Positions 1-64,000 of a stretch of DNA of 64,000 nt are shown here, in pieces. The notes under the pieces are model-generated. The model saw nothing but the letters and a program-made list of their open reading frames with translations, was not told the origin of the DNA and did not search any database. Made by a program: the position numbers and the translations under genes. The stretch lies in the IMG/VR virus record IMGVR_UViG_3300023181_000025, positions 62,001 to 126,000 of that record; one strand, 5' to 3'. Each line of letters starts with the position of its first letter. Position 1 is the first letter of the stretch.

Positions 1-33
1 CTGCTCTCATCTCACTGGGTAATTGATTTTTAT

Positions 34-441
34 TCATATGACGCCTTGTTCCTGTAAAAATTCTTTGGTTAGTGGAAGGTCTTCAGGATAGATCTCCACC
101 ATTGTCCAGCCATTGGCTTCGCAATATTTTTTCTTTTCCATATCTCTCTCAATCTGAGCATAGAAATTCATTTTATTTCCTTTGTGGAAATGTTTGTTTG
201 GTGTTCTGTGTTGTTCACCCTGAATTTCTATTGCAACCTTATATGTAAGGTTTAAAAGATCAATGGTCATTCGAGTTCCGGCGACAGGAAACTCTTCATA
301 TACAATATGGTTTTTCCAAAATGGGTATAGGAAAAATTTAACTGAATCTTGAAACTTACTGCGGGTTTTCTTATTCCATTTAATTAAATATTTTGAAACG
401 GCCTTTTCTATTTTGTTTCCTTGGGGGGTGTAAAGGATCAC
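34..441 (-). CDS. PD-(D/E)XK / Vsr-DUF559-like endonuclease
   Basis: EE..V....IDL......AIEIQGEQH and RD.EK..YC..NGW..VEI pattern. Confidence 0.7.
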   Translation of the reverse strand: MILYTPQGNKIEKAVSKYLIKWNKKTRSKFQDSVKFFLYPFWKNHIVYEEFPVAGTRMTIDLLNLTYKVAIEIQGEQHRTPNKHFHKGNKMNFYAQIERDMEKKKYCEANGWTMVEIYPEDLPLTKEFLQEQGVI

Positions 442-1631
442 AGATTTTCCTCTTCTTGAATTTCTATTTCTTCGTCAGAAGAAAGATCTATTTCATCGTT
501 TGAAGCAAACTCGTTTAGATATTTTTTAATAGTAGGAAAAATGTCTGGTCTTGCCAAGAATACATTGCACTTGTTTTCTCCATTAACTTTATCTGGAAAA
601 TCAAGTCCTCTTGCTCTCATTTCTTCTACGAAATAAGGCGAAAACTCATTGGCTGCTTTCTTAACCGTTAGAAGCCCATAACTAATAAGCATTCCTCTAA
701 CCTCTAGTTCCGACCAAATGGCAGACCCATTTTTAACTTTATACTTAACTGGATATCTAACAGTCAAGCCAGTAGATTCATTTTCGCTCTTTCTGATCGT
801 TACTTTGCACCAATGGCCAATTGTATTATTGGTTTCAAAATCCAACTTAACTTCTTTTTCTCCATTTTTGGTAATATAGTCAGATTTATTACGAGGCCTA
901 TATTCCATAGAGATATTAGAGAAGTGGATTTGTGCATTCCCCCCTGAACCCCCAACACTAAGCTGGTCTTTAACATCATACTTAGGGGCAATGTGAGCAC
1001 TAACTTGAGCGATTAGAACGAGAACATGGCCGAAAGTGGCAATTGGAAGGCCTACTTGTTTTAAAAGTCTCTTTGTTAAGACTTGTGGTCCGGCAACCTT
1101 AACGCTTTCGTCTCCGTCAAAAGATTTCTTTACGTCCGCCTTTAGAATAAGGCCGTCCATACTATCAATTACAATAAGAAATTTAAAATCTTCCGGATTG
1201 TCTGTAACTAAATCGAAAATTAGTTGAGCAAGACTATCAAAAATATTTGACTTTAGAACTAGGCAGGTGCCTACATCCCATTTCGAGAAGTCTTCGGTAA
1301 ACTTAATTCCACAACGAGCCTTCATCTTTTCTGACAGCCTTCCCTCGGCTTTAATATAAAGAACTTTAGAGCGAGGAACAACTTCTAAAAAGTTCGCAGC
1401 CTCCTCTAGGGTGCTGGCGGATTTGCCGCCTTCAGAACTCCCTGATTTTCTTATGATTCCCGGACCATACCCGCCATCTAACGCGGCGTCTAGCTTAATG
1501 CTTCCACTAGAATACTTATAGGTAAAATCTTGAATTCCATTGTAATGGTCCTCCTTATGCTTTTCTCCATACCTTTCGATAACAGACTTAATCTTTGGTT
1601 TGGATTCTTTTTCTTCTTTAGTTTTTGCCAT
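438..1631 (-). CDS. recA: RecA/UvsX-like recombinase
   Basis: SSGSIKLDAALDGG, Walker A GSSEGGKS, IVIDSM, GGSGGNAQIHFS. Confidence 0.9.
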   Translation of the reverse strand: MAKTKEEKESKPKIKSVIERYGEKHKEDHYNGIQDFTYKYSSGSIKLDAALDGGYGPGIIRKSGSSEGGKSASTLEEAANFLEVVPRSKVLYIKAEGRLSEKMKARCGIKFTEDFSKWDVGTCLVLKSNIFDSLAQLIFDLVTDNPEDFKFLIVIDSMDGLILKADVKKSFDGDESVKVAGPQVLTKRLLKQVGLPIATFGHVLVLIAQVSAHIAPKYDVKDQLSVGGSGGNAQIHFSNISMEYRPRNKSDYITKNGEKEVKLDFETNNTIGHWCKVTIRKSENESTGLTVRYPVKYKVKNGSAIWSELEVRGMLISYGLLTVKKAANEFSPYFVEEMRARGLDFPDKVNGENKCNVFLARPDIFPTIKKYLNEFASNDEIDLSSDEEIEIQEEENL

Positions 1632-1828
1632 GTTATAAATTTTCTTTTCTTATTTTGTAAAACGGGCATTCCTCACAATGCTCTTCATTCAAATCCTCTA
1701 TATTCCTATAGAAGCACAAGTATGCCATATGGAGGGTATCTTTGCAACAAGAAAATTCTCCAACCTCAACTTCTTCAAAGCTCCTATATTTACAGGAATG
1801 AAACTTTTCTTTTCCAGATAATTCTTCA

Positions 1829-2929
1829 TTAGCCATTTTGGGATAATGCACTTTCTACCATTTCTTTTACAAGTTTATCAAAATCATATTCGGGCTTCCA
1901 TCCCATATCTTTTCGAATAAGGTCGCTACTCCCTACGTTCTTAATCGTAGACTCGGAGGGTCGAAAAAACTTAGGATTTATTTTTACAAATATTATTTCT
2001 TCGTTTTCCTCTGATATATATTTTTCATTAATACCTTCCCCAATCCATTTTCCTTTTATACCGGCTATTTCAAAAGCTTTATCTACAAAGTCTTTTATGG
2101 TGTGTGGGACCCCAGACGATAAGACATACTCTTTGATAAAAAGGGAATACGGTTGAGTGAATCCTGCGGATTTTGGAAACTTGCCATACTTTTCTTGATT
2201 TAACATCATCCAGATCCCTACAATAAAATCATTAACATGACTCCAATCTTTTTCTGTGTAGATATATCCTAATTCTATTGGGACTATTGCCACCTTATTC
2301 GTCAAAGATTTCTTTATCTCGGCTGTGCCTCTTGCTATTTTTTGAGTCACAAACTCAATTGAGCGTTTGGGGCTTTCATGGGAGAATAGTATTCCTTGGA
2401 GTGCGTAAAGATCGTATGCTTCTCGATAAATCTTTATGATGTGATGGGAGGCAATTTTGCTTGCACCGTAAGGGGAACGCGCGCTCTTTGGGTGCTCTTC
2501 GTCCTGTGGAACATATTCTACGTCAGATATTTCCTCACTGCTTCCGGCATTGAAAAATCTGCAATGCCTGCAATGTTTTCTTATTGCTTCTAAGCATCTA
2601 ATTACGCCCGTTGCGTTTATATCAAAGGTTAATTCAGGAATATCCCAAGAAGATGAAACAAAGCTTTGGGCAGCAAAATTAATAAAATAGTCTGGCTTTA
2701 TATCCATAACTATTTTTTCCAATGAATGGCTATCCGATAAGTCGGCTGTAATTAATTTAAAATTAGGATTGTCTAAAGCATCTTTTAAGTCGTTTAGGTT
2801 TTGATGCGAAGTGCGTCTTACCACGCCATAAACGTCTAGATTTTCTTTACTTAAAAGAAAATCAATCATTGACGAACCATCAAGACCATTGGCTCCCGTG
2901 CAAATTACTTTTTTCTTAATTGGTTTCAT
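1829..2929 (-). CDS. gmd: GDP-mannose 4,6-dehydratase
   Basis: TGANGLDGS, NFAAQSFV.SSW, SPYGASK, HESPKR..EFVTQKI, KDWSH, KFFRPSE. Confidence 0.92.
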   Translation of the reverse strand: MKPIKKKVICTGANGLDGSSMIDFLLSKENLDVYGVVRRTSHQNLNDLKDALDNPNFKLITADLSDSHSLEKIVMDIKPDYFINFAAQSFVSSSWDIPELTFDINATGVIRCLEAIRKHCRHCRFFNAGSSEEISDVEYVPQDEEHPKSARSPYGASKIASHHIIKIYREAYDLYALQGILFSHESPKRSIEFVTQKIARGTAEIKKSLTNKVAIVPIELGYIYTEKDWSHVNDFIVGIWMMLNQEKYGKFPKSAGFTQPYSLFIKEYVLSSGVPHTIKDFVDKAFEIAGIKGKWIGEGINEKYISEENEEIIFVKINPKFFRPSESTIKNVGSSDLIRKDMGWKPEYDFDKLVKEMVESALSQNG

Positions 2930-3085
2930 TTGAAAATTTCTAATTCCACTATTGAATCTTTGATGCTTTTTATTTTAAGCTTTGACCAAAATGATTTATA
3001 AAAATGAATTTTTAAATCATCCATCTCCTCTTGAGAGAAAAACCTTTCTTCGGTAAAATTTTGAAAAGATTCTTCAAAGACCCCC

Positions 3086-3583
3086 TCAAGGACTGACACT
3101 AAAAGCGATTGATTCATTAAAATCAAATTTAAATTGTGAATTTTCTTTGATAGCTATTTCATCTAATAGTTCTTGGAAATCTGCCGGTCTGTAGCTTGGC
3201 CCCTTTACCCATTTCCCATCATCACGGCGATGCCCGTCAATAAACTTAGATAAATTAGATGATTGACATTCATCATGACCCAGTTGCATGCAAAGTCCCC
3301 AGCCATTAGCTGCGCCATTAACCACATAACTCGTATCAACTAAGCCATCCCAAACTTTATCTAGCTCTACCCTTGCTTCACCTACATCAACAACATCAGT
3401 TATGCTTAAATCATCGTTATATACCATTTTAAGGCCCATCGCCTCTAATGTTTCCAGGGTTTCCTCTAAAATTAGACGGCCATGAAGAACTCTTGCCTCG
3501 GGCGTGGGTATAGTTGGTCTATTATATGTTGTTTGGCCAGCGGCCACCATAAATTGCTTTACATCTTCTTGAATAGAGTTCAT
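3086..3583 (-). CDS. MazG-like (PRA-PH family) NTP pyrophosphohydrolase
   Basis: V.QFM..AGQ, LI.EE..E, D.LVD..YV, SNLSK, DGK.VKGP.Y. Confidence 0.8.
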   Translation of the reverse strand: MNSIQEDVKQFMVAAGQTTYNRPTIPTPEARVLHGRLILEETLETLEAMGLKMVYNDDLSITDVVDVGEARVELDKVWDGLVDTSYVVNGAANGWGLCMQLGHDECQSSNLSKFIDGHRRDDGKWVKGPSYRPADFQELLDEIAIKENSQFKFDFNESIAFSVSP

Positions 3584-3625
3584 AATAAAAATAATATAAC
3601 ATAAATTTTACAGCATGTCAATAAC

Positions 3626-4690
3626 TTATCCTAAATCACCAAAACTATCGAAATCTCCAGCTTCAATTGTGGTATCCATGGCACCTACTTCATACCTGTA
3701 ATTTTCAGTTTCTTGATTTGCTACTTGAATCTTAGAAGTATCGGAAAAAGTTCCAAGCCAGCCCCCAATAGGATTATTTTTTTGGTCAAATATTTTTTTG
3801 AATCCGAGCGATACCAAACGATTATTAGCAAGCCATTCAATATATCCTTTGAGTAAACTAGCATTAAACCCAATTAATTCGCCTTGGGAAAATAAATAAT
3901 CCGCCCAAGCTTTTTCATTTTCAACAGTCAATGCAAACAAATCATATACTTTCTGTTCGTTATCCTTCATTATTTGCTGGAAGCCTTCAAGAGGATCTTG
4001 TTTCCAAAACTTCATAATATTTTGAGTTATAGCAACATGAAGAGCTTCGTCGCGTTCAATTAATTGAATTATTGACCCGTTACCCACTAGTTTGCCGCGA
4101 TATTTAAAATACAGTGTGCAAGCGAACGATATGTAAAACGATAGACTTTCGGTGATGTAGGTCGCCAAAACAGCATCAAAAATTTCTTGCTTAATATTTT
4201 TTGGCTCCCCTAAAAGTTTGTCGTAAGAATTCTTTGCAAATTCCATTCGAGAGACAATTTCTTTATCTTCTAGAATAGAATCAAAAAACTGCTTTGGATT
4301 TTTTGTAATATTTTGCAATACCCATGTATAGGACCGAGAGTGAATAGTCTCGTAAAATGCCCATGTTGCACAACAAATTTCAAGTTCTGGGCTAGTTATA
4401 TAACTAGAAACTTCGTGAATACTTCTTGAAAGCATCGAATCTGTTGATGTTTGCCAACGAAGATTATTCTCGAAAATAAACTTTTCCGTAGAATTAAGAG
4501 ACTCATAATCCATGCGGTCCTTTGTAAGATTTATTTCGTCATGCTTCCAAAAGTTTTTGATTTGCTTATCTGTTAACTCAATAAAAATAGGCCTTTTGAC
4601 TAAATCATACCTTTGTAACCCAAGCGACTCCCCCAAAAACATTGGGTTCGCCATGATATCATAATTTTTTGTGTTTAAAACTGTTTTCAT
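3626..4690 (-). CDS. nrdB: ribonucleotide reductase class Ia beta subunit
   Basis: FW...EI.L.KD, ETIHSRSY, FY.SFAC, IERDEALH, QVANQETE; start moved to ATG 4690 just after nrdA stop. Confidence 0.95.
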   Translation of the reverse strand: MKTVLNTKNYDIMANPMFLGESLGLQRYDLVKRPIFIELTDKQIKNFWKHDEINLTKDRMDYESLNSTEKFIFENNLRWQTSTDSMLSRSIHEVSSYITSPELEICCATWAFYETIHSRSYTWVLQNITKNPKQFFDSILEDKEIVSRMEFAKNSYDKLLGEPKNIKQEIFDAVLATYITESLSFYISFACTLYFKYRGKLVGNGSIIQLIERDEALHVAITQNIMKFWKQDPLEGFQQIMKDNEQKVYDLFALTVENEKAWADYLFSQGELIGFNASLLKGYIEWLANNRLVSLGFKKIFDQKNNPIGGWLGTFSDTSKIQVANQETENYRYEVGAMDTTIEAGDFDSFGDLG

Positions 4691-4692
4691 AT

Positions 4693-6939
4693 TTAAATTG
4701 CACATGCTCCTGAAGCGCATCCGTCATCTTCCTTATTGGACATCCCCTCAGAGTTATGTCCGTCATCTTTTTTGGCGTAATACAGTGTTTTTGCGCCTAG
4801 CTTAAACGATAAAAGAATATCGGAGAGAACTCTTTTTACGGTAAGTTTTTCTTTTGAGTAGAAATGGTCAGCAGAAATAGACATATCACAATATTTTTGA
4901 ATTACTGCATAAATCTTAATAAGATTAGTATTATCAGGCATTTCAAAACAACCTTCATAATTCCAGTTTTTGTTTCCGGGCACAAATTGCTTAATAAGAC
5001 CTTGTTTGGATTCTTTTATTTGGAATCTTGATTGAATTGGTCCGACGCCATTTGTTGAGTTGAGGCAAACAGAAGATGCTTCGCATGGCATCATAGCGGT
5101 TAAGGTCATATTGCGCAAGCCCCAAGTTAGGATTTCTTTCCTGAGCCATTCCCAATCCATAGAAAGCGTCCTGTTGCAAACTTCATCCACAGTTTTTTTA
5201 TAACTGTCGATAGGTAGAATTCCATCGGAATAGCTGCTTTCACTAAATAAGGGTGCTGGACCTCTTTCTTTCGCCAAATTCATAGACGCTTTTAGACAAT
5301 AAAATTGAATCTTCTCCATTAATGCATCTACAAATGCAACAGATTCTGGATCTGAGTATTTTAAGTTATTTTTTGCTAATAAAGCCGCTAAGTTGGTTAT
5401 ACCAATCCCAAGGGATCTTTTATTAACTGCGAAGTTTCTGGCTTGTGGGGCAAAGTAATCTTGAATATCTAAAATATTGTCAAGCTGTCTCACGCTGGTT
5501 TCGCAAATTTCTTCTAATTCCTCATCACTTTTCGCTTCTAAAACATTGATAGCGCAAAGCGTGCAAATTCCAATTTCCCCATCCAAATCATAAAGATTTT
5601 TTGTTGGTGTGATATTCTGCAAAATTTCCTGACACAGATTTGAAAATCCAACCTTTTTCTTCCATGGGCTATGGTTGTTTGCATTATCAATATTTAATAT
5701 ATATATTCTTCCGGTTTCAATTCTTTCCTCGGCTAGGCGAGTAAACAGTTCGTTAGCACTTACTGTTTTTTTCATTTTAATCATTGGGTCGTTTTCGTAA
5801 CGAATATAAAGATCATCGAATTCTGGCAAACCGAAAGCTTCGAATAAGCCTTTTACTTCATTGGGGTTGAAAAGAGTAATGTTTCCGTTCTTAATTAATC
5901 TTTCATAAAAAAGCTTCGAAATCCCTATGCTATAATCCAAGCGCCTTACTCGGTTGGCATCTGTTCCTCTATTATTTTTAAGTTGAAGGATGTCCTCAAT
6001 CTCGTAATGCCAAATTGGGAAGGTTGTGGTGGCACTTCCTCCGCGCGCCCCTTGGAGGGTAGCAATAACGATAGATTCAAATGTTTTCAAATAAGGAATT
6101 ACACCTGTATGTAAAACTTGTCCGCCCCGTATAGGGGAGCCAATTGGGCGCAAACTGCCCGTATCTAGGCCAATTCCATATCCTTTTGAAGTCGCTTGAG
6201 ACGTGAAAACTCGTGATGCGTCAATAGACTCTAAAGTATCCAAAACAGGTAGAAGGCAACAAGACGCATATGATCTTGTATTTGTTCTAAGTTTTGACAT
6301 TAATGGAGAGGGCAAACTTATTTTTCTCTTTGTATAGGAATCATAGGCTCTTTTCACATAAAAAACTCTTTTTTCCGGACTTTCATTAATATGACCGGCC
6401 ATTGCCATTAACATGTATGCAAATGAAGGCGTTTCAAATGATTCTCCTGTTGATTTATTATTATAAAGGTATTTTTCCTTTAATTGTTTAACTGCCGCAG
6501 AATCTAATTGAAGATCTCTATCGTGGTGGATCTTTTCATTCAGTTTGTTAATTTCCTTTTGAGAAAAAACTTTTAAAATTTCTGGATCATAAATACCAAG
6601 ATCAATATTCTTTTTTATAAAATCATATAAATGTGGCGGATTTTTTCCTCCCCAAACCTCTTTTCTTAAAGAAAAGATCATTAATCTACCCGCGACTAGG
6701 CTATAATTGGGAGATGTTTCTGAAAATAAATCGCTGGCAGCGTCTATTATCGAACTATGGATGTCCTGGGAATTAATTTTCTTCGATAGACTCATATTGG
6801 CGTTAATAGCTATTAAATTAGCATCAACTCCACTAACCCCCTCTGTTGCCCAATTTATAACTTTATTTATTTTTTCAACGTCGAACAATTCTTGCGAGCC
6901 GTCTCGTTTTATTACTTTCACCTCTTCATTAATACTCAT
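4693..6939 (-). CDS. nrdA: ribonucleotide reductase class Ia alpha subunit with ATP cone
   Basis: VIKRDG ATP cone, ASCCL, SNLCQEI, KTLYY, C-terminal C..GAC. Confidence 0.96.
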   Translation of the reverse strand: MSINEEVKVIKRDGSQELFDVEKINKVINWATEGVSGVDANLIAINANMSLSKKINSQDIHSSIIDAASDLFSETSPNYSLVAGRLMIFSLRKEVWGGKNPPHLYDFIKKNIDLGIYDPEILKVFSQKEINKLNEKIHHDRDLQLDSAAVKQLKEKYLYNNKSTGESFETPSFAYMLMAMAGHINESPEKRVFYVKRAYDSYTKRKISLPSPLMSKLRTNTRSYASCCLLPVLDTLESIDASRVFTSQATSKGYGIGLDTGSLRPIGSPIRGGQVLHTGVIPYLKTFESIVIATLQGARGGSATTTFPIWHYEIEDILQLKNNRGTDANRVRRLDYSIGISKLFYERLIKNGNITLFNPNEVKGLFEAFGLPEFDDLYIRYENDPMIKMKKTVSANELFTRLAEERIETGRIYILNIDNANNHSPWKKKVGFSNLCQEILQNITPTKNLYDLDGEIGICTLCAINVLEAKSDEELEEICETSVRQLDNILDIQDYFAPQARNFAVNKRSLGIGITNLAALLAKNNLKYSDPESVAFVDALMEKIQFYCLKASMNLAKERGPAPLFSESSYSDGILPIDSYKKTVDEVCNRTLSMDWEWLRKEILTWGLRNMTLTAMMPCEASSVCLNSTNGVGPIQSRFQIKESKQGLIKQFVPGNKNWNYEGCFEMPDNTNLIKIYAVIQKYCDMSISADHFYSKEKLTVKRVLSDILLSFKLGAKTLYYAKKDDGHNSEGMSNKEDDGCASGACAI

Positions 6940-7262
6940 TATTTCTTTCCCTTTTTATCAAAAAATTGTTTTTCTGCCCTTTGTGTAATTACGTCCTTAG
7001 CTCCTTCTTTTTCCGTTCTAGCCTCGCTAAATTCCTTGCTTATTTTCCAAGCCTCTCCATAAGTTTTGACATTTTTTGTCTTATTTAAAAAGGATTTTTG
7101 AGAGAATGCATCAACTTTCCCATCCACGGAAGCGGTGGGGACCGTAAAAACTCTATTCCATTTAATTCCATCTTGATAGTATTCATGGACATCGTTCATG
7201 CCCTGAAAAACCTCAACCACCTCTTCACCGTCTTTCGGATTCGCGTATATATATAATCCCAT
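6939..7262 (-). CDS. FmdB-like small regulatory protein
   Basis: M.LY.Y..P..E..EV.Q.MND.H...W.RVF.VP pattern. Confidence 0.5.
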   Translation of the reverse strand: MGLYIYANPKDGEEVVEVFQGMNDVHEYYQDGIKWNRVFTVPTASVDGKVDAFSQKSFLNKTKNVKTYGEAWKISKEFSEARTEKEGAKDVITQRAEKQFFDKKGKK

Positions 7263-7369
7263 TTTTAAATTCCTTTTACCGTTGGAAACCTATTTACACT
7301 AAAAAAATCTCCCCATCAAAAGTTATAAATCTTTTACTTTCAAGAGTAATTTTTATAAGTAATTGATTA

Positions 7370-8440
7370 TTAAGCTAGATTTTCCAATATAATTTTTGCG
7401 GTATTTTCATAAGTCCAGCTTTTTAATTTCACGCCCTCATGATTATACTTACGTCCTGTTTTAGCGGCAACCAACATTGCATCAATCAAGTCAGAATCTT
7501 TGAAATCGTGCCATTCCCCTTGATTTATATCCTCTCCCTCAATGAAGAACCTATCATCAACAGCATCAACCATTCCATTTGGTTCTATTAAAATTGAATT
7601 GCTTGAATTGCAATAATCCTTGTGAGCGTGAGCGTTTAAAACAATTGCTTGTTTCCCGAGGCAGAGACTTTGGAAAAGTGGAAGATTAAACCCTTCGCCA
7701 CCGCTCATACCTGTTAACTCGATATCTGTATTATTCAATACTAAATTATATTCTGAATTAGTGCTAGAATATGGTAAAATATTGACATTCCAAGGGAGCC
7801 TTTTATCAGGGAGGGAATTAATAATCATGCTTGATTGCTCCTCATTAGACATGAATGCATTATGAATGGAGCAGTCAAGTCTGTATCTTGGATCGCCGCC
7901 GAAAACTTTTACCCAAGCCTTAATAACGCGGATCGTATTTTTTCTTTGTTCTAATTTTCCCTTTAGGCCGAAGGTGAGAACCTCTTTTTCGTCTTCACGC
8001 TTTTCTATCTCAAAAAAAGATTCACTATCAAATCCAAGCGGCGCGTATATTGATTGTATATTATGGTCAAGAAAAACTGATTGAGTGTATCTATTAGATA
8101 CGAAAACCTTATCTTGCTGAGATAAAATATTTTTTTCATAATTGGTAAGCCTATTAGTTTCATGATAAGTAAATAAGCTTGGATTTCTGCCAACTGAATC
8201 CTCCGAACCTCTTATATGAAAGTATTTTAATGTCGGATTATTTCTGTTATAATATTCCTTTGAATATCTTAAGCTATTTTTTATAATTTCTATATCAGAA
8301 TCCTTAAGTTCAAAACATTCCAAACCAATTCCATTTATTGGAAAAAGGCACACATCTGTCATTTTGGTTATTTCTTTAAAAATATTATAACCTGACTGCC
8401 CTATGCTTGTTAAATTAAAAGGTGCTTGAAAATTTATCAT
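7370..8440 (-). CDS. glycosyltransferase family 4 (GT-B)
   Basis: GKLE.RKN, S.GEGFNLP..Q.L..GK. Confidence 0.8.
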   Translation of the reverse strand: MINFQAPFNLTSIGQSGYNIFKEITKMTDVCLFPINGIGLECFELKDSDIEIIKNSLRYSKEYYNRNNPTLKYFHIRGSEDSVGRNPSLFTYHETNRLTNYEKNILSQQDKVFVSNRYTQSVFLDHNIQSIYAPLGFDSESFFEIEKREDEKEVLTFGLKGKLEQRKNTIRVIKAWVKVFGGDPRYRLDCSIHNAFMSNEEQSSMIINSLPDKRLPWNVNILPYSSTNSEYNLVLNNTDIELTGMSGGEGFNLPLFQSLCLGKQAIVLNAHAHKDYCNSSNSILIEPNGMVDAVDDRFFIEGEDINQGEWHDFKDSDLIDAMLVAAKTGRKYNHEGVKLKSWTYENTAKIILENLA

Positions 8441-8486
8441 ACTTATGGTCCGCCAAATTCAATTAAGAATTAGGACGGATTAATTT

Positions 8487-8873
8487 TTAGAAAAGAGGAT
8501 CTTCTTCGTCCTCTTCAACGGGGGATGGCTTGCTAGATTTAGCTTTTGGCTCAGAAGTTGCCTGTGATGACTTATCGCCCTTTGGCGGCAAGTCAATTCG
8601 GGAAACCTTGATATAAACCTTAGATTGCTTTTGTCCATCCTTTTCCCAAGTGTCTTGGACGAGTTCCCCCGTTACAATTGCAAAATCCCCTTTGGATGCA
8701 TATTTCTCAAGGACTTCCGCAGTTTTCTCCCAAGCCTCAACTTGAAAGAAGCTCGCTCCCGCATCTTTTCCGAACTTATCAACTGCGATAGAGCCTGTCG
8801 CCTTTTTCTTACCGCCCACATCAGAAACTTTAAAATCTTGAGACCATCTTCCTGTTAAATTTACTATGTTCAT
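8487..8873 (-). CDS. ssb: single-stranded DNA-binding protein
   Basis: MN.V.L.GR, F..V.AW.KTAE, KG....V.G.L....W..DG, acidic tail ending DPLF. Confidence 0.92.
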   Translation of the reverse strand: MNIVNLTGRWSQDFKVSDVGGKKKATGSIAVDKFGKDAGASFFQVEAWEKTAEVLEKYASKGDFAIVTGELVQDTWEKDGQKQSKVYIKVSRIDLPPKGDKSSQATSEPKAKSSKPSPVEEDEEDPLF

Positions 8874-9191
8874 TTTATTTTTTTATTAATACTATTCAAT
8901 AGAGAGTATACCGACTCAAAGAAATAAATCAAGCATAAAGTTGCGCAAATCCCAAAAAAGATTTCGATTGACCGACAAAACAATATATTAACCCAAAACA
9001 CGAAGCAGAATGCGCATTTCGTAGCAACATATATAAACGCCTTGGCAATTGGGTGACCCATTCTACTGCGAAGTATTAATTTAATTCCTTCTGTTTTGAT
9101 TATCGCTTCCCTGATCGGCCTGCCAATACTTGTGCGATTTAGTAGTATCCAGAGGAAATAGGGAAATAATAGTTCTGCGTTCATTTTTTTC

Positions 9192-9219
9192 TTGACAACT
9201 AAAAATCGTTCGTTATAAT
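9192..9219 (+). promoter_or_regulatory. sigma70-type promoter
   Basis: TTGACA-16 nt-TATAAT. Confidence 0.7.
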
Positions 9220-9384
9220 ATACTCTTACTCGCTTCGCTCGTAATTTATAGGATTTAAATTTATAAATAAATATTAAATTAAAAGCGAAGCTTTTCAGAA
9301 CTAATCGAGCTTGCGAGGTTAGTTCTGTAATCTTAAAACGATATATTAGACCTTACCTCTCTTCGTTCGTTAAGGTCTTTTTCT

Positions 9385-9413
9385 ATTATAAGCATGCCCT
9401 TTCGTTTTGTCAA
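9385..9413 (-). promoter_or_regulatory. sigma70-type promoter facing the previous one
   Basis: perfect TTGACA-17 nt-TATAAT on minus strand. Confidence 0.75.
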
Positions 9414-9428
9414 GAAAATAATTTCAGA

Positions 9429-9457
9429 TTGACAATTCTCATTATTTTTGGTATCTT
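9429..9457 (+). promoter_or_regulatory. sigma70-type promoter of sigma-factor gene (near-leaderless)
   Basis: TTGACA-17 nt-TATCTT, ATG 8 nt after the -10 box. Confidence 0.65.
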
Positions 9458-9465
9458 AATACTTT

Positions 9466-9972
9466 ATGAACGAAACCGAAAAAACCTTACTGAAGCGTTA
9501 TCTAGAAACGGGGGTAATGGACGAGAGACTATTACTTATAAACAAAGGAATTCTTGACTTCATATACCAGAAGTATTTTCTTTCATTTTCTTTTATAAAA
9601 GACGATCTTATGCAAGAGGGCCTTCTTGGGCTTCTCGAAGCCTTTAATAGATTTGATGAAAGTCGCGAGGGAGGATTTTTTAATTATAAAAAGCTTTGGG
9701 TTAGAAAAAAGATGCAAGTTCTAGCTTATAAGCAAAGCAGGATTAATTCTTTCAGCGATCTAAAAATTTCAGAACCAATCTCATTTTGGGGAAGTTCTTG
9801 CTATAGATTAGAAAGAATTCAAAATGTTATTGACTTAGTTGAATCTTGCGATAAAATATCAATTCACGATAAAATTGAAATCGCCGAAGCCATAAAAGGT
9901 AATAGGCCCGGCTTCAAGAACAGCAAAACCTTTGCGAAGTTAAGAAAATTAGTAAGTTATGACAAAATTTAA
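9466..9972 (+). CDS. phage sigma factor (sigma70 region 2)
   Basis: DDLMQEGLLGLLEAFNRFD.SR...F..Y...WVR. Confidence 0.8.
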   Translation: MNETEKTLLKRYLETGVMDERLLLINKGILDFIYQKYFLSFSFIKDDLMQEGLLGLLEAFNRFDESREGGFFNYKKLWVRKKMQVLAYKQSRINSFSDLKISEPISFWGSSCYRLERIQNVIDLVESCDKISIHDKIEIAEAIKGNRPGFKNSKTFAKLRKLVSYDKI

Positions 9973-9984
9973 ATCATATTGGAA

Positions 9985-10548
9985 ATGGGAACAAGAATAA
10001 TTGGAATTTCAGGAAATGCACGGAGCGGCAAAGATTCTTTGGCAATCTGTATACAAAAAGACCTTCAAAAAGATGGATTAACTTCACGGATTATTAGTTT
10101 AGCCGCGCCACTTAAAGAAGTGGTAAAACCCTTTGTTTACGAAAACTTTGGCATAGATCTTGACAACTGCACAGACAATGAGAAATTACTACTAAGGCCC
10201 TTAATGGTCGCATTTGGACAAGCAAAGAGAAATTTCACACAAGGCCGATATTTTATTGATATTTTAGACGAAAAGATTCGTAATTCGAATTATGATTTTA
10301 TTATAGTTCCAGATATAAGATTCGCGGACTTCGGGTTTGACGAGTTAGATTGGTTAATGCAGAAAAGTGGAGTTCTTTGGTATGTTGAAAAAACTTTGGA
10401 AAATGGAGAAATCTTAGGTCCGCCCAATGAGGACGAGGCAAGAAATAACCCAATTTTGAAATCTAACGCTCATTTTAAATTAGTATGGCCCGACAAATTA
10501 TCTGAGGAAGAAAGATTTAATTTTTATATATATGGGAAAGCTAAATAA
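9985..10548 (+). CDS. deoxynucleoside monophosphate kinase
   Basis: IIGISGNARSGKD, LA.PLK, K...RPL, VPDIRF. Confidence 0.8.
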   Translation: MGTRIIGISGNARSGKDSLAICIQKDLQKDGLTSRIISLAAPLKEVVKPFVYENFGIDLDNCTDNEKLLLRPLMVAFGQAKRNFTQGRYFIDILDEKIRNSNYDFIIVPDIRFADFGFDELDWLMQKSGVLWYVEKTLENGEILGPPNEDEARNNPILKSNAHFKLVWPDKLSEEERFNFYIYGKAK

Positions 10549-11068
10549 CACAAAATCATATTTGGTTGGGGCCATCCAGTATGAAAATGGACAGGCTTGG
10601 AGATCTGATTTTACAGACAAGCTTAATTCCATAGGGGTGAGGGTTTTGAACCCATATAATAATATATTTGTAAATAGCCCGGCTGAAGATATCACAGCCC
10701 ATGAGGATTTATATAAGTTGATGGATAGCGGTCAATTTGATAAGGTTCGTCAACATATGAAATTAATACGGAATTTGGATTTATCAGCCGTTGATAGAAG
10801 TGATTTCATTGTGGCTTATATTAATCCAAAAGTTCCCACAATAGGCTCCATAGAAGAGTTAACAGTAGCTTCAGCAATTAAGCGCGCCACCTTTATCATT
10901 ATTGAAGGTGGAATAAAAAAATGCCCCTTTTGGCTTCTTGCGATGTTTCCAACAAAGTATTTTTATAATTCATTTGGGGAAGCTTGGGAAACTATTTCAA
11001 AAATTGATTCGGGGGAAATAGAAATTGATTCCGATAGATGGAGATTATTGGTCGAGCACTTGAGATGA
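10532..11068 (+). CDS. nucleoside 2-deoxyribosyltransferase-like protein
   Basis: YL.GAI, WR, V.NP, DL..VD.SD.IVA, TIGS.EEL. Confidence 0.7.
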   Translation: MGKLNNTKSYLVGAIQYENGQAWRSDFTDKLNSIGVRVLNPYNNIFVNSPAEDITAHEDLYKLMDSGQFDKVRQHMKLIRNLDLSAVDRSDFIVAYINPKVPTIGSIEELTVASAIKRATFIIIEGGIKKCPFWLLAMFPTKYFYNSFGEAWETISKIDSGEIEIDSDRWRLLVEHLR

Positions 11069-11116
11069 CCAAAAAATAGTGTAAATAATAAAGCAAAACA
11101 TAACAAAATAAAATAT

Positions 11117-11575
11117 ATGAAAATTGAATTCACGCAGGACTTCGAAGTAAAAGTCCAAAAAGATGGGGAAGAAACTAAAGTAAAAACTTTTGAAGGGGAT
11201 AAAAAATATTCCATCGAAAGCTTCAGAAATGCCGGTAATATTGTCGAGATTTCTTTTAAAGATGGATCTAGGATAAATAGATTGGCCGCTGGTTTAGTTA
11301 AAAGCGTCGAGCAATCGAAAGCTGAAATCAAGGAAGATCAAGAGTCCCAAGAAGAGCTAGATAAAATTAACAAAGAAATCGCGGACAGGGAGTTTGCAGA
11401 AATTAAGCAAAGAGAAGAAGATGAGGCCCGTGCTGTTAAAGAGCAAGAAGATGCTCTTCTGGCAGAACAAGAGAGAGAGGAACTGGCAGCAAAAATTGCC
11501 GAAGAAAATGCCAAAGAAGAGGAAAAAGAAGCCAAAAAGACAAAGAAAAAGTCAGACAAAGTCGATAAAGACTAA
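11117..11575 (+). CDS. hypothetical protein with charged coiled-coil tail
   Basis: E/K/A-rich C-terminus; preceded by AGTGTAA motif. Confidence 0.6.
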   Translation: MKIEFTQDFEVKVQKDGEETKVKTFEGDKKYSIESFRNAGNIVEISFKDGSRINRLAAGLVKSVEQSKAEIKEDQESQEELDKINKEIADREFAEIKQREEDEARAVKEQEDALLAEQEREELAAKIAEENAKEEEKEAKKTKKKSDKVDKD

Positions 11576-11864
11576 TTTCTCTCCCCTTCCATAAGAAATC
11601 GCGAAAGATTGAAATAATTTTAATATAATTAAATCCTTGGTTATAGCCGGACGATAAAGTTGGGTGTAATTAGAAGTTTCGCAATTTTTCAAAAAATCTA
11701 ATTGTTTTTTAAGGATTTCCCTTGCGGGAAATCTTTTTTTTGCGTATGCGAGCCATTCATCGAATTTATCTTCTTGACTTTTTATGGAAAATTGATAAAG
11801 TGCAATCCACGCAAGTAATTCTTCTGAGTTACAATTTGCTTCAAATATTTTCTCAACACTTTCC

Positions 11865-13370
11865 ATGACTAAAGATTTTTACGAACACAAGACAGTTACA
11901 CAAAAACAATTAGATTTTTGGTTCCTGAAGAGAAAAAACGTTCTTTTTATATCCGAGTTCGGGGTCGGGAAAACGACCATTGTAAAAAATTATTTTGAGA
12001 GCATGGGTCTAAACTATGCTATATTCAGCGGTGCCACACTGGACCCTTGGGTAGATCTAATTGGGATTCCAAAACTAGTTGAGAAAGAATTTTCGAGGAA
12101 AGACGAAAAAGGCAAAGAAATTAAATATATTGATAAAGTATTAGAATTTGCGCGTCCGCAGAATCTAAGTGAAGATATCGAAGCGATTTTCATTGATGAA
12201 TTTAATAGATCACACCCGAAAGTAAGAAATGCGGTAATGGAATTAATGCAGTTTAAAACAATTAATGGCAGAAAATTTCCCAACCTCAAGGTCATATGGG
12301 GCGCGATAAATCCAGACAACTCTGATAATTCTTATGATATTGATGTTGTGGACCCTGCACAATTAGATAGATTCCACGTTATTATTAATTTGGCTAATCA
12401 AATTAACGTAGAGGTTTTCACAAAAAAATATAATAAGGCAATTGCAGAGTCTTGTCACAATTGGTATAATAAATTAGACCAATCGTTTAAAAGCTTTGTT
12501 AGCCCGCGTCGTTTAGATTATGCTGTGGAGCACTATTTACAAGGTGGAGATATAAGAGAGATTTTACCGCATAAGGGTTTAAATATTGTGGATTTGGTAA
12601 AACAATGGCGCACAAGCAATGATTTTGACAAATTTAAAACTCTAATATCTGCGGGTGACGAGGATCAAATTAAAATATTTCTAGGTAATCAAGAGTCTTA
12701 TCAATCTGTGCTAAAGGATTGCTTAGGGAGTAACGAATATTGTAATATACTAATAAAATATGCCCTACCCGAACAAATATTGGCGCTTGCAGAAAGTGAA
12801 CCGAAAACGGCTAATTTAATTTACAAAGCCGCCCAAACAAGAAAGGATTTATACGAAAGCTTGAACGAACATAAGAAGGCATCGGGATCTTACCCCGATT
12901 GGTTTTCTAGTTCTTCTGGAGCGGTTTTAAATGCCAAGGTTTGTTTGGATTGTTTTGAAGAGCAGATCAATATTTATCCCCTTAATCTTGGATGGCAAAC
13001 GGAAGTAAATGATATAGCTGGGTTAGTTAATTCAAGGGCACTTTCGGAAATACTTGATGATATTAAATCTCCTTCCGAGGTTTCAATTGTTTCAATTAAT
13101 GAAGATTCGGCCATTAATTTTCTTCGTTTTTGTAAGAAATTTTCAGATGCTTTTGGAATTTCTAAAATATATGAAGATGATACCAACTCAAAGAAAATAG
13201 TATCTAATAAGTTTAAATCCCTTTATTATAGTTCTCTTTACACCTTTTATTTAAAGGATGCAAATTTCTTAGGAGTTGAGTATGAGGTTCCGGGAGTAAT
13301 AAAGCTTATCAATTCGTTTAGTGGCCCGAAAAAATTAGTTAAAGGCAAATTTCTTCAAGAAGATCTATGA
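11865..13370 (+). CDS. MoxR-like AAA+ ATPase
   Basis: FGVGKT, DL.GIP, IFIDEFNR, GAINP, DPAQLDRF, SPRR. Confidence 0.88.
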   Translation: MTKDFYEHKTVTQKQLDFWFLKRKNVLFISEFGVGKTTIVKNYFESMGLNYAIFSGATLDPWVDLIGIPKLVEKEFSRKDEKGKEIKYIDKVLEFARPQNLSEDIEAIFIDEFNRSHPKVRNAVMELMQFKTINGRKFPNLKVIWGAINPDNSDNSYDIDVVDPAQLDRFHVIINLANQINVEVFTKKYNKAIAESCHNWYNKLDQSFKSFVSPRRLDYAVEHYLQGGDIREILPHKGLNIVDLVKQWRTSNDFDKFKTLISAGDEDQIKIFLGNQESYQSVLKDCLGSNEYCNILIKYALPEQILALAESEPKTANLIYKAAQTRKDLYESLNEHKKASGSYPDWFSSSSGAVLNAKVCLDCFEEQINIYPLNLGWQTEVNDIAGLVNSRALSEILDDIKSPSEVSIVSINEDSAINFLRFCKKFSDAFGISKIYEDDTNSKKIVSNKFKSLYYSSLYTFYLKDANFLGVEYEVPGVIKLINSFSGPKKLVKGKFLQEDL

Positions 13371-14539
13371 CTGATTCTGAAAGAAATAAAAGATTCGATA
13401 TAATTAAGTATCAATTGATGGAGTTTTCTGAGTGTTTTTATGAACTTGGGAAAATAGGAGACCCTATTTGGGACGACTCAATTCCAACTGCCCAGATAGA
13501 GTTTACTCGCGATGGAAGGAGACTTGCATTTAGATGGAGCACAATTGATTTTGACAAGCATGATGACTATACAATTATGGCTACTTTATGCCATGAAATG
13601 TGTCATATTATTTTGCAACATGGCAAAAGAGGCTTGAAGCTCACAGACCATCGGAAGGCGAATATAATGATGGATGTATATGTAAATCATTTAATGGTTG
13701 ACGGGTTTGGAATGAACAGGTCATTGATTAATAACTGGAAAGACTGGTGTTGGCGCGATACCGTTTTTAATATAAATATAGAACATAAGCCATCTTTTGA
13801 ATATTATTATAATATTGAAGATGAGTTTATTGTTCCCGGCTTTAGCACCAGAGATGGCCATTCGTTTCTTATCGCGCCCGATTCTGAGATTAAAGATGCT
13901 ATAGAGGATGCCGCAACTGTGTTTTTTGATGCTCTCCCAAGCGGATACGGGGATGAGGCCAAAGAGATATGTTCCGATTTTGAAACAAAAAAATCAATTA
14001 AGAGAAAATTTGAACATCTAGTGAAGGGATTGGTTTCCTCAATAAAAGAAAAAGATGAATCGTTATTTGAATCTTGGGGGCAGTTAGACAGAAGGCTTTG
14101 CGATTTTACAACCGATATACCCGGATCAATAATTATAGATAGTCATATTGCTCCAAGAAAATATCGTTGTTATTTTTATGTAGATAATAGCGGATCGTGT
14201 GCTAATTGGGCAAAGAAATTTTGTAATGTTTCCGCATCCCTTGATGAAAAGTTATTTGAGGTGAAGCTTTTTAGTTTCGATACCAAAGTGTATGAAGTTG
14301 AAAAACAAAATAATTTATACCGTCTATATGGTGGAGGAGGAACGAGCTTTGAGGTGGTTGTAAATCATTTGCAATCGCAAGAAGAAAAAGCGGACATTGT
14401 AATTGTTTTGACCGATGGTTTTGGCGAACAGGTTTTTCCAAAGAATAAGAAAATTTGGAATTGGTTATTAACAGAATGCGGGACAGCCAGCTCTCTAGAT
14501 AGGGCTGGCAATATTTATAGATTATCTCAGTATGAATAA
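13367..14539 (+). CDS. metallopeptidase-vWA protein (DUF2201-like), AAA partner
   Basis: HEMCH zinc motif; MIDAS DNSGS, GGGTSF, TDG. Confidence 0.85.
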   Translation: MTDSERNKRFDIIKYQLMEFSECFYELGKIGDPIWDDSIPTAQIEFTRDGRRLAFRWSTIDFDKHDDYTIMATLCHEMCHIILQHGKRGLKLTDHRKANIMMDVYVNHLMVDGFGMNRSLINNWKDWCWRDTVFNINIEHKPSFEYYYNIEDEFIVPGFSTRDGHSFLIAPDSEIKDAIEDAATVFFDALPSGYGDEAKEICSDFETKKSIKRKFEHLVKGLVSSIKEKDESLFESWGQLDRRLCDFTTDIPGSIIIDSHIAPRKYRCYFYVDNSGSCANWAKKFCNVSASLDEKLFEVKLFSFDTKVYEVEKQNNLYRLYGGGGTSFEVVVNHLQSQEEKADIVIVLTDGFGEQVFPKNKKIWNWLLTECGTASSLDRAGNIYRLSQYE

Positions 14540-15230
14540 AATAAATGCTATATATTTTTCCTGTGAGAGGGATGCGGATATGCTAGAGAACTCAATCGAC
14601 TCGTTGCGATTAAATTATCCAATTAATAGGATCATTGTTGCAAACGATTTAAACGATCCAATCTTAAGAAAAATTCCCGGAGTGGAAATTATAAATAAAA
14701 AGAAATCTAGCGAAAAACTCTATGGACTTGAAAATATTGGTGAGATGCTTTCTTTTTTTAAATTCGCATCGAATGATTGCGATTATATACAAAAGATTGA
14801 CAGCGATACATTGGTTTGCTCAGATTTAGCTTATAGAAATCTGGAAGAGGGAAAGTGGGACGCATACGGGTCTTTTCCTATGGCAATTCCCGAAATGATC
14901 CCCCCAAGGCATTTCGCGGGACCGTCCTATTTTCTTAGGTCTTCTTTAGCGGCGAAATTATTTGACTTTGGATTCCCAAAAACGGTTCATGATTGGGCTT
15001 GGATGAAATACCCCGAGGACATGGTAATAAGTGATATTTGCAATCATCTCACTCAAAACATTCAAGTTGATGGAACCGCCATGCATAAGGCCGGAAAGTA
15101 TTTATTCGATACATACTTGACAAAAATAGCGGGTTGTGATAAAAGTGAAATTACAAAATACGGATTTGCTCATTGTCGGACTAACCCCTATGTTTTGCGG
15201 TATATTAAGGAAAAGATTTATGTAAAATAA
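14532..15230 (+). CDS. putative GT-A glycosyltransferase
   Basis: KIDSD DxD motif, G..YFL, PED. Confidence 0.55.
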   Translation: MNKINAIYFSCERDADMLENSIDSLRLNYPINRIIVANDLNDPILRKIPGVEIINKKKSSEKLYGLENIGEMLSFFKFASNDCDYIQKIDSDTLVCSDLAYRNLEEGKWDAYGSFPMAIPEMIPPRHFAGPSYFLRSSLAAKLFDFGFPKTVHDWAWMKYPEDMVISDICNHLTQNIQVDGTAMHKAGKYLFDTYLTKIAGCDKSEITKYGFAHCRTNPYVLRYIKEKIYVK

Positions 15231-15687
15231 TAACTTTTGCTATTGAATATGGAGGATTAGTTTGTATTTAGCTTAGAGAAAAATTAAAATATGAAAACAA
15301 AAAAACTGGAATTATCAAATGAAGAAGCAAAGCTACTAAATAATATTTTAGTAGAACATTGTATGAGTGTGGTAGAATTGCTAAATACGTGTAAAACAAA
15401 ACAAGATCACGACAACACGTTGAAGATTATTCAGTCGTCTGTCTTTTCTCAGCAAACTCTTTTCGCCCAAGTGGTTTCTAGAGAATATGAATTTGGAGAG
15501 GGATTTTTAGATTTTCTAAATGCCATTATAGAAGCGGCTATTGAATATCTTAAGGAAATCAAGGAAAAAACAAATGATATTCTTCAAAACGTCACATTGA
15601 GCACAAACATTGATTTGCTTGAGGGCATCATAAAAAAAATTCCAGAAAAGAGCTTGATTATTACCTGATCACAGATATCATATTTTT

Positions 15688-16188
15688 ATGAGCACTTTTA
15701 AAAATAGACAAAATAAATGTTTCGATACGGTTTGTGGCCAAAAAATTTGGAAGTCTCGAAATGTAGCGGTTGCGACTTGTATCTTGCGCCCAAAGCCCCA
15801 AGAAGACTCAAAATTACAAATTCTTGCCATCGAAAGAGGCCCCGCCGTAACCGACACAGGTAAATTTTGTTTTCCCTGTGGGTATCTAGATTGGGATGAA
15901 ACCGTTGAACAAGGGGCGCTTAGAGAAGTTTTTGAAGAATCCAACATTTCACTTTCCGAAGAAGATTTAGAGTTTCAATATGTAAACAGTGACCCAAATT
16001 CCGAACTTCAGAATGTTACCATGCATTTTATTGCATACGCTCTTGACGGGGAAGAAATCTCTGGCAAGAATGCAGAAGAAGGTGAGATTACCAGTGTTAG
16101 GTGGGTTGATATCGAAAATATCAAAGATTATATTTGGGCTTTTAATCATGATAAAATTGCACTAAATTACTTACGCCATGTCCTTTGA
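15688..16188 (+). CDS. Nudix hydrolase
   Basis: GYLDWDETVEQGALREVFEESNI Nudix box. Confidence 0.92.
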   Translation: MSTFKNRQNKCFDTVCGQKIWKSRNVAVATCILRPKPQEDSKLQILAIERGPAVTDTGKFCFPCGYLDWDETVEQGALREVFEESNISLSEEDLEFQYVNSDPNSELQNVTMHFIAYALDGEEISGKNAEEGEITSVRWVDIENIKDYIWAFNHDKIALNYLRHVL

Positions 16189-16371
16189 TATAAAAATTAT
16201 TAATTACTTAGAAAGGCTCGCGGGTTTGAAGGCTAAAATAAATACGCGTTATTATGGTTCAGTAGAAGCTATTACTGAAAAAGGCGAAAAAGTTATTGTC
16301 CCAGATAATAATTTTGAATATTTGTCAGAAAGTAATTCCCATAGTAATAATACTGGTGTAAAATAAAAAGT

Positions 16372-16487
16372 ATGAGCGTATGTAATTCCAAATTTACCCA
16401 TAAGACAGGAGCGAGTAATCGTTATCTGGGGTAAGATTTGTATTTATATACTTCTCTTTTAAACCCCACTTTAAAGTGGGTTTTTTT
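16372..16487 (+). promoter_or_regulatory. attenuator-like unit: 20-aa leader ORF (16372-16434) + intrinsic terminator
   Basis: MSVCNSKFTHKTGASNRYLG*; CCCACT-ttaa-AGTGGG-T7; leader end TGGGGT complements ACCCCA in terminator arm. Confidence 0.5.
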
Positions 16488-16559
16488 GTTCTTTGACATT
16501 AAATATTTTATTTATCTTGACAGATAGAGTGTATTATCATACACTCATGCCAAGATTAA

Positions 16560-16631
16560 CTTGACTTAGCTGAGATGGATTAGCATGAATTTGAAACATT
16601 CACTAGGGAGGATCGTTACCTCCAGTCAAGG
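16560..16631 (+). tRNA. tRNA-Phe(GAA)
   Basis: acceptor CTTGACT/AGTCAAG, loop TTGAAAC. Confidence 0.85.
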
Positions 16632-16638
16632 CTTAAAT

Positions 16639-16711
16639 TGCGTATTGGTAGATTGGTTTCATACAGGAATCTGCAAAATTTCAGAAATGGGTTCGATTCC
16701 CATATACGCAT
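16639..16711 (+). tRNA. tRNA-Cys(GCA)
   Basis: TGCGTAT/ATACGCA, loop CTGCAAA, TTCGATT. Confidence 0.9.
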
Positions 16712-17056
16712 CTTATGATTGAGGAATGGAAAAGAGTCTTAACCAAGGTAACTGTTTTTCCATTGGCAACAATTGATTCAGTATTTTTTATCTTAAAAGA
16801 TTCTCAAAAAACTATTGACTTTATTACTACTTGTAGTAAAACAGGGGTGCAACCAATAAAAACATTGGTAAGCCTTAAAAACTTATTAAAATATGAATAT
16901 CGAAGACGCATTGAAAGTTTTATTGACTCCGGACGGTAAAGGGGCCAAAAGAAAAGCAGTGATCTTATCAGAACTTTGTGTTACAGCAAATGCTAATTTA
17001 GTTCGTGATATCATTGAAAAAATGTTGAAGAATAAGAAATTAGTGTAAATATATCT

Positions 17057-17128
17057 GGGTTGATAGCTTAATCGGTAAAGCCTTCGATTGTGAATCGAAC
17101 CTCGGGAGATCGTAGCTCCCTCAACCCT
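17057..17128 (+). tRNA. tRNA-His(GTG)
   Basis: GGGTTGA/TCAACCC, TTCGA-TTGTGAA-TCGAA; no encoded G-1. Confidence 0.85.
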
Positions 17129-17133
17129 CAGCA

Positions 17134-17736
17134 ATGTTTTACGATTTTATAGAAGCAGGATTATATCAGTTTGAGTCGCTGTCAAAAAGGGGCGACCTGC
17201 AAAAGGGTATTGTTATTGAACCGATAACTGATATTATAAACAAAACAGAAGTAGGAAAATATGTTTTCAAAGAGAACTCTGCAATTGACGGAGAAAGCCG
17301 CATAGATCATAGATTTTATGTTGACGATGAATTGAGAATAAAATATGATCTCCCTTCTTGGATTTGTAGTTTGTCGTCTTTTACTCAAGTTCATCCTCTG
17401 GTTGAAAAAGAATTTAATCAAAGGGGCATTTTTCTTTCGGAGATTAAATTGAGGCAAGTGGATGTTGTTACTTGGGAAATTATATTTCAAAAATACAATG
17501 TTGTTGGAGTAAATGTATTGAAATTAAATAGTTTTAAAAGAGATTGTAAGATTCTTGAATTATTTCTTGACCAAGCAGAAAAGACAGCCATAGTTCTTCC
17601 GGAGAAGATAATTTATCATACTCTTTACGAAAAGGATATTAATTACGTCGAAAGCTCATACAAGAGACTAAAGGAACTAGGTTATAAGATAGAAATAATA
17701 GGGATAGAAACGATCGCAACCAAAAATGAAAATTAA
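17134..17736 (+). CDS. FkbM-like methyltransferase (divergent)
   Basis: YDFIE.G, GIVIEP, V..LK.....DC.IL. Confidence 0.5.
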   Translation: MFYDFIEAGLYQFESLSKRGDLQKGIVIEPITDIINKTEVGKYVFKENSAIDGESRIDHRFYVDDELRIKYDLPSWICSLSSFTQVHPLVEKEFNQRGIFLSEIKLRQVDVVTWEIIFQKYNVVGVNVLKLNSFKRDCKILELFLDQAEKTAIVLPEKIIYHTLYEKDINYVESSYKRLKELGYKIEIIGIETIATKNEN

Positions 17737-18412
17737 ATACTATACAGTAGGTGGGGCGATAAGGGACGAACTACTTGGAGTTAAAAGTAAAGATATTGAT
17801 TTTGCAGTAGAGGCTTCAAGCTATGAAGCGATGAGAGAGGATCTAATTTCCAAAGGTATTGAGATTTTTCAGGAGCGTCCCGATTTTTTTGCAATTAGAG
17901 GAAAGCATCCGAAATTGGGCGCGGTTGATTATACATTGTGTAGAAAAGAAGGATTTTATTCTGATGGACGTAGACCAGACAGTGTTACGATCTGTTCAAT
18001 TGAAGAAGAGCTTTCCAGAAGGGACTTTTCGATCAACTCGATGGCCAAAAATGAAGAAGGAATTTTAATTGACCCATTTGATGGGGCGCGGGATTTAGAA
18101 AATAATCTTTTGAGATGTGTTGGTAGTTCTTACGAAAGATTTTCCGAAGATTCCCTTCGATTAATTAGAGCTATTCGATTTTTCATAACCAGAGGGTTTC
18201 GCCTTCATGAGGACATATGTTATTGTTTGAGAGATGAATTTCTTTTGGAAAAAATTAAAAATATTTCAATTGAAAGAATCTATGAAGAGTTGACAAAGTG
18301 TTTCGCTTATGATAGCTTTGCGACACTTCAGTTTTTCAGAGAATATCGTAAGTTGGAAAAGGTTGTTTTTGAAGACATCGGATTAAAATTGACACCAAAA
18401 ATAATCAAGTAG
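17726..18412 (+). CDS. cca: tRNA nucleotidyltransferase (class II CCA-adding, short form)
   Basis: VGGAIRD.LLG...KDIDF, RRDFSINSMA, DPFDG..DL, EDSLRLIRAIRF, ERIYEEL. Confidence 0.9.
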   Translation: MKIKYYTVGGAIRDELLGVKSKDIDFAVEASSYEAMREDLISKGIEIFQERPDFFAIRGKHPKLGAVDYTLCRKEGFYSDGRRPDSVTICSIEEELSRRDFSINSMAKNEEGILIDPFDGARDLENNLLRCVGSSYERFSEDSLRLIRAIRFFITRGFRLHEDICYCLRDEFLLEKIKNISIERIYEELTKCFAYDSFATLQFFREYRKLEKVVFEDIGLKLTPKIIK

Positions 18413-18417
18413 AATAT

Positions 18418-18489
18418 GCCTTCCTAGCTCAAGTTAGAGCAAGCCCCCGAGGGGGCATAAGGTTTGTGGTTCATGTCCACGGGGAGGCG
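18418..18489 (+). ncRNA. tRNA-like RNA with tetraloop instead of anticodon loop
   Basis: GCCTTCC/GGGAGGC, D-arm GCTC/GAGC, T-arm; GCCCC-CGAG-GGGGC. Confidence 0.7.
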
Positions 18490-18521
18490 CAGAAAATATA
18501 TAAAAATATTATTTTATATAT

Positions 18522-18592
18522 GCCTCAATAATTCAATGGTAGAATTCTAGCTTTGTAATCTAGGAACGAGGGTTCGATTCCCTCTTGAGGCT
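18522..18592 (+). tRNA. tRNA-Thr(TGT)
   Basis: GCCTCAA/TTGAGGC, loop TTTGTAA. Confidence 0.88.
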
Positions 18593-18858
18593 CTTAACTC
18601 TTTAAATATCAACATATTACAACATGATTACATTTTTCCAATTAACATTTGCAGGAATTATTATAATGATGCTGTTTGATATTTTTTGGTTATCAGAATA
18701 TATTTTCAATAAGTCATTTCATAGAGTGGTTTACAATCGTATTTTAAAATTTAATGATAAAGGTTTCTTTGGCCGTTCCCATTCTATTGCATTGTGGACA
18801 TATATTTTGTGCCCGCCGATTTGGATCGCGGCATATTTATTAAATACATATTAAGTTA

Positions 18859-19461
18859 ATGAAAAACATTGCCGTCATAATGACCATGGAAGGCTATAGC
18901 CTTGTCAATTCAGAAGTATTTACTGAAAATAATCCTAATACCCCTGTTTACTATTTGTATGGGGACGCATCCAAAGAAAAAGGCAAAAGAAATATTGATA
19001 GGCTCGTAAAGAAGTGGTGGGAATCCGAAGGTAAAGAATTAGATTTTGAATACGCCTTATTTATGGAATGGGATGTATTGTTTGATGAGAAAATTGAAAA
19101 TATATTTTCAGAAGATTCCGATTTTGAAGTAAAAACTTTAATACAGGATGGGAGTGGCTGGATTGGATTCCGAGACAGAAGAAAAATTTTATCAGAATTT
19201 AAAACTTTAGTAGGAGTTGGCCCGCTTTGTTTGTTTAGAATTAGCCGAAAATGCTTAGAAGTTATTTTTAATCGAAAAAATATTGATGCTTTGTATGCTA
19301 AAGATATGGCGGCGGGCCTTAGATTTGGTTCACTCATTAATAGTTTTAGTTTTCAAATAAAAGAATTGGATAATATTAAAGGTGTTGATTGGGGTGGCGA
19401 AAATAAAGTCGTAAAAGGCAAGGGTGTTTGGCACCCAGTAAAAAATGTAGATTTTAGTTGA
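18859..19461 (+). CDS. putative glycosyltransferase-like protein
   Basis: EWDV motif, C-terminal WHPVK. Confidence 0.4.
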   Translation: MKNIAVIMTMEGYSLVNSEVFTENNPNTPVYYLYGDASKEKGKRNIDRLVKKWWESEGKELDFEYALFMEWDVLFDEKIENIFSEDSDFEVKTLIQDGSGWIGFRDRRKILSEFKTLVGVGPLCLFRISRKCLEVIFNRKNIDALYAKDMAAGLRFGSLINSFSFQIKELDNIKGVDWGGENKVVKGKGVWHPVKNVDFS

Positions 19462-19490
19462 CAATAATCTAAAAATAGTGTAAATTTCAT

Positions 19491-19564
19491 TGCGGGTTAG
19501 ACTGGAGGTGGTTCCAGCCAAGTTTCATAAGCTTAGGAGATCAGTTCGATTCTGATACCCGCAA
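19491..19564 (+). tRNA. tRNA-Met(CAT)
   Basis: TGCGGGT/ACCCGCA, loop TTCATAA. Confidence 0.85.
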
Positions 19565-19637
19565 CTCAAAAACAATTAAAAAGCTAATTGACTGTTAGTA
19601 AATGTATTGTTCTCTTTCGCTAGTCACTAAAGAGTTT

Positions 19638-19708
19638 CGCGCATTCGTCTAATGGTAAGATGCCTCAAAAACATGGGGTGAAAGGTGATTCGATTTCATC
19701 GTGCGCAA
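19638..19708 (+). ncRNA. tRNA-like RNA, 6-nt A-rich loop without U33
   Basis: GCGCAT/GTGCGC, D-arm with TGGTA, TTCGATT; CCTCA-AAAACA-TGGGG. Confidence 0.65.
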
Positions 19709-19714
19709 CATAAT

Positions 19715-19804
19715 TCCCATCGGGCTGGCTAGAGAAGGCTCTCGACTGTTAATCGAGTGGCACCGAATTAAGTAGGTGGCTAGGGGCGGAACCTAGGATG
19801 GGAG
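19715..19804 (+). tRNA. tRNA-Asn(GTT) with long variable arm
   Basis: TCCCATC/GATGGGA, CTCGA-CTGTTAA-TCGAG, atypical T-loop. Confidence 0.75.
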
Positions 19805-19854
19805 CAAATATTTCTTGACTTATCCAATAAATCAGGTAATATACAAAAAGATTA

Positions 19855-19932
19855 GCGGGAATAGCTCAATGTAGAGCGCGACTTGGTTTTAAAAATCCCG
19901 TCGAGGCAGCGGTTCAAACCCGTTTTCCCGCA
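19855..19932 (+). ncRNA. tRNA-like RNA with enlarged anticodon arm
   Basis: GCGGGAA/TTCCCGC, normal D/T arms, CGAC-17 nt-GTCG. Confidence 0.7.
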
Positions 19933-19936
19933 CAAA

Positions 19937-20014
19937 AACTCGGTCGTCTAATAAAAATTAGGGCACCACTCATCGGTAGTGGAAATAAAGGTGAAAGGCC
20001 TTTCCGGGTTGCCA
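19937..20014 (+). tRNA. atypical tRNA-Arg(TCG)-like, CCA encoded
   Basis: AACTCGG/CCGGGTT-G-CCA; CCACT-CATCGGT-AGTGG (A33). Confidence 0.6.
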
Positions 20015-20040
20015 TTTATAATGAATTTATTCATTGTGAC

Positions 20041-20150
20041 GCTGAATGACGGTTCTATTAGATATATTAAAAATAAATTGGCGCTCTGGCCTCTTCGTTT
20101 GCTTACTCATAAAGTATATCTTATACCAGATTCAATATCTGGGTTCAGCA
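20041..20150 (+). ncRNA. tRNA-like RNA with large insert in anticodon arm
   Basis: GCTGAAT/GTTCAGC, T-arm CCAGA-TTCAATA-TCTGG, AGATATA/TATATCT enclosing ~45 nt. Confidence 0.55.
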
Positions 20151-20164
20151 CATTGTAATATAAT

Positions 20165-20236
20165 GGGGGTAGAGCTTGTTAGGAGAAGCACTCGGCTTTT
20201 AACCGATAGAACTGGGTTCGAATCCCAGTGCCCCTA
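20165..20236 (+). tRNA. tRNA-Lys(TTT)
   Basis: loop CTTTTAA, GGTTCGAATCCC. Confidence 0.88.
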
Positions 20237-20251
20237 CATTTAATATTAATA

Positions 20252-20330
20252 GCGAGTATCACATAGAGGTCGATTGTGCCTAACTTCCAATTAGGAATAC
20301 CACGCGTGAGTTCGAATCTCACTACTCGCA
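20252..20330 (+). tRNA. tRNA-Gly(TCC)
   Basis: GCGAGTA/TACTCGC, CCTAA-CTTCCAA-TTAGG. Confidence 0.88.
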
Positions 20331-20549
20331 CATATTTATAATGAAAGAGCCAAATATTATAGTAAGATTGATTCTTTGTTTAATTTCTCCTATAAAATGG
20401 AGAGAAAGGCTGGTTTTAGGCAAGTGTTTTGTTATATTATATAGAGAAAGTAGAAACGATAGTTTGGCCTTCGAGCTAAAAGACAGAATAAATGAGTTGT
20501 GGGAAAAAGAATACGAAAAATGGTGGAAGTTTAAAGCGAAATATTTTTA

Positions 20550-20661
20550 GCCTTCGAAGCAGACGGTTCGATTCCGTCGCCTAGAGATAGGTCCATGGAT
20601 GGTATAAAGCTTACGGTGACATGGTTTGACTCCATATCGGGTTCAATTCCCGACGAAGGCT
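20550..20661 (+). ncRNA. tRNA-like RNA with two T-arm hairpins
   Basis: GCCTTCG/CGAAGGC; GACGG-TTCGATT-CCGTC at D position and TCGGG-TTCAATT-CCCGA at T position. Confidence 0.65.
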
Positions 20662-20669
20662 CAGTAATA

Positions 20670-20761
20670 GGGTAACTAACTCAAGCGGTCTTGAGACTCG
20701 CCTTGAAAGCGATGAGTTCCAGTAAACATTCTGGAATGGGGATCGACACCTCAGTTGCCCG
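20670..20761 (+). tRNA. tRNA-Ser(TGA)
   Basis: loop CTTGAAA, long variable arm, G73. Confidence 0.88.
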
Positions 20762-20862
20762 CTTTTGTGGTTAGGCATTTGTTTCATATTGGTTTGAGGG
20801 TAGTCCCTCCGCAGTCGAAAGCGTTATCATGCCACCTCGCCAATTTATTGGCGAGGGTGAAT

Positions 20863-20947
20863 GGGTTGTAAATCGGACAGGCGTGCCGAGCTTTGTTGCT
20901 AACAAAAGGGACCGGAAACGGTTGGATTTCGAATATTCTGCAACCCG
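20863..20947 (+). tRNA. tRNA-Ser(GCT)
   Basis: loop TTGCTAA, long variable arm ACCG-GAAA-CGGT. Confidence 0.82.
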
Positions 20948-21006
20948 CACGGAAATTTATAAATAAGATTTCCAAAAATTGTCACAGATAAATAAAATAT
21001 TAATTA

Positions 21007-21080
21007 GGGGTCTTAGCTCAATTGGTAGAGCAGTGCGTTTGCAACGCGAAGGTTGTAGGGTTCGAGTCCCTCAGATTCCA
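21007..21080 (+). tRNA. tRNA-Ala(TGC)
   Basis: GGGGTCT start, G3:U70, loop TTTGCAA. Confidence 0.92.
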
Positions 21081-21083
21081 CAT

Positions 21084-21168
21084 GGAGTATTATGTAAACT
21101 GGTGTTTACGGTTGCTTGGAAAGCAACAGGCCGTTAGTTCGGCAAGGGTTCAATTCCTTAATGCTCCG
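21084..21168 (+). tRNA. tRNA-Ser(GGA)
   Basis: GTTGC-TTGGAAA-GCAAC, long variable arm. Confidence 0.88.
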
Positions 21169-21341
21169 CAGAACTAATATTATGAAAACAACTCATCAAT
21201 TCGCCCTCAAGTTAAACGGAAAAAAGCCGGGCCGATAAAATGATTGAATATTTAGATTACTTAATTAAGAGTCAGACAAAAATACCCGTTTCCAATCAAT
21301 GTTTCGCGGTAATAGTTTTTGATAGCATTAAAAATAAATAT

Positions 21342-22118
21342 TTATTTGATTTCCGCTTTTCTAGTGTCTAAACCCTGTTGAAATAGCCTTGATTCAGCCT
21401 CTCGTCTTAACCATAGGCCTTTTAGCTTTTCTCTTGACCACAGCCTTCTCATGCTCAATATGTCACTAGGAACATTTTCCACTTTATCATTAGCGATATT
21501 ATACTTAATCCATCTCATTTCTTTTCGCGAATCCGTATTAGCTAGCGATGGGCCTCGATTAAAAACTAGCGAGGTTAAAGCTCCGTTAGAATGCGGATGC
21601 AATGTTGTGGGGGCAAGAGAGAACGCATCTTTTGTTTGCTTGGTGAAAACCGGCATGGTATAATTAGTAAATACTTTTTCGGCTTGATTGTAATCAAACC
21701 TTAATAAATTTCTAACCTTTGGAAGGCCATTATAATATGCGTTTTTCCCGGTCATTCCAGACACAGACTGCATCAATTGTATTTCTTTTTCTGTTGCTAC
21801 GCCTGTAAAAGCTTTACGTATTTGATCTTTAGTCATCATCCCTAAGTCATTCCCAATGCATACAGTTACTCCCGATGAGGTTGTTTGCCAAGCAGGAACC
21901 GTTGGTCTGGTTAGATACTTGTCATAGTATTCTCTAGTTCCAGATTCATAATAAATTATCAAATCAACGCTTTTTTGAGAAACTGGGAGCGATAAACCTT
22001 CGCTAATAACGTCATTAGGGCCAGCAAATGCCAGCCCCATAAACGCTACTAATAATAGTAATGTTTTTTTAATTAATTTCAAAGTATCCCACATTTTCCA
22101 TTTTGAATTTAGAAGCAC
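21342..22118 (-). CDS. lysozyme-fold endolysin with signal peptide (true start probably ~22071-22094)
   Basis: LIIYYESG, SGVT..IG.DLG, AL.SLVFNRG, GL..RREAE..LF; KKTLLLLVAFMGLAFA. Confidence 0.8.
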   Translation of the reverse strand: MLLNSKWKMWDTLKLIKKTLLLLVAFMGLAFAGPNDVISEGLSLPVSQKSVDLIIYYESGTREYYDKYLTRPTVPAWQTTSSGVTVCIGNDLGMMTKDQIRKAFTGVATEKEIQLMQSVSGMTGKNAYYNGLPKVRNLLRFDYNQAEKVFTNYTMPVFTKQTKDAFSLAPTTLHPHSNGALTSLVFNRGPSLANTDSRKEMRWIKYNIANDKVENVPSDILSMRRLWSREKLKGLWLRREAESRLFQQGLDTRKAEIK

Positions 22119-23007
22119 TATAGTTATTTTTTGTTTTTAGAAGTATTTTCAAACCCTTTCTTTCCCAATACCTTAAATAATTAGAAAGCGTGGAATTTTC
22201 AGGATAATTGCCAAATTTTGCCTTTATAAAAGATTTAACGTTTATTATATAATATAATTTGTTTTCATAGTTTACAACATACCTAGGTCCATATTTGCAT
22301 TTTAACTTTTTTATAGAATTTATTCTTTTTTGCTTTGATTCTTCAGTATGATTTCTGCCATAAAATGGATTATTTTTACCTTCATAAATCCCAAGCTTTT
22401 TTTCGCGCATTATTATTTTGTCTTTTTTTGTATGTTTATAGCCCTTTGCCGGAGGAGTCACTTCCCCGGATTTAATTTTTTCTACATATTTAATTAGACT
22501 TTGTCGGCTTTTTTCTTTTGATTCTGGAGTTATTTTAGATAAATTATTTATGCTGGTCGCTATAGCCTTTTTACTGTTTTCACCGGTGTAAAAAGCTTTG
22601 AGTTTAAGTGATATTTTTTCTTTTGTAGAGACGCTTCTATGCTTTTCGAATAACTTAAAATCAGTTGGATCATTAAGAATATTGAAACCAAAATCTGGGA
22701 AAGAAGATTGGTAGAAATCTATCCAAAATTTTTCCATTTTAAGTAGATTCTCATATGTATAATTTTTTGCCCATTCTAATATTTCGATTATAAATTCTTC
22801 ATGTCCGAATTTATTCCAATAGTTTTGAAGATGTGCGTTGCCATGTAACTTTTTATTTAGTTGCTGAATATGCTCTTTTAACCTCCTAGATACATTAACT
22901 GAACTTCCTATATAAATTTTACCCGTAGGTATATGAGTTATTGAATAAATAGCCTTTTCATTTTTGTTGTATAACCCATAGCTTTTTATTAATTCTGTAG
23001 CTGTCAT
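22069..23007 (-). CDS. GIY-YIG homing endonuclease with NUMOD3-like repeats
   Basis: AIYSI....GKIYIGSS...RRL.EH; GYKHT, NPFYGRNHTEESK. Confidence 0.9.
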   Translation of the reverse strand: MTATELIKSYGLYNKNEKAIYSITHIPTGKIYIGSSVNVSRRLKEHIQQLNKKLHGNAHLQNYWNKFGHEEFIIEILEWAKNYTYENLLKMEKFWIDFYQSSFPDFGFNILNDPTDFKLFEKHRSVSTKEKISLKLKAFYTGENSKKAIATSINNLSKITPESKEKSRQSLIKYVEKIKSGEVTPPAKGYKHTKKDKIIMREKKLGIYEGKNNPFYGRNHTEESKQKRINSIKKLKCKYGPRYVVNYENKLYYIINVKSFIKAKFGNYPENSTLSNYLRYWERKGLKILLKTKNNYSASKFKMENVGYFEIN

Positions 23008-23411
23008 TTAGAAGCAAGAATTATAATAGAAAAAAGAACTAAGAAAAAAGAAAGAGTCCACCTAGTCTTTTCTTTTACGGAAAATTCATCCCAGCCTATG
23101 TTCATCATTGAACCGAAAAATATTCCAATAGTTTTTGGAAACACCACCCTTTTAACAACCCAAACAAGCGCCGACGCCACGGCAACATGAAGAGAAAGAG
23201 AGGCAATATCCACAAGTGTATAAGCTTCAGCAAGCCCAAACGCACCGTCTACCCATTTCGCCAAGAGTAAAACAAGGTAGAAAAATACCACACTCCCACC
23301 GGCGACAGCTAAGTCTTTAACAACCCCGTTTTGTTTCCCCTTTGTTTCAACAGCTACTTCGATCTTTTTTTCGACCTTTGCTTCTTCTTTTTTTTCTTCT
23401 AGAGTTTCCAT
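23004..23411 (-). CDS. membrane protein, holin candidate
   Basis: three hydrophobic segments, upstream of endolysin, preceded by AGTGTAA. Confidence 0.5.
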   Translation of the reverse strand: METLEEKKEEAKVEKKIEVAVETKGKQNGVVKDLAVAGGSVVFFYLVLLLAKWVDGAFGLAEAYTLVDIASLSLHVAVASALVWVVKRVVFPKTIGIFFGSMMNIGWDEFSVKEKTRWTLSFFLVLFSIIILASK

Positions 23412-23471
23412 AGTAAATTTATTTACACTAAAAATCTTGACATACTAGAAAAAGTTGATATATTCTTGCCC

Positions 23472-23831
23472 ATGATCTCTCCACTTAAACTTTATTTTTT
23501 AGTAATGTATAATCTTTCCGGCATTCAAAAGGGTATTCAGGCCGGTCATAGCGGATTAGAATATGCCAAAAAATATGGCGATACTCCTTTATATAAAGAA
23601 TTTATAGATAACCATAAAACATTCATTCTTTTAGACGGCGGCGGCTCAGAAGATATGGAGCAATATTTAAAATACATCGAAAGTTTGGGTGTTAATTATG
23701 CGGAGTTTCGAGAGCCCGACCTGAATAATTCAGTTTCCGCCATTGCATTTATCGTATCTGATGAGGAGAGGGAGAGTCCAGACAGTAAAATAGGTTTGTT
23801 CTTAAGTCATTTTAATTTTGCCCGCAATTAA
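23472..23831 (+). CDS. peptidyl-tRNA hydrolase Pth2-like protein
   Basis: LY.LV..NLSG.QKGIQAGH, FREPDLNN.V.AIA. Confidence 0.65.
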   Translation: MISPLKLYFLVMYNLSGIQKGIQAGHSGLEYAKKYGDTPLYKEFIDNHKTFILLDGGGSEDMEQYLKYIESLGVNYAEFREPDLNNSVSAIAFIVSDEERESPDSKIGLFLSHFNFARN

Positions 23832-23874
23832 TTACTGGAAACTTTAAAATTTTAGTGTAATATTAGCATACTAT

Positions 23875-23946
23875 GCGGGATTAACTCAGTGGTAGAGTGA
23901 CTCTTTTACAAGGAGTAGGTCGCAGGTTCGAACCCTGCATCTCGCA
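23875..23946 (+). tRNA. tRNA-Val(TAC)
   Basis: ACTCT-TTTACAA-GGAGT, canonical arms. Confidence 0.92.
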
Positions 23947-23951
23947 CATTA

Positions 23952-24022
23952 GGAACGTTTATATATGGGTATTGTAATAGCCTGTCGAGTTAGAGAAAGA
24001 GGTTCGGGTCTCCTACGTTCCG
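23952..24022 (+). tRNA. tRNA-Asp(GTC)
   Basis: GGAACGT/ACGTTCC-G, loop CTGTCGA; weak D and T arms. Confidence 0.7.
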
Positions 24023-24027
24023 CAACA

Positions 24028-24055
24028 AAAAGCCACTAATTACTTGGTGGCTTTT
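24028..24055. terminator. bidirectional intrinsic terminator
   Basis: AAAAGCCAC...GTGGCTTTT between convergent units. Confidence 0.75.
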
Positions 24056-24061
24056 AATGTT

Positions 24062-26209
24062 TTACAAGCTTTCTAGAAAGCTCCCCACCATTGGTGAGTA
24101 AGATGCATAGCCAGCTACATTAGGGTGTAGCCCATCTGAAGCATAATAACTGGCAATATTATAAGGATTCCATCCACTTTTTCGGTTTAAGTCCAAAACA
24201 GGAATTGAATAAGTCGCACAAGTTTGAATTATGGCATCCACAAATTGGCGTAGTGTGGCTCCATTACCGTTTACTGCCGATACACCTGCTCCGCTTCCGC
24301 CTGTAGCTGCCGCAGAGCGAGGGAGAGGCGTAGTAAATGCGACCCTTACTGTTGGTTTTTCTGTTAAAATAGCCTCTATCAGTCCCCTAACATCTCCATA
24401 GAAGGTTCCGGGACCGTTGTAAACACCATAACTAGCTGCTGGGCTAGCGGCATCGCCAAATGCCCCCAATGGCCTATTAAATCCCCAATCGTTTGTGCCT
24501 AACGCAACTACAGCCAAGTCTACTCCGGCTGCACCGGCTGTTGTAGCTACAGATGTAGGTGCAGATGTGATTCCAACGGCTGTTCCGGTAGATATAGAAA
24601 TATTTAAAGAGGAATCATTTACTAGTGCCGTTGTTGATGTAAGGGTAACCGTATCGCCAGACCCACCCACCGTAAATCTTGAAGTTATAGATGAATTAGC
24701 GGCCAATGCTGCTCGAACTTGCGCCATCCAAACTGATGGAGATCCAGTAGAAACTGCCACTGATACTGTCACTGGGGAAACAGGGATTTGAGAGCTAGTC
24801 ACCACAACAGAAGCATTTCCTGCGCTTGATACCGTCCCAATTCCAGTTGCGGTTGTAACTTGTAAAGTTCCCGATAGCGAGCCGGGTGTAATTGCTCCAA
24901 TTTTATGTCCCATTGATGATCCAGAAGTTCCGCTATCTAAGATCATAGAGCCTTCAAGATATCTTGTGGCCGCTTCTTTCCAACCTTCGGCATCGGTTAT
25001 ACTATCACCAATAAAGCCAAGACCTTTACCTTTCCAACGCTTGTTTATTGCGCCGGTAACTCCGAAATTACTAAAGAATAAAGGAAGAGTAGATCCATTA
25101 TAGACCCCCAATCTTTCGGCAACACTATTTAATACAGTCATTCTTGCATAAGCGGCCAAAGATGGAACAGTATATGGGGTATTACCCAATATAGATCCAG
25201 CTTGAGAAGTAGCCAGCCTATTAAAATTTAAATCATAGTAGACAATGCCAAACCCTGCTCCCGCAGCAGTTCCTTCACTCAATATAATTTGCTCTCCCGG
25301 AATAACGGGCATATAATTTGAAATAGAAAAAGAAGAACCGGCTGCTATCGTTCCCCCAGTGCTTAAGGTGAACCCAGAGATTATTCCAAATTTATTAAAT
25401 ATATTAGAAAAACCTCCTATTTCTCTAATTGCCTTTATATTTTGATCTCGATCTGACTGACTATCTATTAATTTAAATGAGGGTATAATTGAGGGTAATG
25501 TAGAACCATCTCCCACATACCAGCCTCTTATATTAACTCCTGCCGTTCCAATAGTAGAGCGCATAAAAAACGCTCCCGCTGGAACTGAAATAGGAGTATT
25601 GGCTGCAAAAGCAGCTATAGAAGATATAAATACTTTATTTGAATCATAAAATGCAGTTCCGCGAGTGGCATCGCTGAAAAATGCTTTGTTTGATATTACA
25701 GTCCCTCCCGGAGTAACGGGGATATAATCCGTTGATTGATATCCTGCGATTGTTTCCGTTGTTCCATTAGATTGTCTTATAAGAGTATTTTGCAATACTC
25801 TTGTTTCATCAAATCGGTTTTTTCCGACTGGAAAGGAGCGATTATCTATATCGGCTGAGGCCGCGACGATCAATGACGAAGATACGCCAGACTGGAACAG
25901 CCAAGCGGTTCCATTATCAATTAAATATCCATTTGATGTGACCGTAACTGCTGCGTCTGGATCAGTAAGTGTTCCGGTAACAGTTATATAATACCATCTT
26001 CCAGAGGTTCCCGGAGCAGGAATAGCTTGCCCAAGCGCCGTTATTTGGCCTTGGTATTTATTTGGGTCTAACCCTGAAAGTGCAGCACTTTGAATTGAGG
26101 AGATCGACGCAACCAACTCATTAAAATTGCTATTTGCTTTAGAAAAAGAATTTCTAATTGTGTCTCCGGTTCCATCATTCGCGGAAGCTCCTATATTAAT
26201 TGTTTGCAT
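24062..26209 (-). CDS. tail fibre/spike-like protein with SGNH (GDSL) esterase domain
   Basis: N-terminal INIG..ANDGTGD.IR..F.K.N.NF.EL; FIGDSIT, LGTND, DGLHPN..G. Confidence 0.8.
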   Translation of the reverse strand: MQTINIGASANDGTGDTIRNSFSKANSNFNELVASISSIQSAALSGLDPNKYQGQITALGQAIPAPGTSGRWYYITVTGTLTDPDAAVTVTSNGYLIDNGTAWLFQSGVSSSLIVAASADIDNRSFPVGKNRFDETRVLQNTLIRQSNGTTETIAGYQSTDYIPVTPGGTVISNKAFFSDATRGTAFYDSNKVFISSIAAFAANTPISVPAGAFFMRSTIGTAGVNIRGWYVGDGSTLPSIIPSFKLIDSQSDRDQNIKAIREIGGFSNIFNKFGIISGFTLSTGGTIAAGSSFSISNYMPVIPGEQIILSEGTAAGAGFGIVYYDLNFNRLATSQAGSILGNTPYTVPSLAAYARMTVLNSVAERLGVYNGSTLPLFFSNFGVTGAINKRWKGKGLGFIGDSITDAEGWKEAATRYLEGSMILDSGTSGSSMGHKIGAITPGSLSGTLQVTTATGIGTVSSAGNASVVVTSSQIPVSPVTVSVAVSTGSPSVWMAQVRAALAANSSITSRFTVGGSGDTVTLTSTTALVNDSSLNISISTGTAVGITSAPTSVATTAGAAGVDLAVVALGTNDWGFNRPLGAFGDAASPAASYGVYNGPGTFYGDVRGLIEAILTEKPTVRVAFTTPLPRSAAATGGSGAGVSAVNGNGATLRQFVDAIIQTCATYSIPVLDLNRKSGWNPYNIASYYASDGLHPNVAGYASYSPMVGSFLESL

Positions 26210-26224
26210 ATTAAATTATTTTTA

Positions 26225-26569
26225 TTAAGCCGCACTGGCTAAGATTGAGTTATTGTCGGCTGTGTATCGAGTTGTATCGGCTGTCCAGAAAGTAGTTATA
26301 ATAATAGGGTTACTTATTATTCCGTTTCCATCAACAACCGTTATTAAATCCCCCGACTTAATGGTATAAGGAATAACAAAGGTAGAATTAGTTGCGCCAA
26401 CAACATTAATTCCATTTATTTGCCATTGGTATGTGGAATTTCCACCAGAAACGGTTAATAATTCTCCCGGATTTGGATTTCCCGATATTGACAAAGGAAT
26501 TCCCGCTCCACCGCCCAAGTTAATTTTTACGGGGAAAATTGAAATTCTTAATTTACTTGTGCCAATCAT
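26225..26569 (-). CDS. virion-associated Ig-like protein
   Basis: YQWQ.NG..V.GAT.STF; TAD repeats. Confidence 0.5.
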   Translation of the reverse strand: MIGTSKLRISIFPVKINLGGGAGIPLSISGNPNPGELLTVSGGNSTYQWQINGINVVGATNSTFVIPYTIKSGDLITVVDGNGIISNPIIITTFWTADTTRYTADNNSILASAA

Positions 26570-26571
26570 CG

Positions 26572-26832
26572 TTATGCTTTATATGCAATAGCAACCCCAG
26601 AAGATAGAGTTATAGACAAAATTCTATATAAAGTAATTAAATCCCCGGCTTGGACTGTTTGTCCATTTAGATTTCCCTCAATTCTGTCTTCGCAAACCAT
26701 TGTTTGAATGTCGATATCAGAAACCGCCTTTAAAGCGAAATATGGACCGTTATGCTGGGCGGTATCCGTAATTATAACGGCCCCCTCAGCACCCAAAAGG
26801 ATCCCGGAATTGTTACTTGATGCGCTAATCAT
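26572..26832 (-). CDS. small putative virion protein
   Basis: C-terminal ITLSSG.AIAY; first gene after AGTGTAA motif. Confidence 0.5.
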   Translation of the reverse strand: MISASSNNSGILLGAEGAVIITDTAQHNGPYFALKAVSDIDIQTMVCEDRIEGNLNGQTVQAGDLITLYRILSITLSSGVAIAYKA

Positions 26833-26936
26833 ATCACTATTTACACTTTTTTGGTTGACTTTTTCTGAAAATGGTGTAGTTTTTCGACAAATGATAAATT
26901 TCTTGCTATTTTTTGAACCTGTGCTAAAATATTAAT

Positions 26937-27551
26937 ATGAAAGGTAAAATCCTAAAGCTCAATAAATACTATTTCCCCGTTTCAGTTTCTGATTATAAAG
27001 AAATTATAAAAAATATATTTAGCGAGGCAGTATACCCTATTGATATTGTATACGAATTAAACGAAGACGGATCTCCAAATATGGAGGAAATCGCCTATTT
27101 TCAACCAATTAAGACTTGGGATGAATGGTCTAAGTTAGAAATCCGCGATTTCGATGAGTCCATTAAAGGCGTCAAAGGTTCTTATAGAATGCCGTCTGTT
27201 GTAATTTGCGCTGACTACAGCAAGATTAAATGGAACAAAGTGGTCTTTCCGACGAAACAAAATATTTGGCAAAGAGACAACTATATTTGCCAATATACTG
27301 GAAAAAAATTAAATAAAGAAACCGTTACTGTTGACCATATTGTCCCAAAATCAAGGGGCGGAAAAGATTGTTGGTTTAATCTTGTTGCGGCGGACAGAGA
27401 AGTCAATAGGGTTAAAGCCGACAGAACTCCAGAGGAATGCGGACTTAAATTAATTAGACAGCCTTTTATTCCAAAAACAAACGCACTTTCTCTCACTTTT
27501 TTAGAAGCTCGTCCAGAATGGACCAAATTTATTCCAGAAAAAACAATGTAA
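26937..27551 (+). CDS. HNH endonuclease (McrA-like)
   Basis: NI..RD.Y.CQYTG, TVDHIVPKSRGG...W.NLV, N..KADRTPEE. Confidence 0.9.
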   Translation: MKGKILKLNKYYFPVSVSDYKEIIKNIFSEAVYPIDIVYELNEDGSPNMEEIAYFQPIKTWDEWSKLEIRDFDESIKGVKGSYRMPSVVICADYSKIKWNKVVFPTKQNIWQRDNYICQYTGKKLNKETVTVDHIVPKSRGGKDCWFNLVAADREVNRVKADRTPEECGLKLIRQPFIPKTNALSLTFLEARPEWTKFIPEKTM

Positions 27552-27558
27552 AGAAATT

Positions 27559-28194
27559 ATGAAAAAAGATTATACACATATAGCAATGGTAATTGATAGA
27601 AGCGGGTCTATGACCAGAGCGTGGAGCGATGTTTTAGGAGGTTACACACAATATATTGAAGACCAAAAGAAACAGGCGGGTAAATGTTCGCTAACAACTA
27701 CCGTTTTTGATACATCTATTGATGTAATTGAAGACTTTACAGATATTCAAGATGTTAATGTCGAATTAAACGCATTCCCTAGGGGCGGAACGGCTTTGTT
27801 GGACGCAATAGGAGTGACTATTTCTTCAGTTGGTAAAAAATTATCAAATCTGCCTGAAGAGGAAAGACCAGAAAAGGTTCTAATAATTGTTCAAACAGAT
27901 GGTCTGGAAAATGCAAGCAAAGAATACAGGGCTTATAGAATTAAAGAAATGATTAAAGAACAGGAAACAAAGTATAACTGGGAATTTTCTTTCATCGGAG
28001 CTTCATTAGAATCAGTTAATGCCGCAGAATCTTGGGGATTCAATAAAGATAATTCAGCCGTTTACTCCACCTCTAATTCGTTTGAAACGATGAGCCTCTT
28101 AAGTGAAAAAACATCAAATTATCGCTCAATGGAATGTTTGGAAAAATCATTCGCATATTCTACTGAAGAAAGATCTAAATTAGTTGAAAAATGA
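27559..28194 (+). CDS. vWA-domain protein
   Basis: DRSGSM, PRGGTALLDAIG, TDGLENASKEY. Confidence 0.88.
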   Translation: MKKDYTHIAMVIDRSGSMTRAWSDVLGGYTQYIEDQKKQAGKCSLTTTVFDTSIDVIEDFTDIQDVNVELNAFPRGGTALLDAIGVTISSVGKKLSNLPEEERPEKVLIIVQTDGLENASKEYRAYRIKEMIKEQETKYNWEFSFIGASLESVNAAESWGFNKDNSAVYSTSNSFETMSLLSEKTSNYRSMECLEKSFAYSTEERSKLVEK

Positions 28195-28437
28195 TTACAG
28201 TAAAAGAATTAATAAAAAAACTAGAAAATGAAGACCAGGAACGCGTCATTATTATGTCTCGCGATCCAGAAGGAAACAGCTACTCGCCTTTTGAAAATTT
28301 TTGGACAGGGGCTTATTCTGAAGAAGGTAGGGAAGCTGGCCTTGATCAATTAACTCAAGAGGATGAAGATTATGGATTCACGGAAGATGATATACTAGAA
28401 GGAACCCCGGCTTTAATTCTTCAACCGTCCTATTAAT

Positions 28438-28875
28438 ATGATTAAGAAAATTTTAAATTATGTAAGTTTTGTGTTATTTTTCTGGAAATTTAATGATGGT
28501 TTATCGCCTTCATTTAAACAGATGGGGATGTTTTCAGATTGTCAGGCTTCTCGCGAGAAGGTAGATCGTGTTTATTCGCGAAATTCGGGAGCAACGACTT
28601 TTTTATCAACTTATTCTGCGTGGTTGGCTGGAAGAGGCTTCAAGGTTGGGTTCTTTACCTCTCCCTATGGGAAGATGAAGTATTTCTCTGGTGTCGCTAA
28701 TATTAAAAATATTAAATCAGCGGGAGCATATGTTTTCCATACGCGGAAAATGGACGAAAAGGCGAAAGGATTGTCATTAGACTATATTATTGTTGACAAT
28801 ACTGAGGTAGACATCCCACTTATTTTAACTCTTAATGGCGCGGGCAAGAAATTGATTCGTATTGATACAATTTAA
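28438..28875 (+). CDS. short terminase-ATPase-like protein
   Basis: SRNSGATT (cf. gp17 SRQ.GKT), KGLSLDYIIVD. Confidence 0.4.
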   Translation: MIKKILNYVSFVLFFWKFNDGLSPSFKQMGMFSDCQASREKVDRVYSRNSGATTFLSTYSAWLAGRGFKVGFFTSPYGKMKYFSGVANIKNIKSAGAYVFHTRKMDEKAKGLSLDYIIVDNTEVDIPLILTLNGAGKKLIRIDTI

Positions 28876-28892
28876 GTGTAATTATAATTACT

Positions 28893-29060
28893 ATGATCAC
28901 TTCGATTCTTACCCTATTAGTTGTTTTCCTTTTACTTTATTTAGTATATTGGTGTGTTGGAAAGTTTATAAGTGGCACGCCATATCAAGTTGTGGGAATT
29001 ATATTGGCGATTGTTTTTATAATTTATGCCCTTAATTCTTTTGGAATAGCACTGCCGTAA
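28893..29060 (+). CDS. 55-aa two-helix membrane protein (absent from ORF track)
   Basis: MITSILTLLVVFLLLYLVYW...IILAIVFIIYAL; preceded by AGTGTAA. Confidence 0.7.
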   Translation: MITSILTLLVVFLLLYLVYWCVGKFISGTPYQVVGIILAIVFIIYALNSFGIALP

Positions 29061-29114
29061 AAATGCGGAGATTTATTTCTTCCCAAATACAAAAAATTGT
29101 GTAATAATACAAAC

Positions 29115-29244
29115 ATGAACTTAAGACAGTTACAACCGATTATTCTTCGCGAGTGGTATCCACTCGTTAAGGCGGTAATGTAAATATTTTTAGTTTAATT
29201 AAAATTTATATTAACCGCTTTTCTGTAAAGATTAGCGGTTTTTT
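29115..29244 (+). promoter_or_regulatory. attenuator-like unit: 22-aa leader ORF (29115-29183) + intrinsic terminator
   Basis: MNLRQLQPIILREWYPLVKAVM*; AACCGCT...AGCGGTT-TTTT; leader AAGGCGGTAA complements TTAACCGCTT. Confidence 0.55.
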
Positions 29245-29369
29245 GTTGGGTTTTTACAAGTTGCACCCGAAGCAATAAGCAGTCGCGGGAATGCGAGTTT
29301 GGTTCTAAAAGGGAACGGAAGGTTAAAGAAAATTATTGATAGGTTTAATACCCTGTCAATAAACATAAT

Positions 29370-29440
29370 ACGGTTATAGTTCAATGGTAGAACGACTGTC
29401 TCCAAAATAGTATATCAGGGTTCGATTCCTTGTAGCCGTG
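29370..29440 (+). tRNA. tRNA-Trp(CCA)
   Basis: ACGGTTA/TAGCCGT, loop CTCCAAA. Confidence 0.9.
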
Positions 29441-29591
29441 CATATATAAAATATTTTCAAGAAAAAAATTGACAAATTGTAATGTTTCAAGTATAGTATT
29501 TTTATGAATGAAGAACAAGCATACGAAAAGATACAGGATTTGATTGAACTAGCTAAGGAACTTATTGATTCCGGGCATTATACCTTCGAGG

Positions 29592-29671
29592 AAGTTGTTA
29601 ATGAGCTTTCTTGTTTGGAGTAACGCTAGACTATAGGCTTAGAAATTGCGGGTTTGAGTCCCGTCAACTTA
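29592..29671 (+). pseudogene. degenerate tRNA overlapping the end of a 39-aa ORF (29504-29623)
   Basis: AAGTTG/CAACTT, T-arm GCGGG-TTTGAGT-CCCGT. Confidence 0.35.
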
Positions 29672-29677
29672 ACATAA

Positions 29678-29749
29678 CGGAAATGGGCAGGCTGGGTATG
29701 CGACTTGTTTGGGGCAAGAACGAGATGATTTCGATTATCATATTTCCGA
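29678..29749 (+). tRNA. tRNA-Pro(TGG)
   Basis: CGGAAAT/ATTTCCG, loop TTTGGGG. Confidence 0.85.
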
Positions 29750-29752
29750 CAG

Positions 29753-29838
29753 TAGCTAGTAGCATAAAAGGGTAATGCGACTTACTTCGAAGATCTCGGG
29801 TAAGTGGATGAAGGAATTAATGCTACCTTCCTAGCTTG
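29753..29838 (+). ncRNA. tRNA-like RNA with extended anticodon arm and enlarged T-loop
   Basis: AGCTAG/CTAGCT, GCAT/ATGC, ACTTAC-14 nt-GTAAGT, GAAGG-11 nt-CCTTC. Confidence 0.6.
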
Positions 29839-29898
29839 TGTTTTTGATAGAAAACAACTTGACGAATCCAATAAATTCGCTAAGATGGTTTCAACAAA

Positions 29899-29972
29899 GC
29901 GCCGTTAGCTCAGCGGTTAGAGCGGTCCGACTCTAAATTGGATTGTCGGGGTTTCGAATACCTCACGGCGCA
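29899..29972 (+). tRNA. amber suppressor tRNA (anticodon CTA)
   Basis: GCGCCGT/ACGGCGC, canonical D/T arms, TCCGA-CTCTAAA-TTGGA. Confidence 0.88.
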
Positions 29973-30185
29973 CTTTTGACTTAAAAGAAAACATGGTGAC
30001 TAAATGATTATTGTCATGGTTAAGCTAGAAAATACTGCTAGCAGATTATTTAGAGTGATGCGATAGCTTAGCAAGCTGAGATTATTCAAGGGTTGACAAC
30101 AGTTGCCTGATAATCTCAAATATCTAAAGAAAGTTAAAATATTTTCACTTTTTTCTTCCAAAATCTAAACTTTTAGTGTAAATAT

Positions 30186-30362
30186 ATGAAGCCAAAAATG
30201 ATTACAAGAGTTACAGCAACAGAATTTGAAACCGATGATGGAGTTATCCATGATATTCCGTTTGAATTAGATGAAGTTCCAACAGTTGAGGATTTTCAAC
30301 GAATCTATGACGAATGGTTCAGATTATTTCAACAGAAAGGATTGATAGACAAAAATGGATAA
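30186..30362 (+). CDS. 58-aa acidic protein at IS left end (absent from ORF track)
   Basis: MKPKMITRVTATEFETDDG...; stop overlaps tnpA start. Confidence 0.6.
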   Translation: MKPKMITRVTATEFETDDGVIHDIPFELDEVPTVEDFQRIYDEWFRLFQQKGLIDKNG

Positions 30363-30987
30363 AAAGATTCTATCAATTAGTGATGCTGCATCTATCTTAG
30401 GCGTTTCTGATGAAACTCTTAGAAATTGGGAAAGAGAAGGCAAAGTGATCCCATTTCATACGGAAGGTGGCCATAGACGCTATTATAGAACCGATATTGA
30501 GAAGTTGGCAGGAATCTATGTAGAAACTGTTAAAGAGTCTAGTGGTAAGCGTGTGGGTATCTATTGCCGTGTTAGCTCACATGAGCAGAAGACCAAAGGT
30601 GATTTAGAAAGACAGGTTGGCAGAATGACTACAGAGGCACTAAAACGTGGTTATTCTATTGTTGCGGTTTTTGATGAGGTAGGTTCAGGAATGAACGACA
30701 ATAGGAAGAAATTACAGAAACTTTTTGAATTGGTTGAGAAGAAAGAAATTGATGTAGTCTTAATCGAACATAAAGATAGATTGTCAAGGTTTTGTTTTAA
30801 TTATCTATTATCTTATTTTAATTCCTATGGGGTTAGAATTGAAAAAGTTGAAGAGGTAATGAGTAAGAGTTTCGAGAATGAACTCGTAGAAGATATTTTG
30901 TCTTTGATGGCTAGTTTTTCTGCTAAAATCTATGGACGTAGAAGTTCGCAGAATCGAAAGAAGAAAGAAAAGGAGGAACCAGAATGA
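30355..30987 (+). CDS. tnpA: IS607 serine-recombinase transposase
   Basis: MerR HTH (TLRNWE.EGK, GGHRRY), YCRVSS..QK.DL.RQ, KDRLSRF, ELVED, FSAKIYGRRS. Confidence 0.95.
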   Translation: MDKKILSISDAASILGVSDETLRNWEREGKVIPFHTEGGHRRYYRTDIEKLAGIYVETVKESSGKRVGIYCRVSSHEQKTKGDLERQVGRMTTEALKRGYSIVAVFDEVGSGMNDNRKKLQKLFELVEKKEIDVVLIEHKDRLSRFCFNYLLSYFNSYGVRIEKVEEVMSKSFENELVEDILSLMASFSAKIYGRRSSQNRKKKEKEEPE

Positions 30988-31691
30988 GACAGGAAATTTT
31001 ATATGGCGACTGTTTAGAGCTATTAAAAAACATTCCTGATAAATCAATTGATTTCATTTGTATTGACCCGCCATACGGTTTAACCGCTCCGAAATGGGAT
31101 TCTATTGTTTCTTTTGATTTTTTATGGGCTGAATTTAATAGAATTGGCAAAAATGGATATGTCGCGGCTATATTTGGCTGTCAACCATTCACTACGAAAG
31201 TTATTTGCTCTAATATAGAACAATTTAAATATTGTTGGTATTGGAATAAAAACCAAGGAACAAATTTCTTTCATGCCAAGAGAATGCCAATTAGAAAAGT
31301 TGAAGAAATATCTATTTTTGGCGGCAAAACATATAATCCACAAATTACGGATGGGCATATTCCTACCAATTCTGCTAAAGGCTGCTCCAACGGAAAAGCA
31401 TATCATGGAACCAATACGCGAAATTACGAAGGTGGGAAAACAACGCGATTTCCTGACAATATTTTAAATTTTAAATGCGTGGATAATTATTCGAGAGTTC
31501 ATTCCAGTCAAAAACCAGTTGAGCTTTTGGAGTATCTTATCAATACATATACTAATGAGAATGATGTTGTTTTGGATAGCTTTGCTGGTTCAGGCTCAAC
31601 TTTAGTAGCGGCAAAAAATCTCAATCGTCAATTCATAGGTATCGAAAAAGAAAAAGAATATTATTATATTTGTTTAGAAAGATTGAAATGA
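30984..31691 (+). CDS. N6-adenine/N4-cytosine DNA methyltransferase (beta class)
   Basis: DPPY precedes H..QKP..LL and VLDSFAGSGST. Confidence 0.92.
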   Translation: MRQEILYGDCLELLKNIPDKSIDFICIDPPYGLTAPKWDSIVSFDFLWAEFNRIGKNGYVAAIFGCQPFTTKVICSNIEQFKYCWYWNKNQGTNFFHAKRMPIRKVEEISIFGGKTYNPQITDGHIPTNSAKGCSNGKAYHGTNTRNYEGGKTTRFPDNILNFKCVDNYSRVHSSQKPVELLEYLINTYTNENDVVLDSFAGSGSTLVAAKNLNRQFIGIEKEKEYYYICLERLK

Positions 31692-32908
31692 TTTTACGCG
31701 CATACAAAACCGAGATTAGTGTTAATAACAAGCAACAAACCTTGTTATTGCAACATATCGGTTGTGCAAGATGGGCATATAATTGGGCATTAGCTAAAAA
31801 GAAAGAACAATTCGATAAAAAAGAAAAGATTCCTAATGCTATTGAACTTCATAGGGAATTAAACAAGTTAAAACAGTCGGAAGTTCCTTGGATGTATAAT
31901 TCAAGTAAGACTTCTCCACAAAATGCACTTAGAGATTGCGATAAGGCATTTCAAAATTTTTTCGCTCGTTGTAAGAGAAAAGTCAAAGGCAAGAAAGGAT
32001 TTCCTAAATTTAAATCCAAAAAGAACGAAAAACAGTCGTTTAGATTAGACGGAGCAATTTCAGTAGAGTCTGATTGTATTAAATTGCCACGAATCGGTAA
32101 ACTTAGATTAGCCGAGAAAGATTATATTCCCACTGATTGTAAAATACTATCTGCTACCGTCTCTAAACGAGCGGACAAATGGTTTATATCTATTCAAGTA
32201 GAAACGCCTGACAGAGAGCATCTTGACGCTAAGAACGAGGTAGTAGGAATTGATTTGGGAATTAAAACTTTGGCTACTTGTTCTGATGGAGCCATTTATG
32301 AAAATCCAAAAGCCTTAAAGAAAAATCTTAAAAGACTAAAACGTAAACAAAAACAATTAAGCAGAAAGAACAAGGGAATCAAAAACTATGGAAAAGTAAA
32401 ACAAAAATTAGCAAAATTACATTATCACATATCAAACATTCGTAAAGATTGCTTACATAAAATCACTTCTAAAATTATAGACGAAAACCAAGTCGTAGTT
32501 TTGGAAGATTTGAAAGTAAGCAATATGATGAAAAATCACTGTTTGGCGCAAGCTATCAGTGATGTTGGATTATTTGAATTTCGTCGTCAGATAGAATATA
32601 AAGCAAAATGGAATGGAAGAAAAGTTATCTTCGCGGATACCTTCTTTGCTTCCAGTAAGACTTGTAGCTGTTGCGGATGGAAAAATTCAGATTTGAAGTT
32701 GACAGATAGAATATTTGACTGTAAGATGTGTGATAATAAAATGGATAGAGATTTAAATGCAAGTTTGAATCTAAAACAAATTTATAGGGAAAGTTCTTCC
32801 CGAATTGACGCTTCTGGAGATGGGAGTTCATCAAACGCAAGTTTGGTTAGCCCGTCGTTGAACGAAGAATTTAACAAAAAATCGAGAGTTTATGTCCTAA
32901 AAAGATGA
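31688..32908 (+). CDS. tnpB: RNA-guided endonuclease TnpB
   Basis: RuvC GIDLG / VLEDL / DRDLNA intact; SSKTCSCCG...C..C zinc ribbon. Confidence 0.95.
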   Translation: MILRAYKTEISVNNKQQTLLLQHIGCARWAYNWALAKKKEQFDKKEKIPNAIELHRELNKLKQSEVPWMYNSSKTSPQNALRDCDKAFQNFFARCKRKVKGKKGFPKFKSKKNEKQSFRLDGAISVESDCIKLPRIGKLRLAEKDYIPTDCKILSATVSKRADKWFISIQVETPDREHLDAKNEVVGIDLGIKTLATCSDGAIYENPKALKKNLKRLKRKQKQLSRKNKGIKNYGKVKQKLAKLHYHISNIRKDCLHKITSKIIDENQVVVLEDLKVSNMMKNHCLAQAISDVGLFEFRRQIEYKAKWNGRKVIFADTFFASSKTCSCCGWKNSDLKLTDRIFDCKMCDNKMDRDLNASLNLKQIYRESSSRIDASGDGSSSNASLVSPSLNEEFNKKSRVYVLKR

Positions 32909-33147
32909 CTTTAGATTTTTGTAAGTTTAAAAGAACGGTGTTAAGTAAATTTTCTTGAGAATCGTTTAAGTTAAAATTTTATAAAAACATGAAGAAGAAA
33001 ACGGTAATTATAACTGATCCAAAAGAAATTACCCGCATTTGTTTAAATCAGCCAGCGGTTTCTGGTGAACGAATGAAGCAATCAATAATTTCACAAAACA
33101 AAAAAAATAAAATGAATACACATACGTAGGTTGAATTAAAAGAAGCA

Positions 33148-33681
33148 ATGGCCAATACGAAACAGACTGCAACACAATCTGTTTTAGAGCATGGAGAAAG
33201 TGTTTGGAAATACACCCAAAGAATCTTAAAACAAGATTTCGAAGGGATGAAAATTCCAAATTGGCTAAAAGATAATTTTGGAGAGATTATTAGCAATCTT
33301 CATTATCCAAAAACTATACAGGAGTATAACGAACTTCACGATTGCGGGAAACCGTATTGTCTTGAAGTTGATTCTGATGGCAAGAGGCATTTTCCAAATC
33401 ACGCCGAGGTTTCAAAGCGAGTTTATTTAAACTTGCCGGGAGCTAACAGTATAGTCGGCAACCTAATTGGTTTGGATATGATTTTTCATACATTTACTGC
33501 CGAAGAAATTACGGCGCTCAACCTATCAAAGCGAGACTCTTATACCTTGTTGGTAACAGCCTTGTCAGAAATACACAGTAACGCGGAAATGTTTGGAGGA
33601 ATTGAAAGTGTTTCTTTCAAACAAAAATGGAAAAAGCTTGATCGGCGCGGCAATATGATTATGAAGGGAGGCGCAGAATGA
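33148..33681 (+). CDS. HD-domain phosphohydrolase
   Basis: VLEHG, LHDCGKP, HFPNHAEVS. Confidence 0.7.
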   Translation: MANTKQTATQSVLEHGESVWKYTQRILKQDFEGMKIPNWLKDNFGEIISNLHYPKTIQEYNELHDCGKPYCLEVDSDGKRHFPNHAEVSKRVYLNLPGANSIVGNLIGLDMIFHTFTAEEITALNLSKRDSYTLLVTALSEIHSNAEMFGGIESVSFKQKWKKLDRRGNMIMKGGAE

Positions 33682-33992
33682 AAAGATATATGTATGTTGC
33701 CGTAAGGCAAGATATAAGCGGACCCCAGCAAGTAGTTCAGGCATGTCACGCGGCGATTGAAGCTAGTTGGACATATCATTTTGATGGATTTGAACACCCG
33801 TCTGTGATAGTTTTAGGAATGAAAAGCGAAAAAGATCTTAATAAGTTCACGAAATATCTTGACACTTTGGAGTTTGTCCATTATGACGAATTTCGTGAAC
33901 CGGATAGAGATAATGAACTGACAGCAGTTGCAACTGTTGCTATCGGAGAAGAATATAAACACTTATTTAAAAAATATCAATTGTTAAAGTAA
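33678..33992 (+). CDS. second Pth2-like protein
   Basis: MYVAVRQDIS..QQVVQACHA, FREPD..NELTAVA. Confidence 0.7.
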   Translation: MKRYMYVAVRQDISGPQQVVQACHAAIEASWTYHFDGFEHPSVIVLGMKSEKDLNKFTKYLDTLEFVHYDEFREPDRDNELTAVATVAIGEEYKHLFKKYQLLK

Positions 33993-34053
33993 ATATTTTT
34001 GGTTATTTTGACTTATAAAATGACCGGCCCTAATGAAAAGTTAAGGCGTCAAT

Positions 34054-34125
34054 GCTGCCGTCTTCTACTGGCTAGGAAAGCAGGCTTTCAACCTGAAAAA
34101 GGCGGATCGTAACCGCTCGGCAGCA
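34054..34125 (+). tRNA. tRNA-Glu(TTC)
   Basis: GCTGCCG/CGGCAGC, loop CTTTCAA. Confidence 0.88.
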
Positions 34126-34127
34126 CT

Positions 34128-34199
34128 TTTAATGTAATATAAGATAGCATCCCCTGCAATTGTGGCGGGGTTGTTCTGGTTCAAATCCAGACATTAAAT
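34128..34199 (+). ncRNA. tRNA-like RNA with non-canonical anticodon loop
   Basis: TTTAATG/CATTAAA, TCTGG-TTCAAAT-CCAGA, CCTGC-AATTGTG-GCGGG. Confidence 0.6.
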
Positions 34200-34204
34200 C
34201 ATTA

Positions 34205-34291
34205 GCGTTGGTTGGGGATATTGGTAGTCCTCGCGGAGCTGTAACCTCCGAAACTAATAATTCATTGGACGTTCGATTCGTCTCCAGCGCA
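34205..34291 (+). tRNA. tRNA-Tyr(GTA)
   Basis: CGGAG-CTGTAAC-CTCCG, long variable region. Confidence 0.88.
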
Positions 34292-34294
34292 CTG

Positions 34295-34540
34295 GTAATT
34301 TTAAGGAGGTTGGCTTAGAAGTAGCAATCCTTTAAAAAGTAGAATCTATTCTCCGAATGACCGTAGTAACAACTTGAAGAGAAAATAGAGTTGCGAACGC
34401 TAAACGTAAGCTAGGACTAGGGAGGTAAATCAATATGAGGTTGTAAGAACCTATGAATTGACATAGGCATATCGTGCGGCACTCCGTAATTGGTAAGGCT
34501 GCAAACCGTTCTTTTGGTGTAAAAACATACTTTTAATTAC
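34295..34540 (+). ncRNA. 23S rRNA GTPase-centre (H43/H44, uL11-binding) mimic with ~170-nt insert
   Basis: GGAGGTTGGCTTAGAAGTAGCAATCCTTTAAAAAGT ... GTGTAAAAACATACT, closed by GTAATT/AATTAC. Confidence 0.75.
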
Positions 34541-34572
34541 AAATTGAAACAATAAAATTTATTGTTTCAAAA

Positions 34573-34645
34573 GGCTCGTTGGTGAAATTGGATATCACTC
34601 CAGATTACGACTCTGAGGTTCCTGATTCGAGTTCAGGGCGGGCTA
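34573..34645 (+). tRNA. tRNA-Arg(ACG)
   Basis: loop TTACGAC. Confidence 0.88.
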
Positions 34646-34848
34646 CATGAATAACATTCCAAGAAGAAATGATATGAGCCAATGGGTTGAGGCTGAGGGA
34701 TTGATTTTTGATGCCCTTGTAGGGGTTGAATCTATGGGCGCAGACCCATTGCTGACAGATGCGGTTGTTTTGCTTGAGAAAGCGAGAAGTAAAGTGGCGG
34801 ATTATGTTGACAAGATGAATGAAATATTGTAACTTATAAAGAACATTA

Positions 34849-34922
34849 GCCGTGTTAGCTCAATTGGATAGAGCAGGAGGTTTCTACCCTCAAGGTTATG
34901 GGTTCGAGTCCCTTATGCGGCA
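34849..34922 (+). tRNA. tRNA-Arg(TCT)
   Basis: loop TTTCTAC, canonical arms. Confidence 0.9.
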
Positions 34923-34974
34923 CTTTAAAACATTTTTCTGAGTTCGAATCTCAGGTTGTCTATAGGAATAAAAA

Positions 34975-35256
34975 ATGAAATTACCAGTTCTATATGATGA
35001 GATTCCACCAAAAGAACGGTGGAAAGTTAGAGAAGAATATATCAAAGTTCAAGACGGTCTATGTCAACATTGCAAAAACCCCTTAGTGGGACTAGCTTCG
35101 ACAGAAGTAATGAGTAAAAAAATAAATTTAAACTTATTTCCTGAAGCATTTCTAGATCATCCAATCCATCTTCATCATTGCCATAAAACAGGCTTGACTA
35201 TTGGGGCTGTTCATGCTAGATGTAATGCAGTTTTGTTTCAGTATTATGGAGAATAA
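34975..35256 (+). CDS. endonuclease VII/HNH-like small nuclease
   Basis: Q.GLC.HC, HLHHCH.TG...G.VH.RCN. Confidence 0.7.
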   Translation: MKLPVLYDEIPPKERWKVREEYIKVQDGLCQHCKNPLVGLASTEVMSKKINLNLFPEAFLDHPIHLHHCHKTGLTIGAVHARCNAVLFQYYGE

Positions 35257-35682
35257 AAAAATAGATAACTTTCCTTTTGTTCCTGTTTTCTTTACGGAGG
35301 AAGAGGCAGAATTAGTTGATTGGGATGCAGTTTTTTCTGACGGTTTATTTGATGCACTTCAAACCAACAAAAATTTCAATAAAGATTTTGGAGGCAACTT
35401 TGTTGATAAAAATATGAAAATTTGTGGAAAAATAAGCGCACAAAAGACTAAAAAAAGATTTGAAAAAGGTTAATTACATACAGTGTCATCTCCAGAAGGG
35501 CGATAAACATCACATGGCGTGGATTCCTGAAAAGTTTGCCGTTATTGGAAAATTTATTAAAATTCATGAGGATGATGGTTGGGAAGTAAAAGGTGATGGC
35601 GGCGGAGGCAAAATAACCGCTAAAGAAGCCGATGAACTTTCCCAACTTTATAAGAAAACAAGAAAAGCTTCCGATATTTAAT

Positions 35683-36087
35683 ATGAACGAAAAAACTAAA
35701 CTATATTGCTTTCAAAAGGAAATAGTAGAACTAATAAATTCAAATAAAGACTCCCGAATTTTGGTTCTTATGGCTAGAGGCGGCGGGAAATCATTTTTAT
35801 TTGATTGGCTGACGCCAATAAAGGCAAGGAAGGAAAACGGCATTAGTCGATTTGCAAAATTCAACGGGACAACATTTATTGATGAAGTTGTTGATGAATA
35901 TTTACCTGAGAACCCGGTAGTTGTTTTTTCTTCTTATAGCGAATTATTGGATTATGGAGAATTTGATTTGATAATTAAGTTTGATATTAATAGGATATCA
36001 AGGGAATTATTTAACTTTTACGACAAAGATTTGGTAAAGTTTGTTCCCGAAGATGTTTATAGAAGAGATTTTTTGTGTAGAAAATAA
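35683..36087 (+). CDS. short terminase/SF2-ATPase-like protein
   Basis: LY.FQ.EI, MARGGGKS, FIDE. Confidence 0.45.
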   Translation: MNEKTKLYCFQKEIVELINSNKDSRILVLMARGGGKSFLFDWLTPIKARKENGISRFAKFNGTTFIDEVVDEYLPENPVVVFSSYSELLDYGEFDLIIKFDINRISRELFNFYDKDLVKFVPEDVYRRDFLCRK

Positions 36088-36092
36088 AATTT

Positions 36093-36186
36093 GATATCCA
36101 TTAGTAATAATGCCGAGCGGTGCGGAGGACGCTCTATTGCGTCGGAACCTGAAGAACAATAAACCGGCAAAATCTCAGGGGATATT
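36093..36186 (+). ncRNA. structured RNA with glycine-aptamer-like motifs
   Basis: GATATCC/GGATATT; GCGGAGGA, CCTGAAGAACAA, AAATCTCAGG. Confidence 0.35.
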
Positions 36187-36193
36187 TTTTAAA

Positions 36194-36269
36194 TGTGGAA
36201 TAGCTTAGCCCGGTTAAAGCCCGCGACTGATAATTGCGAGATCGTTCGGTTCAAATCCGACTTCCACAA
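36194..36269 (+). tRNA. tRNA-Ile(GAT)
   Basis: CGCGA-CTGATAA-TTGCG. Confidence 0.88.
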
Positions 36270-36270
36270 C

Positions 36271-36341
36271 TGCCCTTTAGTTTAATGGTAAAACTACACG
36301 TTTTGAGCGTGTCTTTCTCGGTTCGAGTCCGGGCGGGGCTT
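36271..36341 (+). tRNA. tRNA-Gln(TTG)
   Basis: ACACG-TTTTGAG-CGTGT. Confidence 0.88.
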
Positions 36342-36434
36342 CATAAATAAATAACCCGAGCGAGGGCTGATATCCAAGATGCCGAATCTCTACCTGTGCC
36401 AACGGGTAAGTTCTAAATTCAGAATTTATTTATA

Positions 36435-36506
36435 GTTCTTCTCGTCTAAAGCTTAGGACGGCTCCCGCGTCAGGGGGTTATTGTGGCTCGCGCCCACAGA
36501 GGAACG
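36435..36506 (+). ncRNA. tRNA-like RNA with ambiguous anticodon and atypical T-loop
   Basis: GTTCTTC/GAGGAAC, GTCT/GGAC, TGTGG-CTCGCGC-CCACA. Confidence 0.6.
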
Positions 36507-36510
36507 CTTA

Positions 36511-36710
36511 ATGGTGCGGCGCTGAAGGAAGCGCGACGAAGTTTGTAAGTCAGTCATGGAAAGGCGCGCTGGTCATTCAATAATAGAGTTGGGAAACCTT
36601 AATCGGTCTGAAGCCCGAACGCTCCACGTAGCCCATGCGGGGTCGTGTCTAAACCTCATCCGTCAGGATAAGTTACTGACCCCATAGCCGGTATCAAGCC
36701 CGGCCACCAT
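36511..36710 (+). ncRNA. ~200-nt tRNA-like (YrlA-type architecture) RNA
   Basis: ATGGTG/CACCAT, GCGC-TGAAGGAA-GCGC, GTCAGT/ACTGAC enclosing ~120 nt, GCCGG-TATCAAG-CCCGGC. Confidence 0.65.
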
Positions 36711-37273
36711 TTATTTTTCTTGACATTTAATGAGATTTTCTTTAACCTACGTCTCATGAAGAAGCCAAAAACATTAACTCCACCCCCGGTTGATACGCGG
36801 AAAGAATTGTTTGTTGAAACACAGTCTCGTTGTGAAAAAGATTATCATTCTGGAGAACAGTTTGGAAGCTGGGAGACAATATATGACTCTTTAGTAAAAA
36901 GAGTCTCCCGGAATTCTTCATTTTTAAACAAATGGTCTTTCGAGGCATTTAAGGTTCCGGACGAAGTCTATAATGCGCAAAGTGTATATGTGATTTATGT
37001 CATTTATAGTTCTGGAGATTCGTTTGGAAATTCTTCTGGGAATTTAGCGGTTGCATTTATTACAGAAATGCCCGACGAGGCTTTAGAATGTAAGAAAGCC
37101 CTTGAAGAACAAGGCTCTGACTGCAATTATGATTGCGAAACGAATCCTCGCCCTCTCCCGTGGGATAAAAACTTCCGTCATCATCCAAAAAGCGTGCGAT
37201 CAGGATTCGCCCCATGGTTTGGTTATTTCGAACACATTGAAAGTGTAGAAATTGGATTTTTCCCAATCATAGG

Positions 37274-38173
37274 ATGAAAATAAACTATATTTTTCATAAA
37301 TTCCTAGGAGACCCCGTGGGATTTAATAGTTTAAATTCTAATGTTTTAGTCTACGAAGAATCGGAATTTTGCGATGAGAAAGATTTAGTTTTTGGCCCTA
37401 TTTTTCCTCGGGGATCAATCGCATTTATAAATAGTTTAAAATTTAGTTTGCGCGCCAAAGGTTGGCCGGACCTTATTTGGCCCTTCAATCAAAATGCGGC
37501 ATTATTTAATTACAGCAGTTGGAAGTGGTGGCATGAAGATTTACACAAGACTGTTTGGTTTGATGATATGCTGAATTTTGATGCCAAGTTTGAGATGCGT
37601 GTGGCCCAAGAATCAGATGGTGCAAAAGCAAAACCGATATGGGAGCCCGATACTTTTTCTTTTTTCAAGTTAGATTGGACTGACAAGATAAGGCCGAAGC
37701 ATTTGATTTCTAATTCTGGAGAAAATCTTAATTGGCCACTTTGGATAAGGTCAAATTCTGGAAATAAGTTATTTTCTGGTGGTGTATTTACCCGCGAAAG
37801 GTTTTTAAAGGAATATGAATATTTACTTCAAAATAATCTAACAGATATTGAATTAGTAATGGCTAAACCAAAATCAATTGGCCGGGAATGGAGATTAGTT
37901 TTCGTTGGTAATCAATATGTCACTGGATCTCAATATATGAATAAAGGAGTCATTGACTTGTCTACTGTCCCGCATGAAGTTTCAGAATGGGGTCATAATT
38001 GGGCCACAAAATGGGGTCATAATTGGGGAGGAAATTTTGTTCTTGACGTTTGCGAATCGCTGGGGTATAAAGTAGTTGAAATAAACTGTCTTTCTAGTTC
38101 TGGACTATATATGTGTGATATGCGGAAATTTATGACGGCCGTTAAAGAACAAATAGAAAAAGATATTTATTGA
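37274..38173 (+). CDS. ATP-grasp protein (R2K/DUF4343-like)
   Basis: IRSNSG.K.FSGG, K.I..EWR, GSQY, FVLDV, VVEIN...SSGLY. Confidence 0.75.
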   Translation: MKINYIFHKFLGDPVGFNSLNSNVLVYEESEFCDEKDLVFGPIFPRGSIAFINSLKFSLRAKGWPDLIWPFNQNAALFNYSSWKWWHEDLHKTVWFDDMLNFDAKFEMRVAQESDGAKAKPIWEPDTFSFFKLDWTDKIRPKHLISNSGENLNWPLWIRSNSGNKLFSGGVFTRERFLKEYEYLLQNNLTDIELVMAKPKSIGREWRLVFVGNQYVTGSQYMNKGVIDLSTVPHEVSEWGHNWATKWGHNWGGNFVLDVCESLGYKVVEINCLSSSGLYMCDMRKFMTAVKEQIEKDIY

Positions 38174-39162
38174 TCTTTAAAAATCTCTGTTTTTGGGAAT
38201 ATTCTTTTATTAAGCTTTGCTTTTATTGCTATAAATTTTTGATATTTCCTAAGAAGACCTAAACTGTCTTTTTCATAATTTGAATAAATGTAGTCACCAA
38301 ATTTAGACACCCTTGATTTTCCTGAAATTATAATTTTACTATAGCTCCCTCTTTCGGAAAAAACTCTTTTTATTTTCCAGTTTATTTTTAAATTTCTTAA
38401 CAGATTTTCAAAGCATCCCCAGTCTTGATTGTAAGACGAGCAAATTGAAAATGTATAGTTAGATGTTTTTTCGTTTATATAAAAACAACCATCTCCATCT
38501 ATAACGCCCAAAATAAAAGCTCGTTTAAAATTATCTGGAACAGCATTGTATATTTTATCTGCACCCAACTCTTTATTGCAATAATTCATTTCTTCTAAAA
38601 AAGATTTGAAATATAAATTATTCGTATATAAGGAAGTTCGGGCTTTCCCCTTTTCAGGAAATGAAACAGAAGAACCCCAATTTCCAGTTTTCTGAAAAAC
38701 AGGAACAAAATATTTGTCATCTGGAGAAGTAGTAATAAAATAAATTGAATTTTTAGTTTTCGATACGTGCCCATCGCTCCATAACAAACCTAATATATAT
38801 GCATGTATTTCTGAATTTATATTTTTAAATTGTTCATGACAAACCTTATAATTTATTTCGTTCTTAATATGGCATGATGATGAAATTGCAGATTTGGTTT
38901 CGGCAGTAATTTTAAGTTTTAATTTCGAGGCGATAAAATTTACTTGATTTTTTGTAATATTATATTTATCTACGCACCAATTGACACCGTATAAAGGGTA
39001 ATTAATCTTTATCTGATCTTGAATAATACCCGGTATTTCCTTCCTTTTTGGTTTACAATTTAAACAAAACTTTCGGCTTGATAAGCAAATATTTTTTCCG
39101 CTTTCAACAAAATTTACATCGAAACCTAAATTGCATTTTTTACAAATAATTTGTTTTTTCAT
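38167..39162 (-). CDS. free-standing LAGLIDADG homing endonuclease
   Basis: YILGLLWSDG and FILGVIDGDG. Confidence 0.88.
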   Translation of the reverse strand: MKKQIICKKCNLGFDVNFVESGKNICLSSRKFCLNCKPKRKEIPGIIQDQIKINYPLYGVNWCVDKYNITKNQVNFIASKLKLKITAETKSAISSSCHIKNEINYKVCHEQFKNINSEIHAYILGLLWSDGHVSKTKNSIYFITTSPDDKYFVPVFQKTGNWGSSVSFPEKGKARTSLYTNNLYFKSFLEEMNYCNKELGADKIYNAVPDNFKRAFILGVIDGDGCFYINEKTSNYTFSICSSYNQDWGCFENLLRNLKINWKIKRVFSERGSYSKIIISGKSRVSKFGDYIYSNYEKDSLGLLRKYQKFIAIKAKLNKRIFPKTEIFKDQ

Positions 39163-39237
39163 ATGGAATTGTTACACTAAAAAACAAGAAAGCGTGAAAA
39201 CTATTGACAAAAATGAAAAAAATGATAGACTTTTAAT

Positions 39238-40239
39238 ATGAAGTTACAGAAATATATCAACCACATAGCTCTTGTAGTGGATTCAAGCGCCTCTATGGGA
39301 AGACTTAAAAATCAAGTCACCAAGGTCTTGGACACTCTTATTGCAAGATTGGTAAATCGCTCAAAAACTTTAGACCAAGAAACTAGAATTTCAATTTACC
39401 TATTTAATAGCGAGGTCGAATGTATCGTTTTTGATAGAGATGTGTTAAGAATGCCGTCAATTAGTGAATATTATAATCCTGCGGGAATGACTGCATTAAT
39501 TGACGGGACATTATTGGCAATTAATGATTTAAGAAAAATGCCAGAACTTTATGGAGACCATTCAAATTTGATATATTGTATCAGTGATGGGGAAAATAAT
39601 ATTTCAAACAACAAATCGAGCTTACTCGCAAAAACTATCGCGAGCTTACCGGATAATTATACCTTGGCAGCGTTCGCTCCTGATGCAATCGCCGTTTCAG
39701 AATATAAGAAGTTTGGATTTCCTGCCCAAAACATAAGTATTTGGGATATAAATAATGATAAAGGTATCTTTGAGGTTGGCGAACAACTAGCCAATTCTAC
39801 GGATGTTTACATGGATAATCGCTCCAATGGGGTTCGCGGCACAAAGAACTTGTTTGAAATCAAAACTAATATTTCTCAAACAAAAATTAAATCATCCCTT
39901 GAAGAAATAAACCCCAACAAATATCAAGTTTTAACGGTTCGAAAGGACGGCCCAATCAAAGAATTTGCGGAAAGCTGGACCAAAGAAAGGTATCGCTTGG
40001 GAAGCGGATATTATCAACTTGGTAAAAGGGAAACGGTTCAGGCTAATAAGAATATACTGGTTAAAGATAAAAAGAATGGCCGTGTTTATGGTGGAGATTC
40101 CGCTAGACAGCTTTTGGGCCTTCCCAATCACGAAGTAAAGGTTGCCCCGGCTCAATTAGATGGATATGATATTTTTATTCAATCCAATGCAGTAAATAGG
40201 CGCTTGGTAGCAGGAACCCAATTAATTATCTTAAGCTAA
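39238..40239 (+). CDS. vWA-domain protein
   Basis: VVDSSASM, GMTALIDG, SDGENN. Confidence 0.8.
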   Translation: MKLQKYINHIALVVDSSASMGRLKNQVTKVLDTLIARLVNRSKTLDQETRISIYLFNSEVECIVFDRDVLRMPSISEYYNPAGMTALIDGTLLAINDLRKMPELYGDHSNLIYCISDGENNISNNKSSLLAKTIASLPDNYTLAAFAPDAIAVSEYKKFGFPAQNISIWDINNDKGIFEVGEQLANSTDVYMDNRSNGVRGTKNLFEIKTNISQTKIKSSLEEINPNKYQVLTVRKDGPIKEFAESWTKERYRLGSGYYQLGKRETVQANKNILVKDKKNGRVYGGDSARQLLGLPNHEVKVAPAQLDGYDIFIQSNAVNRRLVAGTQLIILS

Positions 40240-40251
40240 TAATAATAAATT

Positions 40252-40839
40252 ATGTTTCAAATTAAAAGTCCAGAAGAATATGGGTATGTTTTAAAAAACA
40301 ATATATGCTTATTTCAAAAAGGGCCATTGTCACAATGGTGGGGAGGCTTTAAGGGGCAAGATTCTACGTTTAAATGTTCTTCTGCCCTAATTGCCGCCCA
40401 TAGAGACTCTGAAGCCGGACATTATCTTGATGTAAGTTTTGAACCATTAACTTTTAACTGTTGCGAACAATGGATGATGGCAAATAAAGCCACTTTCTTT
40501 GATGATCTTGAAAGTTTTCATAAAATTATGGCGACGACAAATCCTAGTGAACAAAAAACCTTAGGAAGGGCAATAAGAAACTATAACGAAAAAAAGTGGG
40601 AAAATGTCAGATATGATATTGTTCTGAGAGGGAATAAAATAAAGTTTGAGCAAAATCCGGACCTTAAGGAATTCCTTCAACAATTTTCGAAACATACTAT
40701 TTTTGCGGAAGCGGCCCCGTGGGACAAAATCTGGGGAATTGGATTAGGTCCAGAAGATTCAAAGTCTCTTGATATATATAAATGGCAAGGTCTAAATCTT
40801 TTGGGAGAAGTTATTAGAGAGGTAAGACAAAAGAGATGA
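40252..40839 (+). CDS. NADAR (YbiA-like) hydrolase
   Basis: EQWMMA.KA..F.D, K.LGR.I, KFEQN, EAAPWDKIWGIG, G.NLLG. Confidence 0.9.
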   Translation: MFQIKSPEEYGYVLKNNICLFQKGPLSQWWGGFKGQDSTFKCSSALIAAHRDSEAGHYLDVSFEPLTFNCCEQWMMANKATFFDDLESFHKIMATTNPSEQKTLGRAIRNYNEKKWENVRYDIVLRGNKIKFEQNPDLKEFLQQFSKHTIFAEAAPWDKIWGIGLGPEDSKSLDIYKWQGLNLLGEVIREVRQKR

Positions 40840-41300
40840 GCAATATAATTAATAATTGTCTTGTAGAGACATATAAACATACACAAGCAGTCCGGCGATT
40901 TATGAATTTATTTATTCATGATCTTATTAATAGAAGTGAACACCATGATGATACTAAATTTGTTGAACCGGAATTAACCCCTTTTGCGGAACTTACCGCT
41001 GAATTATCAGGAGTTGAATATGGAAGCCCAGAATATGCCGCTCAACTTGAAAAGTTGAAGCCATGTCTTGAACACCATTATAGTAAAAACCGCCATCATA
41101 CAGAGTTTTTCGAAGACGGTATAAATGGAATGACATTGGTTGATCTTATTGAAATGATAAGTGACTGGCGCGCTGCCACCGAAAGAAACAAAGCAGGAAA
41201 TATCCGAAAATCATTAGATATTAATGCCAATAAATATGGTATGACACTACAGTTAAAGAAGATTTTTGAAAACACAATCAGGGAATATTTTAAAGACTAA
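40836..41300 (+). CDS. HD-like protein (DUF5662-like)
   Basis: HDDTK, HHY..NRHH.E, M.LVDLIEM..DW.AA. Confidence 0.7.
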   Translation: MSNIINNCLVETYKHTQAVRRFMNLFIHDLINRSEHHDDTKFVEPELTPFAELTAELSGVEYGSPEYAAQLEKLKPCLEHHYSKNRHHTEFFEDGINGMTLVDLIEMISDWRAATERNKAGNIRKSLDINANKYGMTLQLKKIFENTIREYFKD

Positions 41301-41941
41301 TGACTGGATTAGTAATAGCAGTTAATAAGGGAGGGATTCCATACGCAGAAGACTCCCTTGCCGTTCTTCAGGACTTTTTTGATTATAATAACACTGAATT
41401 AGTTATTGTAACCGAAGACTTGCCACAAAATAAATATGGCGCGCATCCGAGTTGGCTTAAGATGTTTTGCCATGATATTATTGAGGATGATATGGTTTTA
41501 TGCTGGGATCTTGATCTTTTGCCCATAAAACGCTATAAGATTGAAGAGTTTATACAAGACCGTGGAAAGCTAAATATAGGAATTGAGACCGGCCTTCTTT
41601 ACGGCTTTGGTATGGAAAATTTTGGACCTAAATTTAAGTATAACTGTGGATTTATGGGTGTTCCTGTTTATCTTAAACAGGCATTTTTGGATATTTATGA
41701 AAAGCGTGGAATGGAAACTCATAGGTCTGCATGGGAGCAGCTTTATGTGAACGACTTTATTGTAGATGAAAATATTGACATAAATATTATCCGCCCCGAA
41801 TACAATTGTTCTTTAAATAATAAAAAGGAATTTCTACCCCACACTAGAAATTCCCACTACACATTTGGGGAGATGAATGTTGACGTTAGGGCGCAAATGA
41901 TAAAACAACACAAAATTAATTATTTCTCACAATATGAATAA
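41300..41941 (+). CDS. GT-A glycosyltransferase
   Basis: WLK, WDLD, NCGFM, EQ...N. Confidence 0.6.
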   Translation: MTGLVIAVNKGGIPYAEDSLAVLQDFFDYNNTELVIVTEDLPQNKYGAHPSWLKMFCHDIIEDDMVLCWDLDLLPIKRYKIEEFIQDRGKLNIGIETGLLYGFGMENFGPKFKYNCGFMGVPVYLKQAFLDIYEKRGMETHRSAWEQLYVNDFIVDENIDINIIRPEYNCSLNNKKEFLPHTRNSHYTFGEMNVDVRAQMIKQHKINYFSQYE

Positions 41942-42864
41942 AAAAGATTTTAAATATAATACTGCGGAATATTTTATTGCAGAGGCTTCCGAAAAAATGG
42001 AGCAAGCTCTTCACTGCGTAAAGTCAGTCCGTAAGGAAATTGGTCAAATACAACCAGTTAGTAAAATTGTTCTAGGGGGAGGATCTTTTCTAGGGCCGGA
42101 ACCAAGAATTAAATATAATTTTAATACTGTTAGTTTAGAATCCTTTTTTAATCCCAAACCAACTTATAGTTCATGGGAACCAAAATTTGACCCCCTACTC
42201 TCATCTCACATTGCAACGGTGGTTAATAATTCTTTAGCGTTTGCTGCCGAAGCAGAAAAAGAAATAGAAGTTTGGCACAAAGAAAATATTGAGGCTATTG
42301 AAAATAATAAGAAGGTCGCCGAACAAATTAAGGACTTTATTAGTAGTGTTGGTATCCCTTCTACATATACCGCCAATGAAGTAGTAAGAGGGAAAAGCAA
42401 ATCCATAGCTAAAATGTCCGGGTATGTTGATGATATTTCTAGGAATTGTATAATTGAGGATAATTATGAATACGCCAAGCGTATTATGGTAGAATTTAGA
42501 AAAAGAGTAGCGGATTGGGAGAAAAATATACTTGGAGTAGCTAAAGCTCAGAAAGACTTAAAAGAAAAAGAAGACAAAAAGATAAGACTTATCGCCCGCG
42601 CCATGGAGATTTATAGAGAAAATAGGCTTACTGAAAAATATTCTACCAACGATGAACTGGTTCGTATCGCTACCGAAGCGGAGAAAGAAAAATGGGTAAA
42701 GGAAAATTATCCAGATGGAGAAATTGTTGACCAAAAAGCTTGCCAAGATTGTAGCACTTGGGTAGTTGGGGAAAGGCGTTGTGAGTGTGGAAATAGAAGG
42801 CTAGAAATCCAGATAGAAGGAAATATTCTTGATGGGTTTGCTGGATATGTAGAGGCATATTAAT

Positions 42865-43404
42865 ATGGATAACATACAATACAGAAAAGATTTACCCGCG
42901 CTTTTGCCTTTTGAGAGCGTTGGGGTGGAATTGGGAGTTTTTGAGGGAACTTATTCGCAAGAACTTTGGTCTTCTGAAAAATTTAAGGAATTGCATTTAG
43001 TAGATCCTTTTGAGGGTAAAATTGGTTCTGGAGATAAGGACGGCCTTAATTATAAAAATTTAAAAGGGGATTATTTATATAAAATTAATAAAGCCAATTT
43101 TTCTGAATTCAATAACGTTCACATTCATAGGCAAAAATCCATTCCGTTCCTTAAGGAAACGGCGGACGATGTATTTAATTTTGTTTATATAGACACTACC
43201 CATGTATATAAAGATACGCTAGATGAACTAAAAGAATCGTTTAGGACCATTAAAAATGGGGGAATACTTGCGGGACACGATCTTAATTTAGATGGTTCTG
43301 GGGTTAAAATGGCCCTTGCTGATTTTTGCGCCGAGTATAAACAAAAATTTTCCGTAGTGTATGGGGATAAGCTTCATTCATTTTATATTAAGGTCAATAA
43401 ATGA
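42865..43404 (+). CDS. class I SAM methyltransferase (Methyltransf_24-like)
   Basis: GVELGVFEG, FVYID..H.Y, GG.LAGHD. Confidence 0.85.
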   Translation: MDNIQYRKDLPALLPFESVGVELGVFEGTYSQELWSSEKFKELHLVDPFEGKIGSGDKDGLNYKNLKGDYLYKINKANFSEFNNVHIHRQKSIPFLKETADDVFNFVYIDTTHVYKDTLDELKESFRTIKNGGILAGHDLNLDGSGVKMALADFCAEYKQKFSVVYGDKLHSFYIKVNK

Positions 43405-43449
43405 TATTTTGATTGACGGAAGAGATTGTTATGGTATGATAAAGCTGTC

Positions 43450-43992
43450 ATGAGTTGGTTTCCAATTAATACTCAATATAATAGAGGCATTCCTATTAAT
43501 TCCCATCCCGGAGCTTTCGGATGCGCGCGTAAATATAATTTCCATGAAGGGATCGACCTTTACGGAAAAGAAGGGAATCTAGTATATTGTATTAATGATG
43601 GCATAGTAGTCGCAAATAGAGGGTTTACAGGGCCTTCCGTTGGTTATGATTGGTGGCTTGATACTGATGCTATATTGGTGAAATCTGAAACGGAATATTT
43701 TGTTTATGGCGAGCTTAAAAGCAATTTAAAAGTTGGAGACAAAATAAGGTCGGGAGGTGTTATTGGTCATTTGGTTCCAGTTCTTTCCGAAGAGAAGATA
43801 CGCGCCGATATCCCACGACACTCGAATGTAATGTTACACCTTGAGAAATATTCGCTTGACTATCGGCCAGAAATGGGTTGGAGTAGTTGGAATGAGAGAG
43901 AAAATCGGCCATCATATTTACTTGATCCGACTAATGACCTTATTGAAATTTTAAAGAAGGCATACAGAAAAGTAGAATTATTGACTTTATGA
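43450..43992 (+). CDS. M23-family peptidase
   Basis: FG..R....HEGIDL, MLHLE, DPT. Confidence 0.8.
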   Translation: MSWFPINTQYNRGIPINSHPGAFGCARKYNFHEGIDLYGKEGNLVYCINDGIVVANRGFTGPSVGYDWWLDTDAILVKSETEYFVYGELKSNLKVGDKIRSGGVIGHLVPVLSEEKIRADIPRHSNVMLHLEKYSLDYRPEMGWSSWNERENRPSYLLDPTNDLIEILKKAYRKVELLTL

Positions 43993-44307
43993 ATAAATAT
44001 ATATGTGAATGCTTGGTTGACCCGGTAACGGGAAAATCTTTTGAAATAGAAATTCCCCAAAACACTTCGATAGAAGAAATTAAACAATCGGGTCGCGAAT
44101 CCGGAGAAAGATTTCGATTGGGCTTGTTTCCTACAGAGCAAGAAAAAATTGTGATGGAAGAACTTTATGAATCTGCGGAATCATTGAGAAGTTCTCTGAC
44201 AGAAGAACAAAAACAGGCTGTAAGAGTTCTTCTGGAAAAACAAGAACCCATGCAATTTCGTGGCTCCATGAATTATGTTGCTTTTGTGAAAAGCATAGGA
44301 GAAGAAG

Positions 44308-44937
44308 ATGATTGAAACTATTAAAAATATGTTAGTAAATAAAAAATCAAAATTCAGCGTTTCAAAACCCTTGTTATGGGGCAATATTGAATCGACTGCG
44401 TTAGTCAGTTCAGGAGATCAAAATCTTATTGATCGCGTAAAAAAGAAAACCGGCTGGAGCCAAATCAAAACAGAAAAAAATGTAGCCGAATATCGAAAAT
44501 TTCTTTATCTTGCGACGATTAACGACAATGTAGTTCCCGCAAAAGATGTGGATGAAGTTTGGCATGAACATTTGTTGTTTACTCGGGATTATAACGCTTT
44601 TTGCAATAACGTGCTTGGAAAGCAAATTCATCACGAGCCTGAAGTTCCCAATAAGCCAAATAAATTTAAAGACGATTATAAAAAGACCGGCCTTTCCTAC
44701 CAAAAAGAGTTTGGAGAAACTCCTGAATTTGCAGGCGTTTGGGATTTTATTGCGGGGTTTGCAGTAAGCGAATCTTTTCATAGCTGTCCCTCAAGCCATT
44801 CTCATCACGATACCTCCCCAAGTTACGATAGCTCTCCATCACACTCTTGTTCGTCTGCGCACTCTTGTAGCTCAGTTTCATCTTGTTCAAGCGGTAGCTC
44901 ATGTGGCGGAAGTAGTTGCGGAGGCGGCGGAGATTAA
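44308..44937 (+). CDS. glycine-rich-domain protein with Ser/Cys/Gly tail
   Basis: EY.KFL.L, VD.VWH.HLL.T..Y..FC, HH.P; tail SSCGGSSCGGGGD. Confidence 0.75.
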   Translation: MIETIKNMLVNKKSKFSVSKPLLWGNIESTALVSSGDQNLIDRVKKKTGWSQIKTEKNVAEYRKFLYLATINDNVVPAKDVDEVWHEHLLFTRDYNAFCNNVLGKQIHHEPEVPNKPNKFKDDYKKTGLSYQKEFGETPEFAGVWDFIAGFAVSESFHSCPSSHSHHDTSPSYDSSPSHSCSSAHSCSSVSSCSSGSSCGGSSCGGGGD

Positions 44938-45763
44938 TATGGAAAGTCCTTATAAAGTTCCGCCTTTCAATCCTCCACCAAATGGTTGCGTAACTTATAT
45001 ATGGTGGAGTTGGCATCCAAGGTATCCTTATTGGTCGCAATCTTGTTGGGAAGCGGCTTCCATTGAGGAAGCTCAAGAATGGCTGGTAGACCCTAGAACC
45101 AAACTGAAATATTATCATAATAAACTTATTGAACATAACAGTATTACTTTAGTTGAGGTGCAAGATGAACCTTGTAAAGAAATGGAAATTTGGTGGGATA
45201 TATTTAATCAGGATAAAAGCAATGGAATTATTTGAATGCGAAAAGTGCAATACCAAATATTTTCGATTTAAAACTGCGCCAGCTTACTGGGTCGAATTAA
45301 AATCTGGTAAATATGCCTGTAAGAATTGCAAAGACAGTATCAACATAATTCATTGGAATTTTAAAAATAAAAAAGTATGAAAATAACCACCAAAAAAGTA
45401 GTTGAGGTTTCTGACTGGGATAGTCTTGTTGAAGAAACTTACGGGCGTCGATATAGTTTTCAGCAACAGAACGGCTGTCAGGACCGAGGGATATATAAAT
45501 TAGTTGTTCCAACGGAAAAAGCCCATGATTGTGAGCGTGAAACGATTAAAGAAAAAGTAAATGGTCCAGAAGAGGGCGTAAGTTTTGCGGCATGGCTTGC
45601 TCGTGACCCCAAGCAAAAATTAGATGGCCAAACCTATGACTATCAATTGAGTTTGTGGTGGGAGCGGAATTTCTATCCATCTATCGAAATGGTAGCAAAC
45701 GATCTACATGCCAAGGGGCTAATTGAAGCAGGCGAATATATAATCAATATAGATTGGTGAATT

Positions 45764-46423
45764 ATGAAAGTATTAATAACTAGCGGAGGCTGCAAAGCTC
45801 CAATTGATGAAATTCGTCACATAGGTAATTTTTCCAGTGGCAGGTATGGCTCGGAAATTATGGAGGAATTCACTAGTCAACCAAATGTTGAAATTGTATT
45901 TTTTCATGAACGAGGAACGAATCAATCCCAATATGGCCCCGGTGATATTGAATTATTTGGAAATTCTAAATTAAAATTTATCGAATATAAGTATTACGGA
46001 GATTATCTTAAAGTTAAAGATATTATTAAAGAATGGCAACCAGATATTATCATTTCCGTTGCCGCGATTTCTGATTATATTCCAGTCAAAACTGAAGGGA
46101 AGATTAGTTCAGATTCGGATGAAATTACAATTGTATGTAAGAAGTCTGAAAAAGTTATTAAAAGTTTTCGTGAACTCGCTCCCGGCGCTTATATAGTTGG
46201 CTTTAAATGTTTAGTTGGCCCGACAAAGGAAGAGAAAGATAGAGCAATTGAAAAGGTTTTTGATTCTAAAGTTAATATGGTGGTTTATAATGATCTTTTG
46301 GAATTGAGGAAGGGATATTCTGCCAGACAAATAATCAGAAATATAAAAAATGAAAAAAATTCTTTCCCCTTGTATGCTGAGAGAGCAAAAGATTTAGTGG
46401 ATTTAATTTTAGCAGACAGATAA
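45764..46423 (+). CDS. coaB: phosphopantothenate-cysteine ligase (CoaB/DFP domain)
   Basis: VLITSGG...PID.IR.I.NFSSG.YG, AAISDY, VGFK, VVYNDL. Confidence 0.82.
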   Translation: MKVLITSGGCKAPIDEIRHIGNFSSGRYGSEIMEEFTSQPNVEIVFFHERGTNQSQYGPGDIELFGNSKLKFIEYKYYGDYLKVKDIIKEWQPDIIISVAAISDYIPVKTEGKISSDSDEITIVCKKSEKVIKSFRELAPGAYIVGFKCLVGPTKEEKDRAIEKVFDSKVNMVVYNDLLELRKGYSARQIIRNIKNEKNSFPLYAERAKDLVDLILADR

Positions 46424-46424
46424 T

Positions 46425-46925
46425 ATGGAACACGAAATAAAGTTTAGGGTTTGGCATAAAGAAATGCAAAGATTTCTTTCTACCGATGAATGGGCGTTAG
46501 GTATGGAAGGCGTTCTTCGATACTTAGATGTCGGCGAAGGAAAATTAATTCCTGTTAACCAAAATTTGTATGAAATTTCAAGGTATACTGGCTATATAGA
46601 TAAAAACAATATTGATATTTATGAGGGTGATATTGTAAAGACTTACGATAGTTATATCTTCAAAGGATTTAATGAAGATTGGGCGGAACATGAATGCGCT
46701 ACTATTAAATTTTTTAATGCGGGGTTTCAAGTTTGTGAATGGTATAAAGGGTCTAGAAACTTTAAAAATTATAAATTTATATGTGATTGCTGTCCCTGCG
46801 GGCTTGAAATAATCGGTAATAAATTTGAAAACCCCGAAATGGTGCTTAAACCTGATAAACCGGAAAGGGACAAAGAGATTGAAGAAATTGCGAAAAGAAT
46901 CGTTTATGGAGATAAGTCCCCTTAA
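46425..46925 (+). CDS. YopX-family protein
   Basis: IKFRVW, YTG..DKN...IYEGDIV, EIIGN.FENPE. Confidence 0.88.
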   Translation: MEHEIKFRVWHKEMQRFLSTDEWALGMEGVLRYLDVGEGKLIPVNQNLYEISRYTGYIDKNNIDIYEGDIVKTYDSYIFKGFNEDWAEHECATIKFFNAGFQVCEWYKGSRNFKNYKFICDCCPCGLEIIGNKFENPEMVLKPDKPERDKEIEEIAKRIVYGDKSP

Positions 46926-47204
46926 ATTCATAGAAATACTCCGTAATGCTCGCCCGGATAATGAACATTATTATTTAAATGGTGGGTGCTGGGAGTTATT
47001 TTGTATTTTGAAAAGAGTATGGCCCCAATCAAAGCCTTACCATACATGGATAGAGATTTGCGGGCATGTGGCGACAGAGATAGATGGAAGACTCTATGAT
47101 ATTCGTGGTAGGATAAAAAAACCAAGCCTATACGAAAAGATGACAAATCAAACATGGCCCGCCATTAAAGGAAATCATCGGTGGCATAAAAGTTATAAAA
47201 ATTT

Positions 47205-47326
47205 ATGAATATTTTATTATAGGGGTAAGCGGGTCAGTCGCCACGCCTCTTCAAGAAGAGATTACGGCGGAATTGTATAGGCAAGGTCATGAGGTTAGAA
47301 TAGAAGACATAATTTCATTAATTTGA
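47205..47326 (+). pseudogene. frameshifted, truncated CoaC/flavoprotein fragment
   Basis: removing an extra TA gives MNILLGVSGSVAT...ELYRQGHEVRI. Confidence 0.6.
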
Positions 47327-47460
47327 GAATTTTATAAATTTTTCTGTATTCATTGAATTACTTACACTGGAAATGTTAAATCACCCTACAAAAAAATAAC
47401 ATTGACAAAACAAGAAAATAAGCCATTCTGACTGTAGAAACAAAATTTAAACGATATTAT

Positions 47461-47994
47461 ATGTTCGATAAAATAATTAATCACACCAAAAGTATTTCTG
47501 AAGATTGGCTAATGACCAGCGCGGAAAGGTTTTTCACCATTGGGCTGCTTGAAACGTTGCGTCCCAAAAGAGCCTTGGAAATAGGTTGCCGCTTTGGTGG
47601 ATTTACCCGCCATCTTAGCAGATTTTGCGAACAGGTTGATACGGTTGATATGGACCCCATGATTTATGAATCATGCAATGATCTACAAAACGTAAGTCCA
47701 TTCAATATCATGAGCGACAGCTTCTTTTGCGTTAATGAACAAAATTATTATGATTTTTGTTTAATTGATGGAGATCATAGTCGTGACGGAGCGCGGAAAG
47801 ATTTAATTAATGCTTCTAAGATTTGTGAAATTATAATTTTTCACGATACGATGAATCCAGAATGTCGAAGTGGCTACGAGGATGCTCTTAATTTGATTGG
47901 GAGAGAAAATTTGGAATATATTAATCTTGATATTGTCTTAAATAGCGGAATATGGGGCGGCCTAGGAATGGTCGTAACTAAATCAAACAAATAA
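47461..47994 (+). CDS. class I SAM methyltransferase
   Basis: LEIGC..GG, LIDGDHS..G...D, HD. Confidence 0.85.
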   Translation: MFDKIINHTKSISEDWLMTSAERFFTIGLLETLRPKRALEIGCRFGGFTRHLSRFCEQVDTVDMDPMIYESCNDLQNVSPFNIMSDSFFCVNEQNYYDFCLIDGDHSRDGARKDLINASKICEIIIFHDTMNPECRSGYEDALNLIGRENLEYINLDIVLNSGIWGGLGMVVTKSNK

Positions 47995-47995
47995 A

Positions 47996-48373
47996 ATGAA
48001 TAAATTAATATTAATTATTGTTCTGGTGCTTTCGTCTTGCGCGGCAGCAGTAGAGAAAAAAGTTGAGTCAATTTCAAAAACTCAAACTGGCAAGGCTTCT
48101 TGGTATTCTACAAGCTGCAATGGAGGAAGTAGAACGGCAAGTGGAATTAAACTGAAAAACCATGAAATGACTGCCGCACATAAAACCTTACCTTTTGGTA
48201 GTAAGGTGAGGGTAACGAATTTAAATAATGGAAAATCAGAAATTGTTAAAATTATTGATCGCGGACCTTATGTGAAGGGTCGAGTAATTGATGTCAGTGT
48301 GGGCGCGGCAGAATCTCTTGGCTTTAAAGGAAAAGGCGTAACGAATGTTAAACTAGAAGTTTTAAATGATTAA
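47996..48373 (+). CDS. rlpA: RlpA-family lytic transglycosylase lipoprotein
   Basis: lipobox LSSC, G.ASWY, TAAHKTLPFG..VRVTN, DRGPY..GR.ID. Confidence 0.9.
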   Translation: MNKLILIIVLVLSSCAAAVEKKVESISKTQTGKASWYSTSCNGGSRTASGIKLKNHEMTAAHKTLPFGSKVRVTNLNNGKSEIVKIIDRGPYVKGRVIDVSVGAAESLGFKGKGVTNVKLEVLND

Positions 48374-48375
48374 AT

Positions 48376-49263
48376 ATGAATAAATTAGATGAACAATACC
48401 AAAGACTTATTTCCCAAATTTTGCTTGAGGGAAGTGAATCTAATGACCGAACGGGGGTTGGAACATTATCTATTGCTGGCGCGCAAATCCGCCATAATAT
48501 GGCGGAAGGCTTTCCGCTTTTGACCGTTAGAAAGGTTCCGTATAGATCTGTTCGAGTAGAATTGGAAGGATTTATTAATGGTATTAATTCTAAAAAATGG
48601 TATCAAGACCGCAATTGTAGCTATTGGAAATCTTGGTGTAACCCACAAAAAGTGCCCTATGGAACCGATGAAGAAACAAAAACTAAAATGTTGGCGGAAG
48701 ATGATTTAGGAATCATTTATGGTAATAATTGGAGAGGTTTCCATGATCCAACGGGGGTGTCTGATGACCCATTTTGCGGCGTCGAAAGCCTTCATGTAGA
48801 TCAGCTTTCTGATTTAGTTAAGACTCTTAAAGCCGACCCAAATAGTCGCCGCATGATGGTTTATGCGTGGAACCCTCTCGCCTTGGATCATGCAGCACTT
48901 CCAGCCTGCCACGACAGTTTTCAAGTAACCGTTACAGAGAACAAACTAAACTTAATTTTTAGAATGCGTTCCTCAGATGCAGTCTTAGGTCTTCCAAGCA
49001 ATTTAGCCTCTTACGGAACACTTCTTCATTTACTCGCAAAAGAAAGCGGATTCCAAGAAGGTTACTTGGTAGCACACCTTGGGGACATTCATATTTATAA
49101 AAACGCCCTTGACGCCGCCCAAGAGTATTTAAAAAGAGAGCCGTTTGAATTGCCGAGAATTTTTACTGAAGGATTCACCAGTATTTTTGACTGGACGCAC
49201 GATCAAACGAAAGCGGTTGACTATAAGGCTCACGATAGAATTAAAGTGGAGGTAGCAGTATGA
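48376..49263 (+). CDS. thyA: thymidylate synthase
   Basis: DRTGVGT, GFPLLT, SRR, ALPACH, RSSD..LG.P.N, D.HIY. Confidence 0.95.
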   Translation: MNKLDEQYQRLISQILLEGSESNDRTGVGTLSIAGAQIRHNMAEGFPLLTVRKVPYRSVRVELEGFINGINSKKWYQDRNCSYWKSWCNPQKVPYGTDEETKTKMLAEDDLGIIYGNNWRGFHDPTGVSDDPFCGVESLHVDQLSDLVKTLKADPNSRRMMVYAWNPLALDHAALPACHDSFQVTVTENKLNLIFRMRSSDAVLGLPSNLASYGTLLHLLAKESGFQEGYLVAHLGDIHIYKNALDAAQEYLKREPFELPRIFTEGFTSIFDWTHDQTKAVDYKAHDRIKVEVAV

Positions 49264-49413
49264 TAGCCACAATAAGAATTAATATGGACGGATATAATTC
49301 CTCGGAAGAGGAAAGGGAAGCCATTAAAATATTTATTGAAGAGCAATTGGATTTTTCTGCTTGCAGTGTCGAGGTAATAGATGTTAAAGTTTCTGAGGAC
49401 GAAATCTATTAAA

Positions 49414-50532
49414 ATGAACTTCATATATAAAAGAGCAAAATCGGGAAAAATCCAAATTTGGGATTGTGTGGTCGCGGGTAATGAATTAAGAACAATCGAG
49501 GGGCTTTTAGGGGGAGCCCTTACGACCTCCGAACCGACAATATGTAAACCCAAAAATATTGGAAAGAAAAACGAAACAAGCGCGGAACAGCAAGCCACCA
49601 TTGAAGCTACCGCCCGTCGCGAGAAAAAGCTTAAGAGTGGGGGATACCATGAAAGCATTGATGAAGTTGATAATCATAAGTATTTTGAGCCAATGCTGGC
49701 AAAAAAGCTTAATGATGAAAAGCATAAGCTAGCGTTTCCGTGTTGGGTTAGTATAAAATTAAATGGAAACCGATGCGTATTAAAGAAAGATGGCGCGTTC
49801 ACACGAAAAGGCGAACGCTATATGACAATTCCACATATTGAAGAGTCATTTAAAGAATTTTTTAATATTTTTCCTGATGCGGTTTTAGACGGAGAGCTTT
49901 TCAACGAAGATCTTAAAGAAAGGCTCAATAATCTTAATAGCATCATTCGCCGGACTACAAATATAACTCCGGAACACCTTAAAAAAAGCGAGGAAATGGT
50001 TAAGTTTTATATTTATGACGGTCTTGGCTTTGGAGCAGATTTATTTCATTATGGAGCAAAACTAGATCAAATACGAAATTTAGCAGGAGAGAACCCTTAC
50101 TTTAGAGAGGTCGAAACCTATCGGGTAAGTGACCTTGATCATATTTATCATTATTACAATAAGTTTATTGAGAGGAATCACGAAGGCGCTATTGTAAGGT
50201 CTTACCATTGTCCTTATAAACATGGCCGCTCATCTGACCTTCTTAAAGTTAAGCCGGAAAATTCTTCCGAGGGCCGGATAACTGCTATTTACGAAGGGAA
50301 AGGAAATTGGGCTGGAGTAGCAAAAACAGCAACATTAGAATGGATTGATGCGGAAGAGGTAACGAGGGTTTTTGATGCAACTTTTAAAGGCTCCCTTGCA
50401 GAGTGTAAGGAAATTCTGGAAAATCCAACTAAGTGGCTTGACAAAGAAGTCACATTCCTTTACAACTCTTTAACCGGACTAGGAGTTCCTAACTTTGCCC
50501 GTATTGACGTGAACAACTGTTTTAAATCTTAA
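49414..50532 (+). CDS. ATP-dependent DNA ligase
   Basis: PMLA, KLNG.R, LDGEL, EG.IVR, RS..LLKVK. Confidence 0.9.
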   Translation: MNFIYKRAKSGKIQIWDCVVAGNELRTIEGLLGGALTTSEPTICKPKNIGKKNETSAEQQATIEATARREKKLKSGGYHESIDEVDNHKYFEPMLAKKLNDEKHKLAFPCWVSIKLNGNRCVLKKDGAFTRKGERYMTIPHIEESFKEFFNIFPDAVLDGELFNEDLKERLNNLNSIIRRTTNITPEHLKKSEEMVKFYIYDGLGFGADLFHYGAKLDQIRNLAGENPYFREVETYRVSDLDHIYHYYNKFIERNHEGAIVRSYHCPYKHGRSSDLLKVKPENSSEGRITAIYEGKGNWAGVAKTATLEWIDAEEVTRVFDATFKGSLAECKEILENPTKWLDKEVTFLYNSLTGLGVPNFARIDVNNCFKS

Positions 50533-50543
50533 CCAATAAAAAC

Positions 50544-51008
50544 ATTAATATTTTTGCTATAGACAATTGCCCCGTGCAAGCAGCGAAACATCATGTTGAC
50601 AAACATTGTGTGAAGCAAATTCTAGAAACGGCGCAGATTTTATGCGCTGCTTTTCATTTGCAGGGAATCGGTGCTCCATATAAACTAACTCATCGGAATC
50701 ATCCAGTTAGCCTTTGGGCGCGAAAATCAAAAGGAAATTTTCTCTGGTCACTGAAGCTGGGCAAGGCTTTATGTGCAGAATACTCTGAACGATACGGGAA
50801 AACTCATAAAACAGAAGATATTCTTAATTGGATTGCGATTAATATGAACAGGCTCGCTTTTGATGAACTTGAACAAACAGCGTTTGCTCAAGCAATGCCC
50901 GAAGAGTTTCGTAACTCCGACCCTATTAAGGCATACAGAAACTATTATAAGGAAGGAAAGAAACACCTTCATCAGTGGAAACAAAATAAACCTTCGTGGA
51001 TTGGATGA
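50544..51008 (+). CDS. pyrimidine-dimer DNA glycosylase-like protein (probable ATT start)
   Basis: (I)NIF.ID..P..AA..H.DKH..K.ILE.AQ.L, TH.NHP...W, QAMP, AYR.YY. Confidence 0.82.
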   Translation: MNIFAIDNCPVQAAKHHVDKHCVKQILETAQILCAAFHLQGIGAPYKLTHRNHPVSLWARKSKGNFLWSLKLGKALCAEYSERYGKTHKTEDILNWIAINMNRLAFDELEQTAFAQAMPEEFRNSDPIKAYRNYYKEGKKHLHQWKQNKPSWIG

Positions 51009-51564
51009 AAAATATCATATCTAAAATATCAGAATTTCTTAATCGCCCGGACCCTGTTTGGGAGCCAATAGAATATAAATATATTCGCAGCGGTTGGGAA
51101 TGGGACGGAGCGCCGGATATTGAATTTTTTTATATTTGGGCGGTTAAAGAAAGAGAATTAAATTCAGGTAAGGAACGTTGGGTTAGGGAAAAGCTACTTA
51201 GCTTTGAGCATGATTTAAGAAGAAAAAGATTGAAAATACAATAAATTTATGAACCTGCAAGAATATATAATTACCAATTGGGCAACCCTTTCAAAATCAA
51301 ATTTTAATGATGATGAGGTTGTTATTTTTAAATGTGATGAAGATTATGATGGTGGATGGGGTCATCATACCTATGCTGGATGGGGAGTAGATCAACACGG
51401 CAATACTGTTTACTGTTACAGTTCTGGTTGTTCTTGTAATGGTTCCGCTTATGTGGAATCCATAAAAGATGTTAAAGTTCTAATTGCTGATAAAGATATT
51501 TCTGAGGTAGAGAGCGCGGATATTAATTTTGAAAGTTTGGTGGTGAATTTTTACGATTATTGAT

Positions 51565-52308
51565 ATGACTAAAGTGGTTAATAGACACCACAACATTCCC
51601 TTTGATTTCTATATTGGGAGAGGAAGCTTTGTAGGAAACAGTTGGAGTCACGATCCACGATACGCCAAAGATCATTTTTTATGTAAAAGTAGAGAAGACT
51701 CAATTAAAGAGTATGGCACGTGGCTAAGACAGGCGTGCGCCTATGAGGAAGAGTTTTGCATTAACGTATTAAAATTAAAAGGGAAAACGCTAGGGTGCTC
51801 GTGTAAGCCTCTAGCTTGCCATGGAGACGTGTTGGCAGAATTTATTGATAGTTATGATTTTTTTCCAGTTAATGAGGGTCGTGACCATATTAATATTTAT
51901 TCTAAATCAAATCAGGAATTAGGTAGATTATTGAGCAATTTTGCGCACACTCCATTTGAGTGTGAAGGATTGAAATTCGCTTCTGTGGAGGGTTATTGGT
52001 ATTGGCTTAAAACCGGACGAAAACATGATGAACTTAGAAATTTCTGGGGAATTGATGCCAAAACTCGCGGAAAGGAATTAGAGGTAATTGAAGTCGAAAA
52101 TTTTAACGAATTGATTCTTGAGGCTATTAGATGTAAATTACGCCAAAATAAAAAGATTCAAAAGCTACTTAAGGATTCCACTTTAGCCTTGACTCATTAT
52201 TACTATTTCGGCAATATTAATGAGCCAAAGATTGTTCGGTTAAATAAATATAATTGGATAGTCGATGAGATTGAAAGAATTAGAAATATCTTACATAAAC
52301 ACACATGA
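51565..52308 (+). CDS. DUF4326 + NADAR-like fusion
   Basis: YIGRGS..GN, LGC.CKP..CHGDVL; then INIYSKS..ELGR.LSNFAH, SVEGYW. Confidence 0.7.
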   Translation: MTKVVNRHHNIPFDFYIGRGSFVGNSWSHDPRYAKDHFLCKSREDSIKEYGTWLRQACAYEEEFCINVLKLKGKTLGCSCKPLACHGDVLAEFIDSYDFFPVNEGRDHINIYSKSNQELGRLLSNFAHTPFECEGLKFASVEGYWYWLKTGRKHDELRNFWGIDAKTRGKELEVIEVENFNELILEAIRCKLRQNKKIQKLLKDSTLALTHYYYFGNINEPKIVRLNKYNWIVDEIERIRNILHKHT

Positions 52309-52610
52309 AAACTCCAGAAGAATTTACCGAATCAGAAGAACATCTACCGGATTTTCTTAGGGATTTTCATAGTCAAAAGGACATCTTTAAAACTATTCAT
52401 TGGTTGTATAGCGGCAAAGACCACGCGAAAGAGATCAGTTGGATTGACGGGCATTGTTATACCATTGATTGGTTTCTTTGGTTTATGGCAAAACATGGTT
52501 ATACCCTTCAAAAATCTCGCAAAAGTAAAGTTTCGTGACCTATATGAGACAATTGAGAAAAGAAAAGACGAAGAAACTAAAGCGTTTAAGAGTATATTAA
52601 ACAAAACAAA

Positions 52611-53093
52611 ATGAAAAGTATAACAGGAGTAGCATGCGTTGACATGAACCATTTTTATGCTGAAAAGGAAGGCGGGCCGCTACCTTGGCCTTCTATTCAA
52701 GCAGATCTTCAGTGGTTCAAATTTTTAACCAATGGAGGGATCGTTGTAGTGGGAGACAATACATACCAAGAGTTGCAAAAACTACCTCCATTGAAAAATC
52801 GGGAAATTTGGCCAGTTGGGAAAAACCATGAACTCAAATGTGTTTCAGACGTTCTTATTAAGTATTCGCAAGAAGAGTCTCGGCCACTCTTTGTGGGCGG
52901 TGGCGGAAGACTTTGGAAGGAATTTTCTGAATGGTATGATTGTTTTTATGTAACTGTTTTAAAAAAGAATTACGTCCATGACGGACGAAGGTTAAATGTT
53001 TATGGAGATTGTCATGAAGTTTTAGAAAAAGAAAATTATACTATATTTAGAGTATCTAATAAAAGCCCAATCCCAATTCAAGTAATCGCTTGA
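52611..53093 (+). CDS. dihydrofolate reductase (divergent)
   Basis: LPW....DL.WFK..T, PL.NR, VGGG. Confidence 0.8.
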   Translation: MKSITGVACVDMNHFYAEKEGGPLPWPSIQADLQWFKFLTNGGIVVVGDNTYQELQKLPPLKNREIWPVGKNHELKCVSDVLIKYSQEESRPLFVGGGGRLWKEFSEWYDCFYVTVLKKNYVHDGRRLNVYGDCHEVLEKENYTIFRVSNKSPIPIQVIA

Positions 53094-53411
53094 CAAAAAT
53101 AGTCTTAAATGATAAAACAAATAATCATGAATGCAAAGTATTTTCCTCTTTTACTAATTGGTTTTATGGCGGGATGTCTAAACGAACCATCTCCCCAAAA
53201 GAAACCCGTGGGCTATAGTTCAAAAAGCTCTAAAGACGCCCTTGTTGAAATTCTTATCCCTCCGGGAGATCCACTTGATCGTCCCGAAGGATCAATATTT
53301 TTTACCCCAATGACGGTTCCAGATGTTATTTCTTTACCTCCAATTACAGATTCTGATTTTTGTCCAAAAAAATAAATTGACATTCAAATACAAATATACT
53401 ACAAAAGAACA

Positions 53412-54200
53412 ATGAAAACACTACTACTCGCCGCTTCCCTCCTAACATCTAATGCCTTTTCCCAAAATGCAGTTATTCTTAATGATGCTGTAACATATGG
53501 CGGCCATAGCGATGGAGGGGTATACGTTAAAGGGAATTGGTATGGGACCAATTATGAAGCCAACCAACACTCTATTGGACTTATTTCGATTTTTCTTGGG
53601 GGAAACAATCTAACCTCTAATTTTCTAAGAGCAAATAATGGGGCCTCTGAAATTGTAGGGACTAAAGGAACTTTTTATGGTCCGCAAATGGATTTTGAAG
53701 AACCTGATTTTGATTACTTTGCCGGGCTTTCTAACTCATATACTTTGCTAGGGGGAGGATCGGCTAACCTTAGCGCAATGAACAATGTCACACTTGCTCT
53801 AAATGGACCCCTTACAATTTATAAGATTCAATCGTCCCAATTGTCTGGGATGAAAACACTTGACTTTACTGGTCAAGGAGGGGTGGTTGTATTTAATGTT
53901 ACCGGAAATCTTTCCAGTTGGGGCTGGTCAGTAAATTATGATCCTTCCAAGATTGTGTGGAACTTTATTGATGCAACTACAATTAATATTGATCAAAGGC
54001 AATTTACCGGATCTTTAATCGCTCCAAATGCAAACGTCACCCAAAGCCAAAATATTAATGGAACCCTTATTGCTTCTGATTGGCAGGTAAATAATTCTGT
54101 AGAACTTCATAGTTACCCCCTTCCTTCGGTCCCCGAACCTTCGGTTTTTGGATTGGCTATTGTTGGCGGCTTGGTTACTTGTGGAAAGCGTAGGCGGTAA
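53412..54200 (+). CDS. choice-of-anchor A domain protein with PEP-CTERM sorting signal
   Basis: signal peptide; VVFNV.G, IVWNF..AT, GSLIAPNA, INGTLIA, ELH; VPEPS-TM-KRRR. Confidence 0.85.
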   Translation: MKTLLLAASLLTSNAFSQNAVILNDAVTYGGHSDGGVYVKGNWYGTNYEANQHSIGLISIFLGGNNLTSNFLRANNGASEIVGTKGTFYGPQMDFEEPDFDYFAGLSNSYTLLGGGSANLSAMNNVTLALNGPLTIYKIQSSQLSGMKTLDFTGQGGVVVFNVTGNLSSWGWSVNYDPSKIVWNFIDATTINIDQRQFTGSLIAPNANVTQSQNINGTLIASDWQVNNSVELHSYPLPSVPEPSVFGLAIVGGLVTCGKRRR

Positions 54201-54414
54201 TATGATAGAATATTATACAGACGGGACGGCGTGGGTTGCCTGCACAAAAGAACGCCCTCAATTAGCAAGAACCGTAAGGATCGACCAAATTGTTTGCCGG
54301 GTTTATCATCCCGAAGCCGTTGATTTAGATGATGGAAGCGAAGTATACGAAGGTGACAGTCATTATAGATGTCCAAATTGTAAAAAAGATTGGTGGGTAG
54401 AAAGGGATGGCTAA

Positions 54415-54918
54415 ATGAGATTTAATAATGAAGTGTCGCATAAAAGACTTTTAGAGGTTTTAGATTATAATAAGAATACCGGATATTTTTATTGGAAAGT
54501 GTTTAGAAATCAAAAGTCTCGAATTGGGGATAAAGCTGGGTTATTAAGTAGCGAAGGATATATAAGAATAAAAATTGATGGTGTTTCTTATTCTGCGCAT
54601 AGATTGGCTTGGTTGTATATTTATGAAAAGTGGCCAGAACATATTCTAGACCATAAAAATAACATAAGAACAGACAATAGAATTAAAAATCTTAGAGAAG
54701 CCGATTTTTCAAAAAATACTTGTAATTCTAATATTCGATCAGATTCTTCTTCCGGTTTTAAAGGAATAAATTGGGACAAAGACTCAGGAAAATGGAGGGC
54801 GAGGATTTGGTTACAGGGGAAGGCGATATGGTCAAAAAGATTTGATATTTTAGAGGAGGCCAAAATAGAGATAGAAAAACAAAGGAAAATTTTACACAAG
54901 GAATTCGCAAAATCATGA
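54415..54918 (+). CDS. HNH (+AP2) homing endonuclease
   Basis: AHRLAWLY, DHKN...DNR..NLREA, SG.KG, KWRA.I. Confidence 0.9.
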   Translation: MRFNNEVSHKRLLEVLDYNKNTGYFYWKVFRNQKSRIGDKAGLLSSEGYIRIKIDGVSYSAHRLAWLYIYEKWPEHILDHKNNIRTDNRIKNLREADFSKNTCNSNIRSDSSSGFKGINWDKDSGKWRARIWLQGKAIWSKRFDILEEAKIEIEKQRKILHKEFAKS

Positions 54919-55403
54919 TAGTGGCATTTACCGGCCATCGGCCAAACAAACTCTACAAGGCTTACGAAAAAGAAGGGATAATTTTAATTCGAGATGTTTT
55001 TATCGAAGATCTAAAAACACTTAAGCCAGATAAAATAATATCTGGAATGGCCCTTGGCGCAGATACCGCAGGAGCGGCAGCGGCAATTAAAATGGGAATC
55101 CCTCTAGCGGCGTATGTCCCTTTTATTGGACAGGAAAAATTGTGGCCTCAAAAATCTCAAGATACTTTCAATAAAATATTGGACAAAGCTTCAGAGGTTG
55201 TTATTGTTTCCGAGGGTGGATATTCTCCAGCAAAAATGCAAATCAGAAACATTAAAATGACGGACGATTGTGATGTCTTATTGGCGCTTTGGAACGGAAG
55301 CTCGGGAGGAACGGCAAATTGTGTAAAATATGCAGAAAAAGTCGGCAAAACTATTGTTAATTGTTGGGAACAATATCAAATTCACTTAATAAGTCACCAA
55401 TAA
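54915..55403 (+). CDS. SLOG/YspA-family protein
   Basis: AFTGHRP, SGMALG.D, RN..M.D, GGTAN.V.YA. Confidence 0.88.
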   Translation: MIVAFTGHRPNKLYKAYEKEGIILIRDVFIEDLKTLKPDKIISGMALGADTAGAAAAIKMGIPLAAYVPFIGQEKLWPQKSQDTFNKILDKASEVVIVSEGGYSPAKMQIRNIKMTDDCDVLLALWNGSSGGTANCVKYAEKVGKTIVNCWEQYQIHLISHQ

Positions 55404-55461
55404 AAAAATAAACATTTTGAAGTTGCGGAAATTATAAGAGTCTTTGTTGATAAAAATATTT

Positions 55462-56475
55462 ATGAAATTATTAACACGCGACCAGTTTAGAGAAGGGTGT
55501 CTTGAAAGAGACAGTCATAAGTGCGTTATTTGTGGAGAAACGAAAAATCTTTCTGTCCATCATATTATAGAGCGGCGGTTATTCTCTGATGGCGGATACT
55601 ATCTTTCTAATGGATCTACACTTTGTGAGCCTCATCATATTCAGGCGGAAAAAACAGAGTTAAGTTGCGAAATAATTAGAGAGGCTTGTAATATTACGAA
55701 AATATGCTTGCCTGAAGATTATTACCCCGACCATCAATACACGAAATGGGGAGACGTTATATTGCCAAATAAACAGCGCATGAAAGGACCGCTTTTTTAC
55801 GATGAAAGCGTTCAAAAGATTCTTAAAGATCATTTTTCGCTTTATACGGATTACGTTAAGTATCCTAGATCATGGCATCTTTTATGGAGTCAAGGGAAAA
55901 CAAAGGATGACCGGGTTCTTCCCGATTGCTCTCAATTTGAAGGTAAGGAAATTGTTGTAACCGAGAAACTTGACGGGGAAAATACAAGTATCTACCACGA
56001 TTATATTCATGCCCGTTCTATTGACGGTCGAAACCATTGGAGCCGTGATTGGGTAAAAAATCTACAGGCTAGGGTTGGGTATCAGCTTGATCCCGGCTGG
56101 AGGATTTGCGGCGAAAATCTTTTTGCCAAACATTCCATTGGTTATGATAATCTGAAATCGTTTTTTTATGTGTTTAGCATCTGGAACGACAGGAATGAAT
56201 GCCTTAGTTGGGATGAAACGGTCGAGTATTGCTCTATATTAGAGCTTCAACACGTCCCGGTGCTATACCGGGGACTATGGGACGAAAGAAAGGTCAAAGC
56301 CCTTTATGATGAATCTAAACGCGAAACGATGGAGGGATATGTTGTAAGAATCGCGGACGGATTCAAATATGGAGAATTTAATAAATCATTGGCTAAGTTT
56401 GTGCGCAAGGACCACATAAACCCAGATAGCCATCATTGGTTCTTCACGGCTAGTGAAAAAAACAAATTACAATAA
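55462..56475 (+). CDS. HNH-fused RNA ligase
   Basis: RD..CVIC...HHI.ER; KYPR..HL, TEKLDGEN, GEN..AKHSI, EG.V.R. Confidence 0.88.
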   Translation: MKLLTRDQFREGCLERDSHKCVICGETKNLSVHHIIERRLFSDGGYYLSNGSTLCEPHHIQAEKTELSCEIIREACNITKICLPEDYYPDHQYTKWGDVILPNKQRMKGPLFYDESVQKILKDHFSLYTDYVKYPRSWHLLWSQGKTKDDRVLPDCSQFEGKEIVVTEKLDGENTSIYHDYIHARSIDGRNHWSRDWVKNLQARVGYQLDPGWRICGENLFAKHSIGYDNLKSFFYVFSIWNDRNECLSWDETVEYCSILELQHVPVLYRGLWDERKVKALYDESKRETMEGYVVRIADGFKYGEFNKSLAKFVRKDHINPDSHHWFFTASEKNKLQ

Positions 56476-56871
56476 TGTATTAATATGAAATTAGAAGAAT
56501 TAATTAAATTTGCGCCGCAAGAAAAACAAAAGGCCCTTCAAAAGGAATTGGATGAGCTTTACGATCGCGATTTTAAACTAAACTGTTTGGAAAATGGAGG
56601 GGTAGATAATTGGCAGTGGTATTCGGAGAGTCTTGAAGAATACTGGGAAAGCAAAAAGGGGGAAGAAAATTGAAACTTAAAAATATAAATAAACTTAGCA
56701 AAATTGGGGTAAGTAATTTTTTATTTGAATTATTTGATGGATTAATTAATGCCCGTCAATCAATGGACGAGGATTCAATGAAAGATCTGGCGAAAATAAT
56801 GATTGCTAATTTGGATGACTTGGATGAAGATGACTTCTTTGGAACCGAGGGTTGGAGACATACTATTTTAG

Positions 56872-57906
56872 GTGAAGACTGATTTGTCATATAGGTGGAT
56901 AGAGACATGCCCACGCCGTGAAATTACTTATGGAGAGCCCGAATGGGTTGGTAACCATAAGGTTGAATTTCATGACCGCATGTCTCACTATTTTCCGGCC
57001 AAGGGCGTTCTTTTTTTAAAGGATGCTTTTTTGTATGGGTCTCAGGGCGTGGTTAGATCGAAAGAGGGGAAATCAAAGTCTTTTTTGCCTATTTTATGGC
57101 CATCTCAATATGAAACCAAATTTAAATATTTTGAAAAGCCCCACAATACTGAGAGCCTCTCAGGAAATGTAGCGGCTATTTTTTCGCCTTGGGCGCAAAC
57201 AAACTATTGTCATTTTGTGTTGGATTGTTTAAGTCGCCTTAAAACATTAAGAGATGCGGGATTCGATGACAAAGATATAAGTAAATATATACTTCCAATC
57301 CCGCCATCAGGTTTCTGCAATGAACTGGTGAGAAGGACAGATATTGATCAATCAAAAATTATATGGGCCAAGGACCACGATTTATTTGTATGTGAGAATT
57401 TAATAGTCCCGTCTTATCCCGGATCGGCAAGAACATATGATGACACTATTAAATATATTCACTCGTTACGAGAAAATAATTTTGACTTAAACAAAAAAAG
57501 GAGAATTTATATTGAGAGAGGCAAGAGCAAAAGAAAAATACTTAACAATTCTCAAATCTATGACGTGTTGGACAAATACAATTTCGAGATTTTTGACGAA
57601 CGAAGTTTTGAAAAGGCGGACAAAATTTTTGCTGAAGCTAATTTAATTGTTGGGGCGCATGGAGCAGGTATGGCCAATCTGATTTTTTGTCAGCCACATA
57701 CTAAAGTTTTTGAGATTATGCCTTCATCTTGGCCAACTCCATTTTTCTTTTCTCTTTCAAAAGTTTTGAATTTAGATTATAGTTGCATGTTGGGAATAAG
57801 CGAAGGAAATATTTTCAACGATGTCAATAGCTGTAATGCCAATATGACTATTGAGATTCCCGTTTTCGAGAAGCAAATAGAGCGATTAGTCTTGACAAGT
57901 GAATAA
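56872..57906 (+). CDS. glycosyltransferase family 61
   Basis: NY.HF, IYI.R....R...N, F..A..IVGAHGAGMAN..FC. Confidence 0.85.
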   Translation: MKTDLSYRWIETCPRREITYGEPEWVGNHKVEFHDRMSHYFPAKGVLFLKDAFLYGSQGVVRSKEGKSKSFLPILWPSQYETKFKYFEKPHNTESLSGNVAAIFSPWAQTNYCHFVLDCLSRLKTLRDAGFDDKDISKYILPIPPSGFCNELVRRTDIDQSKIIWAKDHDLFVCENLIVPSYPGSARTYDDTIKYIHSLRENNFDLNKKRRIYIERGKSKRKILNNSQIYDVLDKYNFEIFDERSFEKADKIFAEANLIVGAHGAGMANLIFCQPHTKVFEIMPSSWPTPFFFSLSKVLNLDYSCMLGISEGNIFNDVNSCNANMTIEIPVFEKQIERLVLTSE

Positions 57907-57926
57907 AGTTTGGTAAAGTCTTCGTT

Positions 57927-59279
57927 ATGAAGCTATCAAAATCAAAAGATCATGACGTTAATTACCTAGCTGCGGTAATTGAAATTGAATCAATTCAAGA
58001 ACACCCAAACGCTGAAAAGCTCCAAATTATTGAGGTTTTTGGAGGAAATGTAATTATTGGAAAAGGTAGTTATTCAGTGGGGCAAAAGGTAGTTTATTTC
58101 CCGATTGAAACAAGCATTGAGCCTGAGTTCCTTAGTTGGGCGAATCTCTTTAGCGACCCAAACCTAAACAAGGACGAAAAGAGCAAGGGTTTCTTTGAAG
58201 CGAAGGGAACTAGAGTAAAACCAATTCGTTTGCGCGGAATCCCCAGCGAAGGGTTCGTTTATCCCGTCGATAAACTTGCTGAATTTTATGGAGCTAAAGA
58301 AAGTGATTTTAAAGTTGGCGAAACCTTTGACGAGGTTGGCGGCAAATCTTTGGTAAAGAAATGGGTCAGAAACACAACTGTTTCCCAAGTTCAAAGTGTA
58401 AAAGTAAAACTTCCTAAGTGGCTGGAAAAATTTCCCCGTCCCATTAGAAAATTTATTGGACAGAAGCTTTATAATCGCAAGGATGAGGGTGTAAAAGCTT
58501 CTATTGTTCCGGGACAATTTCAATTCCATTATTCTACGCCTCAGCTCTCTAGAACTTTCTTTGTATTGTCGCCGGAGGATGAAATTACAGCGTCTTGGAA
58601 ACTACACGGAACTTCTGCCGTTTTCTGCAATATTCTTGCCTATGAAAAACAGGGAATTATCGAAAAAGTGTTTAAGCGCAGTAAAAAGAAGGGGTATAAG
58701 TTCTTTTATGCTTCAAGGTCTGTCTTAAAGACTCGCAAGGACGAAACTTGGACAGATGATGTTTGGGGAAAGCATGCAAAAGAAGTTTACGAACGCGGCA
58801 TTCCTGAAGGAATTACAATCTTTGGAGAGCTGGTTGGCTACTCTTCGGCTCAAAAGCAAATTCAAAAAAAATATGATTACGGTTGCTCGGTTGGCCAAAG
58901 TGAATTGTATGTTTATCGTATCACTCATACGGATAAATTCAGTCAAGTCAGAGAACTTTCTTTTCCTGAAATTCAGGAATTTTGCGAAACCTTTGACTTA
59001 AAAACGGTCCCAGTTATTTACCAAGGAAAAGCAAAAGATTTGTTCCCGGAAATTCCAATTGACGAGAACTGGAGCAAAGCATTCGTTGAAAAACTTTCAG
59101 AAAATTACCTTGAAAAGGATTGCGAATTCTGCAAGAATAAAGTTCCAGCAGAAGGGGTTGTTGTAAAAATTGACAGTAAAGAAAATAAGCCCGTCTTTAA
59201 ACACAAAAGTGTCGCCTTTAAATTTCTTGAGAGCAAAGAAAGAGATAGCGGAGAAAGTAACATCGAAGAAGAATCATGA
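57927..59279 (+). CDS. RNA ligase with N-terminal OB domain (DRB0094-like)
   Basis: HPNA.KL, VVYF, IRLRG..SEG, KLHGTS, GELVG, EGVV. Confidence 0.85.
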   Translation: MKLSKSKDHDVNYLAAVIEIESIQEHPNAEKLQIIEVFGGNVIIGKGSYSVGQKVVYFPIETSIEPEFLSWANLFSDPNLNKDEKSKGFFEAKGTRVKPIRLRGIPSEGFVYPVDKLAEFYGAKESDFKVGETFDEVGGKSLVKKWVRNTTVSQVQSVKVKLPKWLEKFPRPIRKFIGQKLYNRKDEGVKASIVPGQFQFHYSTPQLSRTFFVLSPEDEITASWKLHGTSAVFCNILAYEKQGIIEKVFKRSKKKGYKFFYASRSVLKTRKDETWTDDVWGKHAKEVYERGIPEGITIFGELVGYSSAQKQIQKKYDYGCSVGQSELYVYRITHTDKFSQVRELSFPEIQEFCETFDLKTVPVIYQGKAKDLFPEIPIDENWSKAFVEKLSENYLEKDCEFCKNKVPAEGVVVKIDSKENKPVFKHKSVAFKFLESKERDSGESNIEEES

Positions 59280-60237
59280 ATACAAATTCACAATTAAAAG
59301 AATATCCCCTAGAGAGCGCAAGAAGCAAAGAGGCAGTATTCTTGACATACGAAAAATTCGGAGAAGCTTGGGATAAGGCAGCTAAAGAAAACAATGATCG
59401 CGGCGAATTAAGCATTGATGATTATTACGATATGTGCGAAAAATACACGGAAATATATGGGGAGCCAAACTCCGATGATAGCGAAGAGTTCGAAAAATTC
59501 GCCAAGGGATACCAATTAGGCTTTAAGTTAGGCCATGAAGTAGCAAAATATAAATACGAATAAACCCTTGGAAAAAGAAATACTTAAATTAACATCAGAA
59601 GAGGCGCGAAATATAATTTATAATCAAAATAAAGATTATAAGGAAATTAAGGTGGAAATTTACGAAAAGAATAGGTGGTTGATTTATTTTGAAAAAATTA
59701 TGCAGCGCATTTCTGACAATAAGTTTTTTAGTTTTTGTTATTCCGAAGGATCGGGCTGGCAAGGAGAGAAAAATGCTTATGAAGGAGAAGATTTTATCGA
59801 AGCTAAAGAGGTTTTTGAAAAGCGAATTACCACTTACGAATAATATTAATAATAATGAATGCACCAACAAAATTAAAACAAGCTATTCTTCTTGATGCAA
59901 AAGAAGGCTACGATCATTTAGATTTTTCTCAGTATAATCTTGAAGACCCCGGAGGCATCGAAGAATGCTGGGAAAAGTTTAATTGGGATATTCAAGACTG
60001 TAAAGAAGAGTTTCGTGGGGGCTCAGACAAAACCAACATACCTACGCCATACAGTCGTTATTATGAATCAAAATCTGTTGCAACTAAGATGAGCGATGGA
60101 TCATGGGTTGGATGGACTTATTGGTATGGCGGCGGAAAACACGGACAACCTGAAGCGGTTGAATGGGTTGATGACGCCTATTATTTAGACTGTAAAGAAG
60201 AAGAAAAAGTAGTAACGGTTAGAACATTTACAAAGCA

Positions 60238-60729
60238 ATGATACAGCACGGAGCTTCTTTTATCCACCCTCCTTTAGGGATTCACCCAACCGATTCAGAC
60301 AAATTTAAGATTTTCTTAGCTGGAAGTATCGAAATGGGGGCGGCAGAAGATTGGCAATCGAAGGTTACTTGGGACGTTCGTGACTTTAGAGATAAAGTCA
60401 TTTTTATGAATCCTCGTCGCCCAGACTGGGACAATACATGGCAGCAAAGCATAACCGACCCAAACTTTAAAGAGCAAGTGAATTGGGAACTTGACATGCT
60501 TGCATCAAGTGATATGGTCGTTTTCTACTTTGATCCCAATACGCTTTCTCCGATTTCCCTTTTGGAATTAGGTCTTTACGCCGCAACGAAGAAAAAGGTT
60601 TTAGTTTGTTGCCCAAAAGGGTATTGGAGGCGAGGGAATATTGAGGTTATTTGTGATAAATATGGAATTCCATTATTTGAAAGCTATGAAGAATGGATCG
60701 AAGAAATTAAAAAGAATATTATATGGTAA
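60238..60729 (+). CDS. nucleoside 2-deoxyribosyltransferase-like protein
   Basis: FLAGSIEMG.A.DWQ, NPRR, QV.WE, SPISLLELG. Confidence 0.88.
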   Translation: MIQHGASFIHPPLGIHPTDSDKFKIFLAGSIEMGAAEDWQSKVTWDVRDFRDKVIFMNPRRPDWDNTWQQSITDPNFKEQVNWELDMLASSDMVVFYFDPNTLSPISLLELGLYAATKKKVLVCCPKGYWRRGNIEVICDKYGIPLFESYEEWIEEIKKNIIW

Positions 60730-61000
60730 TACCAAAAGAAGTTTGGATTAATTATATGTAGGTAAAACTTTTTTCGAGACTGGAGAGTATCCAATAAATT
60801 TAACCACCCATAATCCAGCATTAAGAGAAGAATTAATTGATATAAAAATTAATCCGCAAAGTTATAATAGAAAAGATTTAGAAGCACGAATTTATGAAGA
60901 ACTTGATAGTCTTCATAAGACTATAGACAAATCAACTATTAATTTTAAATATAATTGGGACTTAGCCGCAGATATAATTACACAAGCAAGAAAACTATAA
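60723..61000 (+). pseudogene. frameshifted ~91-aa gene
   Basis: ATG 60723 hits TAG 60759; open start-less frame 60752-61000; one extra TA separates them. Confidence 0.55.
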
Positions 61001-61637
61001 CATGTCAATTAACAATACTTACTATACCGTGGCCGGAATTCGTTTTAATTCGGTCGAAGAGTTCAAGGGATATCTAAAGCCAAGACTTTTTACTGACACC
61101 TCGGAAGAATATTATAATCTTTATGTCGAACCATTTGACGACAATGGATATAATGAAAAAATTACAAAAACGGAAAGTGGGCTCCATGTAATTATGGATG
61201 GCTTTAACGGAAGTTATGTAATTGTGGGAAAAATACTTAAGAAAAGCTTATACAGCCTTGAAATGACATCCTTTGCGGATATTCAGGCTGAAGTAGACTG
61301 GGGCGATTTGGAGGACAAGATCTATATGTATTTTGGAAACCACGGGAAAATGTTGGATATTCACATTGGAGGGCACCTGCATTAAATATGATTAGTCGAA
61401 TTATTTCATTCCATAGTCTTGATTGGGAAGGGGGACTTGTTGAGGACACGTCTGCCTTCAATAGTATTTCAGAAGTTGGTGGACAGGATGAACCGGACAA
61501 CTATTTAATTTTTGACGAAAATGGGAGCTGTGAACAAATCGAAAATTGTCTAGAGAAAATTGAAGAATTGGTAAAATATGGCCAATTTGATATTGACATT
61601 GTTCGCGAAATCATATTAAATGAGGTCTTCAAACAAT

Positions 61638-62057
61638 ATGAATAAACCACCTGATATTATCATAACTACCGCCGCTTCGGGCGCGGGAAAATCGACTTTT
61701 TCTAAATTGCTATGCGACAATCAGTTGGGCTGGGTGTCAGTGGAGGCCGATTCATTTTTTTACGATTCCCAAGGAAATTACAATTTCGATGCGTCGAAAC
61801 TTGGGCTAGCCCACAAAAGTTGCCAAGATCAATTCTTAAGATATCTTAAGGAACCATCCGTAAAGACTATTATTGTGGCCAATACAAATACCAAACCCGC
61901 AGACTATAAGTTCTATGAGGACGCGGCAAATAAGTTGGGGTGCCGGATTTTCCACATTATCATTCAAAATCGCCACGGAAATGAAAATGTCCACAATGTC
62001 CCATTTCAGACTCTTGATAGACAAAAAGACAATATTTTAAATAACATTAAGCTATGA
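61638..62057 (+). CDS. AAA_33/polynucleotide-kinase-like P-loop protein
   Basis: ASGAGKST, EAD.FF, V.NTN, N.HNVP. Confidence 0.8.
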   Translation: MNKPPDIIITTAASGAGKSTFSKLLCDNQLGWVSVEADSFFYDSQGNYNFDASKLGLAHKSCQDQFLRYLKEPSVKTIIVANTNTKPADYKFYEDAANKLGCRIFHIIIQNRHGNENVHNVPFQTLDRQKDNILNNIKL

Positions 62058-62249
62058 AAGTTTACAAATTAGAGGTTTACGTGATGGATGTTTACGACGA
62101 AGGGGAAAAGACGATCGTTCAGTGCATTGAAGACAGCGATTATTTTTCTTGCTATGTAAAAGATGTAAAATCTGTAGACGCGGGAGAGTGGAGCGATGAC
62201 CATCCATTAAATAGAATAGAAACCTCAGCGAAAGAACTAGAAAAGCTAT

Positions 62250-62489
62250 TTATTCTTGATTAATTTTATTTTCTTCTTGAATATCTTGCTTACACTCCAC
62301 CTTTGCGGCCTGATAAGTTCCCCAATGTCCGGTTACGATTGAATAAACAGAGATAAAAACCAACACAGGGACAGAATCCTTTAGCCAAACACAAATTGGA
62401 ATAGATAAAATTAGCCATATAATAGTTAACCAGCCATTTATTCGGCGCATTAATATTGGGCTATCAATCAATTCTAACAATTTTCTCAC
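62250..62489 (-). CDS. small two-helix membrane protein
   Basis: two hydrophobic segments; TGTGTAA motif upstream. Confidence 0.6.
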   Translation of the reverse strand: MRKLLELIDSPILMRRINGWLTIIWLILSIPICVWLKDSVPVLVFISVYSIVTGHWGTYQAAKVECKQDIQEENKINQE

Positions 62490-63023
62490 AACTTATATTA
62501 CACACAAAAATAAACATATGGAAGACATTCACGGATTAATTGCAGGAAATATCAAAACAACCAATTATGAAGAATTTTTGGAAATTATTAAATTAATAAA
62601 CAAGGATTATGGACAACTTCAAAAAGAAGGGAAGTTCACCCATACATATTTTAAAGATACTCTTACTGATTGGGAAACAGTCAGGGGTTGGAAACATAAG
62701 GAAGAGGATGCAAAGGAACTCCGACATGTGCTTAGAACTGAGTGGTATATAGGGGGAGTAAGCGGGGGGAGCTGTTGGGATGATGGGTCAGAAAACAATC
62801 ATTACAGTGTTGTTTCGGATTCTTCTCCAGAAGAATTAACTATTCTAGATGCGATTTTACTGAAATTTTGCCCCTCTATTAATTTTCTTGAATACAAGAT
62901 TTTAACTAACAAACTAGTTGAATACAAAACAAGGTCAGAAAATGAATATTATGGAAATTCTTCAAATTACGCAAGTTACACTGTAGTTGTGGAGGATTTA
63001 TTTAACTACATTAAAGAAAAAGG

Positions 63024-63419
63024 ATGGCTCGCGTAATAGTAATAATAGGACTGCCGGGTAGTGGAAAAAGCTTTTTAAGTCGTCAAATACTAAAAGAGAA
63101 TCCGGGATTTGAGATATTAGATGACCCGACACAAAAAGAGTCGCATATTTTAATTAATCTTTTAGAGAACGGTAAAAATCTAATAGTTTGTGATCCTCAT
63201 TTATGCAATCCCGCCAATAGAAAGCTGGCGGAATCAATTTTTGCGGATTGGGGATATGAAGTTAGCCGGATTTTCTTTGAAAACAATGTTGAAAAATGTA
63301 AAAACAACATTAAGTTTCGCAATGACGAAAGAATTATTGACAGGTTTGAAACTTTCCAATACGTTGTTCCTGAATGGGCGGAACCTTTGAAAATTTGGCA
63401 AAACGAAGAAAAATTATGA
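63024..63419 (+). CDS. second AAA_33/kinase-like P-loop protein
   Basis: IIGLPGSGKS, LDD, C..N...R. Confidence 0.7.
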   Translation: MARVIVIIGLPGSGKSFLSRQILKENPGFEILDDPTQKESHILINLLENGKNLIVCDPHLCNPANRKLAESIFADWGYEVSRIFFENNVEKCKNNIKFRNDERIIDRFETFQYVVPEWAEPLKIWQNEEKL

Positions 63420-64000
63420 ATAACTCGGAATACAAAAAATATTGCACAGGTTTTCCATATCTTTTGGTTTTAAATAGTAAGAGAGGCTATATTTATTATT
63501 TAATTAATTCGGAAGCAGATTTTAAAACTTCTTGCGAAAGGGTATTTAATTTTAATTTTGATTTTTACCCATCTGAAAAGAATAGGCTTTATTATGAGGC
63601 ACTCGTAGAAAAATATAAAAAAGAAAGCGAAGCTCTGCAATCAGTTGCCAATTCAATTTATGATGAAGAGGTTAAAAGGGCTCTTGGGGTTGAAATAAAA
63701 CTTATTAATTCAAATAATTATCTTTACGATGCAGAAAATTATTTAGATGAGATAAACGAAATAAAAGAATTATCTACCAAAAGAGATATAGAGAAAATAG
63801 TGGATTATGTTTTGTTTAGGCAGGATTATCAATACGAAAATATTCAAAGAGAAGAATTCTCATGAATGTAACGTCAAGACCTAAAGTAATTCAGTTGATT
63901 TCAACAAAAAATAAATCTAAGACAAGCCATAAAAATTCCAAAAAAATTCATTTTCAAAGACGTTTTCGCGACCGAGTCGGGTGGATTCTAAACGATAATT

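What the first reader, a model, noticed from the sequence alone, without database searches (positions are those of the whole stretch)
34295..34540. Phage RNA that mimics the uL11-binding GTPase centre of 23S rRNA
Seen: between tRNA-Tyr and tRNA-Arg lies GGAGGTTGGCTTAGAAGTAGCAATCCTTTAAAAAGT (34305-34340). It differs at only three positions from the common bacterial H43 sequence as I recall it (GGAGGTTGGCTTAGAAGCAGCCATCCTTTAAAGAGT). About 170 nt later comes GTGTAAAAACATACT (34517-34531), equivalent to H44 GCGTAACAGCTCACT with a compensatory C-G to T-A change, and the whole is closed by GTAATT/AATTAC. No other rRNA sequence flanks it. Known: H43/H44 binds uL11 (H42-44 binds uL10-bL12), engages translational GTPases and thiostrepton, and uL11 supports RelA activation. 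Inference: a selected, free-standing rRNA mimic with an added domain that could sequester uL11/uL10, damp the stringent response, or decoy an rRNA-targeting toxin.
Basis: partly seen in the sequence, partly recalled or inferred. Interest (0 to 1): 0.9.

Follow-up and report, generated by a model that had tools for sequence, protein, structure and literature searches.

The report
Phage RNA copying the ribosome's GTPase centre
Between two tRNA genes this phage encodes a ~250-nt RNA that copies the fold of the ribosome's uL11-binding "GTPase-associated centre"; it belongs to a widespread, apparently undescribed family found in large phages and filamentous cyanobacteria, and its function is still unknown.

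Summary
Window 34294-34543 (+) holds an H43-like hairpin (33/36 identical to the bacterial consensus), a 176-nt insert, an H44-like hairpin and an 11-bp closing stem, with no other rRNA sequence around it. It is not a decaying rRNA fragment. About 50 viral contigs, seven cultured phages (Pseudomonas pf16 and UNO-G1W1, Aeromonas 4_4572, Xanthomonas XacN1 and XaC1, Ralstonia RSP15, Cronobacter GAP32) and three MAGs carry the same architecture, unannotated, nearly always co-oriented with tRNA arrays. Covariation is strong (94.6% paired against 67.6% in shuffles). The GAC base triple 1072·(1092-1099) switches as a unit, U·(U-A) or C·(C-G), inside three different insert classes. The tertiary core and the uL11 C-terminal-domain footprint are conserved, but the factor/thiostrepton contact A1067 is not. 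Four relatives also carry a sarcin-ricin-loop-like hairpin. About 49 filamentous cyanobacteria hold an insert-less free-standing version. Rfam 15 has no family for it and ten literature searches found no description. Function is inferred only. The most likely role is a trans-acting GAC decoy that binds uL11; a decoy for a ribosome-targeting toxin is the main rival.

The parts
34205..34292 (+). tRNA-Tyr (GTA), upstream neighbour; the element's closing stem starts 3 nt after its 3' end
   Evidence: ARAGORN
34294..34543 (+). Whole GAC-like RNA element as delimited by the covariance model
   Evidence: Model R1, 67.6 bits, E about 4e-15, full-length match to model positions 1-173
34295..34305 (+). 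5' strand of the closing stem (H42-like, E. coli positions 1045-1055); pairs with 34530-34540, with a 2x2 U.U internal loop
   Evidence: Sequence; 9 closing-stem pairs all change on both sides across 18 members, 93% paired
34307..34331 (+). H43-like hairpin (1057-1081); loop 34315-34323 = UUAGAAGUA, with A1067 at 34317 and U1072 at 34322; G1062.A1076 mismatch at 34312/34326
34332..34340 (+). Junction strand 1082-1090 (UUAAAAAGU); A1087 at 34337 pairs with U1102 at 34528, where most relatives have G-C
   Evidence: family invariants U1083, A1085, A1088, G1089, U1090
34341..34516 (+). Inserted domain (176 nt) between 1090 and 1091. Base stem 34341-34345 pairs with 34508-34512. Class-A module GGCAC-hairpin-GGUAAGGCUG lies at about 34474-34503. 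Invariant UUUG linker at 34513-34516
   Evidence: Insert base stem 98% paired, with all 3 pairs changing on both sides; class-A module invariant in 7 members including 3 cultured phages; fold of the insert alone is not unusually stable
34517..34529 (+). H44-like hairpin G1091-C1100 (GUGUAAAAAC, with U1092-A1099, G1093.A1098 and A1095) plus 1101-1103
   Evidence: this motif follows the H43 seed in 20 of 20 members although it was not part of the search seed
34530..34540 (+). 3' strand of the closing stem (1104-1114)
34546..34568 (+). Spacer hairpin between the element and tRNA-Arg; no T-run follows it, so it does not look like a terminator
34573..34646 (+). tRNA-Arg (ACG), downstream neighbour
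   Evidence: ARAGORN

Best explanation
Shown: the element is one member of a large family of stable-RNA genes embedded in phage tRNA operons. Their conserved core reproduces the secondary and tertiary architecture of the 23S rRNA GTPase-associated centre: the H42 end, H43, H44, and the 1071 and 1072 base triples. A variable domain is inserted between 1090 and 1091. Inferred: the element is transcribed with the tRNAs and cut out by the tRNA-processing enzymes, RNase P at the downstream tRNA and 3' processing of the upstream one. That leaves an RNA of about 250 nt whose ends are sealed by the closing stem. Inferred, most likely mechanism: it acts in trans as a decoy of the ribosomal L11 stalk and binds a protein that recognises the folded GAC. 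Host uL11 is the best candidate, bound through its C-terminal domain, because the nucleotides kept invariant are the tertiary core and the uL11-CTD footprint and not the factor and antibiotic contact at A1067. The consequence for the cell is not known; candidates are withdrawal or buffering of uL11, altered RelA activation, or an RNP that carries the variable insert.
For: Family and architecture. No 23S gene in the loci. Covariation: 94.6% paired against 67.6% in shuffles, score 0.70 against 0.19, 17 of 22 pairs with changes on both sides, slid controls 29-60%. Base-triple covariation: U.(U-A) in all metagenomic copies and in RSP15, C.(C-G) in six cultured phages and L345, none mixed, and the switch occurs inside insert classes A, B and SRL. 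The triple itself is documented in PMC2952862 and PMC8614978. In the set unbiased for H43 (n = 20), U1060, U1066, U1072, A1077, U1083, A1085 and G1087-U1090 are invariant and the helix pairs covary, while 1067-1070 drift. uL11-CTD contacts are 1058-1060, 1062-1065, 1075-1083 and 1088 according to PMC1802607. tRNA linkage: 167 tRNAs on the same strand against 3 opposite, with gaps of 0-6 nt to a tRNA in 8 cases; no promoter or terminator between them in the window. From memory, not checked here: Conn, Gutell and Draper 1998 showed that the compensated (UA)U triple restores tertiary folding and L11 binding of the 58-nt GAC fragment.
Against: There is no experimental evidence of a transcript or of any binding. 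The window copy has a G1062.A1076 mismatch inside the uL11-CTD footprint. The effect of a 60-400-nt insert at 1090/1091 on uL11 docking could not be modelled. Most cellular uL11 sits in ribosomes, so the benefit of a sponge is unclear. Conservation of the tertiary core is also what any other GAC-fold-recognising partner would demand, so the pattern does not single out uL11. Four members add an SRL-like hairpin, which uL11 binding does not explain.
Confidence: 0.4

Rival explanations
1. Decoy or antidote for a toxin or defence effector that attacks the ribosome's factor-binding site. The free RNA would present the same target (H44 loop, and in some members the sarcin-ricin loop) and soak up the enzyme. 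This would parallel phage tRNAs that replace or evade tRNAs hit by host nucleases.
For: The H44 loop G1093, U1094, A1095, A1098 accompanies the H43 seed in 20 of 20 copies, with the caveat that the regex used to locate H44 specified those positions. A toxin aimed at 1095-1098 of H44 exists: Tre23 (PMC8661411). Four members carry a hairpin with the 12-nt SRL core and a GNRA loop. The only constant genomic partner is tRNAs. Cyanobacterial copies sit in tRNA arrays of the kind reported to be induced under translational stress (PMC8421152), or next to VWA and E1-like genes that resemble conflict-system parts.
Against: No anti-phage system aimed at the GAC is known to me. Tre23 is an interbacterial T6SS toxin reported to act on translating ribosomes. 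Most members lack an SRL. The H43 loop tip varies. No toxin gene is linked to the phage copies, and the cyanobacterial partner proteins are absent from the phage loci.
Confidence: 0.3
2. Mimic of the factor-binding site itself. The RNA would engage translational GTPases, RelA or the tRNA elbow, which contact H43/H44 and the SRL on the ribosome, and so titrate or misdirect them.
For: GAC and SRL together in L002, L157, L160 and L345. Position 1067 is a purine in 19 of 20 unbiased members. From memory: Munishkin and Wool 1997 showed that EF-G binds oligoribonucleotides mimicking the SRL and the thiostrepton domain.
Against: A1067, nearly universal in real 23S, is A in only 14 of 20 members, and 1068-1070 drift. 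Most members, the window's included, have no SRL.
Confidence: 0.12
3. The GAC fold is only a compact, nuclease-resistant scaffold (possibly protein-stabilised), and the variable inserted domain is the working part.
For: Inserts fall into conserved classes. Class A has an invariant GGCAC-hairpin-GGUAAGGCUG module shared by the window and three cultured phages. The base stem of the insert covaries.
Against: The GAC core is the only part common to all members. Cyanobacterial copies and the shortest phage copies (L136, 97 nt) have little or no insert. Inserts range from about 30 to about 350 nt and are unrelated between classes.
Confidence: 0.15
4. A decaying piece of host 23S rRNA picked up by the phage, or a chance resemblance.
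For: The 33/36 identity to H43 shows that the core ultimately descends from, or converged on, rRNA.
Against: No flanking 23S sequence. The same architecture with the same insertion point occurs in about 60 unrelated phage contigs. There are compensatory changes throughout. The closing stems are unrelated in sequence. The U-type triple differs from the 23S of ordinary hosts: the exact U-type 18-mer occurs in real 23S only in CPR, DPANN and similar lineages. A genuine captured 23S (phage record Pd_22F) looks quite different, scoring 2619 bits over 2.6 kb.
Confidence: 0.01

Closest known systems
GTPase-associated centre of 23S rRNA (H42-H44, nt 1051-1108; the uL11-binding 58-mer)
   Same: Same three-way junction, same H43 and H44 hairpins, same conserved tertiary nucleotides (U1060, A1088, U1065.A1073, G1071, the 1072.(1092-1099) triple, G1093.A1098, A1095). 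The family model scores the real E. coli GAC at 44 bits.
   Different: Free-standing and closed by an unrelated stem instead of continuing into H42 and H41. Carries a 30-350-nt domain plus a UUUG linker between 1090 and 1091. Loop tip 1067-1070 is not conserved. Encoded in tRNA operons of phages, not in an rrn operon.
Ribosomal-protein autoregulatory mRNA leaders that mimic rRNA binding sites (for example the L10 leader of rplJL, Rfam RF00557)
   Same: Non-ribosomal RNAs that imitate an rRNA protein-binding site, here the same stalk region.
   Different: Those are cis-acting 5' UTRs of r-protein operons and resemble rRNA only loosely. This element is a separate stable-RNA gene among tRNAs, has no r-protein gene nearby, gave no Rfam leader match, and is nearly identical to rRNA in its core.
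GOLLD and ROOL, large structured RNAs often found in phages next to tRNA genes
   Same: Phage-borne, tRNA-adjacent, structured non-coding RNAs of unknown function.
   Different: No sequence or structure relation (no Rfam hit); much smaller; recognisably derived from rRNA.
Bacterial and phage Y RNAs (YrlA), tRNA-mimicking RNAs bound by Ro60 (PMC4201824, listed but not read)
   Same: A stable non-coding RNA that mimics a component of the translation apparatus and acts with a protein partner.
   Different: They mimic tRNA, not rRNA, and are linked to rsr/Ro60. No TROVE domain was found beside the cyanobacterial copies and no Ro60 gene was seen beside the phage copies.
Phage RNA decoys against host systems (pseudo-ToxI antitoxin RNA; phage tRNAs that withstand anticodon nucleases)
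   Same: If the decoy reading is right, the logic is the same: a phage RNA stands in for, or shields, a host RNA target.
   Different: No linked toxin, no repeat array, and the mimicked molecule is an rRNA domain. This comparison is functional analogy from memory only.

Membership tests
Bacterial 23S rRNA gene or gene fragment (Rfam RF02541) | Score at or above the gathering threshold (50 bits) and contiguous 23S sequence on both sides | tested here: not met
   Only an 18.8-bit local hit over 49 nt; nothing at gathering in the window or in 16 relatives' loci. blastn against E. coli rrn matches only H43.
GAC (uL11-binding domain) fold | H43 and H44 hairpins joined in a three-way junction with a closing helix | tested here: met
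   22 modelled pairs, 94.6% paired, 17 with changes on both sides, shuffle and slide controls far lower.
GAC (uL11-binding domain) fold | Tertiary base triple 1072.(1092-1099) with coordinated three-way exchange C(C-G) to U(U-A) | tested here: met
   About 45 copies are U.(U-A), 7 copies are C.(C-G), none mixed; both states occur within each of three insert classes. Real 23S with U1072 have U1092 in 31 of 33.
GAC (uL11-binding domain) fold | Conserved tertiary-core nucleotides U1060, A1088, U1065.A1073, G1071, A1077, G1093.A1098 | tested here: met
   90-100% conserved in the H44-seeded, H43-unbiased set. The H44 positions are constant in the H43-seeded set, with the caveat that the regex used to locate H44 specified them.
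GAC (uL11-binding domain) fold | Universally conserved A1067 (factor and thiopeptide contact) | tested here: not met
   A in 14, G in 5, U in 1 of 20 unbiased members; 1068-1070 also vary. The window's own copy does have A1067.
GAC (uL11-binding domain) fold | Binds uL11 (and thiostrepton) | not testable with these tools
   Needs EMSA or filter binding; only the conservation of the published contact nucleotides could be examined.
uL10-(bL12) binding site on H42 | Conserved H42 sequence and internal-loop structure | tested here: not met
   The closing stem has 4-5 pair types at each position and no conserved sequence.
Ribosomal-protein leader (cis-regulatory rRNA mimic) | Located in the 5' UTR of an r-protein gene or operon | tested here: not met
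   Flanked by tRNA genes or small phage ORFs; no r-protein gene in any examined locus.
Sarcin-ricin loop mimic | AGUA/GA bulged-G motif closed by C-G and a GNRA tetraloop | tested here: not met
   Absent from the window's element. Present in relatives L002, L157, L160 and L345.
GOLLD, ROOL or any other Rfam family | Covariance-model match | tested here: not met
   No match up to E = 10 apart from the LSU local hit and a chance HSUR hit.

The most novel reading that the evidence does not exclude
Large phages, and independently filamentous cyanobacteria, deploy free-standing replicas of the ribosome's factor-binding centre. These always contain the GAC and sometimes also a sarcin-ricin loop, and they are made as stable RNAs from tRNA operons. 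They would act in trans, either shielding translation from ribosome-directed attack or re-wiring uL11- and RelA-dependent control during infection or translational stress. That would be a class of 'rRNA-domain decoy' RNAs parallel to phage tRNAs.
Probability: 0.35. Interest if true: 0.95.

Novelty: categorically new. Interest (0 to 1): 0.86.

Why it matters
rRNA mimicry has so far been known from cis-acting r-protein leaders. A separately encoded, processed, near-exact replica of a ribosomal functional centre, conserved in phages of many hosts and in cyanobacteria, would be a new kind of viral non-coding RNA. It would also give a new purpose to phage 'tRNA regions'. The family is directly testable: it occurs in cultured phages of laboratory hosts such as Pseudomonas putida and P. 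fluorescens. Its presumed ligand uL11 is easy to purify, and decades of biophysics on the 58-nt GAC fragment supply ready-made mutants, including the base-triple variants that nature has used here. It also flags unannotated gaps of 200-300 nt in published phage genomes, and a conserved cyanobacterial RNA-VWA-E1-like locus.

Tried and rejected
- blastn and megablast of the element and of 10 kb around it against GenBank phages at the default E-value found nothing. Only the 54-nt core at E up to 10 found cultured phages.
- The idea that every member carries an SRL was rejected: only 4 do. The class-A string AGUACAGAGGCAC needs two indels to align with the SRL, and I do not count it.
- Rfam's placement of H44 directly after H43 in the window was rejected, because that hairpin is not conserved and the distal H44 is.
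- Stop-codon recoding of the window was not supported.
- No recurrent protein neighbour of the phage elements was found, and the cyanobacterial partner proteins have no homologue in the phage loci.
- Paenibacillus phage Pd_22F was excluded, because its hit is a real 23S gene.
- The structure prediction of the cyanobacterial ~276-aa neighbour failed (pLDDT 43), so no fold search was run. It has no PDB, Pfam, NCBIfam or PADLOC match.
- Folding energy alone is uninformative: z = -1.5 for the whole element and +0.7 for the insert.
- The weak resemblances of the class-A module to 23S regions around 2494-2512 and H97 were noticed by eye only and are not claimed.

Full report
**Observation.**
tRNA-Tyr ends at 34292 and tRNA-Arg begins at 34573. 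The recalled 36-nt bacterial H43 consensus matches 34305-34340 with three mismatches and matches none of 100 shuffled windows. Rfam's bacterial LSU model gives a local 18.8-bit hit (E = 6e-4 for the 301 nt searched) at model positions 1095-1146, and there is no other rRNA signal in the 64-kb window. The distal string GTGTAAAAACATACT differs from the H44 consensus at 5 of 15 positions, so on its own it proves nothing. Its identification needed relatives.

**A family, not a one-off.**
- Exact-pattern scans of IMG/VR from the H43 side and, independently, from the H44 side were filtered in Python. I then applied a covariance model, R1, built from eight short-insert relatives without the window.
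- This gave about 50 full-length elements in viral contigs.
- R1 finds the window's element at 34294-34543 with 67.6 bits and E about 4e-15.
- About 83 loci that contained only a chance 14-mer seed gave one weak hit, so the model is specific.
- The real E. coli GAC scores 44 bits as a positive control.
- None of 16 relatives' loci contains a 23S gene at Rfam's gathering score. blastn against an E. coli rrn operon matches only the H43 region.

**Architecture.**
Every member has the same parts in the same order:
- a closing stem of 9-11 pairs whose sequence differs from member to member but stays complementary;
- an H43-like hairpin;
- the junction UUUAAAGAGU (1082-1090);
- an inserted domain of roughly 30-350 nt that begins with a covarying 3-5-bp stem and ends in an invariant UUU plus G;
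- an H44-like hairpin G(U/C)GUAAnA(A/G)C;
- the return strand.

In the window these parts are:
- closing stem: 34295-34305 with 34530-34540;
- H43: 34307-34331;
- junction: 34332-34340;
- insert: 34341-34516;
- H44: 34517-34526.

**Covariation.**
- On the 18-member model alignment, 94.6% of cells are paired against 67.6% in column shuffles (0 of 500 shuffles reach it).
- The covariation score is 0.70 against 0.19.
- 17 of 22 pairs show changes on both sides.
- Sliding the 3' partners by 1-3 columns drops pairing to 29-60%.
- The alignment is fitted to the model, which favours the structure. My anchor-based count, independent of the model, gave the same picture.
- The window's own copy carries A1087-U1102 where most have G-C.

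**The tertiary fold.**
In the real GAC, C1072 forms a base triple with the C1092-G1099 pair, stacked on the G1071.(G1091-C1100) triple (PMC2952862; PMC8614978).
- All metagenomic copies have U1072 with U1092-A1099. The H44-seeded set shows this is not an artefact of my H43 seed.
- Six cultured-phage copies and L345 have C1072 with C1092-G1099. No copy is mixed.
- Both states occur within insert class A (window, L080, L112 and L199b against pf16, UNO-G1W1 and 4_4572). They also occur within class B (RSP15, L218 and L214 against XacN1, XaC1 and GAP32) and within the SRL class (L002, L157 and L160 against L345). So the three positions have switched together at least three times.
- Real 23S genes with U1072 also have U1092 in 31 of 33 cases.
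- This three-way exchange is, from my memory of Conn, Gutell and Draper (Biochemistry 1998), the one shown to preserve tertiary folding and L11 binding in vitro. I could not retrieve that paper here.

**What is and is not conserved.**
I used only the members found from the H44 side (n = 20), so that H43 is unbiased.
- U1060, U1066, U1072, A1077, U1083, A1085, G1087, A1088, G1089 and U1090 are invariant.
- G1062, G1063, G1071, C1075, C1076 and U1081 are at least 95% conserved.
- 1058:1080 uses four pair types, and 1064:1074 switches from C-G to A-U.
- The loop tip drifts: position 1067 is A in 14, G in 5 and U in 1. Position 1068 is G in 12 and A in 8. Position 1069 shows four different bases.
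- PMC1802607 lists the uL11 C-terminal-domain contacts as 1058-1060, 1062-1065, 1075-1083 and 1088. It lists the thiostrepton and N-terminal-domain contacts as A1067, 1068-1070 and 1095-1098.

The family therefore preserves the folded core and the uL11-CTD footprint, but not the residue that thiopeptides and EF-G need. The H42-like stem has no conserved sequence, which argues against uL10 binding.

**Genomic setting.**
- In the fetched loci, 167 tRNA genes lie on the element's strand and 3 on the other. In eight cases the element abuts a tRNA by 0-6 nt.
- In the window there is no promoter- or terminator-like site between the tRNAs and the element.
- No protein family recurs next to the phage copies.
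- The contigs are mostly large, 85-413 kb. L199 carries two or three copies.

Co-transcription with tRNAs and release by tRNA-processing enzymes is an inference from this layout.

**Cultured phages.**
With the 54-nt core at a permissive E-value, GenBank phages gave hits that R1 confirms at 66-89 bits:
- Pseudomonas phage UNO-G1W1, between tRNA-Trp and tRNA-Arg;
- Pseudomonas phage pf16, between tRNA-Asn and tRNA-Pro;
- Aeromonas phage 4_4572;
- Xanthomonas phage XacN1, just after a 2'-5' RNA ligase gene;
- Xanthomonas phage XaC1;
- Ralstonia phage RSP15;
- Cronobacter phage GAP32.

In all of these records the region is unannotated or overlapped by a small 'hypothetical protein'. The hit in Paenibacillus phage Pd_22F is a genuine 23S gene (2619 bits) and was excluded.

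**Beyond phages.**
The single genome-contig scan for the U-type H43 18-mer returned 102 loci:
- 33 are real 23S genes of CPR bacteria, DPANN archaea and similar lineages.
- 3 are phage-type copies in MAGs (confirmed).
- 49 are a different, insert-less free-standing version in filamentous cyanobacteria (Nostoc, Calothrix, Microcoleus, Moorena and others). These have about 45 conserved nucleotides on each side and no other 23S similarity.
- The remaining 17 are 6 loci with a directly following H44 but little other 23S similarity, and 11 chance or truncated matches.

Ten of the cyanobacterial copies lie in long tRNA arrays of 10-35 tRNAs. Most of the others lie between a VWA (CoxE-like) protein and an uncharacterised ~276-aa protein followed by a ThiF/E1-like protein. 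Rfam sees them only as local LSU fragments (53-59 bits). The papers on cyanobacterial long tRNA arrays do not mention such an RNA, but they report that the arrays are induced by translational stress. Ordinary host lineages did not appear among the real-23S hits. So the U-type phage copies are not recent copies of their hosts' rRNA, with the caveat that the pattern was an exact 18-mer.

**SRL-bearing relatives.**
L002, L157, L160 and L345 carry, inside long inserts, a hairpin UGCAAnAGUACGnGAGGAGnCUGCA. This is the 12-nt sarcin-ricin core, with an exact 13-nt match to E. coli 2653-2665 in L002, topped by a GNRA loop. The window's element has no such hairpin.

**Mechanism.**
What is shown is an RNA family under selection for the GAC fold, tied to tRNA operons. 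Everything about action is inference. I rank four readings:
- **GAC decoy that binds uL11 (0.40).** It fits the conservation pattern best.
- **Decoy for an enzyme that attacks the factor-binding site (0.30).** Support comes from the precedent of Tre23, which ADP-ribosylates H44 at 1095-1098 (PMC8661411), from the SRL-bearing members, and from the tRNA and stress-array context.
- **GAC as a scaffold for the insert (0.15).**
- **Direct mimicry for GTPases, RelA or the tRNA elbow (0.12).**

A decaying rRNA fragment or a chance resemblance is excluded.

**Novelty.**
Rfam 15 has no model for it. Ten full-text searches with varied wording found no description. The library lacks most subscription journals, so prior description cannot be ruled out.

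Noticed in passing
L002:4870-5287, L157:5768-6191, L160:2840-3400 (- strand), L345:5580-6030: Four phage relatives carry both the GAC-like core and a hairpin with the exact sarcin-ricin-loop core (AGUACGnGAGGA on a UGCA stem). These are the two rRNA elements that together form the ribosome's GTPase-binding site.
   Followed up: partly
L243-L342 (49 loci, e.g. L244:4355-4480, L260, L265, L291): Filamentous cyanobacteria hold an insert-less free-standing GAC-like RNA with conserved ~45-nt flanks. Ten copies lie inside long tRNA arrays. Most others lie in a conserved locus of VWA (CoxE-like) protein, the RNA, an unknown ~276-aa protein and a ThiF/E1-like protein. Rfam calls it only a local LSU fragment.
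   Followed up: partly
window 29899-29973: A tRNA with anticodon CTA (amber suppressor; ARAGORN labels it tRNA-Pyl) sits in the phage tRNA array. ORF statistics give no sign that TAG is recoded in this window.
   Followed up: partly
window 21083-21168 and 19855-19932: Rfam calls a tRNA-Sec-like gene (52 bits, just above its threshold) and one further tRNA that ARAGORN did not list. The array in the window therefore holds about 20 tRNA genes.
   Followed up: no
window 33678-33992 (+): The 104-aa ORF just upstream of the tRNA block has a weak match to peptidyl-tRNA hydrolase PTH2 (20.5 bits, below Pfam's cutoff of 23) and to a PHROG 'hydrolase'. It may be another translation-related gene next to the element.
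   Followed up: partly
window 34975-35256 (+): A small ORF among the tRNA genes has a weak endonuclease VII / HNH-like match. Homing-endonuclease-like genes are common in phage tRNA regions.
   Followed up: no
window 34546-34568: A perfect 10-bp hairpin (GAAACAATAA/TTATTGTTTC) with a 3-nt loop lies in the 32-nt spacer between the element and tRNA-Arg. No T-run follows it, so it may be a processing signal.
   Followed up: no
L199:2698-2898, 4759-5058 and (weak) 3885-4053: One phage contig carries two strong copies of different insert classes. A third, weak copy has C1072 and a degenerate 3' half.
   Followed up: no
L092:1740-2070, L023:1260-1586, L207 (about 400 nt upstream of its element): Phage-encoded tmRNA genes lie in the same tRNA regions as the GAC-like element.
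   Followed up: no
L240 (Paenibacillus phage Pd_22F, MZ092003.1 82476-85514): This GenBank phage record contains a near-complete bacterial 23S rRNA gene (2619 bits) in an unannotated stretch. It is either host DNA in the phage genome or a misassembly.
   Followed up: partly
L312 (Candidatus Phlomobacter fragariae MAG): A real 23S gene has U1072 but C1092 (GCGUA), so the base triple is uncompensated. This was the only such case among 33 real 23S hits.
   Followed up: no
L238:826-1476 (Xanthomonas phage XacN1): The element lies directly downstream of a gene annotated as 2'-5' RNA ligase, an RNA-repair-type enzyme.
   Followed up: no
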